Of a stretch of 64,000 nucleotides of DNA, positions 1 through 64,000 are shown piece by piece. Both the position numbers and the translations under genes were made by a program. The stretch is from contig HF993347.1 of assembly GCA_000433875.1 (NCBI GenBank), positions 22,450 to 86,449 on the forward strand, given 5' to 3'. The stretch is from Firmicutes bacterium CAG:884. Lineage in GTDB: Bacteria; Bacillota_I; Bacilli_A; RF39; UBA660. Below the pieces are notes generated by a model. That model did not search any database. It was given only the letters and a program-made list of their open reading frames with translations, and was not told where the DNA came from. Every line of letters starts with the position of its first letter. Within the stretch, counting starts at the first letter, position 1.

Positions 1-516
<516 letters not shown>

Positions 517-1173
517 TTATTCACTAACTTTAACCATTGCGGTTCTTATTACTTTATCTTTTAATAGATAACCTTTTTGTAATACTTCAACAACCATTCC
601 CGGTTTAACACCTTCTACTTTTTCAACCATAACAGCATTATGATATGTAGGATCAAATGGCTTATTGTTTCCATCTATTGCTTTAACTCCATACTTTTCA
701 AGAGCATTAGTTAAATGACAATATATTAATTTAAAACCTTCTAAAAACTTAGATAGTTCATCTGTTAAATTAGTATCATCCAATTTAATAGCTCTTTCAA
801 AGTTATCAAGTGTAGGTAAAATTTCTTCAACTAAATCTTCATTACAATATTTTAACAGTTTAGAAACTTCCTCATCTTTTCGTTTACGATAATTAATAGT
901 TTCTGCTTTTTCTTTTAAAATATTTTCTTCTGCTTCTTTTAACTTTCCTTCAAGTTCAGAAACAGTTTTATTTAGTTCATTAATTTCTTTTACTACATCT
1001 TCACAAGAACATTCTTCACACTCGCAATCATCACAATTACATTCATCACAAGAACATTCTTTGCCTTCACAGCATTTGCAGTTTTCTTCTTCACAAGTGC
1101 ATTCTTTTCCTTCGTTGCATCCACATTCGCATTCAGGAGAACATTTACAAACTTTTTTTTCTTTTTTCTTCAT
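517..1173 (-). CDS. grpE: Nucleotide exchange factor GrpE with an unusual ~55 aa Cys-rich N-terminal extension
   Basis: 218 aa. The C-terminal two-thirds has the GrpE coiled-coil and beta-domain pattern (…LLRTLAEFENYRKR-like 'INYRKRKDEE', 'VGVKPGMVVEVLQKGY'). Sits between hrcA and dnaK. Confidence 0.85.
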   Translation of the reverse strand: MKKKEKKVCKCSPECECGCNEGKECTCEEENCKCCEGKECSCDECNCDDCECEECSCEDVVKEINELNKTVSELEGKLKEAEENILKEKAETINYRKRKDEEVSKLLKYCNEDLVEEILPTLDNFERAIKLDDTNLTDELSKFLEGFKLIYCHLTNALEKYGVKAIDGNNKPFDPTYHNAVMVEKVEGVKPGMVVEVLQKGYLLKDKVIRTAMVKVSE

Positions 1174-1175
1174 AT

Positions 1176-2174
1176 TTACCTCTCAATATTTTTCTTTATA
1201 TAATTTAGAAGTGCCGTAACTCTACCGTATTCCATTCTTTTTGGGCCAATTAGAGCAATTGTTCCTTCTTCACCATTAACAGAATATTTCGTTTTTATAA
1301 TTGCTACATCATCATCAAGTGTATTTTCACTTCCTATATAAATATTAACGCCACTTTCTTCTTCTTTAATGCTACTAACAAGGTTTTTATCTTCAAACTT
1401 ACTAACTATTTCTCTTATTTTATCAGCATTACTAAACTCTGGTTGCATTAATATATTACTTGCACCCGATACTTTAACACTCGCTTCTTCTTTAAAATCA
1501 TTCAAAGCGTTATAGAAAGCATTATATATAGCATCGTGCTGTTTAATATATGTTCCAATAATTGGTTTAATTTCAAACTCTAGTTTAGCACATATTTCAT
1601 CAATTGGTGTTCCAACAATTAGTTTATTTATAAGTTCAACAGTTTTTCTTATTTCATCTAAACTAATGTTTTCAGCCATTTCCATATTTCTATGTTCAAC
1701 ATGACCTTTATCAGTTATTACTATAGCCAAGAACTTATTATTTGCAAGTGGAACAACTTCCATTTTACTAAGTAAGTTTTCTTTTGATGAGCTTCCTAAA
1801 ACAATTGCTGTATAATTTGTTAATTCCGAAATAATTTCCATACTTCTTAAAACAACATCATTTAACATCAAACTATTATTTTTAAATATTGCTTGAAGTT
1901 TAAGCATATCATCACCATTAAGTTCTTTTGGAACCATTATATTATCAACATAATATCTATATCCATTATCACTTGGTATTCTACCAGATGAAGTATGTGT
2001 TTTTTCAAGTAAACCCAAATCTTCAAGAGCACTCATCTCATTTCTTATAGTGGCACTTGAACATTTTAGTTTCTCACATATTGCTTTAGAACCAACAGGC
2101 CTTGCTGTTTTAATATATTCTTCAACAATTATCTTAAGTAAACTAACTTGTCTTTCGGTTATCAAATAAATCAC
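1176..2174 (-). CDS. hrcA: Heat-inducible transcription repressor HrcA
   Basis: 332 aa. N-terminal winged HTH (LTERQVSLLKIIVEEYIKTARPVGSKAI) and a GAF-like C-terminal domain. A CIRCE operator lies immediately upstream. Confidence 0.9.
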   Translation of the reverse strand: MIYLITERQVSLLKIIVEEYIKTARPVGSKAICEKLKCSSATIRNEMSALEDLGLLEKTHTSSGRIPSDNGYRYYVDNIMVPKELNGDDMLKLQAIFKNNSLMLNDVVLRSMEIISELTNYTAIVLGSSSKENLLSKMEVVPLANNKFLAIVITDKGHVEHRNMEMAENISLDEIRKTVELINKLIVGTPIDEICAKLEFEIKPIIGTYIKQHDAIYNAFYNALNDFKEEASVKVSGASNILMQPEFSNADKIREIVSKFEDKNLVSSIKEEESGVNIYIGSENTLDDDVAIIKTKYSVNGEEGTIALIGPKRMEYGRVTALLNYIKKNIER

Positions 2175-2217
2175 CTCTAGTTATTATATTCAGTTATCTA
2201 CGTTAGTATACAACTTT

Positions 2218-2247
2218 TTAGCACTCCTTTTCTTTTTGTGCTAATAT
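2218..2247 (-). promoter_or_regulatory. CIRCE operator (HrcA binding site) upstream of hrcA
   Basis: TTAGCACTC-N9-TTGTGCTAA on the + strand, a near-perfect inverted repeat matching the CIRCE consensus TTAGCACTC-N9-GAGTGCTAA. A second degenerate copy (TTAGCACTG…) lies at ~2264-2290. Confidence 0.7.
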
Positions 2248-2305
2248 AATTATATCACTTTTATTAGCACTGTCAATAGTTAAGTGATAATTTTTCACAA
2301 AAAAA

Positions 2306-2429
2306 TCAAGATTTTTCTTGATTAATTCCTTTTTCAATTTCCTTTATCTCATCTAATGATAGTTCAGTTACTTTAGAAATAGTCTCGTAAGATATTTTTT
2401 CTTCAATCATACGCTTTACCATTTGCATA
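2306..2429 (-). CDS. Small (40 aa) putative HTH protein, unannotated short ORF
   Basis: ATG at 2429 with an upstream RBS-like AAGGAAAAAG. Product MQMVKRMIEEKISYETISKVTELSLDEIKEIEKGINQEKS resembles a lone helix-turn-helix. Too short to verify. Confidence 0.2.
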
Positions 2430-2488
2430 TCTTTTTCCTTAACAATTTTTAATGTTGATTCCTCTATTTTTTTTCTTTCCTTCCTTGC

Positions 2489-2674
2489 TCACCTTTTCTC
2501 AGCATTTGCAATTTTCTTTTCCATATACTTTCTACAATATTCAGTTGTTCCTAAATCAATTACAATTCCACTATCTTCTATCATTTTATATACACTCCTT
2601 ATACATTCAATTCTTGTTTTATCATCCACCAGTTTTTTTAGGATTTTATCCATCTCTTCAAAACACCATTTCAA
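2489..2674 (-). CDS. Hypothetical small protein (61 aa)
   Basis: ORF only; no recognisable motif. Confidence 0.3.
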   Translation of the reverse strand: MKWCFEEMDKILKKLVDDKTRIECIRSVYKMIEDSGIVIDLGTTEYCRKYMEKKIANAEKR

Positions 2675-2702
2675 GCACCAAACAAAAAATCCATAACATT
2701 TG

Positions 2703-3011
2703 TTATGAATTTAAACTATTGATTTCTTTATTAAGAGCATTTTTCTTTTCAATTATCTTATCTTTTGGAGCCTCTTCAAGTTTATACCAACCACGTCTAA
2801 ACATATCCTCAAAAACACATCGTTGCATGTCAGCATAAACATCAAACATTTCCTTATATTTCTTATATAAAATCTCATTACTAGCTTCCGTTAAAACAAC
2901 CGCATAATTTTTAACAAGTTCCTTCAAACTAGATAATAAACTATTCATATAATCTTTATCATTTAAAGCCTTACCACTAGGAACTAAAACCTCTGTATTT
3001 TCAATTTTCAT
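2703..3011 (-). CDS. Spore coat protein F (CotF)-like protein
   Basis: The LNDKDYMNSLLSSLKELVKNYAVVLTEASNEILYKKY pattern matches the Coat_F domain (LNDKD…EASN motif). Overlaps the 3' end of a paralogous partner ORF. Confidence 0.5.
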   Translation of the reverse strand: MKIENTEVLVPSGKALNDKDYMNSLLSSLKELVKNYAVVLTEASNEILYKKYKEMFDVYADMQRCVFEDMFRRGWYKLEEAPKDKIIEKKNALNKEINSLNS

Positions 3012-3271
3012 ATTTGACCTCCAAGTATATTTAAAATCTCATTCATAATACCATAAAAAGTATCAGATGCCTTATTCAAAATAATTTTCACCTCAGGATC
3101 CTCTACATTATTTGAAGCATTAAAACTACTCTTATAGACACCATAATTCCAACTAAACATATCACTTAAATAATCCAAATCCTTACCACTTATAATATTC
3201 GGTACATTTTCATATTTCATATATATCCCTCCAATAATATAATGAATAAAAAATAAAATTTTATACATCAT
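3008..3271 (-). CDS. CotF-like spore coat protein paralog
   Basis: 87 aa, 4-nt overlap with the downstream CotF-like gene. Similar LSDMFSW…NASNNVEDPEV pattern; CotF-family genes commonly occur as pairs. Confidence 0.4.
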   Translation of the reverse strand: MMYKILFFIHYIIGGIYMKYENVPNIISGKDLDYLSDMFSWNYGVYKSSFNASNNVEDPEVKIILNKASDTFYGIMNEILNILGGQI

Positions 3272-3277
3272 ATTAGT

Positions 3278-3568
3278 ATGATATACATTATAATTTTTAT
3301 TTTTAAATTAATAGAAAATACACTAAGTACAATTAGAATAATAGTAATAAATCAAGGAAAAAAAATATTAGGCGCGATTTTGCAAGGTATAGTTACACTA
3401 GTATGGGCCATATCCGCCGGCCTCACAATTATCGATTTCAAAAAAGATTATCTTAAAATATTTGTATTCTGTTTAGGAGCCTTTATAGGATCATTACTAG
3501 GATCATATATTGAAGAAAAAGCAAGAAAAAAAGAGATTATTTTACAATCTCATTTCCATCAAACTTAA
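3278..3568 (+). CDS. Small integral membrane protein (3 predicted TM helices)
   Basis: 96 aa, hydrophobic segments (IIVINQGKKILGAILQGIVTLVWAISAGLTII…). Confidence 0.4.
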   Translation: MIYIIIFIFKLIENTLSTIRIIVINQGKKILGAILQGIVTLVWAISAGLTIIDFKKDYLKIFVFCLGAFIGSLLGSYIEEKARKKEIILQSHFHQT

Positions 3569-4130
3569 TATCTAAAAACTTCTTACTAGAAAGAAAATCA
3601 CACATATGCACAAACTTTTGATATTTATTATGCGGTCTTTCTAAAACCTCATTACCATTATAATCCTTTGTCCATTCACCCATATGAGTCTTAATAGTAG
3701 TATCAATAAACTCAAGTTCCTTATCACTAAAACCAATCTTGTCATTATTATCAATAATATATTTACCAATAATTATAGGATGCTCAAATACAGTATATTC
3801 TTGCTTAACAAGACCAGACTTTAAACCATCGTGAACAAGTAAACATAAGATCATAAGATCTTTTTCTTTTAAAGAAAAAGCATCACCAATTACTGAATTA
3901 TGATTCAAAAGCTCATTTGCAATATTAACAGCAGCCTTCGTATGTCTAACTAAACCACCCTCTCCTTGTGAAAAAGAAGGATGGTATTTTCCCGTAGACG
4001 AAGCCGGAACCTCAAAAAAATAATCCGGAAGCATATTAATAACCTTAATAGCCTTTTCTCTAATATCATCTTCTTTAATATAACCTAATTCTGTTTTAAA
4101 TATATCAGCTTTCATTTTAACCTCCATCAC
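3537..4130 (-). CDS. HD-domain phosphohydrolase
   Basis: 197 aa with H…HD metal-binding signature (KYHPS…LVRHTKAAV…LLVHDGLK). Confidence 0.7.
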   Translation of the reverse strand: MMEVKMKADIFKTELGYIKEDDIREKAIKVINMLPDYFFEVPASSTGKYHPSFSQGEGGLVRHTKAAVNIANELLNHNSVIGDAFSLKEKDLMILCLLVHDGLKSGLVKQEYTVFEHPIIIGKYIIDNNDKIGFSDKELEFIDTTIKTHMGEWTKDYNGNEVLERPHNKYQKFVHMCDFLSSKKFLDIKFDGNEIVK

Positions 4131-5194
4131 ACAAAATTAATTAGTATTTCATTTGATAAATAAATATAATCTTTATTTATATAAATGAAGCCATTTTTAT
4201 CTATTAATTTACCACTTTTTATTAATTCTTGAATATCAAATACATCTTCTATATTCTTATGATATTTTAAATAAAACCTTTCCTTATTAACGCCTTCTAT
4301 TTTTCTTAAACCAAAAATCATTTCATTTTGCATATTTTCAAGCACACTAACAAAATAAGATTCCTTCACATATTTATGATTAATATAATCAATTATATTC
4401 CTAGTATTATCATACCTTGTATTATCTACAAAACCACTCGCACCAAGACCAAATCCATAATAATTGTCATTATTCCAATAAACTAAATTATGCTTAGCCT
4501 CATACCCATAATAACTAAAATTAGAAACCTCATAATGATGATAATTAGATAATTTATTTTGAATCAACTTATACATTTCATAATCTAAATCCTCATCAAT
4601 ATTCTTTTCATTTCTAAGTCTAGTATGTTCTTCAATAATCAAAGAATATGTTGAAATATGTTTAATACCTAAATCAATTAAAAAGTCTATATCATTTTCT
4701 AAATCTTTTAAACTTTCTCCCTTTAAAGCATACATTAAATCAACATTAACATTATCATAATACTTTAAAGCAAGCTTAATTCTATCCTCATAATCACTCA
4801 AATATTTGCGTCCCAAATAATCTAAACTTTCCTTTTTAGTAGTCTCAAGACCAATACTAAGTCTATTAACTTTAGTAGTTTTCAAAAAATCAAGCAATTC
4901 CCTATTTATATCTTCTATATTACATTCAAATGTAAACTCTTCTATATCTATTTTAAAAATATCAATTATTTTAAATAATCTTTTAAGTTCATCAATACTC
5001 AAACAAGAAGGAGTACCCCCACCAATATAAATAGTTTTAATTATATCACCTTTATATCTAGATAATACCTCTTCTTCTAAACTATCAAGATAAGGATTAA
5101 CCCATTTTTTAATATAAAACAATTTACAAAAATCACAATAAGAACAAATACTTGAGCAAAAAGGGATATGAATATATACAGAATTATTCATCAT
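4127..5194 (-). CDS. hemW: Radical SAM heme chaperone HemW (coproporphyrinogen III oxidase-like)
   Basis: N-terminal [14 protein letters not shown], a CxxxCxxC radical-SAM motif. 355 aa. Conserved position between lepA and hrcA as in Bacillus. Confidence 0.8.
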
Positions 5195-6983
5195 TCAATT
5201 TCAAAACCGCTAAGAAAGCCTCAGGTGGAACTTCAACACTTCCAACCATCTTCATTCTCTTTTTACCTTCCTTTTGTTTCTCTAGTAATTTTCTCTTTCT
5301 TGAAACATCTCCACCATAACATTTAGCAAGAACATCTTTTCTAACAGCCTTTATATCACTACGAGCAATGATTTTAGAACCAATACTAGCTTGAATAGGA
5401 ACTTCAAATTGTTGTCTTGGAATTAAATCTCTTAATTTTTCAACAATACTTTTTCCTCTATTATAAGCAAAATCTTTATGTACAATAATACTTAAAGCAT
5501 CAACTATTTCCCCATTTAATAAAACATCCATTTTTACTAAATCGCTTTCTCTATAACCAATTAATTCATAATCAAATGAAGCATATCCTTTTGTATAAGA
5601 TTTTAATTTATCAAAAAAATCATATACAATTTCTGATAAAGGTAATTCATAATGAATATTTACTCTTGTATTATCTATATATTCCATAGAAATATAATTG
5701 CCTCTTTTATTTTGACAAAGTTCCATAATTGGACCTATATAATTAGATGGAACAAATATATTAGTCATAACATAAGGTTCTTCAATTTTAAGTATTTTAA
5801 CCTTTTCTGGCATTTGAATCGGACTATCTACAATAACAACCTCTTTATCAGTTTTAGTAACTCTATATATAACTGATGGCGTTGTAGCAATAATATCTAA
5901 ATTAAATTCTCGCTTAATTCGCTCTATTATAACATCCATATGTAATAATCCTAAGAAACCACACCTAAAACCAAATCCAAGTGATGCTGAAGTTTCAACC
6001 TCAAACTCTAAAGAAGCATCATTTAATTTTAGCTTTTCTAAAGCTTCTCTTAAATCAGCAAACTTATTTGTTTCAATTGGATACAATCCACAAAATACCA
6101 TTGGTTTTAATTGTTTATAACCAGGTAAAGGATTACTAGCTGGATCACTTGCCAAAGTAATAGTATCACCAACTTTTAAATCGGACAAACTCTTAATACT
6201 AGCACTCAAATACCCAACCTCACCAGCCTTAAGTTCATTAATACTTTTCTCTTTAGGAGTATGATTACCAAGTTCTGTAACATCATATACTTTATCAGTT
6301 TGCATCATTTTAATATTTGAACCAACTTTTAATATACCATTTACAACTTTTATTAAAGCAACTACTCCCTTATAAGAATCATAATAACTATCAAAAACTA
6401 AAGCCTGTAATTTATCATTAGGATTACCATTTGGTGCTGGAATTTTCTCAATAACAGCCTCAATCAATTCCTTAACACCAACACCAGTTTTAGCACTCGT
6501 TAAAATAACTTCATCTTCATCGAAACCTAAAACATCCTTTAATTCTTTTTTAACTCGATCAGGATCAGCATTTGGTAAATCTATTTTATTTATTACAGGT
6601 ATTATTTTTAAATTATTTTCAAGAGCCAAATATAAATTAGCAATCGTTTGTGCTTCTATTCCTTGTGCAGCATCAACAACTAAAATTGCGCCTTCACAAG
6701 CGGCTAAACTTCGAGAAACTTCATACGTAAAATCAACATGTCCTGGGGTATCAATTAAGTTTAAAAAATATTCTTCACCATTATAATTATATTTTAACTG
6801 CACAGCATTTAATTTGATTGTTATTCCTCTTTCTCTTTCAATATCCATACTATCAAGTAACTGATCTTGCATTTCTCTCTTAGTTAAAGCACCAGTTTCT
6901 TCTAAGATTCGATCAGCGAGTGTACTCTTACCATGATCTATATGAGCAATAATTGAAAAATTACGAATATTCTTTTGTTGCAT
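5184..6983 (-). CDS. lepA: Elongation factor 4 (LepA)
   Basis: 599 aa. GTPase G1-G4 motifs ([18 protein letters not shown]) and the LepA C-terminal domain. N-terminus [27 protein letters not shown]. Confidence 0.95.
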
Positions 6984-7021
6984 AAAATCACCTACTCACC
7001 ATTATACAATAAAAATAAATA

Positions 7022-7050
7022 AAAAAAAAGACATAAATTAATATGTCTTA
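7022..7050 (-). terminator. Rho-independent terminator after the pilin gene cluster
   Basis: AAGACATA-AATTAAT-TATGTCTT perfect 8-bp stem, followed on the minus strand by a T9 run. Confidence 0.5.
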
Positions 7051-7488
7051 GCTACATTTATATCTTGCAGCAGTAGTATCATACTTACAAGTATAACCAT
7101 TAACTGTTAAGTCTCCCCAAGTAGCATTAGATCCACCTGTTGTACGGCTAATAGAAATAACGCCAGCTGTTGGTTTTGTTTGAGACATAGCAAATACAGA
7201 ATCACCTGTAACTGCTTCTAAATCAGTTTTACCAGCAAGTTTCTTTTGAGTAGTAACAGTACTACCATTAAATGTTACAGTAACAGTTTCAACATCTTGA
7301 TCTTCAAGAGAAACTAATCCATAAACATTATTCATTTCTTTAACAACACTATCGCAAGTTCTTTCAGCGGCATTTTTTCTTGTAGTATTGATAATATTTG
7401 TTACTATTGGTGTACCAATTAAAGCAATAACTGCAAGAATAACTATGATTGCAAGTAGTTCAATTAAAGTGAAACCTTTTTTATTCAT
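7048..7488 (-). CDS. Type IV pilin / ComGC-like prepilin
   Basis: Class III signal MNKKGFTLIELLAIIVILAVIALIG (G/FTLIE with Glu+5). Start chosen at the internal Met preceded by AAGGAAGGAAAT rather than the ORF-track start at 7521. Confidence 0.7.
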   Translation of the reverse strand: MNKKGFTLIELLAIIVILAVIALIGTPIVTNIINTTRKNAAERTCDSVVKEMNNVYGLVSLEDQDVETVTVTFNGSTVTTQKKLAGKTDLEAVTGDSVFAMSQTKPTAGVISISRTTGGSNATWGDLTVNGYTCKYDTTAARYKCS

Positions 7489-7511
7489 TTTATTTCCTTC
7501 CTTCCTTATTT

Positions 7512-7868
7512 TTATGAACACGAAATTTCTTCCGTATTACCAGAAATCGTGCAAGTGAAATTATCAATTTTCATTTCACTCGTTATATTACCACTACCAT
7601 CAATAGTAGCTTGACCTCCCTTAATATTAGCATCCCCAATATTAAGATCATTTATAACATCTTTATTCGATAAATCTAAACTTATTGCTTTATTATTTTG
7701 ATAATAATAAGCTTTTAAACTTTGTTTAACTAAATTAGATTTAGTAACAGCCTCTTCTTTTTTTACATCTTTAAGTTCTTTAGAAACTAAAGGTGCAGAA
7801 ACCAAAGTCATAACCGAAACAACGACCATAATTGAAATAAACTCAACTAAAGTAAATCCATTTTTCAT
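7512..7868 (-). CDS. Type IV pilin-like protein
   Basis: MKNGFTLVEFISIMVVVSV prepilin motif. Start taken at the Met that precedes the motif. Confidence 0.6.
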   Translation of the reverse strand: MKNGFTLVEFISIMVVVSVMTLVSAPLVSKELKDVKKEEAVTKSNLVKQSLKAYYYQNNKAISLDLSNKDVINDLNIGDANIKGGQATIDGSGNITSEMKIDNFTCTISGNTEEISCS

Positions 7869-7933
7869 CTTATCACCTACTATCTTAATTTTATAATATA
7901 TTTTAGGTATAGTCAATATTTATATACGTTTTT

Positions 7934-8350
7934 TTACGCGGTAATTGTAATTTTTCTAAGTCTTGTAACATCTGATCTTCCATTTGTTACTCTATAAACA
8001 AATTTATAATCACCTTGTGTTAATGTTCTCAAAAACTTATCATAGTCCTCTTTTTCAATCTCATAATCATCAAGTGTAACACTAATAATAGAGCATCCCG
8101 TACAAAGAGAAATATCATCAGCTAAACTATAGTTCAATCTTTCATCATATGAAATAGAAACGTTTTTAACAATAACCGACGGCAAATTATTTGCTTCCTC
8201 ATATATAGCTTTCTTATGAGCATCGAATATCGTTTTTCTATAAGAAAGTAAAGCAAGTAAACTTGCAACTAAAATCAAAAACATCAAAAATATTGAATAA
8301 ATCATCGTTGAAATTGCAAACCCTTTTTTATTTAATTTCACCTTCATCAC
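7934..8350 (-). CDS. Pseudopilin-like protein (divergent prepilin N-terminus)
   Basis: MMKVKLNKKGFAISTMIYSIFLMF: KKGF plus a hydrophobic helix but no Glu+5. Overlaps the pduL 3' end by 23 nt. Confidence 0.45.
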   Translation of the reverse strand: MMKVKLNKKGFAISTMIYSIFLMFLILVASLLALLSYRKTIFDAHKKAIYEEANNLPSVIVKNVSISYDERLNYSLADDISLCTGCSIISVTLDDYEIEKEDYDKFLRTLTQGDYKFVYRVTNGRSDVTRLRKITITA

Positions 8351-8891
8351 CCGTTTTTATAAAGTTTCCATTCGCATCATCAGTATCAATATGCATTTCC
8401 ATTAAAGATTCCTCTCCAACCTTTAAATGAACATCATATAGTATAGATTTTTTTTCATTACCAACAAAAACACTTACAACATCATTTAAATTATATTTAA
8501 TCTTATCTTCTTTCGTAATATGAATATGTCTATTCGCGATAATACAACCATTTGTTTTTATTTCACCACGAGGACCAACGAGCGTTACTACTTCAGAACC
8601 ATCTAAATCACCACTAGTCCTAATTGGTGGATTAAGTCCTAACGTATAAGCATCTGTTTTTGATATTTCAATTTGTGTATAATCTCTAAAAGGACCAATA
8701 ACTCTAACATTTTTTATCTCGTTTTTTAAAGTTTTAATTGTAACTTTATATATAGAAGCAAACAACCCAGGTTGATATAAATCTTTATCTTTAATTAATT
8801 CAACCTCTCCAAACAATTTAATAAAATCATCTTTCTTTAAATGAACATGTCTATTTGAAACACCTATTCTAACCTTCATTTTAATCACCAA
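8328..8891 (-). CDS. pduL: Phosphate propanoyl/acetyl-transferase PduL
   Basis: Two repeated PduL half-domains (RIGVSNRHVHL… and IIANRHIHITKED…), plus VTLVGPRG, VIGPFRDYTQIEISKTDAYTLGL and MEMHIDTDDANG. All are diagnostic of PduL-type phosphotransacylases. Confidence 0.8.
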   Translation of the reverse strand: MVIKMKVRIGVSNRHVHLKKDDFIKLFGEVELIKDKDLYQPGLFASIYKVTIKTLKNEIKNVRVIGPFRDYTQIEISKTDAYTLGLNPPIRTSGDLDGSEVVTLVGPRGEIKTNGCIIANRHIHITKEDKIKYNLNDVVSVFVGNEKKSILYDVHLKVGEESLMEMHIDTDDANGNFIKTGDEGEIK

Positions 8892-8958
8892 TATTATTAT
8901 ACATCATTTTTTATAATATTTAAAGAAAAATTAAATATAATTTAATGAAAGGGGTATT

Positions 8959-9300
8959 ATGAATAATAGTTATAGTAGTTTTCCCGGTAATCCAATTTAT
9001 TATGGAAATACCAAATTACCAAATCAAGATACAAGTGTCATAGATGAACAAAGTTATATAGAAAACATTTTAAGATTAAATCGAGGAAAAAAAGTTCGTA
9101 TTCATATGACATTTCCTGATTCCAACGAATTTCGAGATAAAGTCTTTACTGGTGTTATAGAACAATCAGGCCGTGATCACATTATTCTAAGTGATAGCAC
9201 TAATGGTAATTGGTATTTGTTATTAATAATTTATTTAGATTATATCGAGTTTAACGAAAAAATTAATACAAGTGGCGAATTTTATCCACAAAATAATTGA
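8959..9300 (+). CDS. gerQ: Spore coat protein GerQ (YwdL)-like
   Basis: IENILRLNRGKKVRIHMTF…KVFTGVIEQSGRDHIILSDSTNGNWYLLLIIYLDYIEF matches the conserved GerQ core (…AGRDHIILSDPQTG…LLLMVYLDYV…). Confidence 0.6.
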   Translation: MNNSYSSFPGNPIYYGNTKLPNQDTSVIDEQSYIENILRLNRGKKVRIHMTFPDSNEFRDKVFTGVIEQSGRDHIILSDSTNGNWYLLLIIYLDYIEFNEKINTSGEFYPQNN

Positions 9301-9342
9301 AGAATAGAAAAATAAATGCTATAATAAATATGGTGAATAAAA

Positions 9343-9882
9343 ATGGAATACTTAATAATAATCGCTGAAATAGTTGCTGTCATATCATTAATTCTTTTAT
9401 GGGTCGTGCTAACGTATAATAATTATCAAAGCTATATTATTAGAATAAACGAAGTTGAAACAAAAATAGATTCAATTTTAAGAAAAAAATTCGACTTGGT
9501 TTCTAAGTGCATTGGAATAATTGAAACATATTCTAAGACAAAAATATTAGAAGACATAACTAATTTAAAAAACGAAAAAATAAGCAATTTTGATTTAGAC
9601 AGAAAATTAACTGAAGCAATAATAAAATTTGAAAACTTTAAAGATAAATATGAAGAATTAGAAACAAATGAAACATTTATTAAAACAAATATACAAATAA
9701 CAGAAGCAAATACTGATTTAGAAGCCTGTAAAAACTATTATAATGATATTGTAACCGATTATAATAAAAAAGTTAAAAAGTTTCCAAGTGACATTATAGC
9801 AAAAATATCAAAATTCAAAGTAAGACCATATTTTGATGGAAAAAATATGTTTGATGAAAATATCAAAGACTTTAAACTATAA
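9343..9882 (+). CDS. lemA: LemA family membrane protein
   Basis: N-terminal TM then the LemA pattern (YNNYQSYIIRINEVETKIDSILRKKFDLVS…), 179 aa. Confidence 0.75.
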   Translation: MEYLIIIAEIVAVISLILLWVVLTYNNYQSYIIRINEVETKIDSILRKKFDLVSKCIGIIETYSKTKILEDITNLKNEKISNFDLDRKLTEAIIKFENFKDKYEELETNETFIKTNIQITEANTDLEACKNYYNDIVTDYNKKVKKFPSDIIAKISKFKVRPYFDGKNMFDENIKDFKL

Positions 9883-9906
9883 ATAGGAATATTCATATGA
9901 ATATCC

Positions 9907-10317
9907 CTATTTCTTTTTGCGTTTATGATTAACAAATACAATAACTAAAATAACAAAGGCACCTGCTAACCAAATATAAACACACTTATAATCAAAATCT
10001 TCTTCTAAAGGAATATCTTCCTTTTTTTCTTCATCAATTCTTAAAGCAATTTCTCCATCTTTCGTATATAAATAATGCTCTCTAGCATATCTTGCAATAT
10101 ATTCTTTATCATTTAATTTTAATATATCTGTTTTTAATTTTTCTTCATTATCTTTTAATTCAATCAAAGTTTTATTAAGTTCTTTTTCTTTATTTGATAA
10201 AGTTCTTAATTTAATTATATATGAAAAAGAAGTAATAAAAAAATATACAATTATAAAAATTGAAACAATTCTTAAAACAAACTTAACAACTGACTTCTTT
10301 ACCTTTCTCTTTTTCAT
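9907..10317 (-). CDS. divIC: Septum formation initiator DivIC/FtsB family
   Basis: N-terminal TM, coiled coil, then YIARYAREHYLYTKDGEIAL, typical of the FtsB/DivIC family. Follows yabP-yabQ as in B. subtilis. Confidence 0.6.
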   Translation of the reverse strand: MKKRKVKKSVVKFVLRIVSIFIIVYFFITSFSYIIKLRTLSNKEKELNKTLIELKDNEEKLKTDILKLNDKEYIARYAREHYLYTKDGEIALRIDEEKKEDIPLEEDFDYKCVYIWLAGAFVILVIVFVNHKRKKK

Positions 10318-10347
10318 AGTATCACCATATATATTATATATGATTAT

Positions 10348-20436: not shown

Positions 20437-21177
20437 TTAAAAGAAGGAGATTATGTAAGTAGATATTCTTATAATAATGATATTGTTTTTGTAATTGTAA
20501 AAATAGAAGACAATAACTATATTTTAAAAGGAGCGAATGAAAGATTAGTAGCAGATGCCCCAATAGAAGACTTAAAAAAAGAAGAAGGTCGTGGTGAAGA
20601 ATTTGCAGCAAGAAAACCATCACTTGAAGAGCGCGAAGACTATTTTTATATGCCAGGCAAAATATTGCACATAGATGCCGATTTAGATTATCTAAATAGA
20701 TGTTTAAAATACTATAAGGAAGCAAGTATTTGGGCAACAGGAAAATGTATTAACGAAAATGAAATAAAATTTAAAATAAAAGATCTAATAACTGAATTCA
20801 ATCCTAATATTGTTGTTATAACCGGTCATGATGCTTATAATAAGCAAAAAAACATCTACAAAAATAGCAAAAACTTTATTGAAGCCGTAAGAGAAGCAAG
20901 GAATTGTGAAAAAAGTCACGAAAAACTTATAATTATAGCAGGTGCTTGTCAATCTGACTATGAAGAACTAATAAAAGCAGGCGCTAATTTTGCATCAAGC
21001 CCTAAAAGAATAAATATTCACGCTCTTGATCCGGCAATAATTGCAACCAATATAAGTATGTCAGATGCAACAAAAGAAATAAATCTTAAAGAAATACTTG
21101 ATCACACTAAATACGGAAGTGATGGTATTGGCGGAATTATAACAAAAGGAACTATGTATACGGGGTATCCACGATGA
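20434..21177 (+). CDS. yabG: Sporulation-specific protease YabG
   Basis: 247 aa. YabG hallmarks KILHIDADLDYLNRCLKYY and NIVVITGHDAY. Followed by veg, as in the B. subtilis yabG-veg region. Confidence 0.7.
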   Translation: MLKEGDYVSRYSYNNDIVFVIVKIEDNNYILKGANERLVADAPIEDLKKEEGRGEEFAARKPSLEEREDYFYMPGKILHIDADLDYLNRCLKYYKEASIWATGKCINENEIKFKIKDLITEFNPNIVVITGHDAYNKQKNIYKNSKNFIEAVREARNCEKSHEKLIIIAGACQSDYEELIKAGANFASSPKRINIHALDPAIIATNISMSDATKEINLKEILDHTKYGSDGIGGIITKGTMYTGYPR

Positions 21178-21386
21178 TTGAAAATGTAAAAAACAACATT
21201 GAGGAATTAATTGGAAAAGAAGCAACAATAAAATATAGTTTGGGAAGAAACAAATACGAAAAATATAGTGGAATTATTAAAGAAACATACAGTAAAATTT
21301 TTTTATTTGAAACAAACGGAATAAAAAAATCATTCTCTTATGCTGATGTATTAACAAAAAATGTTAAAATAAGTATAAAAACTTAA
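21174..21386 (+). CDS. veg: Veg protein (biofilm/sporulation-associated small DNA-binding protein)
   Basis: …KKSFSYADVLTKNVKISI matches the Veg C-terminus (…SYSYADILTKTVEL…). 70 aa. 4-nt overlap with yabG. Confidence 0.8.
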   Translation: MIENVKNNIEELIGKEATIKYSLGRNKYEKYSGIIKETYSKIFLFETNGIKKSFSYADVLTKNVKISIKT

Positions 21387-21499
21387 TAATTTTGTACTAA
21401 TTTATCCTAATTTACAAAAAACAATTGCCTTTTTTTCCCATTTTTGATATATTATTATTGTATAGGATACTAATCCATACTTGGAGGGAGAGATAATCA

Positions 21500-21796
21500 A
21501 TGGAAATAACAGAAGTAAATGTATACCTTGCTAAAGAGGATAATCCAAAATTAAAAGCTTTTGCAGAAGTAAAAATTAATAATGGATTAAGAATTACAGG
21601 AATGCGCATTATTAATGGTAAAAATGGATTATTCGTAGCAATGCCAGATCGCAGAGAAAACAGAAGAGAAGAAGGAGAAGAAGGATATCAAAAACATCAC
21701 GATATCGTCCATCCATTGAATCAAGAAGTTAGAGATATGTTCACAAAAGCAATCTTAGATAAATACTACGAAGAAGTTGAAAAAGCAAATGAATAA
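21500..21796 (+). CDS. spoVG: Septation/sporulation regulator SpoVG
   Basis: MEITEVNVYLAKEDNPKLKAFAEVKINNGLRITGMRIINGKNGLFVAMP closely matches B. subtilis SpoVG (MEVTDVRLRR…IRVIDGNNGLFVAMP). Strong RBS GGAGGGAG. Confidence 0.9.
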   Translation: MEITEVNVYLAKEDNPKLKAFAEVKINNGLRITGMRIINGKNGLFVAMPDRRENRREEGEEGYQKHHDIVHPLNQEVRDMFTKAILDKYYEEVEKANE

Positions 21797-21845
21797 GGAC
21801 TATAAGTCCTTTTTTTTATAAAAAAATTCCTATTTCTAGGAATTA
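21797..21845. terminator. Back-to-back terminator hairpins (bidirectional): spoVG terminator and terminator of the minus-strand locus
   Basis: GGACT-ATA-AGTCC followed by T8 (+ strand). AATTCCTA-TTTC-TAGGAATT, an 8-bp stem followed on the minus strand by T7. Confidence 0.55.
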
Positions 21846-22574
21846 AAACTTATTTCTGTTTTCATATACTTTCTTTACATAAACATACATAAAGTATCCA
21901 ATAACAACTAAAACTAAAAATATAATAACTAAATATACAATAGTCATATTAACCTTTGTTCCAATTGTTTTCATATTTAAAGCATAAACATCATTTGAAT
22001 TATACTTTAATAATATTTCTTTTTCTTTAGTATCTTTATCTATATACCAAGTATAGATATTTTTATTTTTATCAACACTATCAGCATTATTTTCGATAAC
22101 TTTATAAGGAAGTTCAACATTAATTGTACTATCCTCTATAACCATTCCAAGCATTTCATATCTTTCTTCTACTTTTGAACGATTTAAACCTTTAGCATTT
22201 ATAGTAACAATATTATTATCAACATCGACACTAAAATCATCATATATATACTTAATTAATAAATTGTAATTATAAGAAGTTGGTCCATCATATTTTCTTG
22301 ATACTCTAACACCTTCATAGTTTTTAGAAACGATATCAGTCATTTTATAATTTGAATAGCCAAGCTTATTTAAATAACTATAAGCATCAGCTCTTAAATC
22401 AGCACCAAAATCAAAAGTAGTTTCACCAAGTTCATCTTTAGCAGTAGATCCGCCAGGAAAATACTGAGCTAAATCAGCACTTTCAACAAACTTATTATCA
22501 TTAGTAATTTTCAAACTATAATCAATTTTACAGCCTGTAAGAAGAAGGCATAAAATAACTATTATTATTTTCAT
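21843..22574 (-). CDS. Lipoprotein with C-terminal TM anchor (last gene of the long minus-strand locus)
   Basis: Lipobox LLTGC. C-terminal hydrophobic helix then KKVYENRNKF. 4-nt overlap with the hydrolase gene upstream. Confidence 0.5.
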   Translation of the reverse strand: MKIIIVILCLLLTGCKIDYSLKITNDNKFVESADLAQYFPGGSTAKDELGETTFDFGADLRADAYSYLNKLGYSNYKMTDIVSKNYEGVRVSRKYDGPTSYNYNLLIKYIYDDFSVDVDNNIVTINAKGLNRSKVEERYEMLGMVIEDSTINVELPYKVIENNADSVDKNKNIYTWYIDKDTKEKEILLKYNSNDVYALNMKTIGTKVNMTIVYLVIIFLVLVVIGYFMYVYVKKVYENRNKF

Positions 22575-25500
22575 TTCAAATATCCCCTCTTCTCTATTTC
22601 AGACATTCTTATAACACTTGTAAATGAATGCTTGCCATCGCTTTCATATCTTCCTGTATCAATATTTATTGTTGAATATTTAACACCAGGATCACCACCT
22701 GAGCAATGAAGTATAACTATTGTTCTATTTTGTAAATCAACTTTATAAACAATACCGATATGTGAATATTTTTGCGGTTCGGTTTCACCAGCATAAACGG
22801 TTCCTGATTTATGATATAAAACATCACCTGGATTAATTAGCCCGCTTTCAACATATTTTGCAAGTGGTACACCATGTATTGGTTTATCATTTTCTTTATC
22901 AAATTCAACATAACAAGATTCTCCATTTTCACCACAAGTTAATTTCTTTTTTTCAATATATTCTTGCATAAATTGATATGTAAAGCCTCTAAACTTATGT
23001 TCTGTAGCATAATCATTAGGGAATGTAAAGTATCCATTAATAAATGCCCATCTTATATATTCGACACAATCAAGACCTATTTTTGGAAATCTTTCATACC
23101 TAGGATTAGTTTCTTGTTGACCCCAATTAGGATTAACACCAAGTTGACGCCACATACCACCTAATTGATAAGGTAAATTTATATCTTTTGTTTCATTACT
23201 ATGAACATATAACCAATAAGCAGCAGCAAGTACACCTTGTAATGTTCCTTTTCCATTAGCAGCAACATATTGTTCAAGAGATTGATTTAAAGCACCAGCC
23301 ATTGCATTAAATGATGAAGGATCACCAGAAATGTTTCCATCTTTATCTTTAATCGCACCAATTGTATTCATATTACGCCAAGAAGTAGCATTAAAATTTT
23401 CGCCATAAAAGAATTTTAATAATTCATATTGGTCAACAAAATACCAATTGTTTGCAAGATAAGATGCAACATTATATACAAGCCCTACATTTCCAGATAT
23501 AGTATAATTTGCAAAATTATCATCATACGGAATCATAACTTTGTGAGTATCATCATTATATAAATATCCAAGTTCATATGTAATAATTTTATTTCCTTTT
23601 GACTCCTTTACAGTTCCATCTTTACCAACATAAGTATATTCGGTTGGTGTAATATAACCATCAGCATCAACTAATAACTGTTCCTTAGTTGCATTGATAG
23701 CATCATATATTTCTTTACTTTCAGTATATGTATAATTATATTGTCCAGATGCATCTAATGTTTTGGTACCCCAACTAGTATTATTTAAAGCCCAAGTTCT
23801 TGCAGAAATAGCCATCGCATTTAAAAGATTTTTATTAACATTTAATCCCACATTATATTGAATTAACCCAGCAACATAAAAATCAACAGGAACTCTTATT
23901 GTTAAATGGCCTTTAACAGGAAGAGTAACTACACCAGTACAGCAATCAGTATAATTTGCTTCATATTCAGTTTGATCATCTAATAACTTTAACGGCGTTA
24001 CTAAATTAATTAAATTATATTTACTTGTTTCCTCAGGATCATAGAAATAATGTAATATTTGTTCATAATTCCAACCAAATTTATTTGCATAAACATCGGC
24101 TAAAACTTGTGACATTCCTCTATTGTGACCAGTAAAGTTTGAATAATCTTCTTCAGGATTATCTGTGTGACCGATATCAACACGACCTTCCTTAATTTCA
24201 CTAGGCGCAACTGGAATTGTCCTAAATGTATTATTTGCTTTTTCGTGCGGTAATATATTAACACTTATTGTTGAACAATCCCCAACAATACTCTTTACAT
24301 TTGCTTGATTTCTAAATTGTCTTGGAACAGATGTTGAACCACAATAATAAGGCGTTCCACCATTTTTACACTTACTTGCGGCCTTTTGCGCTTGTGCGGA
24401 TCCATCCTTACTAGGATTAGCAGCCATTCCAACTTTTTTATCATCATCCCCGTGACTTGCAGAACGACAAGTAACTTTACTACGACTTACATCATAATAA
24501 GGTACAAATTTGTCTACTTGTATATGAGTAACAGGATCATAAACTATTGGATTAGTACATATATATACACCTTCACAAGGGAAACTTGCATATTCTGTAA
24601 AATGTAATCCATAAGAATAAGATATTAGCATACCAGCTGTTTCTCTAGCAGCAAGCATATTAATTATATCATCACGATTTTTTGTAGTATCAATCTTAAA
24701 GTGTGTTTGGAAATCTTCACTATTTGGAACAATTTCACCAGAAGTACAATATTTTGTTCTATGAACATACTCATTTCGAGCAGCTATAGCCTGAGCTTTT
24801 AAAGCTTCAAAATTAGATCCAGTTGACATTTCATGACTAACAACGCCGGCTACATAAGTTTCCAAATCCATAGTTGAATATGGACCACTATAAGCATCCT
24901 CACCATCATATACTTTAACTACACACTCATTTTTATTTGTAAAAGTATAACTAGGATATACAGAATATAGATATTCTTTTAAAGATTTAGGTTCATATGT
25001 AAGAATAGATACCCCATCACATTGCGCAAATAAAAGTGAAGGATCATATCGTTTATTTCCAGAGACTAATTGATAATGTAAGTGATAACCAGATGAACAT
25101 CCAGTTGTTCCTTCAACACCAATTTTTTGTCCTTTCGTAACCTTTTCTCCAGGTTTAACACTAATGCTTTCCATATGCATATAGTATGAATAATATGTTT
25201 TACCGCCTAATTCGTGCTTTATACGAACGTAATTACCATTACTTCTACTATCCATTTTTCCACTTGAATCAACACAAGCTCCACCATTCCATTGATTAAA
25301 AATGTTAGGAATGCCATCTACTACTACATCAACAACTCCATCATAAACAGCTATTAAAGTTCTATCGTTAGCATAAGCATCAATTGCATAATGGGAATAG
25401 CCATTTCTATTAGCAGTAAATTGACTTGAAATACTACATTTAGCATTTAAATTAAATGGTGAAGTAAAGTTTTGTTTAACTTCTTCTGGTAATTGATATT

Positions 25501-26830
25501 CTGTTTGCGTTGTTGTTAGCGAATCACCATTAGAAAAATTAATTGTATCAATAACATCGTTATAGTAATAACTTGCAAATTCATTTCGATTATTATAAAT
25601 AGCATATGCTATCTCTATATTATTTTCTCTTTTGTTTGTTGAATTACAATCAAGACATTCAATATAATTTTCTGGAATATATTCATTCAATAAATATTTA
25701 GCGAATGTTTCATAATTCATATATTTTTGTACATAGTGAACTAAATAATTACTTCCACAATTCATATTAGGATCATATTCACTTGTGTCATAATAATCAC
25801 TAAACGTACCATTTTGTCTCATTGTATCTAATCTTTTCTTTAATTGTTGAGCATACCATCTTACAGTTTGCGTGTTATCATCTCTATAACCATTAATAGG
25901 TGCTCCAGAATAATATAATGTTTCATATCTAATAATTGTAGAATCGAGCACATCATATGTTACAGCGCCGTGTTTAGTTTGACCACTTATTTGAGCATTT
26001 GACAAATAACCTTTTTTATCAGTAACACAAGTACTAATTACCTTAGAACCAACTAAATTACCAGCAAGTCCTCTCATTTCTGGATCAGGTATACCAGTAT
26101 CAATTCCTAAAGAAATATCTGCAAGTTCATAAAAACTTTTTATTTCATATACAGGTAAAGATGTATATGATCTAGAACGAGCAACACCCATATTGGACAT
26201 TGTTTTATAACCATTTATAGCACCACTTATTACATTAGCATCACTTATAAACTTATTATAATGAATTGCTGCTGCAATCATTGAAATATCAAATTCTCCT
26301 TCAGTTAAAGAGACACCATTTTCAAGTGAATAATTGTTATAATTATCAGCAATTTTCTTTAAATCAGAAAAGAATGATTCATTAGCTGTCAAAGTAGATT
26401 TATAAAATGATGATACTACGGCATTAACATGTTTTGTACCAGATGGCGAAATAAAACTTGTACTAGTTGAACCGTTTTGTGAGGTATTATCTTTAACATT
26501 ATCAGTTAAGAAGTGACCTTTCCATTTTTCATTCGTAAAAATTGTTGCAATTAGTATCACACCAAAAAGCAAAATAGAAATTAAGCCACCAATGATAAAA
26601 AATTTAATTTTTTTTAACTTTCCTAAAAAGCCTAAACCAATTAAACCTTTTTTATTAGTAGTCGCTCCGCCTTCTGCAATACCAGAAGCACCTTCTTCAA
26701 TCTCTTCATACTTATTAACCATATCCGGATTATTTACAAAAGCTTGTTCATCATTTGTTAAATTTCCAGTAGTTTGTATTCTATTTTGATTATTTCGTAA
26801 TCTATTTATAGCATCATTATCTCGATTCAT
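22571..26830 (-). CDS. Giant (1419 aa) membrane-anchored peptidoglycan hydrolase: SpoIID/LytB-like lytic transglycosylase + M23 endopeptidase + NlpC/P60 domains
   Basis: N-terminal TM (FFIIGGLISILLFGVILIATIF). SpoIID-like segment METYVAGVVSHEMSTGSNFEALKAQAIAARNEY. M23 segment GNYVRIKHELGGKTYYSYYMHMESISVKPGEKVTKGQKIGVEGTTGCSSGYHLHYQL. C-terminal NlpC/P60-like segment GLDCVEYIRWAF…HIGIVYKV…ILHCSGG. Confidence 0.75.
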   Translation of the reverse strand: MNRDNDAINRLRNNQNRIQTTGNLTNDEQAFVNNPDMVNKYEEIEEGASGIAEGGATTNKKGLIGLGFLGKLKKIKFFIIGGLISILLFGVILIATIFTNEKWKGHFLTDNVKDNTSQNGSTSTSFISPSGTKHVNAVVSSFYKSTLTANESFFSDLKKIADNYNNYSLENGVSLTEGEFDISMIAAAIHYNKFISDANVISGAINGYKTMSNMGVARSRSYTSLPVYEIKSFYELADISLGIDTGIPDPEMRGLAGNLVGSKVISTCVTDKKGYLSNAQISGQTKHGAVTYDVLDSTIIRYETLYYSGAPINGYRDDNTQTVRWYAQQLKKRLDTMRQNGTFSDYYDTSEYDPNMNCGSNYLVHYVQKYMNYETFAKYLLNEYIPENYIECLDCNSTNKRENNIEIAYAIYNNRNEFASYYYNDVIDTINFSNGDSLTTTQTEYQLPEEVKQNFTSPFNLNAKCSISSQFTANRNGYSHYAIDAYANDRTLIAVYDGVVDVVVDGIPNIFNQWNGGACVDSSGKMDSRSNGNYVRIKHELGGKTYYSYYMHMESISVKPGEKVTKGQKIGVEGTTGCSSGYHLHYQLVSGNKRYDPSLLFAQCDGVSILTYEPKSLKEYLYSVYPSYTFTNKNECVVKVYDGEDAYSGPYSTMDLETYVAGVVSHEMSTGSNFEALKAQAIAARNEYVHRTKYCTSGEIVPNSEDFQTHFKIDTTKNRDDIINMLAARETAGMLISYSYGLHFTEYASFPCEGVYICTNPIVYDPVTHIQVDKFVPYYDVSRSKVTCRSASHGDDDKKVGMAANPSKDGSAQAQKAASKCKNGGTPYYCGSTSVPRQFRNQANVKSIVGDCSTISVNILPHEKANNTFRTIPVAPSEIKEGRVDIGHTDNPEEDYSNFTGHNRGMSQVLADVYANKFGWNYEQILHYFYDPEETSKYNLINLVTPLKLLDDQTEYEANYTDCCTGVVTLPVKGHLTIRVPVDFYVAGLIQYNVGLNVNKNLLNAMAISARTWALNNTSWGTKTLDASGQYNYTYTESKEIYDAINATKEQLLVDADGYITPTEYTYVGKDGTVKESKGNKIITYELGYLYNDDTHKVMIPYDDNFANYTISGNVGLVYNVASYLANNWYFVDQYELLKFFYGENFNATSWRNMNTIGAIKDKDGNISGDPSSFNAMAGALNQSLEQYVAANGKGTLQGVLAAAYWLYVHSNETKDINLPYQLGGMWRQLGVNPNWGQQETNPRYERFPKIGLDCVEYIRWAFINGYFTFPNDYATEHKFRGFTYQFMQEYIEKKKLTCGENGESCYVEFDKENDKPIHGVPLAKYVESGLINPGDVLYHKSGTVYAGETEPQKYSHIGIVYKVDLQNRTIVILHCSGGDPGVKYSTINIDTGRYESDGKHSFTSVIRMSEIEKRGYLK

Positions 26831-26902
26831 AATATACCACCTTTATACTAAATCTATTATAACATTTTTTTTAGAAAAAAAAAACACCTAAAAGAAAAAG
26901 CA

Positions 26903-27775
26903 TTAGATTTTTTGGTGTTCTAATGCCTTATCATTAATTGTAAAGAAACTGCGAATAGCAACTTGGTATTTTTGGTCATTTTCTAGTTTTTCTTTTAATT
27001 CTTTTAATTCTTCTAAAGTTGCTTCAGTATATAATTCTGGATTTTGAAGAAAATCAGGATCATCAAGATACTTTTCAACTTTTGAACCAGATATGTTTTT
27101 TCTAAACTTAATACCACTATTTTTATCAAGAGAATGGTTAGTTAATACTTCTTTTGGAACATTACTAAAATCAACTAATACTGGTCTATCATCTGCAAGA
27201 AACTTTCTTTCAAGTACAGTATCTTTACGCAACATTTTTCCGATAATATTTGATGAATATAAAATTTTAATATTTGATTTATCTTCATTATTTTGAGCAT
27301 TTTCATTTTTTTGTTCAATATTATTATCAACAATTCTTTCTGCAATCGTATCAGCATTTATAGCAGGAAAAGCTAATTCCTCATCTTGATCATCAACTTT
27401 CGTTGCATTTTTTTCACGAATTTTATTTTTTATATCAAGAATAACTTTCAATAGAAAATGTGTATGCCTACTAACATATTCTTTTCGTTCCTCATTTTTT
27501 TCCAATTTTCTATACTCTTTTGAAAATCTACAACAATAATATGAAACAAGGTCAGGTATAATTGATAAAGCAATAGAACTTAATGCAGCAATTAAAAACT
27601 TAACACCAAGGCTTTTTACTCCGAACACAGAAGCAATGCTTTCAACCAAGTAATAGAAACATTCTAATATTTTTTTTATTATGCCAAAACCAAACTTAAC
27701 AATACCCCATATAAACTTAAAAATTCTACCTATAAAATTAATTATATCCATAAAACTTACCCCCTTAAGTTGCAT
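26903..27775 (-). CDS. Membrane protein of the T4SS-like locus (possibly the Tn916 Orf13-position protein)
   Basis: 290 aa. 3-4 N-terminal TM helices then a charged coiled-coil tail. Confidence 0.35.
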   Translation of the reverse strand: MQLKGVSFMDIINFIGRIFKFIWGIVKFGFGIIKKILECFYYLVESIASVFGVKSLGVKFLIAALSSIALSIIPDLVSYYCCRFSKEYRKLEKNEERKEYVSRHTHFLLKVILDIKNKIREKNATKVDDQDEELAFPAINADTIAERIVDNNIEQKNENAQNNEDKSNIKILYSSNIIGKMLRKDTVLERKFLADDRPVLVDFSNVPKEVLTNHSLDKNSGIKFRKNISGSKVEKYLDDPDFLQNPELYTEATLEELKELKEKLENDQKYQVAIRSFFTINDKALEHQKI

Positions 27776-27824
27776 AAATCATATCATATATATAAAATAT
27801 AGTCAAATTAATAAAGTAAAAATT

Positions 27825-28394
27825 CTACCTTAATCTTTTAATTTTTTTAATTATTTCATCTAATTCTTTATCACAATTTAATTCTTCTTGTTTCTTCATA
27901 TTTTTCCATTTATTAGCTTTTTCATTTAATGAACTAATAATAGATCTATAAATAAAAACATCATTCTTATCAAGCATCTTAAGCAATTTAACAACATTTT
28001 CTTTAGATATTTGATTACCACCATCAAAATAATTAATTGGTAATAAAGATGAATTAATCACATTACTAAAAAGGGTAGATTCGTAATATTTATCACCAGA
28101 AACCAAATCAATCCATTTTCTATCACTAGATGTAGATTCTAAATCATATTCAACTATAATAGGAAATGATTTTAATGTTCCTTTTTTTCCATTATAATTT
28201 AAGTTTAAAATACATTTTTCATAACATTTATTGCGAAAATTTTTAGGAAGTAAATCCATATAAACATCTGGATACCCCTTTTCAAAACAATTATCATCAA
28301 ATAAACATTGATTTTTTTTGTTGGGATCATCTTCAAAAAAATAATAATTTTTTATAAAATCATATAAACTTGCTAAATAATAATTTTTACTCAT
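27825..28394 (-). CDS. Hypothetical cytoplasmic protein within the T4SS-like locus
   Basis: 189 aa ORF with RBS GGAGG upstream. No motif recognised. Confidence 0.35.
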   Translation of the reverse strand: MSKNYYLASLYDFIKNYYFFEDDPNKKNQCLFDDNCFEKGYPDVYMDLLPKNFRNKCYEKCILNLNYNGKKGTLKSFPIIVEYDLESTSSDRKWIDLVSGDKYYESTLFSNVINSSLLPINYFDGGNQISKENVVKLLKMLDKNDVFIYRSIISSLNEKANKWKNMKKQEELNCDKELDEIIKKIKRLR

Positions 28395-28461
28395 AAAATA
28401 ACCTCCTTAAACAAAATTATAATTTAAAGCTTATTATAAGTCAATAAAAAGAACTATATTT

Positions 28462-30246
28462 CTATAGTCCTCCACCGCTACCAAACGAATCAAGTTCAGC
28501 ATCAGTTAATATAACATTAATTTGCATTCTTCTACTACCACATACAAGTAATGCTTCACCTTGGTTATATCTTTTAATGCCTTCTTTTTCATTGTCATTT
28601 AAATCAATTAAGAAACCTAAATCTTCAACTGCTTGTTTCTTAAGACCCATTACAAGATAATATGAAGCATTATCGAATATAGCTTTACCGTGCATTAATA
28701 CATCAGGTGCACAGAAATCACTCGGTTGTTGAGTAATTATAATAGTACCTGTATTATATTTACGACTTCTTCTTTGAACTTGCGCTAGGAATTCAGCACC
28801 AAGTGCATTATTACCACCTAATAATACGTGAGCTTCATCAACAGCTAAAACAGTATTTACACTCTTATCAAGTGTTAAACTCCAAGCATATTTTAATATA
28901 TTAAAGAATAAAGCATTTCTTATATTACTATCAGAATTCATTAATTCTCTTATATTAAATACTATAAAGTTACTATTAGGTTTAATTGTAGTATGTCCAT
29001 CAAAATAATATTTTAATTCCTTAACAATTGGTCTTATTTTTAATTCCAATTTTTCAAGAATATCTTTCTCGTGAGATCTATCAGGCATTGATAATATCTT
29101 ACCTCTTACTGTAGCATATACATCTCTAAATGTTGGATAATCTTCCGATGTAAACTTTGTAAAATCAGTATCAAAATCAATTCCAAATCTTCTATATGTT
29201 TCTTGTATCATTTCACTATAAAGTGTTAATACATCTTCTTCAATACTAGGATCATAATACTTAATAAATGCTTTTTGCGTTTGTAAAGATCTTGTTAAAA
29301 CAGTATAACCCAAACCTTCTTTTAATTCATCTTCGTCACTATCAAGTACTATTTCAAGTGGATTAATCATACCATATTCTCCACCCTTACCTAAATCAAT
29401 GAAATCGCCACCATATAAGTTAGTCATTTCCTCAAGTTCACCTTCAGGGTCAATAACAACAACCTGGTGACCATTTCTTATATTAGCTCTTAATAATAAC
29501 TTGGCAGCTGTAGATTTACCAGATCCAGATGTACCTAATATAATCATATTTGCATTATTTCTATTGTGTTCCTTTTTAATTTGATATAAGAATTGGTTAA
29601 ATAATACAACACCACCGGAGAAATCAACACCAAGTAATGTTGACATTCCAGGATCTTTTATACTATCAAATATAAACGGATACATTGCTGCAAGCGTTGG
29701 TGAAGGTATTGGTGTACCAATTCTATTTTCTACATCTTGTTTTGGATATATTGGAAGCATTGATTTAAATACACTTTCCTGTTCAAATCTCAATGGAACA
29801 GCTGATAGTTGCATAGCTTCTAAGAAGTTTTTAACTTGTAATTTCTTAGCAACTAGTTCATCTTGTGTATCAGCAGTAATCATTATATGCATTTGAAAAT
29901 CAAATATTGCAGATTGATTAGCAGCTAACATTGAAATAAAATATTCAAGAGATTCATAATCTTGTCTTATTCTTTCTTGTAAAGTTTTATCTCTTTCATC
30001 TTGATATCTCATTTTTAAGTCTGCAATTTCTTTATTTAACATTTTAGTAATAACACTAAATGGTAAAGGTAAATGTTTTATTGCAATTTTAATTCCTGAC
30101 ATACTTGTTAAATTAGAAAGGAATCCTGGATTGATAAACTTAGGATAAGATACAACAGTTAAAATTGTTGCATACTTATCACTAATTACAATTTCCGCAC
30201 TTTTAAATTCTAACCCCTTTGGAGCAAGTTGACTTTTTAATTCCAT
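28462..30246 (-). CDS. VirB4/TrsE/TcpF-like conjugation-type ATPase, ATPase portion
   Basis: Walker A ILGTSGSGKSTAAKLL. Walker B VLAVDEAHVLLGG (DEAH). Motif C TIIITQQPSD. 594 aa. Start ATG overlaps the stop of the upstream N-terminal-domain ORF (TAATG). Confidence 0.75.
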   Translation of the reverse strand: MELKSQLAPKGLEFKSAEIVISDKYATILTVVSYPKFINPGFLSNLTSMSGIKIAIKHLPLPFSVITKMLNKEIADLKMRYQDERDKTLQERIRQDYESLEYFISMLAANQSAIFDFQMHIMITADTQDELVAKKLQVKNFLEAMQLSAVPLRFEQESVFKSMLPIYPKQDVENRIGTPIPSPTLAAMYPFIFDSIKDPGMSTLLGVDFSGGVVLFNQFLYQIKKEHNRNNANMIILGTSGSGKSTAAKLLLRANIRNGHQVVVIDPEGELEEMTNLYGGDFIDLGKGGEYGMINPLEIVLDSDEDELKEGLGYTVLTRSLQTQKAFIKYYDPSIEEDVLTLYSEMIQETYRRFGIDFDTDFTKFTSEDYPTFRDVYATVRGKILSMPDRSHEKDILEKLELKIRPIVKELKYYFDGHTTIKPNSNFIVFNIRELMNSDSNIRNALFFNILKYAWSLTLDKSVNTVLAVDEAHVLLGGNNALGAEFLAQVQRRSRKYNTGTIIITQQPSDFCAPDVLMHGKAIFDNASYYLVMGLKKQAVEDLGFLIDLNDNEKEGIKRYNQGEALLVCGSRRMQINVILTDAELDSFGSGGGL

Positions 30247-30821
30247 TAACTCATCACCGTCCCACCTTCAGTACGCATTCCTGCATTTAGGAAATTGTCA
30301 AGAAGTATTCTTAAATCATCATTTGTAGTTTGACTTGTATTCAAACCAGCAGATGCAAACTGATTAATTAAAGTTCTTAATCTTTTTTGTAAAACATCAT
30401 TATCTTTATCTCTAAATAGTAAATAGAATTCAGTATCTACAACACCATTAGCCATAAACATATTTGCTTTATTAATATCTTCCATAATCATTTTTTTAAT
30501 TCTTTGATCTGTTGATGAATTAAATGCAATTTGTAATTGTGACAAATATACATTAATATCAACAGGTCTTCCAGCTATAATTAGCCAGAATTCATAGTTT
30601 ATAACATTATAAACATTTTTTAAATTAGAAATGACAGCATCTTGTGAAGATGAATCCAAAATAAATATATTTTTTGGTTGTATTTTTAATCCTGTAACTT
30701 TTACATTATCGTCAAGTACAATCATTCCATTTGCAATACTTTTAATTGGAACAAAACTTTCTGTATATTTACTTTGTACCTTCGGTACCGGTTTCTTCGT
30801 TAGATCCTTTAAATTCTTCAC
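30246..30821 (-). CDS. VirB4-like N-terminal domain encoded as a separate ORF (split VirB4)
   Basis: 191 aa. Occupies the position and size of the VirB4/TcpF N-terminal membrane-associated domain. 1-nt overlap (TAATG, different frame) with the ATPase ORF. Confidence 0.5.
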   Translation of the reverse strand: MKNLKDLTKKPVPKVQSKYTESFVPIKSIANGMIVLDDNVKVTGLKIQPKNIFILDSSSQDAVISNLKNVYNVINYEFWLIIAGRPVDINVYLSQLQIAFNSSTDQRIKKMIMEDINKANMFMANGVVDTEFYLLFRDKDNDVLQKRLRTLINQFASAGLNTSQTTNDDLRILLDNFLNAGMRTEGGTVMS

Positions 30822-31113
30822 TGAAACACCATCCTCTCCATATAAATCTTTCTCTACTTGTAAAGAACCTATAAATTGATAAAATTACTGTTAACACATT
30901 ATGATAATGGGCAACAGGGAAAACAAGTATTATTGCAATTGCTCCAGGAGTAACAGCAATTACTGTTGGCCCTATATCAGATAAATTAAGTGTTAATAAT
31001 AATATCAAGGTAATTGATAGTCCAATTGCCAAAATAATTAAATCAAGGCCTCTAAATAGACCAAATATAAGCATTGATTTTTTGGAATTGGCTGGTATTA
31101 AAAATCCATTCAT
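30769..31113 (-). CDS. TcpE / Tn916-Orf17 / VirB3-like small membrane protein
   Basis: 114 aa, two TM helices (MLIFGLFRGLDLIILAIGLSITLILLL…). Lies immediately upstream of the VirB4-like gene, as VirB3-type proteins do. Confidence 0.45.
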   Translation of the reverse strand: MNGFLIPANSKKSMLIFGLFRGLDLIILAIGLSITLILLLTLNLSDIGPTVIAVTPGAIAIILVFPVAHYHNVLTVILSIYRFFTSRERFIWRGWCFSEEFKGSNEETGTEGTK

Positions 31114-31130
31114 ATATTATATCTCCCTTT

Positions 31131-33548
31131 TTATTTTCCGCCACCAGATCTGTGAGCTGCAGCAGCATTTTTTTCTTGCACATGACGTTTAGCTTCATCA
31201 GAATTAGAATATGTCTTACTAACATAGTCAGCACGGTCAGAATATGTTTTGGAATCACTAGCAACAAATGATTCAAGATAATCGGATGCCTTAGTATTAA
31301 TAGAAGCAAAAGTATGTCCACTTCCCATAACATTTGCATCACCAAATATCCTGATATTAGAATTAATATCTGAAACAATGTTCTCCGCAAGTTTAGCAGA
31401 TAATTCATCATGATAATTTCCAGAAGAATCTTTCTGTACCATCCACTCAGCAGCTGCTTGACCTTCAATGAATTTTTTCTTAATATTCAATCCACGCTCC
31501 CATTCTGATAAACGGTCAGCATACGCTCTTCTTTGATCGTTTGTCATACCAGAAACATCAGCAGATTTGGCAACGTTGTATGCAGTAAGTTCTGATTTAT
31601 AATCACCTATTGAATACCCTGTATTTTTGGTTTTTCTATATCTTCCAGTTGCAGCATCATATATTTGGAATGTTGCATCACCCGTTGTTGAATCTTTCGC
31701 AAATAATGCATCACCAGTTCCTTTGGAATTATAGAAATCTTTTATGCTTTTTGATGATGCAGAACTAAAAATTACGTCTGTTCCGTTTTTTTTCATCATT
31801 TCGGCACCCGCACGCGAATATAATGCATCAGTACTGCTCTTTATTCTAGAATTTGTATCAACAATTTGTTTATCTACATCTGCTCGAGTTAGAGCACCAG
31901 TTGCCATAGCCATTCGTGCACCCGCTCTTCCAATCAAGGTAGTACCAACATTCGTACCAGCGAGTCTACCACTACGAGCATAATTTTCTTTTACGTTACC
32001 AGTGATATCATGCATTGATTTAACACCCTTCTTAGCACCAGAAACACCTGAACGTAATGTACCACCGACACCGCCTGTAACCGCTCTTCCAAGAGCTTCA
32101 TTAAAACCAGCACCATTACGACGTGCACTACTATATGCCGCAACACCAGTTCCTAAGCCTGTTACTAAGCCAGCAGCTCCACCAACAGCCATACTTGCTA
32201 ATCTACTATCACCAATACGTTTAAGTGGATTTAAATTAAATTGGCCTTTAACATCAATACCAAATGCTTTACCAATTAAATCAGGAATTTGTTTAACAAA
32301 TAACAAAATACCTAATATCATAAATACTTGAAACCATACACTAGTATTTGTAGAACCAGCAACAGTATCTCCACTACCAAACAATTCATTAATTAGAAAA
32401 ACACCAAAATATACAGTTGCAACTCTAATAAAGAGATCAGTATAAGTTTTTAGTGATTCTTTAATCCACCAATTAAGTGGTTTTTTATCACTCTTTGTAT
32501 CACCAGGTTCAATATTTAATATAATTGGAATCGGTGCGATTATTTGCAAGAAACATAGTTTAACATTACGAATAGCAACATCAAAGCTAAAGCTTAAAAA
32601 TAGCAAAGCTAGAAAACCTCCAGCAATCGTTGAAACAATTGCAGTATAGTTAATTACATAAGAATTACCAACTATAGCTCTAATAATATGCGAACTTGAC
32701 AATAATCCAATATTTTGTCTTTGAGAAGCAATATAGAACATTGTACCTATTTCAACATCGCCAACACCTCGTACACTGCCAAGTGAATTATCGTTTCCAT
32801 TAAGTGCATTAACGCATTGAGCAATTTTATTACTTTCTATGATTATTGCATCGGTAGAAGATTTTCCACCTGGATCTACTGTAACTTCCTTATCACCAGA
32901 AGGAACAACATATTTTGTATAATATGTAAGCAAATTCGAACAAGGTGTTAAGGATTCTATTGCTGTATTAGGTCTAAAGAAAGCACTAAAAGTTAAAAAC
33001 CCAATAGATTGTCCATAAGAAGCAGCATTAAACGAATCATTATCATCATTTTTATTTGTTGTATTCATTCCCATAATAAGATTCCCAATAACGTTACTCT
33101 CCATAATATATGATTGTAAAGCAAATGCTCTATTAAATATCCAAGGAACTGACACAATTAAAGCTAGTGATATAGCAAGATTAGAAATCAACTTGCTTGT
33201 TCCCTTCTCCATTCCTTCTGGATTGATTATATATTTAACAAAAGAAAATGCTAATCTAAACAACATAAATATTCCAAGTAAAGTATATAATCTTTGCGAA
33301 GCACTTGCTAAATTTAAACTACTAAGTAACGAACTAGAAGAAAGTTCATAAAATATGCTATAAGCAAAAGCAGCAATAGAATAAACTTGGGTATCAATCC
33401 AAATAAGAAGTGATCTTAAAAGTCCATATAGTGTCTCATTAATATCATCAACCAAAAGACTACCAAGAGTATATGCCGCAACACCAACAGCACCTAGAAT
33501 TAATAATGCCGAAAAGCCTAAACCTTTATTATTAAATTTTTTTCTCAT
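31131..33548 (-). CDS. VirB6/TcpH/TrbL-like polytopic membrane protein with Gly/Ala-rich C-terminal domain
   Basis: 805 aa. At least 8 TM helices in the N-terminal ~470 aa. The hydrophilic C-terminal half is rich in G/A/S/T. Size and topology as for TcpH/Tn916 Orf15. Confidence 0.55.
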   Translation of the reverse strand: MRKKFNNKGLGFSALLILGAVGVAAYTLGSLLVDDINETLYGLLRSLLIWIDTQVYSIAAFAYSIFYELSSSSLLSSLNLASASQRLYTLLGIFMLFRLAFSFVKYIINPEGMEKGTSKLISNLAISLALIVSVPWIFNRAFALQSYIMESNVIGNLIMGMNTTNKNDDNDSFNAASYGQSIGFLTFSAFFRPNTAIESLTPCSNLLTYYTKYVVPSGDKEVTVDPGGKSSTDAIIIESNKIAQCVNALNGNDNSLGSVRGVGDVEIGTMFYIASQRQNIGLLSSSHIIRAIVGNSYVINYTAIVSTIAGGFLALLFLSFSFDVAIRNVKLCFLQIIAPIPIILNIEPGDTKSDKKPLNWWIKESLKTYTDLFIRVATVYFGVFLINELFGSGDTVAGSTNTSVWFQVFMILGILLFVKQIPDLIGKAFGIDVKGQFNLNPLKRIGDSRLASMAVGGAAGLVTGLGTGVAAYSSARRNGAGFNEALGRAVTGGVGGTLRSGVSGAKKGVKSMHDITGNVKENYARSGRLAGTNVGTTLIGRAGARMAMATGALTRADVDKQIVDTNSRIKSSTDALYSRAGAEMMKKNGTDVIFSSASSKSIKDFYNSKGTGDALFAKDSTTGDATFQIYDAATGRYRKTKNTGYSIGDYKSELTAYNVAKSADVSGMTNDQRRAYADRLSEWERGLNIKKKFIEGQAAAEWMVQKDSSGNYHDELSAKLAENIVSDINSNIRIFGDANVMGSGHTFASINTKASDYLESFVASDSKTYSDRADYVSKTYSNSDEAKRHVQEKNAAAAHRSGGGK

Positions 33549-33557
33549 AAATCCACC

Positions 33558-34265
33558 TTAACTTTCAAGACATTTTAATGCATCAACATTAACATATCTA
33601 TTTATCAAACTAATAACAATATTAACAATAGCAGGCGCTAATAAAACAACCACTAAAGCAATAATTCTTGTCTTTATATTTTTAAAAGCCTTCTTTTGAT
33701 CTAAGTCTTTTGAAATAACAACTTTGTATAAATCAATAACACAAAGAATAATAGTTAAACTAACACATCCTATTTGAACATACATCAAAAACTCATTCAT
33801 TACCTTAACAAAATCTTTGCTAATAAGATCACAATTATCAACAACAGTTAAATCTTTCCTATCCTTTATCTTATTTCCCGTAACAAACACATTTTTTTTA
33901 ATTTCTAATTCATTTTCTAATTTTAAACTAATCATTTTATTATCTTTTGCAAGATCTTCACCATATTTTATGGCATCATATAAATCTTCAGCATAGTTAG
34001 CGCAGTAATCATTAATTTCTACACCATCTTCGGTAGTTAATTCTTTAACAGTTCCATAACCACCACTCATTTTTTCTAAATCTCCTTGAGCATATTTTAT
34101 AATTGCAAGTCTCTCTGCAGAATTACACGCTCCAATAAACTTATCATAAGACTCATTAAGTTTAACAAATGCTTTGTTATATTGCTCAAGATAATTTTTT
34201 TTATCATCACCATAAACATTAAATATAAGTAAAAACGTAATTAAAAACAAAATAATTTTTTTCAT
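33558..34265 (-). CDS. Secreted protein of the 8-member paralog family with C-terminal VirB2/TrbC-like two-helix module (member 8, 235 aa)
   Basis: Signal peptide. Conserved C…ER.AI and DNCDLIS stalk. C-terminal VQIGCVSLTIILCVIDLYKVVISKDLDQKKAFKNIKTRIIALVVVLLAPAIVNIVISLINRY…C. Confidence 0.5.
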   Translation of the reverse strand: MKKIILFLITFLLIFNVYGDDKKNYLEQYNKAFVKLNESYDKFIGACNSAERLAIIKYAQGDLEKMSGGYGTVKELTTEDGVEINDYCANYAEDLYDAIKYGEDLAKDNKMISLKLENELEIKKNVFVTGNKIKDRKDLTVVDNCDLISKDFVKVMNEFLMYVQIGCVSLTIILCVIDLYKVVISKDLDQKKAFKNIKTRIIALVVVLLAPAIVNIVISLINRYVNVDALKCLES

Positions 34266-34412
34266 AATTCACCTATAGGAAATCTATCTTAATAAATTAT
34301 AACATAAAGTATTAAAAAAAACTAGATATTTTCTAAAATTTAAATCAAAATATTAAGCAAAAATATACGTTACCATAATACCACTTAAAAATCAATAAAA
34401 AAGAATAAAAAA

Positions 34413-35876
34413 TTATTCTTTTAAATCACTAATAACACATTTAGATGTATCAACTGGAAAATATTTATTAAGTAAATCTAAAAATATCATAACCAATGCT
34501 GGTAACAATAAAACAATTGCTAAATATATCAATCTTTTAGAAATCAATGAAGGCATTTTCTTTCTAGCACTATCATCACCAGCAATTACAGCCTTGTAAA
34601 TTTCAACAATAGATAAGAAAATAACAATAACAACTGCTCCAATACGTAAAGCATTTAATACTTCCTTTATAATATTCCTTAATCCGCTAGAAATAAGTTG
34701 ACATCCATCCTCAACAATCTTTACATTAGCATTTGCATTAGTAAGTAAACCATATCCGATTAGATACTTAGACTGAACATACATATATGATAATTTTGAA
34801 GTAATTTCATCATGATTTGAATAACTATAAAGAATACGATTTAAATTATTTATATTAGAATATAACTCATCCGCTGCTTCTCCGCATTCTGAAGAAAAAG
34901 AATTAAAAAGCATTTTTATTTCATTATCTAAGTATGATGATACATTACCTTTATCATAAAATGTTGCTGTAGTACCACTAGCATATGACTGAATAGCACG
35001 CATTTCGTTTTCGGTACAAACTTTTTTAAATTTTTCTATAGATTTATCTATTGTATTACCTTTTTCATTTAAACAAGACATAATATCCGAAAGCTTATTT
35101 TTTCCATCATTTAAAGGACATATATTTTGTGCATCCGCTACACCATCGACTTCACCAATTATAAAATCCTTTTCATACCTTGATAACATTTGTCTCAAAG
35201 TAACTCCATCAGGTAAACCAGATTTTGATTTCTTATAGTCTTTGCATACCTGTGTAATACCCGATGAAGAAATAATTCTGTTATTATAATAAACTGAACC
35301 ACTAGAATAATTAGGATTAAAATAAAAATAGCCAAGCAATGGAACATATTCAGGACGTTCTGCATAAGTACCATGATAATTTTTCATTCTATTTTCAGTT
35401 ATATAATTACATACGTCTTCAAATGTATATTTTCTTTCAGAACCAGTATAACTTTTGGCATTTATTAAATCATCATTGCAACCTTCACAATATAAAGTAT
35501 TTGAAAGTGCAAAGAACTCATTATAAACGTCAAAAGGCATTACTGTATATTTATTTAATCCAATGGAAACAAGCACAGGACATGCCCCGGTTTGGTTTGT
35601 CGACCCAAACGAGAAAAACTTAGCAAACAATTTATTTTCCGTTGCCCTTTCAACGGTTAAGCCCGATCCATCAGAACTGCCATTTGTATATACCAATTGT
35701 ATTGATTTTTTTCCACCACCAAACGAAAAAGCACTGATCCAATTTATTGAATTATAATTAACTTCATAATATAAAGTATAGTCATTACCATTTATATTAT
35801 ATTTACAAAAATCTGCTTTTACATTTAATATAAAAAGGCAACAAATAATAAATAAACAATTTAATAATTTTTTCAT
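34413..35876 (-). CDS. Paralog family member 7 (487 aa): variable ectodomain + conserved two-helix C-terminal module
   Basis: Signal peptide. C-terminal LRIGAVVIVIFLSIVEIYKAVIAGDDSARKKMPSLISKRLIYLAIVLLLPALVMIFLDLLNKY…C. Confidence 0.5.
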   Translation of the reverse strand: MKKLLNCLFIICCLFILNVKADFCKYNINGNDYTLYYEVNYNSINWISAFSFGGGKKSIQLVYTNGSSDGSGLTVERATENKLFAKFFSFGSTNQTGACPVLVSIGLNKYTVMPFDVYNEFFALSNTLYCEGCNDDLINAKSYTGSERKYTFEDVCNYITENRMKNYHGTYAERPEYVPLLGYFYFNPNYSSGSVYYNNRIISSSGITQVCKDYKKSKSGLPDGVTLRQMLSRYEKDFIIGEVDGVADAQNICPLNDGKNKLSDIMSCLNEKGNTIDKSIEKFKKVCTENEMRAIQSYASGTTATFYDKGNVSSYLDNEIKMLFNSFSSECGEAADELYSNINNLNRILYSYSNHDEITSKLSYMYVQSKYLIGYGLLTNANANVKIVEDGCQLISSGLRNIIKEVLNALRIGAVVIVIFLSIVEIYKAVIAGDDSARKKMPSLISKRLIYLAIVLLLPALVMIFLDLLNKYFPVDTSKCVISDLKE

Positions 35877-35877
35877 A

Positions 35878-36984
35878 CTAACCTCCAGTTATTGCCTTAA
35901 CACATTCACCATTTACCTTTACATAAGAACCAGCTCTATATTTATCAACTAAATCCAAAACAATATTCACAAGTACCGGTAACAATAAGGTAAGCACTAA
36001 AATAATCATACGCTTTACTGAATTAGAAATCCATTTTTTAGTTGCGGAATCATCTTTGGCAGTTAAACACTTCATTCCATCCAAATAAATAAAGAATATA
36101 ACTAAAATAATACAAATTAATCTAAAGGTATCAAAAAAACTATTTAGTATTTTTCTGATATCTTCACTTATAGCATCACAAGCATTATCATCAGTTTTAA
36201 TATCAATCCAAGGAGTACTTAAGGCCGAATATCCAGCATAATAACTATTATATAATGATAAATAATTTAAAGTATTAACGTTTCCACCACCATCAACATA
36301 ATCAGATAAAATGTGATTTAACGCAACAACAGAATTATATAAATCAGATGTTATCTTAGCACATTCATCACTCAATTTTATATTTTTATCATTATATGTA
36401 AATACATTATCCCCATAAAAAGTATTGATTGAATTAAAATCATTATGACTAAAATAATTATAAATTGCAGACCTTTCAATTGAAGTACAAGAACCTTTTG
36501 CATACGCTTCAATATTTACATTCATCTGTTTCCTTGTTTCATCAGAAACACCACTTGATGCTGTTAGTTCCTTTGTATCATAATGTGTATATTTAATTGA
36601 ATTAATTTTATCAGAATTAATTATACCATCAACTTGACCAATTATTTCATTATTTTCATTTCGCACAATTTCATCAGCAGCAATCAAAAGATTAAATTGT
36701 TCTCTATCTCTTGCAATAAAATAATGTTTATTATTATCGCCAAAAAAAGTAATTTGGCCAAGAGTTGGACACACTAATTCACTAGGACTTGCTATTCTAT
36801 TATGATAATAAGCATATTTCTCACCATCTACAACAAAATTAGTAATAACTCCTTCTCCGGCTGAAGATATATAATAACCAAAATTTATTGTTTTTTCACC
36901 AGATTTATATGAACATGATATAGCATCATTACTAGCATATATATTTGGAATAAATAAACATAAAATTAATAATAAGATTTTCAT
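35878..36984 (-). CDS. Paralog family member 6 (368 aa)
   Basis: Signal peptide. C-terminal FRLICIILVIFFIYLDGMKCLTAKDDSATKKWISNSVKRMIILVLTLLLPVLVNIVLDLVDKY…C. Confidence 0.5.
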   Translation of the reverse strand: MKILLLILCLFIPNIYASNDAISCSYKSGEKTINFGYYISSAGEGVITNFVVDGEKYAYYHNRIASPSELVCPTLGQITFFGDNNKHYFIARDREQFNLLIAADEIVRNENNEIIGQVDGIINSDKINSIKYTHYDTKELTASSGVSDETRKQMNVNIEAYAKGSCTSIERSAIYNYFSHNDFNSINTFYGDNVFTYNDKNIKLSDECAKITSDLYNSVVALNHILSDYVDGGGNVNTLNYLSLYNSYYAGYSALSTPWIDIKTDDNACDAISEDIRKILNSFFDTFRLICIILVIFFIYLDGMKCLTAKDDSATKKWISNSVKRMIILVLTLLLPVLVNIVLDLVDKYRAGSYVKVNGECVKAITGG

Positions 36985-36991
36985 TTCACAC

Positions 36992-38275
36992 CTACCTTAT
37001 TCCACATATAGGATCATCTACACCAATTGTATTTATAAACTTAAAGATAATTTCTATAAAAACTGGAGTTAATATAAGTAAGACAATAGCGATTATTCTT
37101 TTTGATAAAACTTTAAACTGTTTCTTACCATCAACATCTTTACTAACGATAATCTTAAAAACATCAACAACACCTAATAAAGTTCCCAAAATAATTCCTG
37201 CATATTTCATTACATTAAATGCATATTGGAAAATAGCAGTCGTTTTTTCATCAAAAATTCCGCAATGAACAACTTCTTTAGGTTCTTGTTGCATTGTTTC
37301 ACCTGTTAAAAAAGCAACACCCTTTTGATAAAAAGTTTCATAATATAAATATGCCATTGAATAACTGCGACTACCATTAGCAATTACAGTACCAGTTTTT
37401 CCCATATAGCTAGAACCCTTAATAACATTAATAAATAAATTACCATCTCCAAGTCCTTCACCATATAAAATATTATAACAAGAACTTGATAAAGTAACAT
37501 TTTCAAATATCTTATCAAGATCAAATAAAGATGCATCTCTAGCTATTCTTATTTTATTTAAATCTTCCTCAGTACATATCTTAACATCTTCAGCTTCTTC
37601 TAACAACTTTCTTAAAGCATCAGCATATCCAACGTATGAATTGGTTGGCATATCTTTAACATCCACGTCATCAAATATCCCAATATCATCATAAGACATA
37701 TCATCACTTGAATTATATTCCTGTTTAGTTTGCACTTGTACATCCGGCTCTTTACCATAATTAGAAGGTGCATAATATTTTTTTAAACTATCTATAAATT
37801 CTTTTTTTTGTTCATCACTTATATTTGTTTCATCACCAATATAATATAGAAAAGCAGCTTTTCCATCAACAGCATAAGCATTATTATATTTAATAAATTT
37901 AGGTAAATAATTCAACATGAAATCAGGATTTTCTATTTCATCTTTTGAAAATGAACTTCTATTTTCATTACAAACATATAATTTTGAATTCGCACAAAAT
38001 CCACCACCTATAGATATTATTCTATATGGTGCATCACCATTATAGGAAAAGTTTTCCTTATTGCTATTAGTCAAAACAATAGTATTATCATCCATTGTAT
38101 ATTTTGAATCACTGCTATCCGGTTGAGTTGGATCTTCAAAATATTTTACTGTAGCCGTATACGTTTCACCATCTATAACAACACGATAAGTATACTCTTT
38201 AAAATTATAATCTCTTGCAGCATAAACATTAAAACAAGTAAATAAAGCAATTATTAAAAATATAATTTTTTTCAA
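36992..38275 (-). CDS. Paralog family member 5 (427 aa)
   Basis: Signal peptide. C-terminal KYAGIILGTLLGVVDVFKIIVSKDVDGKKQFKVLSKRIIAIVLLILTPVFIEIIFKFIN…C. Confidence 0.5.
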   Translation of the reverse strand: MKKIIFLIIALFTCFNVYAARDYNFKEYTYRVVIDGETYTATVKYFEDPTQPDSSDSKYTMDDNTIVLTNSNKENFSYNGDAPYRIISIGGGFCANSKLYVCNENRSSFSKDEIENPDFMLNYLPKFIKYNNAYAVDGKAAFLYYIGDETNISDEQKKEFIDSLKKYYAPSNYGKEPDVQVQTKQEYNSSDDMSYDDIGIFDDVDVKDMPTNSYVGYADALRKLLEEAEDVKICTEEDLNKIRIARDASLFDLDKIFENVTLSSSCYNILYGEGLGDGNLFINVIKGSSYMGKTGTVIANGSRSYSMAYLYYETFYQKGVAFLTGETMQQEPKEVVHCGIFDEKTTAIFQYAFNVMKYAGIILGTLLGVVDVFKIIVSKDVDGKKQFKVLSKRIIAIVLLILTPVFIEIIFKFINTIGVDDPICGIR

Positions 38276-38279
38276 AATA

Positions 38280-39674
38280 TCACTTCCTTATAACATTAGG
38301 GCATTTTCCGTTATTGTTTTTTAAATATCTATCATTTATTAAATCAGTAACTATATTTACAAGCAATGGTATTAAAAACACAGCAACTAATGCAATAACT
38401 CTTTTAATTAAAACAGTCTTAAACTTAGAAACATCACTTTCCTTAGTAACAACCATTTTATATACATCTAAAATACATAAAAATATACACACACATATAC
38501 ATAATACTTTAAAAATATCAAATAGATCATTTATAAAACTCATAACATTAGAGCTTATTAATTCGCAAGGATCAGTATCAGTTTTATCAGTAATTGGGGT
38601 ATAACTTGTTAAAAGTGAAAGACCTTGTAAATATTCACTTTGTGCAGATAAACAAACAAGTTTATATCTTGCAGATTTCAAAGGTTTATCCTTATCATAT
38701 GGAATTGATTGATAATAAGTTTGAGTTTCAATCAATCTACTGATATATCCATTTTTCCCGAACACAAATTCAGAACACTTATCTTCCAAAACACTGCGAT
38801 CAAAATTATTTTCTAAATCATACAAACTTGCTACTCTTTGCATTGCATTTAAAGAATTAGAAGAACATATTCCTTTAACTTTTGTTCCATCAGCTTTAAC
38901 ATATCCTGTCAAAGCCTCTCTCATATCTTTTAATCCTTTATTGTAGCCTTCACAAGTTCCACCAGTAAAACTAATAGTATTACTTTTATTATCAATATCA
39001 TATGATTTAATGGTGGCAGATGTAAATGTAACGATAGCATCACTATCAATATTTAACTTTTCATAAAAATCAATGCTCTCATTTTCCCATAAATTATTTT
39101 TAATAATTGTTAGTTTACCACTCAAAAATTTTTCAATCATCTCACTAGAGTATTCATTTAAATTACCACTTTTGTCTTTAGTTTCTTCAAATCTATCAGG
39201 AAGAGTCATAAAACCAATCACTAAAGGTTCACCATTCTTATTGAACTTCAAAATTGGTCTATAATTTTCAGTATTATTAGAAAGTTTTTCATAATATTCG
39301 TTAGCATTACTATATTCATCAATAGCCAAATCTAATGATTGATTATAACTTGTAATTCCATACAACAGATATGACTTATCAGTTACTAATCCAGCTCTAG
39401 CCAAATAATAAGTAAGATTTAATATTTCTTCCGGCTTACCAACACCAGTTTGATCAGATGAATATTCTGTTATAGTAATTTTGTTAACTATATCATTTTC
39501 AAGTGAAACATTTATTATATAATCTTTTGAACCTTTATCTTTCCACGCAACTTTATATTTATATGTAAGTAATTTTCCCTCAGCAGCATAAATATTTAAA
39601 ACAAACAAAAAAGGAATAATAAATACAATTATTTTTTTTAAAAATTCTTTAACCACATTAATCATTCCTTTCAT
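38280..39674 (-). CDS. Paralog family member 4 (464 aa)
   Basis: Signal peptide. C-terminal FKVLCICVCIFLCILDVYKMVVTKESDVSKFKTVLIKRVIALVAVFLIPLLVNIVTDLIND…C. Confidence 0.5.
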   Translation of the reverse strand: MKGMINVVKEFLKKIIVFIIPFLFVLNIYAAEGKLLTYKYKVAWKDKGSKDYIINVSLENDIVNKITITEYSSDQTGVGKPEEILNLTYYLARAGLVTDKSYLLYGITSYNQSLDLAIDEYSNANEYYEKLSNNTENYRPILKFNKNGEPLVIGFMTLPDRFEETKDKSGNLNEYSSEMIEKFLSGKLTIIKNNLWENESIDFYEKLNIDSDAIVTFTSATIKSYDIDNKSNTISFTGGTCEGYNKGLKDMREALTGYVKADGTKVKGICSSNSLNAMQRVASLYDLENNFDRSVLEDKCSEFVFGKNGYISRLIETQTYYQSIPYDKDKPLKSARYKLVCLSAQSEYLQGLSLLTSYTPITDKTDTDPCELISSNVMSFINDLFDIFKVLCICVCIFLCILDVYKMVVTKESDVSKFKTVLIKRVIALVAVFLIPLLVNIVTDLINDRYLKNNNGKCPNVIRK

Positions 39675-39679
39675 AAAAT

Positions 39680-40183
39680 CTACCCAACTGACTCATTATT
39701 CTTAGTATTAGCGCCCGTCATAATACAGCAAATACCTTGTTCAGAACTGTCATAACCAAAAAATGTTTTTACACAACTTAAAATGTTTGCTTTACCACTT
39801 TTTCCAGGTAATAAGCTTACAACAAACTGAACCAAAAAGAATACAAAGAATACTGCTATACCATAAATAACCCTTTTAGCAAACATATTCCAGCCTTTTT
39901 TTATATCTTCTTCTTTTTGACCAGCAACTGCTTTTAATAAATCAATCATACCCATTATTATAAGTACAACTGGTACTCCTATTTTTAATAAGTTAAATGC
40001 ATCATTGATCATATCAGCAAGACCAGAAGGAATACCACATTTAGTTGGAATACCACCTTCTCTATTACATTGCTCAACTGTTAAATCACTTCTAGATCCT
40101 TCACCACAAACATCATCAGCATAAACAGGAGTTGAAACACATAAAACAAGCAATGTTAAAAAAATTATAAAACCTTTCTTCAT
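39680..40183 (-). CDS. Small VirB2/TrbC-like pilin candidate (member 3, 167 aa)
   Basis: Signal peptide (…STPVYA). Short Cys-containing N-terminal region. LLKIGVPVVLIIMGMIDLLKAVAGQKEEDIKKGWNMFAKRVIYGIAVFFVFFLVQFVVSLL then a Cys-containing tail. Confidence 0.5.
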   Translation of the reverse strand: MKKGFIIFLTLLVLCVSTPVYADDVCGEGSRSDLTVEQCNREGGIPTKCGIPSGLADMINDAFNLLKIGVPVVLIIMGMIDLLKAVAGQKEEDIKKGWNMFAKRVIYGIAVFFVFFLVQFVVSLLPGKSGKANILSCVKTFFGYDSSEQGICCIMTGANTKNNESVG

Positions 40184-40194
40184 ATAAAAGCCTC

Positions 40195-40677
40195 CTAACC
40201 AAGTATCTTTTCATCCAAATTATCACCATTTGGCTTTTTATTATTATTGTTATTTTTATTGTTGTTATTATTATTGTTATTATTATTGTCACTACTATCA
40301 CAAGCACCAACAAACTTACAAACACAATTCATTATTTCACTTTTACCTGTAGCGCCTTCTATTATACTAACAAGCATTTGAACAATAGCAACAATAAAAA
40401 ATACAATCCCACCTGTAATTAATCTACTAATTAAAATCTTTTGACCAGCCTTAATCTTATCATCTTTTTGACTTGCTACAGCTTTTCCCATATCAATCAT
40501 ACCAAGTACAATTAGTATAATAGGAACTCCAATTTTAATTAAATTAACAATTGTACTAACAATATTAATAAAAGGTTGTAAATACTCATTATTACATATT
40601 CCTGTTGTCATATCAGTAGCACTAACACTTCCAACTCCAAATAAACTAATAAATAATAAAAAATAAATTAATTTCAT
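40195..40677 (-). CDS. Small VirB2/TrbC-like pilin candidate (member 2, 160 aa) with poly-Asn C-terminal tail
   Basis: Signal peptide. LIKIGVPIILIVLGMIDMGKAVASQKDDKIKAGQKILISRLITGGIVFFIVAIVQMLVSII. C-terminal N10-K-N5 tract. Confidence 0.5.
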   Translation of the reverse strand: MKLIYFLLFISLFGVGSVSATDMTTGICNNEYLQPFINIVSTIVNLIKIGVPIILIVLGMIDMGKAVASQKDDKIKAGQKILISRLITGGIVFFIVAIVQMLVSIIEGATGKSEIMNCVCKFVGACDSSDNNNNNNNNNNKNNNNNKKPNGDNLDEKILG

Positions 40678-40761
40678 ACAAATACCTCAATTTTCTATAA
40701 CAATTATATCATTATAAAAATAAAACTGCAATAAGTACAATAAAAAAGGATGAAAATATTT

Positions 40762-64000: not shown

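Follow-up and report, generated by a model that had tools for sequence, protein, structure and literature searches.

The window, by which we mean the whole 64,000-nucleotide stretch of DNA that was analysed, carries the heat-shock genes hrcA, grpE and dnaK close to its first position (Table 1). Two CIRCE operators (2 matches in the pattern search versus 0.00 expected) and the promoter that they overlap lie upstream of hrcA, which identifies this as a classical HrcA/CIRCE heat-shock operon, and in relatives the genes follow in the order hrcA-grpE-dnaK-pepF-dnaJ. Between lepA and the HD-domain-like ORF that precedes hrcA (3537-4130) lies what we take to be a radical SAM gene (4127-5194), an arrangement roughly like the usual lepA-hemW-hrcA neighbourhood. 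An Rfam scan of the whole window returned zero matches, and no metal genes were found in the window with ZIP, CDF and CsoR queries.

Table 1. Features of the hrcA-grpE-dnaK region, numbered by position in the window
Feature	Position	Strand	Remark	Basis
dnaK, 5′ part	1..498	-	start at 498, runs off the window	direct reading
grpE CDS, 218 aa	517..1173	-	stop codon included	ORF list, Pfam GrpE and NCBIfam NF010738
E58-D-V-V-K-E-I64	982..1002	-	sole acidic-flanked hydrophobic patch of the tail	direct reading
Metallothionein-like N-terminal tail of GrpE, aa 1-59	997..1173	-	18 Cys	direct reading, composition
Variable C-x-C repeat region, aa 28-57	1003..1092	-	11 Cys; unit number varies among orthologues	Tandem Repeats Finder
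Conserved core module, aa 9-27	1093..1149	-	C-K-C-SPE-C-E-C-G-C-NEGKE-C-T-C, 7 Cys	alignments, hhalign
hrcA, heat-shock repressor	1176..2174	-		Pfam HrcA (176 bits) and HrcA DNA-binding domain
Shine-Dalgarno GAGAGG of grpE	1179..1184	-	within the last hrcA codons	direct reading
Two CIRCE operators	2218-2244 and 2264-2290		upstream of hrcA	pattern search
Promoter TTGACA / TATAAT	2271-2276 / 2249-2254	-	overlapped by both CIRCE operators	sequence reading

The grpE product is recognisable as GrpE by its family scores, its predicted fold and its place between hrcA and dnaK behind the two CIRCE operators. Pfam GrpE scores 161.3 bits (cutoff 25.8) and spans residues 62-218 only, and the NCBIfam GrpE equivalog NF010738 scores 155.5 bits against a cutoff of 137. 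The AF2 model has the GrpE architecture, with a long helix (residues 57-130) and a second one (139-160) followed by a beta domain of six strands, at a pLDDT of 67-89 per 10-residue block across the core. Residues 1-59 read MKKKEKKVCKCSPECECGCNEGKECTCEEENCKCCEGKECSCDECNCDDCECEECSCED. This Cys-rich tail must be translated, because the ribosome-binding site and start codon are sound (GAGAGG lies 5 nt from the ATG at 1173, itself 2 nt past the hrcA stop codon) and the first alternative in-frame start is a TTG near residue 130, deep within the GrpE domain. The 2-nt hrcA-grpE spacing recurs in the orthologous loci with a complete hrcA call (L081, L082, L083, L086 and L087). The initial annotation had seen no strong internal ribosome-binding site, and there is no in-frame ATG, GTG or TTG between residue 1 and ~130; the misplaced start codon that it had named as part of a possible refutation fails, as the ribosome-binding site is good, the junction is conserved and no start would bypass the Cys-rich stretch.

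All 18 Cys of the tail fall within residues 9-57, and two further Cys in the GrpE core bring the protein to 20. The Cys-rich extension described by the initial annotation therefore stands, but its count of 20 Cys in ~50 residues does not, 18 Cys in 59 residues being the correct figure for the tail and 20 that of the whole protein. Cys thus makes up 31% of the tail versus 1.6% of the residues encoded by long ORFs of the 27.3% GC window, and at the window frequency of 1.6% the binomial probability of 18 or more Cys among 59 residues is ~1e-18. The tail is strongly acidic and lacks His and aromatic residues altogether. In a set of 92 distinct tails, Cys accounts for 29% of the residues, Glu for 21%, and Asp and Lys for 10% each; hydrophobic residues are nearly absent and aromatic ones do not exceed 0.1%, and the Cys are spaced predominantly as C-x-C (51%), followed by C-x3-C (19%) and C-x2-C (14%). 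Tandem Repeats Finder bears out the cryptic repeat that had been noted in the DNA, with a 15-nt period in 4.3 copies at 998-1061, which encodes a C-x-C-acidic-acidic pentapeptide, and a 21-nt period in 3.1 copies at 1046-1113. Directly after the Cys block follows the patch EDVVKEI, kept as ED[IV]V[NK]EI in close relatives. In AF2 models of full-length GrpE the tail reaches a pLDDT of 36-60 with no confident fold for the Cys region, and a free-standing homologue (see below) modelled with its family alignment is likewise unstructured (pLDDT 58). Metallothioneins are unfolded when they hold no metal; the predicted disorder agrees with an apo-thionein but is not proof of metal binding.

A homologue search of 5.8e9 proteins gave 5356 matches, and tails were read in the best 120, down to ~55% identity. 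The initial annotation had proposed to look for the extension in orthologous grpE genes, and it is there in 120/120 of these best matches of the 5356, with 9-24 Cys each. The conserved core has the consensus C-x-C-x3-C-x-C-G-C-x-E-G-x2-C-x-C and is followed by C-x-C units in variable number; C9, C11, C15, C17, C25 and C27 are kept in at least 90% of the aligned sequences. In more distant relatives a Lys-rich spacer follows the C-x-C units and the EDVV motif is lost. In a codon alignment of eight orthologues, indels coincide with repeat units, and dN/dS is ~0.04-0.5 (mostly 0.1-0.3) for the tail versus ~0.03-0.36 for the core. TGT and TGC are mixed in 19/21 Cys columns of this alignment, from which it follows that the protein retains its Cys even as the underlying codons change. 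Purifying selection acts on the tail, which is conserved across the clade; together with the binomial probability, the selection analysis rules out that it is an artefact of chance or of base composition at 27% GC. The nearest species-level genomes, 80 in number, are all MAGs of uncultured gut Bacilli, Tenericutes and Mollicutes from humans, rabbits, ruminants and mice, which suggests that the host clade is an RF39-like lineage of reduced genomes. One of these 80 genomes is a closed chromosome of 1.26 Mb.

The ligands themselves differ among these species. A readable tail was available for 76 of the 80 nearest species genomes, and the tail is of the Cys type in 46 of the 76, of a mixed type in 8 (for example 22-24 His with 6-8 Cys) and of a His-only type in 2 (21-23 His, zero Cys); in 19 it is rich in neither residue and 1 is borderline. 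The function of the tail is therefore dispensable, as about one quarter of the related species have no Cys- or His-rich tail. The repeated exchange of Cys for His ligands is a pattern that metal binding would easily explain and thiol redox chemistry hardly, which favours the former.

Curated families do not recognise the tail. Pfam searches with three tails gave nothing at E ≤ 10, including the Metallothio_* families and SmtA (PF02069), and NCBIfam and PDB-sequence searches of the tail gave no match even at E ≤ 10; the sole case of a curated metallothionein match is a three-module fusion protein (P0122), which scores 31 bits with Metallothio_5 with no single matched stretch. A tail profile run against 1.84e9 representative proteins gave 23 matches at E ≤ 0.001, a number that is small because the composition correction penalises this profile and that is not a measure of family size, although these matches did bring to light the hosts other than GrpE. 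Among the 5.8e9 proteins, small free-standing homologues of 42-69 residues reach profile E-values down to 5e-7. They usually consist of two modules and open with MEEKKCNC..CTCGCQEGKECTC as the GrpE tails do (P0148 and P0152 are examples, the latter encoded on a 123-kb contig). Aligned by hhalign, the GrpE tails and the free-standing family match with a probability of 98.9% (E 1.5e-17, 55% identity, 42 columns), and the tail shares with this 'CNCGPDCTCGCQEGKECTC' family the core C-x-C-x3-C-x-C-G-C-x-[ED]-G-x2-C-x-C and a MEEKK-type N-terminus. These alignments show the core of the GrpE tail to be homologous to the free-standing small proteins. The free-standing family has no Pfam or NCBIfam model, and the best name given to any member is "hypothetical protein"; the genes, looked up by exact protein, lie on contigs of 24-29% GC, like the window.

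The module is not confined to these two settings. GrpE is by far its commonest host, and it also occurs at the C-terminus of HisRS, DeoC and an HD-domain protein (hosts confirmed by Pfam), at the C-terminus of small 4Fe-4S ferredoxins and of a DUF1904-like protein, and inserted within DUF1292 proteins. Further copies follow signal peptides or lie in membrane proteins on high-GC contigs. In the literature within our reach, which leaves out most subscription journals, we found no description of a Cys-rich GrpE, of the free-standing family, of the motif strings or of a CsoR-linked Firmicute metallothionein, and the module is apparently an undescribed, portable, metallothionein-like bacterial domain.

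The neighbours of the free-standing genes point towards metal. A scan of metagenome contigs added 80 further loci. Pfam assigned the 127 de-duplicated neighbour proteins to 96 families, of which the 25 most recurrent were examined; setting aside HrcA, HSP70 and MreB_Mbl (which come from GrpE-fused loci) and the generic ABC-transporter and HTH families, the top recurrent families are CsoR/RcnR (PF02583, 4 members) and Cation_efflux and ZT_dimer (3 each). A CsoR-family gene of 96-106 codons lies directly upstream on the same strand, at a distance of ~11 nt, in six loci (L104, L106, L118, L125, L162 and L170), and the repressor-like proteins of these loci keep the Cys...His-x3-Cys ligand set that defines a Cu(I)-type CsoR (PMC11672702). 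An adjacent CDF gene was found by phmmer in L092, L093, L094, L144 and L125. L125 has the order CsoR-like (647-937), metallothionein-like, CDF, and in L092 a ZIP gene, a CDF gene and the metallothionein-like gene follow each other on one strand, with the metallothionein-like gene last. Several other contexts are uninformative. A layout of repressor, metallothionein and transporter is what one would expect around a protein that is induced by metal and sequesters it, as MymT does under RicR. Radical SAM genes are absent from the 25 most recurrent of the 96 neighbour families, and we rejected the idea that the small proteins are SCIFF/RiPP precursors. One locus joins the two settings of the module: in L173, a single 1.6-kb metagenome contig, hrcA is followed by a free-standing metallothionein-like ORF whose first 41 residues are identical to the GrpE tail of L001 and L148, with no grpE on the contig, a hint that it matters for the module itself, apart from GrpE, to be under heat-shock control.

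The term "metallothionein-like", which the initial annotation had chosen, is thus upheld twice over, by the composition of the tails and by their homology to small proteins encoded in clusters with metal sensors and transporters. The tail is a short polypeptide with the Cys content of a metallothionein (about 15-30%), few or no aromatic residues and C-x-C, C-x-x-C and C-C motifs; a genetic link to metal homeostasis is found for the free-standing homologues only. Judged by its composition and spacing and by the context of its free-standing homologues, the tail would be a metallothionein in the operational sense of the word, and it fails every curated metallothionein family.

We therefore propose, at a probability of roughly 0.65, that residues 1-59 of this GrpE are a metal-thiolate sequestering domain expressed from an HrcA/CIRCE operon. 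The 19-residue, seven-Cys core and the expanding and contracting C-x-C-acidic-acidic units would together form this predicted domain, which most likely binds a thiophilic metal such as Cu(I), Zn(II) or Cd(II); in sister species, the variants rich in His possibly bind Ni, Co or Zn. As to which metal is meant, the C-H-C ligand set of the CsoR-like repressors and the C-x-C spacing point to Cu(I), and the ZIP and CDF genes are more in line with Zn or some other divalent ion. This disagreement weighs against the proposal, as do the regulation of the GrpE fusion by heat shock and not by metal, the lack of a metal sensor or transporter in the window, the quarter of related species that dispense with such a tail, the uninformative contexts and the failure of curated metallothionein families to match. 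Regulation of the HrcA type registers how much misfolded protein is present. Under anaerobiosis, soft metals, Cu(I) among them, make proteins aggregate, and DnaK and other chaperones counteract this (PMC9040851, PMC10699150), so metal stress would induce the sink. In such a model, fusion to GrpE has the domain produced from the heat-shock operon, metal-induced misfolding would yield more of the metal-sequestering domain in a putative feedback, and the metal sink would be placed on the very DnaK machine that handles metal-damaged clients. We infer that the tail may also affect nucleotide exchange or substrate release. As to the regulatory add-on that the initial annotation had in mind, the module is also fused to several unrelated housekeeping proteins, which makes a portable domain for metal sequestration more plausible than a switch specific to GrpE, and the His-rich, Cys-free tails of sister species speak for metal binding and against a sensor of thiol redox state alone.

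The nearest functional analogue would be H. pylori HspA, a GroES and hence likewise a co-chaperone with a lineage-specific, ligand-rich terminal tail; its His/Cys-rich C-terminal tail binds nickel and serves metal sequestration or delivery, not folding as such (PMC3856676, PMC8779794). E. coli SlyD has a similar His/Cys-rich tail, and among the GrpE proteins those of L076 and L080 have His-rich tails that look very much like these. The present case differs in the co-chaperone (GrpE, not GroES), in the terminus (N, not C) and in the ligands (mostly Cys in C-x-C arrays, not His), and, unlike that of HspA, the GrpE tail comes from a portable module that also occurs free-standing, with no nickel-enzyme context seen. 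A second likeness is to MymT of M. tuberculosis, a small Cys-rich Cu(I) metallothionein under the CsoR-family regulator RicR and, with Csp, one of the known cytoplasmic Cu/Zn-sequestering proteins of bacteria (PMC11672702). The free-standing homologues share the MymT/RicR gene logic in six loci, as far as adjacency alone pairs repressor and target; however, no sequence similarity between MymT and the module was detected, and MymT has no known chaperone fusion. SmtA and BmtA, the Zn-metallothioneins of cyanobacteria and pseudomonads (PF02069), are further cytoplasmic proteins that sequester Cu or Zn in bacteria; SmtA uses His ligands and has a zinc-finger-like fold. They share the C-x-C motifs of the tail and are linked to zinc homeostasis (compare the ZIP-CDF context of the module in L092), but the tail has no Pfam match to them at E ≤ 10, is strongly acidic and is free of His and aromatic residues. 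The fusion of a housekeeping or redox protein to a metallothionein domain also has a natural precedent in the thioredoxin-metallothionein chimera TrxA of Runella aurantiaca, whose metallothionein domain binds heavy metals and raises tolerance (PMC13578184); partner protein and phylum are different there.

Other Cys-rich domains fit less well. Iron-sulfur binding is unlikely, as C-x-C is not a typical spacing for it and as the ferredoxins fused to the module have a 4Fe-4S motif of their own. The Hsp33-type zinc switch, with four Cys in the pattern C-x-C ... C-x-x-C for one Zn, differs in Cys number and pattern and gives no Pfam match, and the C-x-x-C-x-G-x-G repeats of the DnaJ-type zinc finger are absent from the tail; DnaJ of the relatives retains its own PF00684 domain.

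A first alternative, which we regard as unlikely, is that the tail is a redox switch by which a strict anaerobe detects oxidants, its Cys cluster being loaded with Zn or not; in the equally unlikely sequence of events, oxidation would produce disulfides and release metal, GrpE activity would drop and DnaK would hold its clients. Thiolate clusters are intrinsically oxidant-sensitive, which counts for such a switch, as does the position of the tail at the tip of the paired stalk helices, beside the only hydrophobic patch. There is also precedent, in that the GrpE-like factors Mge1 and GrpEL2 (Cys87) already act as redox sensors and that Hsp33, yeast Mge1 and human GrpEL2, two of them GrpE homologues, link stress to chaperone activity through Cys, Met or Zn chemistry (PMC12987570). 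However, these proteins use one to four defined residues, whereas here an 18-Cys array with relatives in metal operons is found, and 18 Cys in variable copy number far exceed the need of a switch. The His-rich tails that take the place of Cys in sister species cannot form disulfides, the free-standing module clusters with metal sensors and transporters, not with redox genes, and the same module sits on HisRS, DeoC and ferredoxin.

A bolder variant, to which we give similarly long odds, would make this GrpE a metal- and redox-gated exchange factor that additionally removes Cu(I) or Zn from clients which metal has misfolded and which DnaK holds. The metal would pass from these clients to the two thiolate clusters at the stalk tip, and cluster occupancy or oxidation would set both how far the adjacent V-V-x-x-I pseudo-substrate can reach the DnaK groove and how stable the thermosensor coiled coil is; the clade of reduced-genome gut bacteria would have swapped Cys and His ligands repeatedly to match its metal environment.

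We consider it quite improbable that the tail is a regulator and no sink, with Cu/Zn status, through metal bound by the two tails of the dimer, tuning substrate release from DnaK. The route would be equally improbable, be it that metal holds the thermosensor coiled coil together at its N-terminal end or that it hides the V-V-x-x-I motif. The starting point for this idea is the canonical tail of E. coli GrpE (residues 1-33), which occupies the same position, is acidic and disordered when free, and binds the DnaK substrate groove through 17-IIM-19, a hydrophobic motif with acidic flanks, in a manner that needs an intact stalk (PMC12915176). E58-D-V-V-K-E-I64 may be its equivalent, as EEIIMD compares with EDVVKEI and the latter stands immediately behind the Cys block. 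The difference from the canonical protein is that ~50 Cys-rich residues precede the patch here, bringing 18 potential metal ligands, a feature of no other GrpE described; a 2025 review of GrpE-like factors makes no mention of zinc or metal (PMC12987570). The preference of the module for GrpE, present in 120/120 of the best of 5356 homologues, speaks for regulation too. Against it, the module is promiscuous among hosts and stands alone after hrcA in L173, distant relatives have the Lys-rich spacer without the EDVV motif, and a quarter of the related species do without such a tail.

It is very unlikely that the tail is a functionless expansion of low complexity, generated by slippage of TGT/GAA-type codons and tolerated as a disordered spacer. 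The degenerate 15-nt and 21-nt tandem repeats, the variable copy number among orthologues, the low AF2 confidence and the one quarter of related species without a tail are what such a process would leave behind, but it would account neither for the purifying selection and the retention of Cys through synonymous codon turnover nor for a 19-residue core kept, including its G, E-G and T, down to 55% overall identity and across unrelated hosts. That translation begins further in, leaving the Cys-rich stretch as an untranslated leader, has nothing in its favour and practically no chance of being correct, given a consensus ribosome-binding site at the proper distance, the absence of any in-frame start up to residue ~130, the same 2-nt junction in five orthologous loci and codon-level selection on the tail.

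A metal-thiolate sequestering domain on GrpE, the reading that we prefer, would bear on chaperones and on metal homeostasis alike. That the disordered N-terminal tail of GrpE acts directly on the DnaK substrate site has been shown only recently, and in the present clade of abundant uncultured gut bacteria most of that tail has given way to an array of metal ligands, mainly Cys and in some species His. The search has also uncovered an unannotated family of very small metallothionein-like proteins that are often paired with a CsoR-type repressor. If the more far-reaching metal- and redox-gated reading were true, the Hsp70 cycle and metal status would be directly coupled. Should the tail bind metal, it would physically connect metal stress with the Hsp70 machine in a natural system, which would fit recent work showing that soft metals, Cu(I) among them, kill cells under anaerobiosis by making their proteins aggregate. 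From its sequence, the protein-folding machinery of these bacteria probably carries a metal-binding domain of its own.

The metallothionein-like Cys module that forms the GrpE tail also occurs on other host proteins, at the C-terminus of a histidyl-tRNA synthetase, the aldolase DeoC, an HD-domain protein and small ferredoxins, and as an insertion in the middle of DUF1292 proteins. Within the window itself the only Cys-patterned stretch besides the grpE tail is a 688-aa open frame. Its roughly 20 units of the type D-x-D-G-D-G-K-C-D-L-N-C-D-T, Asp-rich and Ca-binding-like with one Cys pair each, recall thrombospondin type-3 repeats, and a hydrophobic stretch at residues ∼75–95 is apparently membrane-spanning.

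Comparing the window grpE (517–1173) with that of locus L084 (866–1522), we found that the tail DNA is nearly identical (one synonymous difference, dS 0.04) whereas the GrpE core has a dS of 0.48, and this mosaic divergence suggests inter-strain recombination inside the gene. At locus L173, hrcA is directly followed by a free-standing metallothionein-like ORF of 69 aa (1091–1300), residues 1–41 of which equal the GrpE tail of L001/L148, and a DUF3781 gene comes next, in place of grpE. Such an arrangement might represent an intermediate of gene fission or fusion, or the contig may be chimeric.

Some GrpE tails (L076, L080, L025, L040, L074, L078, L063, L033 and L034) are His-rich, with 13–24 His, and two of them (L076, from a closed 1.26-Mb chromosome, and L080) contain no Cys at all. 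The His-rich tails resemble nickel/zinc-binding ones, for example those of Hpn, HypB or SlyD.

The surroundings of the hrcA-grpE-dnaK operon were also inspected. In close relatives a reverse-transcriptase (RVT_1) gene immediately precedes hrcA, dnaK and dnaJ are separated by an inserted gene for an M3 oligoendopeptidase, and a gene for a T4SS coupling protein comes after dnaJ. In L087, an orthologous locus, hrcA is preceded by a gene (27–341) with a Pfam match to Coat_F (spore coat protein F), a surprising find in a reduced-genome, Mollicutes-like lineage.

Coordinates of the features in the window and in compared loci (L) and homologous proteins (P)
Feature	Location	Strand	Remarks
Cys-module fusions/insertions (HisRS, DeoC, HD-domain, ferredoxin, DUF1292)	L109 2777–4219; L107; L113 528–1370; L119 3–578		proteins P0146, P0155, P0163 and others; P0161, P0172
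688-aa open frame	window 11560–13623	−	Cys-patterned repeats
Small ORFs between hrcA and HD-domain-like ORF (3537–4130)	window 2306–3271	−	
RVT_1, M3 oligoendopeptidase, T4SS coupling protein	L082 3827–4894, L083 2075–2686, L082 8543–10342		
hrcA, then directly metallothionein-like ORF	L173 79–1575		
High-GC contigs with module	L154 612–1142 and L136; L120		GC 0.59–0.62; GC 0.53

Finally, membrane proteins encoded on high-GC contigs carry a near-identical module, CNCGPDCTCGCQEGKECTC, so that the range of the Cys module extends beyond the low-GC clade.

Follow-up and report, generated by a model that had tools for sequence, protein, structure and literature searches.

The window, i.e. the whole stretch of 64,000 nucleotides that was analysed, contains a set of genes related to type IV secretion systems (T4SS), and among these lies an ORF (22571..26830, minus strand, ATG start) that encodes a putative cell-wall hydrolase of 1419 amino acids. 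The ORF was recovered exactly as it had been described in a first-pass annotation of the DNA. The hydrolase gene and the features around it are given below in order of position.

21795..21811, unstranded: hairpin resembling a bidirectional terminator, which closes off the locus and faces the convergent yabG gene.
21843..22574, minus strand: gene for a 243-aa lipoprotein-like membrane protein (p243), which overlaps the hydrolase gene by 4 nt and is translationally coupled to it.
22571..23314, minus strand: NlpC/P60-CHAP papain-like domain of the hydrolase (residues 1173-1419 plus the stop codon), with C1255, H1357 and H1375.
23315..23998, minus strand: SpoIID domain 2, degenerate (residues 945-1172; Pfam 33 bits when scanned alone).
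23999..24958, minus strand: SpoIID domain 1, predicted active (residues 625-944; Pfam 52 bits when scanned alone).
25010..25420, minus strand: Peptidase M23 (LytM-type) domain with an insert of ~30 residues (residues 471-607; Pfam 60-65 bits).
25421..26524, minus strand: N-domain, a family signature defined by profile matches and without an assigned fold (residues 103-470).
26534..26602, minus strand: single transmembrane anchor (residues 77-99; hydropathy peak 2.87 in a 19-residue window, no other such segment).
26603..26830, minus strand: conserved cytoplasmic N-terminal segment (residues 1-76), upstream of the sole TM helix.
26837..26844, minus strand: good Shine-Dalgarno sequence AAAGGTGG, 7 nt 5' of the hydrolase ATG.
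26856..26864, minus strand: candidate extended -10 promoter element TGTTATAAT, 5' of the hydrolase gene, a consensus match read from the sequence only.
28462..30821, minus strand: split VirB4 ATPase, encoded by ORFs of 191 aa and 594 aa (NF045975 and Pfam matches).
30769..33548, minus strand: genes for a 114-aa protein with two TM segments (VirB3-like position) and an 805-aa polytopic membrane protein (VirB6-like position), both from TM predictions.

That the hydrolase ORF is a chance open frame was ruled out by the existence of 18 full-length metagenomic homologues (48-100% identity), over which the mean column identity is 63%. No full-length relative was found by tblastn among the PLSDB plasmids or the INPHARED phages, where isolated M23 matches were the only ones obtained, and the family is absent from the sequenced plasmids and phages of these two collections.

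The protein has the topology of the DELTA (PrgK) class: a cytoplasmic N-terminus, one TM helix and extracellular hydrolase domains. Within the cytoplasmic segment A7, I8, N14-R17 and Q19 are invariant among the 18 homologues, and in the N-domain, which follows the anchor, Cys268, Cys358 and the Cys392-x-x-Cys395 pair are among the residues that do not vary. Neither Pfam nor a sequence/profile search of the PDB yielded a match for the N-domain (103-470), its AF2 model was poor (16 sequences, pLDDT 52) and Foldseek returned no PDB match better than E 0.47. An exhaustive HMMER search of 1.84 billion proteins connected the N-domain profile to just 48 clusters. The domain is nearly always joined to wall hydrolase domains: M23 in 31 of 45 distant clusters, and SpoIID, CHAP, NlpC, C39, VanY or SLT in some. 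Within the loci examined the N-domain family is essentially confined to a T4SS context. The large extra regions of unassigned function to which the first-pass annotation had drawn attention are thus real, and correspond to the N-domain and to a Cys-rich insert of ~135 residues (about 761-895) within SpoIID domain 1.

The M23 metallopeptidase that had been proposed on the basis of a HLHYQL motif was retrieved with Pfam Peptidase_M23 (PF01551; 60.4 bits in the whole protein, cut-off 28.7), and the motif is located at residues 583-588. The PDB matches of the domain included ShyA (1e-14), LytM and lysostaphin (E 1e-14 to 1e-9). SpoIIQ has the M23 fold as well, and occurs among the PDB matches of the hydrolase as 3uz0_B. 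The motifs H480-x3-D484 (H480-YAI-D484), H552 and H583-x-H585 (H583-L-H585) are all invariant in the 18 homologues; H552, within YMHM, aligns to YLHL of ShyA and H583-L-H585 aligns to its HLH. The ~30-residue insert breaks the profile alignment, and the HxxxD motif was assigned to H480/D484 from the motif itself and its invariance.

A SpoIID/LytB-like glycan-cleaving domain was likewise found where it had been claimed, with Pfam SpoIID (PF08486) at 76.3 bits for the whole protein (cut-off 23), TIGR02669 SpoIID_LytB at 95.7 bits (cut-off 83.3), and the quoted motif AGVVSHEMSTGSNFEALKAQAIAARNEY at residues 661-688. The claim of a single such domain was incomplete, however, as a second, degenerate copy had been missed; scanned separately, each copy exceeds the cut-off, with 52 and 33 bits respectively. 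In domain 1, E667 is invariant across the 18 homologues and aligns to E101 of the C. difficile SpoIID structures 5txu/5i1t, which is the catalytic residue of that enzyme (PMC6221140), and the C-terminal motif GHNRGMSQ (901-908) aligns to GHGVGMSQ of the same structures. The catalytic glutamate of B. subtilis SpoIID is E88. Domain 1, with E667 as its catalytic Glu, is predicted to be active. In domain 2 the catalytic Glu is replaced by Asn993 and GH..GMSQ by GNVGLVYN. N993 is invariant among the homologues, and in a profile alignment it falls on the Glu of VVASEM in B. anthracis SpoIID (4rwr). A direct hhalign comparison of the two domains (probability 82%, E 1e-5) puts E667 opposite N993. With Asn at the catalytic Glu column, domain 2 is probably inactive.

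For the C-terminal domain an NlpC/P60 assignment had been made, which stands at the level of the papain-like superfamily, including the DC and H residues, but not for the Pfam family itself: residues 1170-1419 gave no match to NLPC_P60 (PF00877), even at E<=10, and were linked by Pfam to Amidase_6, C92 and CHAP only (E 0.04-0.06). The homologous C-terminal domains are more informative, as 11 of 16 match NLPC_P60 (best 3.7e-7) and 12 of 16 match CHAP (best 3.6e-7); one relative (P0014) bears PF00877, another (P0016) bears PF05257 and a third (P0020) reaches 24.9 bits for NLPC_P60 (cut-off 23). The domain was also recognised as papain-like by its fold, and fold-level support is limited to this domain, the AF2 models of the SpoIID regions being poor like that of the N-domain. 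C1255 lies in GLDC, which aligns to the catalytic-Cys motif GFDC of RipA/RipB, and C1255, H1357 and H1375 are invariant among the 18 homologues; judged from their spacing, H1357 and H1375 would be the catalytic-triad partners of C1255. We assign the domain, by its sequence, to the NlpC/P60-CHAP papain-like superfamily, the data leaving the choice between NlpC/P60 and CHAP undecided.

Alignment of the catalytic positions found the canonical residues of the M23 domain and SpoIID domain 1, and the predicted triad residues of the papain-like domain, intact and invariant among homologues that are 48-77% identical overall. The earlier description of a multi-enzyme peptidoglycan hydrolase is upheld in so far as SpoIID, M23 and a papain-like NlpC/P60-type domain have been identified. 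Intact motifs are no guarantee of activity, because PrgK, the hydrolase of plasmid pCF10, is active solely in its glycan-cleaving domain (PMC11323569). The protein could, in this light, be a largely non-enzymatic scaffold or adhesin that binds peptidoglycan with its hydrolase-like domains and does not cut it: PrgK has inactive, regulatory LytM and CHAP domains (PMC11323569), the second SpoIID domain of the hydrolase is clearly degenerate, and the wider N-domain family shows no conserved catalytic-type residues. We consider this improbable, as all the canonical M23, SpoIID-1 and papain-like residues remain invariant while overall identity drops to 48%, and the degenerate SpoIID copy shows that catalytic residues are lost where this is tolerated.

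The association with a T4SS that had been noted holds for the window and for all the related loci examined, the hydrolase gene being located 3' of VirB4 throughout. The split VirB4 was matched by NF045975 (Mbov_0397-family VirB4; 349 bits for its C-terminal part and 57 bits for its N-terminal part) and by Pfam P-loop_TraG and AAA_10. For the 114-aa and 805-aa proteins, the gene order of which is kept in five loci (L001, L004, L005, L028, L030), NCBIfam gave no more than a faint indication of similarity to a pLS20 conjugation TM protein, and PDB sequence searches with the 805-aa protein and with p243 gave no match. Two small ORFs separate the split VirB4 from the hydrolase gene in the window; in L005, L028 and L030 the hydrolase gene directly adjoins VirB4. 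The order VirB6-like, VirB3-like, split VirB4, hydrolase, ~240-aa partner is kept from 97% to 77% VirB4 identity, and the gene order is likewise conserved for N-domain relatives that are less than 30% identical. The hydrolase belongs to the secretion locus, as had been claimed, but does not stand at its very end, since the p243 gene comes after it. A conserved membrane protein of ~240 aa is encoded next to the hydrolase in every related locus, and homologues of p243 are found 3' of the hydrolase gene in L001-L003, L025, L026, L028 and L030; p243 has its own C-terminal TM, is 59-72% conserved between lineages and occupies the position of PrgL (VirB8-like) in pCF10, a match that is positional only.

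Just downstream of the locus lie the gene for the sporulation protease YabG (yabG) and that for a class B PBP. Together with the retained catalytic Glu of the SpoIID domain and the M23 fold shared with SpoIIQ, they would fit a true sporulation or cell-division remodelling enzyme, a SpoIID/SpoIIP/SpoIIQ-like fusion to which the secretion genes are mere neighbours. The evidence makes this very improbable: the convergent yabG has the terminator between it and the locus, the hydrolase gene stays with VirB4 in distant loci with other chromosomal neighbours (RmuC, RNase R and FtsA/FtsZ in L005, L026 and L030), and the N-domain family, in the loci examined, keeps essentially to its T4SS context. In addition, the protein reaches 56.5 bits with the SpoIID equivalog model TIGR02870, the cut-off of which is 234.75, and for that reason it is, by its sequence profile, not an orthologue of stage II sporulation protein D proper. 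The same score lends no support to the earlier characterization of the protein as a sporulation-style toolkit, and SpoIID/LytB domains also work outside sporulation, for instance at the chlamydial division septum (PMC6635528).

The synteny of the locus with yabG-PBP-rnf is kept at 62-88% protein identity, and the four-fold sites of VirB4 have diverged by 38-53% despite 96-98% protein identity; an ICE or plasmid origin is ruled out by these two observations. The T4SS locus is chromosomal and vertically inherited. We found no coupling protein, relaxase or integrase in the 64-kb window, which gives no basis for calling the locus a conjugative element. Conservation is higher for VirB4 than for the adjoining housekeeping genes, which suggests an important role in these uncultured gut Bacilli.

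The extracellular hydrolase domains, at 50-62% identity, evolve much faster than VirB4 (96-98%). Such fast evolution relative to VirB4 (50-62% vs 97%) would be compatible, too, with a function aimed at other cells. One may thus ask whether the hydrolase is an offensive, partner-directed weapon, presented or delivered by the apparatus to degrade the wall of another bacterium, be it a recipient, prey or a host, with p243 as its immunity or inhibitor protein and not a VirB8-like scaffold. By their motifs its three lytic domains are catalytically intact, unlike PrgK with its degenerate or inactive LytM and CHAP (PMC11323569), and bacteria-killing T4SSs of Gram-negative species that deliver peptidoglycan hydrolases are known (PMC6536674). 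The adjoining surface proteins change fast as well, the hydrolase gene and the small conserved gene after it are closely coupled, and the absence of a coupling protein and a relaxase from the window points in the same direction. We nevertheless regard a weapon as distinctly unlikely, given that the cytoplasmic N-terminal tail and TM anchor are as in the structural VirB1 analogues, that the gene holds the fixed PrgK position after VirB4 in every locus, that no known effector-recognition signal was identified, and that p243, which has a C-terminal TM of its own, is no more than 59-72% conserved between lineages.

The evidence is best explained by a hydrolase that acts as the cell-wall-breaching subunit, a PrgK-class functional analogue of VirB1, of the adjacent type IV secretion-like apparatus, a reading to which we give a probability of about two in three. 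The known Gram-positive VirB1 analogues are all membrane-anchored with extracellular hydrolase domains (PMC12857230). By analogy, the cytoplasmic tail and the one TM helix would hold the hydrolase in the membrane beside the channel, with ~1320 residues outside. There the M23 metallo-endopeptidase and the NlpC/P60-CHAP cysteine peptidase/amidase would cut cross-links and strip stem peptides, after which the active SpoIID domain would act as a lytic transglycosylase on the glycan strands laid bare. This chemistry is modelled on the SpoIIP-then-SpoIID order of sporulation: SpoIID cleaves solely glycans that have already been denuded by a peptidase/amidase (PMC6221140), a dependence that would provide the rationale for its fusion to two peptidase domains. 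SpoIID domain 2, with Asn for Glu, is most likely a glycan-binding or regulatory module, and the N-domain most likely docks the hydrolase to the machine or to its p243 partner.

A more far-reaching proposal, which we put forward tentatively and hold to be on the unlikely side, is that the hydrolase is a single-chain equivalent of the sporulation DMP machine, its peptidases denuding the glycan before SpoIID cleaves it, in a vertically inherited, non-conjugative T4SS/VirB11-Tad hybrid. This hybrid, with its ultra-conserved split VirB4 and, in this lineage, without coupling protein, relaxase or integrase, would be a core organelle of an uncultured lineage of low-GC gut Bacilli. The hydrolase would open a wall, either the producer's own or that of a partner cell, in the service of contact-dependent exchange, of DNA uptake or of an epibiotic or predatory interaction, and not for plasmid/ICE transfer.

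The thick cell wall has to be passed by all Gram-positive T4SSs, and to our knowledge their hydrolases fall into few classes, all of which combine SLT, lysozyme or glucosaminidase with CHAP or NlpC/P60. The present family, judged by its motifs, joins a SpoIID-type lytic transglycosylase in cis to two apparently active peptidases, and would allow the 'denude, then cut' principle of spore engulfment to be tested with a single protein chain and in the setting of secretion; its N-domain, with 48 clusters, furnishes a marker of T4SS hydrolases. No relevant paper came up when the literature was searched for SpoIID in combination with T4SS, conjugation or VirB4, or for RF39, Tad and T4SS.

In comparison with known systems, the hydrolase resembles the ALPHA/BETA class proteins Tn916 Orf14, ICEBs1 CwlT, pCW3 TcpG and pIP501 TraG in being membrane-associated with a C-terminal NlpC/P60 or CHAP domain, but these, including CwlT and TcpG, are two-domain enzymes in which a peptidase accompanies a lysozyme, SLT or glucosaminidase domain, and lack M23, SpoIID and the N-domain. 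With SpoIID of Bacillus and Clostridioides, part of the DMP engulfment machinery, it shares the catalytic family, the catalytic Glu and GH..GMSQ. That SpoIID works alongside a peptidase/amidase activity that first denudes the glycan (PMC6221140), a pairing that is proposed here as well. The domain is here fused in cis to peptidases and not partnered with SpoIIP and SpoIIM, carries the Cys-rich insert of ~135 residues and is located in a T4SS context and not in a sporulation operon.

The best NCBIfam matches of the neighbouring VirB4 and pilin-like proteins are to T4SS families of the Mycoplasma ICEs (MICE), i.e. NF045975 (Mbov_0397 VirB4) and NF045849 (Mbov_0395 pilin-like), with scores below the curated cut-offs. 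In contrast to MICE, VirB4 is split here, and the locus is without transposase, integrase or relaxase and syntenic across lineages. Mycoplasmas lack a cell wall.

The closest likeness in plan is to PrgK of the E. faecalis plasmid pCF10 (DELTA class), and although the first-pass annotation had set the protein against pairs of a lysozyme or SLT domain with NlpC/P60 or CHAP, a three-domain plan was already known from PrgK, in which an N-terminal TM is followed by LytM (M23), a glycan cleaver and CHAP (PMC11323569; PMC12857230). Both proteins have a cytoplasmic part, one TM and then, extracellularly and in the same order, M23/LytM, a glycan cleaver and a papain-like domain; both genes come after VirB4 and before that of a small membrane partner, so that the locus mirrors prgH-I-J-K-L. 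PrgK binds PrgL (PMC11323569), and the opening of the wall by PrgK is essential in this Gram-positive T4SS (PMC11323569; PMC12857230). The PDB sequence matches of the hydrolase do not include 8S0U, the structure of the PrgK LytM domain. Pfam found no SLT or lysozyme domain in the hydrolase, which thereby departs from the PrgK-class set of LytM, SLT/muramidase and CHAP. The glycan cleaver is of the SLT/muramidase type in PrgK, but SpoIID/LytB-type and duplicated here, with one copy predicted dead. The M23 and papain-like catalytic motifs are complete here, whereas PrgK has a degenerate LytM domain, and neither its LytM nor its CHAP, both of which are regulatory, showed detectable hydrolysis of peptidoglycan (PMC11323569). 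The hydrolase is further distinguished by the extra N-domain of ~370 residues before M23, a length greater by about 550 residues and a chromosomal, vertically inherited system in place of a plasmid-borne one. By its domain sequences it is a variant within the PrgK-class (VirB1-like) hydrolases of Gram-positive T4SSs, the new element of which is SpoIID in the slot of the glycan cleaver.

The hydrolase ORF is real: its ATG has a Shine-Dalgarno sequence (AAAGGTGG) 7 nt upstream, 5' of which lies a possible extended -10 element (TGTTATAAT), and there is a 4-nt overlap between its stop codon and the start of the gene for p243, a lipoprotein-like membrane protein. Hydropathy analysis places a single TM helix at residues 77-99, so that residues 1-76 should be cytoplasmic and some 1320 residues extracellular. 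The secretion genes upstream are all encoded on the same strand as the hydrolase, and the locus is composed as follows:

21795-21811: bidirectional hairpin, ending the locus on the side of the convergent yabG
21843-22574: p243 gene, lipoprotein-like protein of 243 aa
22571..26830 (-): hydrolase, ATG start, 1419 aa
upstream of the hydrolase: two small ORFs, 290 aa (p290) and 189 aa
28462-30821 (-): split VirB4, ORFs of 191 aa and 594 aa
upstream of VirB4: two-TM protein, 114 aa
upstream of the 114-aa protein: polytopic membrane protein, 805 aa
33558-41100 (-): array of eight paralogous pilin-like genes (235, 487, 368, 427, 464, 167, 160 and 112 aa)
42122-51794 (-): contiguous Tad-like module
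45079-46149, in the Tad-like module: VirB11/TadA-type ATPase
46158-46970, in the Tad-like module: CpaB/RcpC-like protein (weak)

For the split VirB4 the best match was the VirB4 family of mycoplasma ICEs, NF045975 (349 and 57 bits). All eight pilin-like proteins end in a two-TM pilin-like module, six begin with a signal-peptide-like hydrophobic segment and five match PF18895 (T4SS_pilin) or NF045849 (Mbov_0395 family), the NCBIfam scan having covered the five large ones; these large ones have divergent ectodomains and, where compared, are fast-evolving, at 42-61% identity from one lineage to another. Two small proteins with one TM segment each and two polytopic membrane proteins are also encoded in the region 42122-51794, which resembles a Tad-like pilus module that has been joined to the T4SS module. 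A soluble 333-aa protein (41118-42119, (-)), a conserved component without family match that shares 58% identity with its counterpart in L005, a related metagenomic locus, separates the Tad-like genes from the pilin-like ones. Upstream in L005, homologues of 43372-44166, of the two single-TM proteins and of the 333-aa protein were recovered before the contig ends ahead of the ATPase.

The first-pass annotation had described the hydrolase as a three-enzyme protein. Pfam bore out the SpoIID (76.3 bits, cut-off 23) and Peptidase_M23 (60.4 bits, cut-off 28.7) domains, and the NCBIfam model TIGR02669 (SpoIID_LytB) was also matched (95.7 bits, cut-off 83.3). A piecewise Pfam scan separated two SpoIID copies, at ~625-944 (SpoIID-1, 52 bits) and ~945-1172 (SpoIID-2, 33 bits), that hhalign related to one another (probability 82%, E 1e-5). 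The C-terminal 250 residues gave only sub-threshold papain-like Pfam matches (Amidase_6, C92 and CHAP; E 0.04-0.06), so the proposed NlpC/P60 assignment holds at the level of the NlpC/P60-CHAP superfamily and not for a finer placement. Alignment revealed the following residues, all invariant in the family:

M23: H480, D484, H552, H583 and H585; YMHM and HLHY opposite YLHL and HLHY of ShyA
SpoIID-1: E667; YVAGVVSHEMS opposite YLCGVLAGEMS of C. difficile SpoIID
SpoIID-2: N993 at the position of the catalytic Glu, by profile alignment to B. anthracis SpoIID and by the hhalign comparison with SpoIID-1
C-terminal domain: C1255, H1357 and H1375; PYQLGG...GLDC opposite PYSWGG...GFDC of RipA/RipB

Counted along the chain of 5txu, the partner of E667 is E101, the residue of C. 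difficile SpoIID that was found to be catalytic by experiment (PMC6221140). Near its C-terminus SpoIID-1 carries GHNRGMSQ opposite GHGVGMSQ of SpoIID; in SpoIID-2 this GH..GMSQ motif is replaced by GNVGLVYN which, together with N993, predicts that SpoIID-2 is a conserved pseudo-enzyme copy. The predicted catalytic residues of M23, SpoIID-1 and the papain-like domain were thus all retained and the three-enzyme description holds, but the hydrolase-type domains number four, one of them predicted to be dead. That the protein is a non-catalytic scaffold is disfavoured by this invariance. A true sporulation enzyme is likewise disfavoured, since the score against the SpoIID equivalog TIGR02870 (56.5 bits) stayed far below its cut-off of 234.75 and the linkage to the T4SS is constant across loci.

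Full-length homologues (n = 18, 48-100% identity) were all metagenomic and none was named; mean column identity in their alignment was 63%. The large extra regions of unknown function noted earlier were recovered as an N-domain and an insert. The N-domain (103-470) was without Pfam match over residues 103-453 and without sequence relative in the PDB, and a fold search with a poor AF2 model gave no match. Exhaustive HMMER searching of 1.84 billion representatives matched only 48 clusters. The 45 distant ones consist of a TM segment, the N-domain and usually M23 (31/45 by Pfam), followed by variable extras: CHAP (11), SpoIID (6), NLPC_P60 (3), C39-like (3), and VanY, SLT and Amidase_5 (one each). 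This shared plan marks the N-domain as the signature of a small modular wall-hydrolase family. Its conserved positions in the wider family are mostly hydrophobic and include four Cys, a CxxC pair among them, a pattern that suggests a structural or docking rather than a catalytic role. The insert (761-895, ~135 residues) interrupts SpoIID-1, contains several invariant Cys and is the least conserved extracellular stretch (45% mean pairwise identity).

In four MAG contigs, assigned in their records to uncultured Bacilli, Firmicutes or Muribaculaceae, the hydrolase has the same neighbours as in the window, as far as each contig reaches; downstream, yabG follows in L001-L003, and PBP and rnf genes also in L001 and L003. 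L001 (CAYLJU010000007.1, GC 27%) and L005 (CAYYQX010000003.1) were deposited as uncultured Muribaculaceae MAGs and carry a Firmicutes-type locus of GC 27-31%; the label probably stems from an error of binning or taxonomy. The VirB4 C-terminal part (28462-30246, (-)) shares 96-98% protein identity with L001, L002 and L004 and is more conserved than the adjacent housekeeping proteins YabG (86-88%), PBP (70-77%) and RnfC (62-65%); the hydrolase reaches 48-62% and p290 32-50%. In the same comparison 38-53% of the four-fold degenerate sites of this VirB4 part differ, which argues for unusually strong purifying selection on this ATPase of the T4SS, in a locus that is chromosomal and passed on by vertical descent, and not for recent transfer. 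A frameshift error as the cause of the VirB4 split was rejected: the split (182-197 aa plus 594-595 aa) is common to the window, L001, L002, L004, L005, L028 and L030, and its retention in every related locus makes it a stable feature.

The distant loci L005, L025, L026, L028 and L030 present, in this order, a VirB6-like protein, a ~105-110-aa protein, the VirB4 N- and C-parts, the hydrolase, a p243 homologue (~220-250 aa) and VirD4 (L005 12546-14690; L026 4248-6497; L028 9700-11895; L030 11606-13978); in L005 VirD4 directly follows the hydrolase, with no p243 homologue between them. RmuC comes after VirD4 in L005, L026 and L030, with an intervening rhodanese gene in the latter two; in L005 and L030 the next gene recognised is that of RNase R. 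No VirD4 was found in the window by tblastn, and the coupling protein has been lost or relocated in its lineage. This absence, the three apparently intact active sites and the fast-evolving ectodomains make an offensive or partner-directed lysin a plausible reading.

No relaxase was recognised within the window, no integrase in Pfam scans that covered 49 of its 65 ORFs with 100 aa or more, and no tRNA gene by ARAGORN. Elsewhere it contains hrcA, lepA, rnfCD, a class B PBP, yabG, MGDG synthase, ABC and P-type transporters and a GH31 enzyme. The homologue of the sporulation protease YabG (Peptidase_U57; 20434-21177 (+), E 7e-87) is convergent to the locus and adjoins the class B PBP; these two genes indicate that the host makes peptidoglycan and that its lineage may sporulate now or have done so formerly. 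Two proteins with Flg_new (Listeria-Bacteroides repeat) domains outside the secretion locus (11557-13617 (-), 686 aa; 60731-62830 (-), 699 aa) are likely surface proteins.

The gene order and protein topology of the hydrolase locus match those of prgH-I-J-K-L on the Enterococcus faecalis plasmid pCF10, and by this analogy the hydrolase is most likely the VirB1-analogous wall-opening subunit of the adjoining apparatus. PrgK, composed of TM, LytM, SLT/muramidase and CHAP, is an essential wall hydrolase that binds PrgL (PMC11323569; PMC12857230). Glycan strands become a substrate for SpoIID only once their peptides have been removed (PMC6221140), so its fusion to apparently intact M23 and papain-like domains is mechanistically sensible: the M23 endopeptidase and papain-like peptidase/amidase would denude the glycan and SpoIID would then cut it, in this presumed order, as a self-contained unit. 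The general plan is already known from PrgK and the DELTA class; within the collections and literature searched, what is new is the SpoIID-type lytic transglycosylase in the slot of the glycan cleaver, its duplication into a predicted active and a predicted dead copy, the rare N-domain and the vertically inherited chromosomal T4SS-like setting.

Follow-up and report, generated by a model that had tools for sequence, protein, structure and literature searches.

Two overlapping genes and their neighbourhood

The window analysed, i.e. the whole stretch of 64,000 nucleotides (64 kb), harbours two adjacent open reading frames on its minus strand, hereafter ORF-N and ORF-C. ORF calling and translation placed ORF-N, of 191 aa and with a GTG start, at 30246..30821 (minus strand), and ORF-C, of 594 aa and with an ATG start, was called at 28462..30246 (minus strand). 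Both the 191-aa frame ending in TAA at 30246-30248 and the 594-aa ATPase frame whose ATG shares the last A of that stop codon in another frame, as described in the original prediction, were confirmed. The resulting TAATG lies at 30244..30248 of the minus strand (TAA at 30248-30246 and ATG at 30246-30244, a 1-nt overlap), where the letters read ...GGT GGG ACG GTG ATG AGT TAA TGG AA. Relative to ORF-N, ORF-C occupies the -1 frame, which is open for only seven codons upstream of its ATG. Stop/start overlaps are common in operons and such an overlap is by itself unremarkable; the non-trivial part of this pair is its collinearity with one protein family.

The neighbouring genes, also on the minus strand, resembled components of type IV secretion systems (T4SS). 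First, a gene at 30769..31113 encodes a 114-aa PrgI/VirB3-like small membrane protein with a hydrophobic, transmembrane-like stretch. The last 53 nt of this gene also cover the start of ORF-N, and position and overlap are the same at locus L001. No direct Pfam match was obtained for the 114-aa protein, and its N-terminal motif (Y/F)(L/I)IPxN was also found in the 'PrgI family' protein of plasmid pCT72, in TrsC of pSK41 and in a PF12666-flagged gene of locus L089. It is preceded by a polytopic protein of 805 aa (31131..33548) in the VirB6/TrbL position, which matched NF045890 weakly (E 8e-4), the positional orthologues at loci L001-L004 having a weak match to PF19597 (TrbL_4). Moreover, a C-terminal T4SS pilin-like (VirB2-like) domain was detected in a 235-aa protein (33558..34265; NF045849, E 5e-5), with a PF18895 score of 26.6 bits that is exactly the cut-off, and a second pilin-like domain was weakly detected in a 368-aa protein (35878..36984; NF045849, E 7e-4). 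On the other side of the pair, a cell-wall hydrolase of 1419 aa with M23 peptidase and SpoIID domains (22571..26830), for which a VirB1-like role is proposed, was found, and at L001-L004 SpoIID-domain proteins likewise come after VirB4. Neither a coupling protein nor a relaxase was detected by Pfam scans and tblastn in the 64-kb window, the sole match being the P-loop of ORF-C; a coupling protein was present within ~6 kb in 32 of 56 orthologous loci. ORF-N and ORF-C are predicted to encode the motor ATPase of a DNA-transfer (type IV secretion) machine.

Domain content and collinearity with one-piece VirB4

Judging from its profile matches, ORF-C is a 'short' VirB4 that comprises the rest of the N-terminal half of this protein and its C-terminal ATPase domain. 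It aligned with profile positions 294-891 of the NCBIfam model NF045975 (mycoplasma-ICE VirB4, 894 positions; E 3e-104), and its residues 199-592 matched 4AG5, the crystal structure of the VirB4 C-terminal domain of Thermoanaerobacter pseudethanolicus, with an E of 9e-57. Therefore, the break falls inside the VirB4 N-terminal half, the second part of which corresponds to ORF-C residues ~1-198, ahead of the ATPase domain at residues 199-592. The translation contains a Walker A motif, GTSGSGKST (residues 238-246; 29509..29535, minus strand), and a Walker B region, LAVDEAH (residues 467-473; 28828..28848, minus strand), which aligns with that of 4AG5. Together with the Pfam matches to PF19044 (49.4 bits, cut-off 25.8) and PF12846 (48.5 bits), both above their cut-offs, these motifs and the 4AG5 match identify the product as a VirB4 ATPase. 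None of the cut-offs of the curated VirB4 models was reached by ORF-C (349 of 590 bits for NF045975, 165 of 325 for NF045971 and 81 of 643 for TIGR00929), since the first ~190 model residues are absent and the sequence is divergent.

The absent part was found in the upstream frame. ORF-N aligned with profile positions 99-276 of NF045975 (E 6e-16), and a profile built from its family matched residues ~3-220 of fused VirB4 proteins with E values down to 2e-24 and matched none of the short VirB4 forms. On this evidence from sequence comparison, ORF-N is a TrsD-like protein, annotated as 'TraC-like' (PF26593), that corresponds to the first module of the N-terminal half of VirB4, here detached; the PF26593 label is the precomputed annotation of the exact window protein, for which it is marked as weak, and is carried unmarked by orthologues. 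In particular, ORF-N has the features of such a detached module, namely a length within ~180-300 aa, a PrgI/VirB3-like gene upstream, a ~600-aa VirB4 downstream and homology to the N-terminus of fused VirB4 proteins. No transmembrane segment was predicted in ORF-N. A Pfam match to MobC_2 (E 0.0023, below cut-off) and an NCBIfam match to Bacteroides MobA (E 0.033) were dismissed as noise. A PDB search with the ORF-N profile returned nothing meaningful, and an AlphaFold2 model based on a 22-sequence alignment had a mean pLDDT of 46 and was unusable.

The 785-aa concatenation of both products aligned end to end with 10 fused homologues of 775-892 aa (MAFFT), the fused representatives showing 26-32% identity to it. 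The junction fell in a linker whose length differs by 0-60 aa among these 10 homologues, and the conserved blocks were all retained. Thus, the split site is, as far as the alignment can place it, a variable-length linker within the VirB4 N-terminal half. Among fused families, the Mbov_0397 and CD1110 types come closest. As for the earlier proposal that the two products together equal a full-length VirB4/TcpF, the VirB4 equivalence held, both by NF045975 and by the alignment with fused relatives, and the link to TcpF was weak (NF052333, E 7.5e-5). With respect to structure, a single-sequence AlphaFold model of the concatenation was unusable (pLDDT 35), and a PDB search with a profile made from the fused proteins reached R388 TrwK in the C-terminal ATPase domain only, which gave no mapping of the N-terminal half to the cryo-EM model of R388; the VirB4 N-terminal half was not matched to solved structures by either sequence or profile searches.

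Conservation of the split and translation at the junction

One of the readings offered for the split had been a recent frameshift with pseudogenization, which, taken together with a sequencing or assembly error, would mean that an intact virB4 had been broken in this genome. One base gained or lost near the junction would indeed join the two frames, and isolated split virB4/trbE genes that were taken as frameshifts exist in other genomes, an example being TrbE part 1 and part 2 of pNGR234a. However, all 83 related loci examined were split, at identities of 57-93%, so that the split persists in orthologues down to 57% identity, and its homologues are consistently arranged as two genes, as the first reading of the original prediction had proposed. 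Among these loci, 44 junctions were TAATG, 19 were ATGA and about 14 were overlaps of about 8-14 nt. A nominal 41-nt overlap at one further locus is probably an artefact of how the script called the start codon, and the remaining four loci had no overlap, with a gap of 1 nt in three and an in-frame ATG immediately after the stop codon in one. Overall, an overlap of at least 1 nt appeared in 79 of the 83 loci. Furthermore, a total of 4,505 protein clusters matched ORF-N, and the best 120 of these were all stand-alone proteins, 119 of them of 179-202 aa and one a 150-aa fragment, with the C-terminus FGTV-x-x-stop in nearly all of them. Relatives of ORF-N were found in at least 461 species-representative genomes.

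Within the assembly collection, the identical 191-aa protein was indexed in 850 blocks from independent assemblies, with the same 191+594 layout in the five of five loci listed, and the position of the stop codon, two residues past G-T-V, was conserved. Divergence from the closest relative (L005) was biased towards third codon positions in both frames, with mismatches at positions 1, 2 and 3 of 5.8, 3.1 and 20.9% for ORF-N and of 5.4, 1.3 and 30.1% for ORF-C; both are under purifying selection. Neither relaxed selection nor a disruption missing in relatives was thus found, and the frameshift or pseudogene reading was refuted by the conserved split, the codon-position pattern and the identical protein in independent assemblies; the probability left to a lesion of this genome is negligible.

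The last codons of ORF-N (Gly-Thr-Val-Met) contain a Shine-Dalgarno-like element, GGGACGGTGAT (30253..30263, minus strand), with 6 nt between it and the ATG of ORF-C. Over 77 orthologues, the codons under GGGACGGTGAT were GGG in 61, ACG in 75 and GTG in all 77, compared to a background use of these codons in the cluster of 5%, 7% and 6.6%, respectively. The element is therefore held by rare synonymous codons, that is, by a constraint at the nucleotide level. Its pairing with the canonical 16S tail, assumed here, was predicted at -15.6 kcal/mol, one of the strongest values in the cluster; no 16S gene was found in the 64-kb window. A stop/start overlap or abutment together with a ribosome-binding motif inside the upstream gene, the structural signature of a coupled pair, was thus present, and translational coupling of ORF-N and ORF-C is predicted.

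The same element might be read differently, as part of a recoding site. Under such a scheme, programmed frameshifting near the TAATG would yield a single 785-aa VirB4, alone or beside the separate products, and the -1 frame of ORF-C, open for seven codons upstream of its ATG, would allow it; upstream Shine-Dalgarno-like elements can stimulate frameshifting in some cases, e.g. in prfB and dnaX. Nevertheless, neither a slippery heptamer nor a conserved frame relation, the marks of a -1 frameshift site, was found: no X XXY YYZ heptamer occurs in the last 45 nt of ORF-N, and the frame relation across orthologues was -1 in about 66, +1 in about 16 and in-frame (stop/ATG) in one, so that no single recoding mechanism could be conserved. 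In addition, the conserved ORF-C N-terminus, M-[ED]-[LI]-K-S-Q-x-A-P-K-G-L, starts exactly at the conserved ATG/GTG. Along with the conserved ribosome-binding motif, these results refuted the programmed frameshift that had been suggested for this site, and recoding in any of the forms above is considered highly improbable.

Beyond the orthologous loci, the lengths of VirB4 were bimodal: the 115 representatives of near-full length that are related to ORF-C comprised 71 short forms, 44 long forms and none in between, and the short forms begin at the linker where the fused forms run on. In each of the five distant loci that were informative and have a short VirB4 (about 600 aa, 25-33% identity), one of them on plasmid pCT72, a homologous gene of 213-295 aa lay upstream and matched the ORF-N profile with E values from 7e-21 to 1e-6, another short form (P0122, 43% identity) being uninformative, as it lies on a 2-kb contig without upstream sequence. 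At one locus, L088, an extra 84-aa gene stands between the N-piece and VirB4.

Related systems and the role of the two products

The two-gene VirB4 is a conserved arrangement that has already been described in Gram-positive-type systems. A literature search with the wording 'split VirB4' gave nothing direct, the relevant statement standing under the name TrsD: TrsD is remotely homologous to the N-terminus of VirB4, its gene arrangement with VirB4 is described, and no function is assigned to it (PMC12102498). The same order is found in pSK41/pGO1 of Staphylococcus aureus (MPF_FATA, pGO1 subclass), where TrsC (VirB3-like, 135 aa) is followed by TrsD (227 aa) and by a short VirB4 of 672 aa, TrsE, which is annotated only as a DUF87 protein. 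However, the TrsD and VirB4 genes are 14 nt apart there, as opposed to the overlap in the window, and the NCBIfam models closest to ORF-C are of the Mbov_0397 and CD1110 types, unlike the TrsD/TrsE system. Given that ORF-N did not match the NCBIfam TrsD/TraD model (NF041427) at E <= 0.1 and that the comparison of pSK41 TrsD with the ORF-N profile was not significant (E 0.029; hhalign E 0.14), the TrsD link is transitive, via intermediates. These are the N-pieces of pCT72 (227 aa, TrsD/TraD E 3e-10) and L088 (217 aa, E 2e-8), which matched the ORF-N profile as well as TrsD/TraD and VirB4 N-terminal models, both TrsD/TraD matches being below the 200-bit cut-off. The N-terminus of the fused protein P0126 also matched TrsD, with an E of 2e-5.

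The plasmid pCT72 of Bacillus thuringiensis (NC_017205), typed as conjugative in PLSDB, shows the same arrangement in a cultured bacterium, with TrbL/VirB6, PrgI, the 227-aa N-piece and a 630-aa DUF87 short VirB4. Its N-piece had 29% identity to ORF-N (tblastn, E 5e-10) and matched the ORF-N profile with an E of 7e-21. In contrast to the window, this locus is plasmid-borne, has a coupling protein upstream, a 3-nt gap instead of an overlap and a longer N-piece. Moreover, a separate TrsD-like gene beside virB4 is described in Patescibacteria, in a monoderm-type T4SS with PrgI/VirB3, VirB6 and VirB2-like components, where a nearby coupling protein or relaxase is often absent, as in the window; this likeness is drawn from the description, and these loci differ by belonging to another phylum and by the non-conjugative role proposed there (PMC12102498). 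Among one-piece proteins, the curated models of mycoplasma-ICE Mbov_0397 (NF045975) and CD1110 (NF045971) scored best and were collinear with both frames, but they represent a single polypeptide of 750-900 aa, and in the fused forms an unbroken linker of varying length spans the split site. Finally, some MPF_T systems have VirB3-VirB4 fusions (PMC4027160), which indicate, as the window does, that gene boundaries near the VirB4 N-terminus are evolutionarily plastic, although there neighbours were fused, the opposite direction to the fission within VirB4 seen here.

Taken as a whole, the locus very probably encodes a bona fide two-gene VirB4, made of a TrsD-like ORF-N carrying the first ~180 residues and a short VirB4, ORF-C. 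An alternative of low probability is that ORF-N derives from the VirB4 N-module and works as an independent accessory protein, e.g. an adaptor, a regulator or a membrane tether, without completing VirB4. ORF-N evolves faster than ORF-C (about 66% vs. 78% identity to the same orthologues), the 84-aa gene parts the N-piece from VirB4 at L088, and, besides the unassigned function of TrsD, homologues of it stand apart from VirB4 in Gracilibacteria (PMC12102498), all of which would suit such a role. Against it, the two genes were strictly adjacent in the 83 of 83 loci, with stop and start overlapping or nearly abutting, VirB4 lengths fall into two classes with short forms starting at the linker, and the fused relatives keep the same module in the same place.

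According to the two-gene VirB4 reading, the VirB6-like gene, the PrgI/VirB3-like gene, ORF-N and ORF-C lie in this order in one operon. ORF-C would be translated from its own start codon by means of the Shine-Dalgarno-like element in the last ORF-N codons, and the UAAUG overlap would permit coupled termination and reinitiation, giving roughly equimolar products. The two polypeptides may associate non-covalently and rebuild the VirB4 N-terminal domain, a domain by which the ATPase hexamer may be attached to the membrane proteins of VirB3-like and VirB6-like type.

In annotation, neither a pseudogene nor a frameshift should be recorded for split VirB4 genes of this kind, and the small 'hypothetical protein' encoded upstream of them should be named as the detached, TrsD-like N-module of VirB4. 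The ORF-N family is very abundant in metagenome-assembled genomes (MAGs) of uncultured Bacilli and Mollicutes-like bacteria from the human and animal gut, and its correct annotation therefore affects the counts of conjugative elements in gut metagenomes. Furthermore, constructs for structural work on monoderm VirB4 proteins could be designed along the domain boundary that this natural split reveals. In a crude neighbour-joining tree of 116 representatives, built on BLOSUM distances with a midpoint root and possibly including some fragmentary gene calls, short and long VirB4 forms were interleaved, with 21 parsimony changes, which suggests repeated fission and fusion. It is a tentative idea, with the odds somewhat against it, that fission and fusion recur at the linker of the VirB4 N-terminal half, where monoderm-type VirB4 proteins would have switched several times between one-gene and two-gene forms. 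If so, the N-module would be an autonomous and exchangeable subunit, whose stoichiometry or choice of partners may be unlike that of the ATPase hexamer, and the two-gene state would have been stabilized in this clade of gut Bacilli by a ribosome-binding site constrained at synonymous sites.

Organization of the split VirB4 locus

The VirB4-like ATPase was encoded by two ORFs, as had been read from the sequence alone, both of them on the minus strand: ORF-N (30246..30821, 191 aa, GTG start) and ORF-C (28462..30246, 594 aa, ATG start). Their minus-strand junction was GGT GGG ACG GTG ATG AGT TAA TGG AA, where base 30246 is the final A of the ORF-N TAA and the A of the ORF-C ATG, giving the TAATG overlap already noted, with one shared nucleotide and ORF-C in the -1 frame. 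Against NF045975, a curated mycoplasma-ICE VirB4 model of 894 positions, ORF-N matched positions 99-276 (E 6e-16) and ORF-C positions 294-891 (E 3e-104). These adjoining spans make them neighbouring collinear pieces of one VirB4, in agreement with the original reading that together they equal a full-length protein. ORF-C contained Walker A (GTSGSGKST, residues 238-246) and Walker B (LAVDEAH, residues 467-473), and its residues 199-592 resembled the crystal structure 4AG5, the VirB4 C-terminal domain of Thermoanaerobacter pseudethanolicus (E 9e-57). Since this match starts only at residue 199, the break is not at the border between the N- and C-terminal domains, being located approximately midway in the VirB4 N-terminal half. 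A transmembrane segment was predicted in neither ORF.

The split VirB4 belongs to a monoderm-type operon of a type IV secretion system (T4SS), in a window with ~27% GC and long ORFs under genetic code 11. In transcription order, the operon starts with two pilin-like-domain proteins (368 aa, then 235 aa), followed by an 805-aa protein in the VirB6 position, a 114-aa PrgI/VirB3-like membrane protein, ORF-N and ORF-C. The end of the PrgI/VirB3-like ORF overlapped ORF-N by 53 nt in a different frame (30769-30821, minus strand), with 38 nt at four orthologous loci (L001-L004); this overlap appears genuine, as the ORF-N GTG start had a strong predicted Shine-Dalgarno (SD) pairing (-17.6 kcal/mol). 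Two small ORFs appeared 3' of ORF-C, and then an unusually large VirB1-like cell-wall hydrolase of 1419 aa (22571-26830, minus strand), with M23 peptidase and SpoIID domains mid-protein (residues ~520-740) and ~500 N-terminal and 680 C-terminal residues without assignment, compared to merely 561-575 aa for the SpoIID proteins found after VirB4 at L001-L004. Moreover, assemblies with an ORF-N protein identical to that of the window (L092-L096) carried an additional 179-aa gene (5475-6014) between the VirB4 gene and a 189-aa gene, while the window had 67 nt alone there (28395-28461), a small-scale variation in gene content in an apparent single species-level lineage.

A co-oriented ORF run of ~30 kb (21843-51794, minus strand) included the T4SS and Tad-like genes, most of its ORFs having no Pfam or NCBIfam match (e.g. 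those of 487, 427, 464, 333, 602 and 502 aa). The run was bordered on both sides by chromosomal housekeeping genes; the genes around the region comprised HrcA, LepA, a penicillin-binding protein, YabG, Rnf-like genes, a P-type ATPase and a GH31 glycosidase. The Tad/Flp-like pilus genes (43372-47386, minus strand), ~10 kb upstream of the T4SS and on the same strand, encoded a DUF5411 protein (46982-47386), an RcpC/CpaB-like 270-aa protein (46158-46970; E 1.4e-4, below the cut-off), a T2SSE/TadA-like ATPase of 356 aa (45079-46149; PF00437, E 3e-28) and, next to it, two possibly TadB/C-like proteins (300 and 264 aa) without a Pfam match. Because Gram-positive T4SSs are without VirB11 according to a review (PMC12857230), a role in a separate pilus system is likelier for this ATPase than one as VirB11. 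Pfam scans covering most ORFs of 100 aa or more, together with tblastn searches using three coupling proteins and the relaxase of pSK41, found neither a type IV coupling protein (VirD4-like) nor a relaxase in the 64-kb window. Of the 56 orthologous loci whose flank was long enough, 32 had a coupling protein within ~6 kb 3' of VirB4. The T4SS of the window may be a remnant, its partners may be encoded at another site in the genome, or it may not serve conjugation, as has been suggested for the Patescibacteria systems.

Conservation of the two coding sequences

Sequence comparisons indicated on four independent grounds (assemblies, stand-alone homologues, orthologous loci and selection) that the split is not a lesion. 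The identical 191-aa protein was indexed in 850 blocks of a public assembly collection, and at all five loci displayed (24 contigs read) its gene ended at the nucleotide where the 594-aa gene begins; such an identical layout in independent assemblies excludes an error of sequencing or assembly. Homologues of ORF-N formed 4505 protein clusters, the best 120 of which were all stand-alone (119 of 179-202 aa and one 150-aa fragment), nearly all ending in FGTV-x-x-stop. A genome scan located at least 461 related loci in species-representative genomes, the best 80 belonging to MAGs of uncultured gut Bacilli, Mollicutes or Tenericutes (57-93% identity), and the gene was consistently split in all 83 analysable orthologous loci. 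Finally, mismatches to the closest relative (L005) at codon positions 1, 2 and 3 were 5.8%, 3.1% and 20.9% for ORF-N and 5.4%, 1.3% and 30.1% for ORF-C, a bias likewise seen in more distant pairs; both reading frames are under purifying selection. A recent frameshift leaving a pseudogene, or an artefact, is therefore excluded for all practical purposes.

A HMMER search of 1.84 billion representatives returned 4648 ORF-C relatives, and lengths were analysed for the 115 near-full-length proteins among the best 150. The N-terminal extension past the ORF-C start was bimodal: 71 short forms had -51 to +60 residues and 44 long forms (fused, one-piece VirB4) had 177 to 500, with no intermediate lengths among the 115. 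The long forms were matched by the ORF-N profile over residues ~3-220 (E as low as 2e-24), whereas no short form was matched. When the joined ORF-N and ORF-C product was aligned with ten long forms in MAFFT, no conserved part was lost and the junction fell in a variable linker of 0 to ~60 residues, immediately N-terminal of a conserved S-K-[LI]-A-P-x-x-L block. The locus thus holds two coding sequences, each conserved in its own right, which are collinear with a one-piece VirB4 and split in this linker. The short forms looked up spanned 25-43% identity, of which P0122 (43%) was uninformative on a 2-kb contig; each of the four usable contigs (25-33%) carried a gene of 213-295 aa upstream, the order being TrbL/VirB6, PrgI/VirB3, N-piece and short VirB4. 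The ORF-N profile matched all five upstream genes from these loci and plasmid pCT72 (E 7e-21 to 1e-6). At one of these distant relatives (L088, 3094-5830), an extra 84-aa gene separated the TraC-like N-piece (217 aa) from the 609-aa VirB4, so the pair is not always directly adjoining. Short and long forms were interleaved in a crude NJ tree (21 parsimony changes), which hints at repeated fission and fusion of VirB4, the tree being too weak to claim it.

Translation of the second gene

Among the 83 loci, the junction was TAATG in 44, ATGA in 19 and an overlap of ~8-14 nt in ~14, with a nominal 41-nt overlap in one, which the script probably produced by miscalling a start. Four loci had no overlap, three with a 1-nt gap (TAAtATG or TAGtATG) and one with TAAATG, where the stop is in frame and directly followed by the ATG. 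The frame of ORF-C relative to ORF-N was -1 in ~66 loci, +1 in ~16 and 0 in one, and this variation among orthologues makes one conserved frameshift mechanism impossible. Moreover, no slippery heptamer was present in the final 45 nt of ORF-N, and the ORF-C frame was open for merely 7 codons 5' of its ATG in the window. The programmed frameshift that had also been proposed, which would yield a fused product, has this evidence against it and is highly improbable, to the point of being effectively excluded.

The second gene has a conserved start codon, which coincides exactly with the first residue of the conserved motif M-[ED]-[LI]-K-S-Q-x-A-P-K-G-L, and, 6 nt 5' of that codon, a conserved ribosome-binding motif, the SD-like GGGACGGTGAT. 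The codons forming the latter were kept in most orthologues (GGG 61/77, ACG 75/77 and GTG 77/77), compared to a background use in the cluster of 5% of Gly, 7% of Thr and 6.6% of Val codons, respectively; this retention of rare codons points to a nucleotide-level constraint atop the protein-level one. With a canonical Firmicute 16S tail of assumed sequence, the motif had a predicted pairing of -15.6 kcal/mol, among the strongest of the cluster. The most economical reading of these sequence features is that ORF-C would initiate independently, coupled to ORF-N termination. Of the three options originally considered, the first, a genuine two-gene VirB4, is correct given the uniformly split loci and the selection on both frames, while its translational coupling is what we infer.

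Known relatives and proposed working

The layout of this locus recurs in Staphylococcus aureus pSK41, with TrsC (VirB3-like), TrsD (227 aa, 'TrsD/TraD family') and a 672-aa VirB4. The arrangement is shared by Bacillus thuringiensis plasmid pCT72, typed as conjugative (PLSDB), where a 227-aa 'hypothetical protein' precedes a 630-aa 'DUF87' protein. PMC12102498 (citing PMC4027160) describes TrsD as a remote homologue of the VirB4 N-terminus, places it in the pGO1-type subclass of MPF_FATA and next to VirB4 in most Patescibacteria, and gives it no assigned function. ORF-N had no match to the NCBIfam TrsD model and no significant similarity to pSK41 TrsD directly. The N-pieces of pCT72 and L088 matched the ORF-N profile, the TrsD model (3e-10 and 2e-8, respectively) and N-terminal parts of the VirB4 models, and the N-terminus of the fused protein P0126 matched TrsD (2e-5), so that these intermediates close the chain from ORF-N to TrsD. 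Precomputed annotations of the collection placed ORF-N (a match marked weak for the window protein) and its orthologues in the Pfam family PF26593 'TraC-like'; the family is thus already curated.

In the R388 cryo-EM structure, as summarized in PMC12857230, the VirB4 N-terminal domains connect the protomers within each dimer, are membrane-embedded and touch VirB3 and VirB8. Because of these membrane and VirB3 contacts, a docking role may be proposed for ORF-N and the first ~200 residues of ORF-C. Termination-reinitiation would provide matched product amounts, both parts would re-form the VirB4 N-terminal half non-covalently and, by analogy with R388, this module would dock the ATPase onto the PrgI-like (VirB3-like) protein encoded just upstream. 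The main live rival, in which the N-piece has gained an independent role, is considered unlikely. A two-gene VirB4 is nothing unusual in this branch of monoderm T4SSs and has been described before, and the practical value of the split lies in annotation and in offering a natural domain-boundary marker in the poorly characterised VirB4 N-terminal half.
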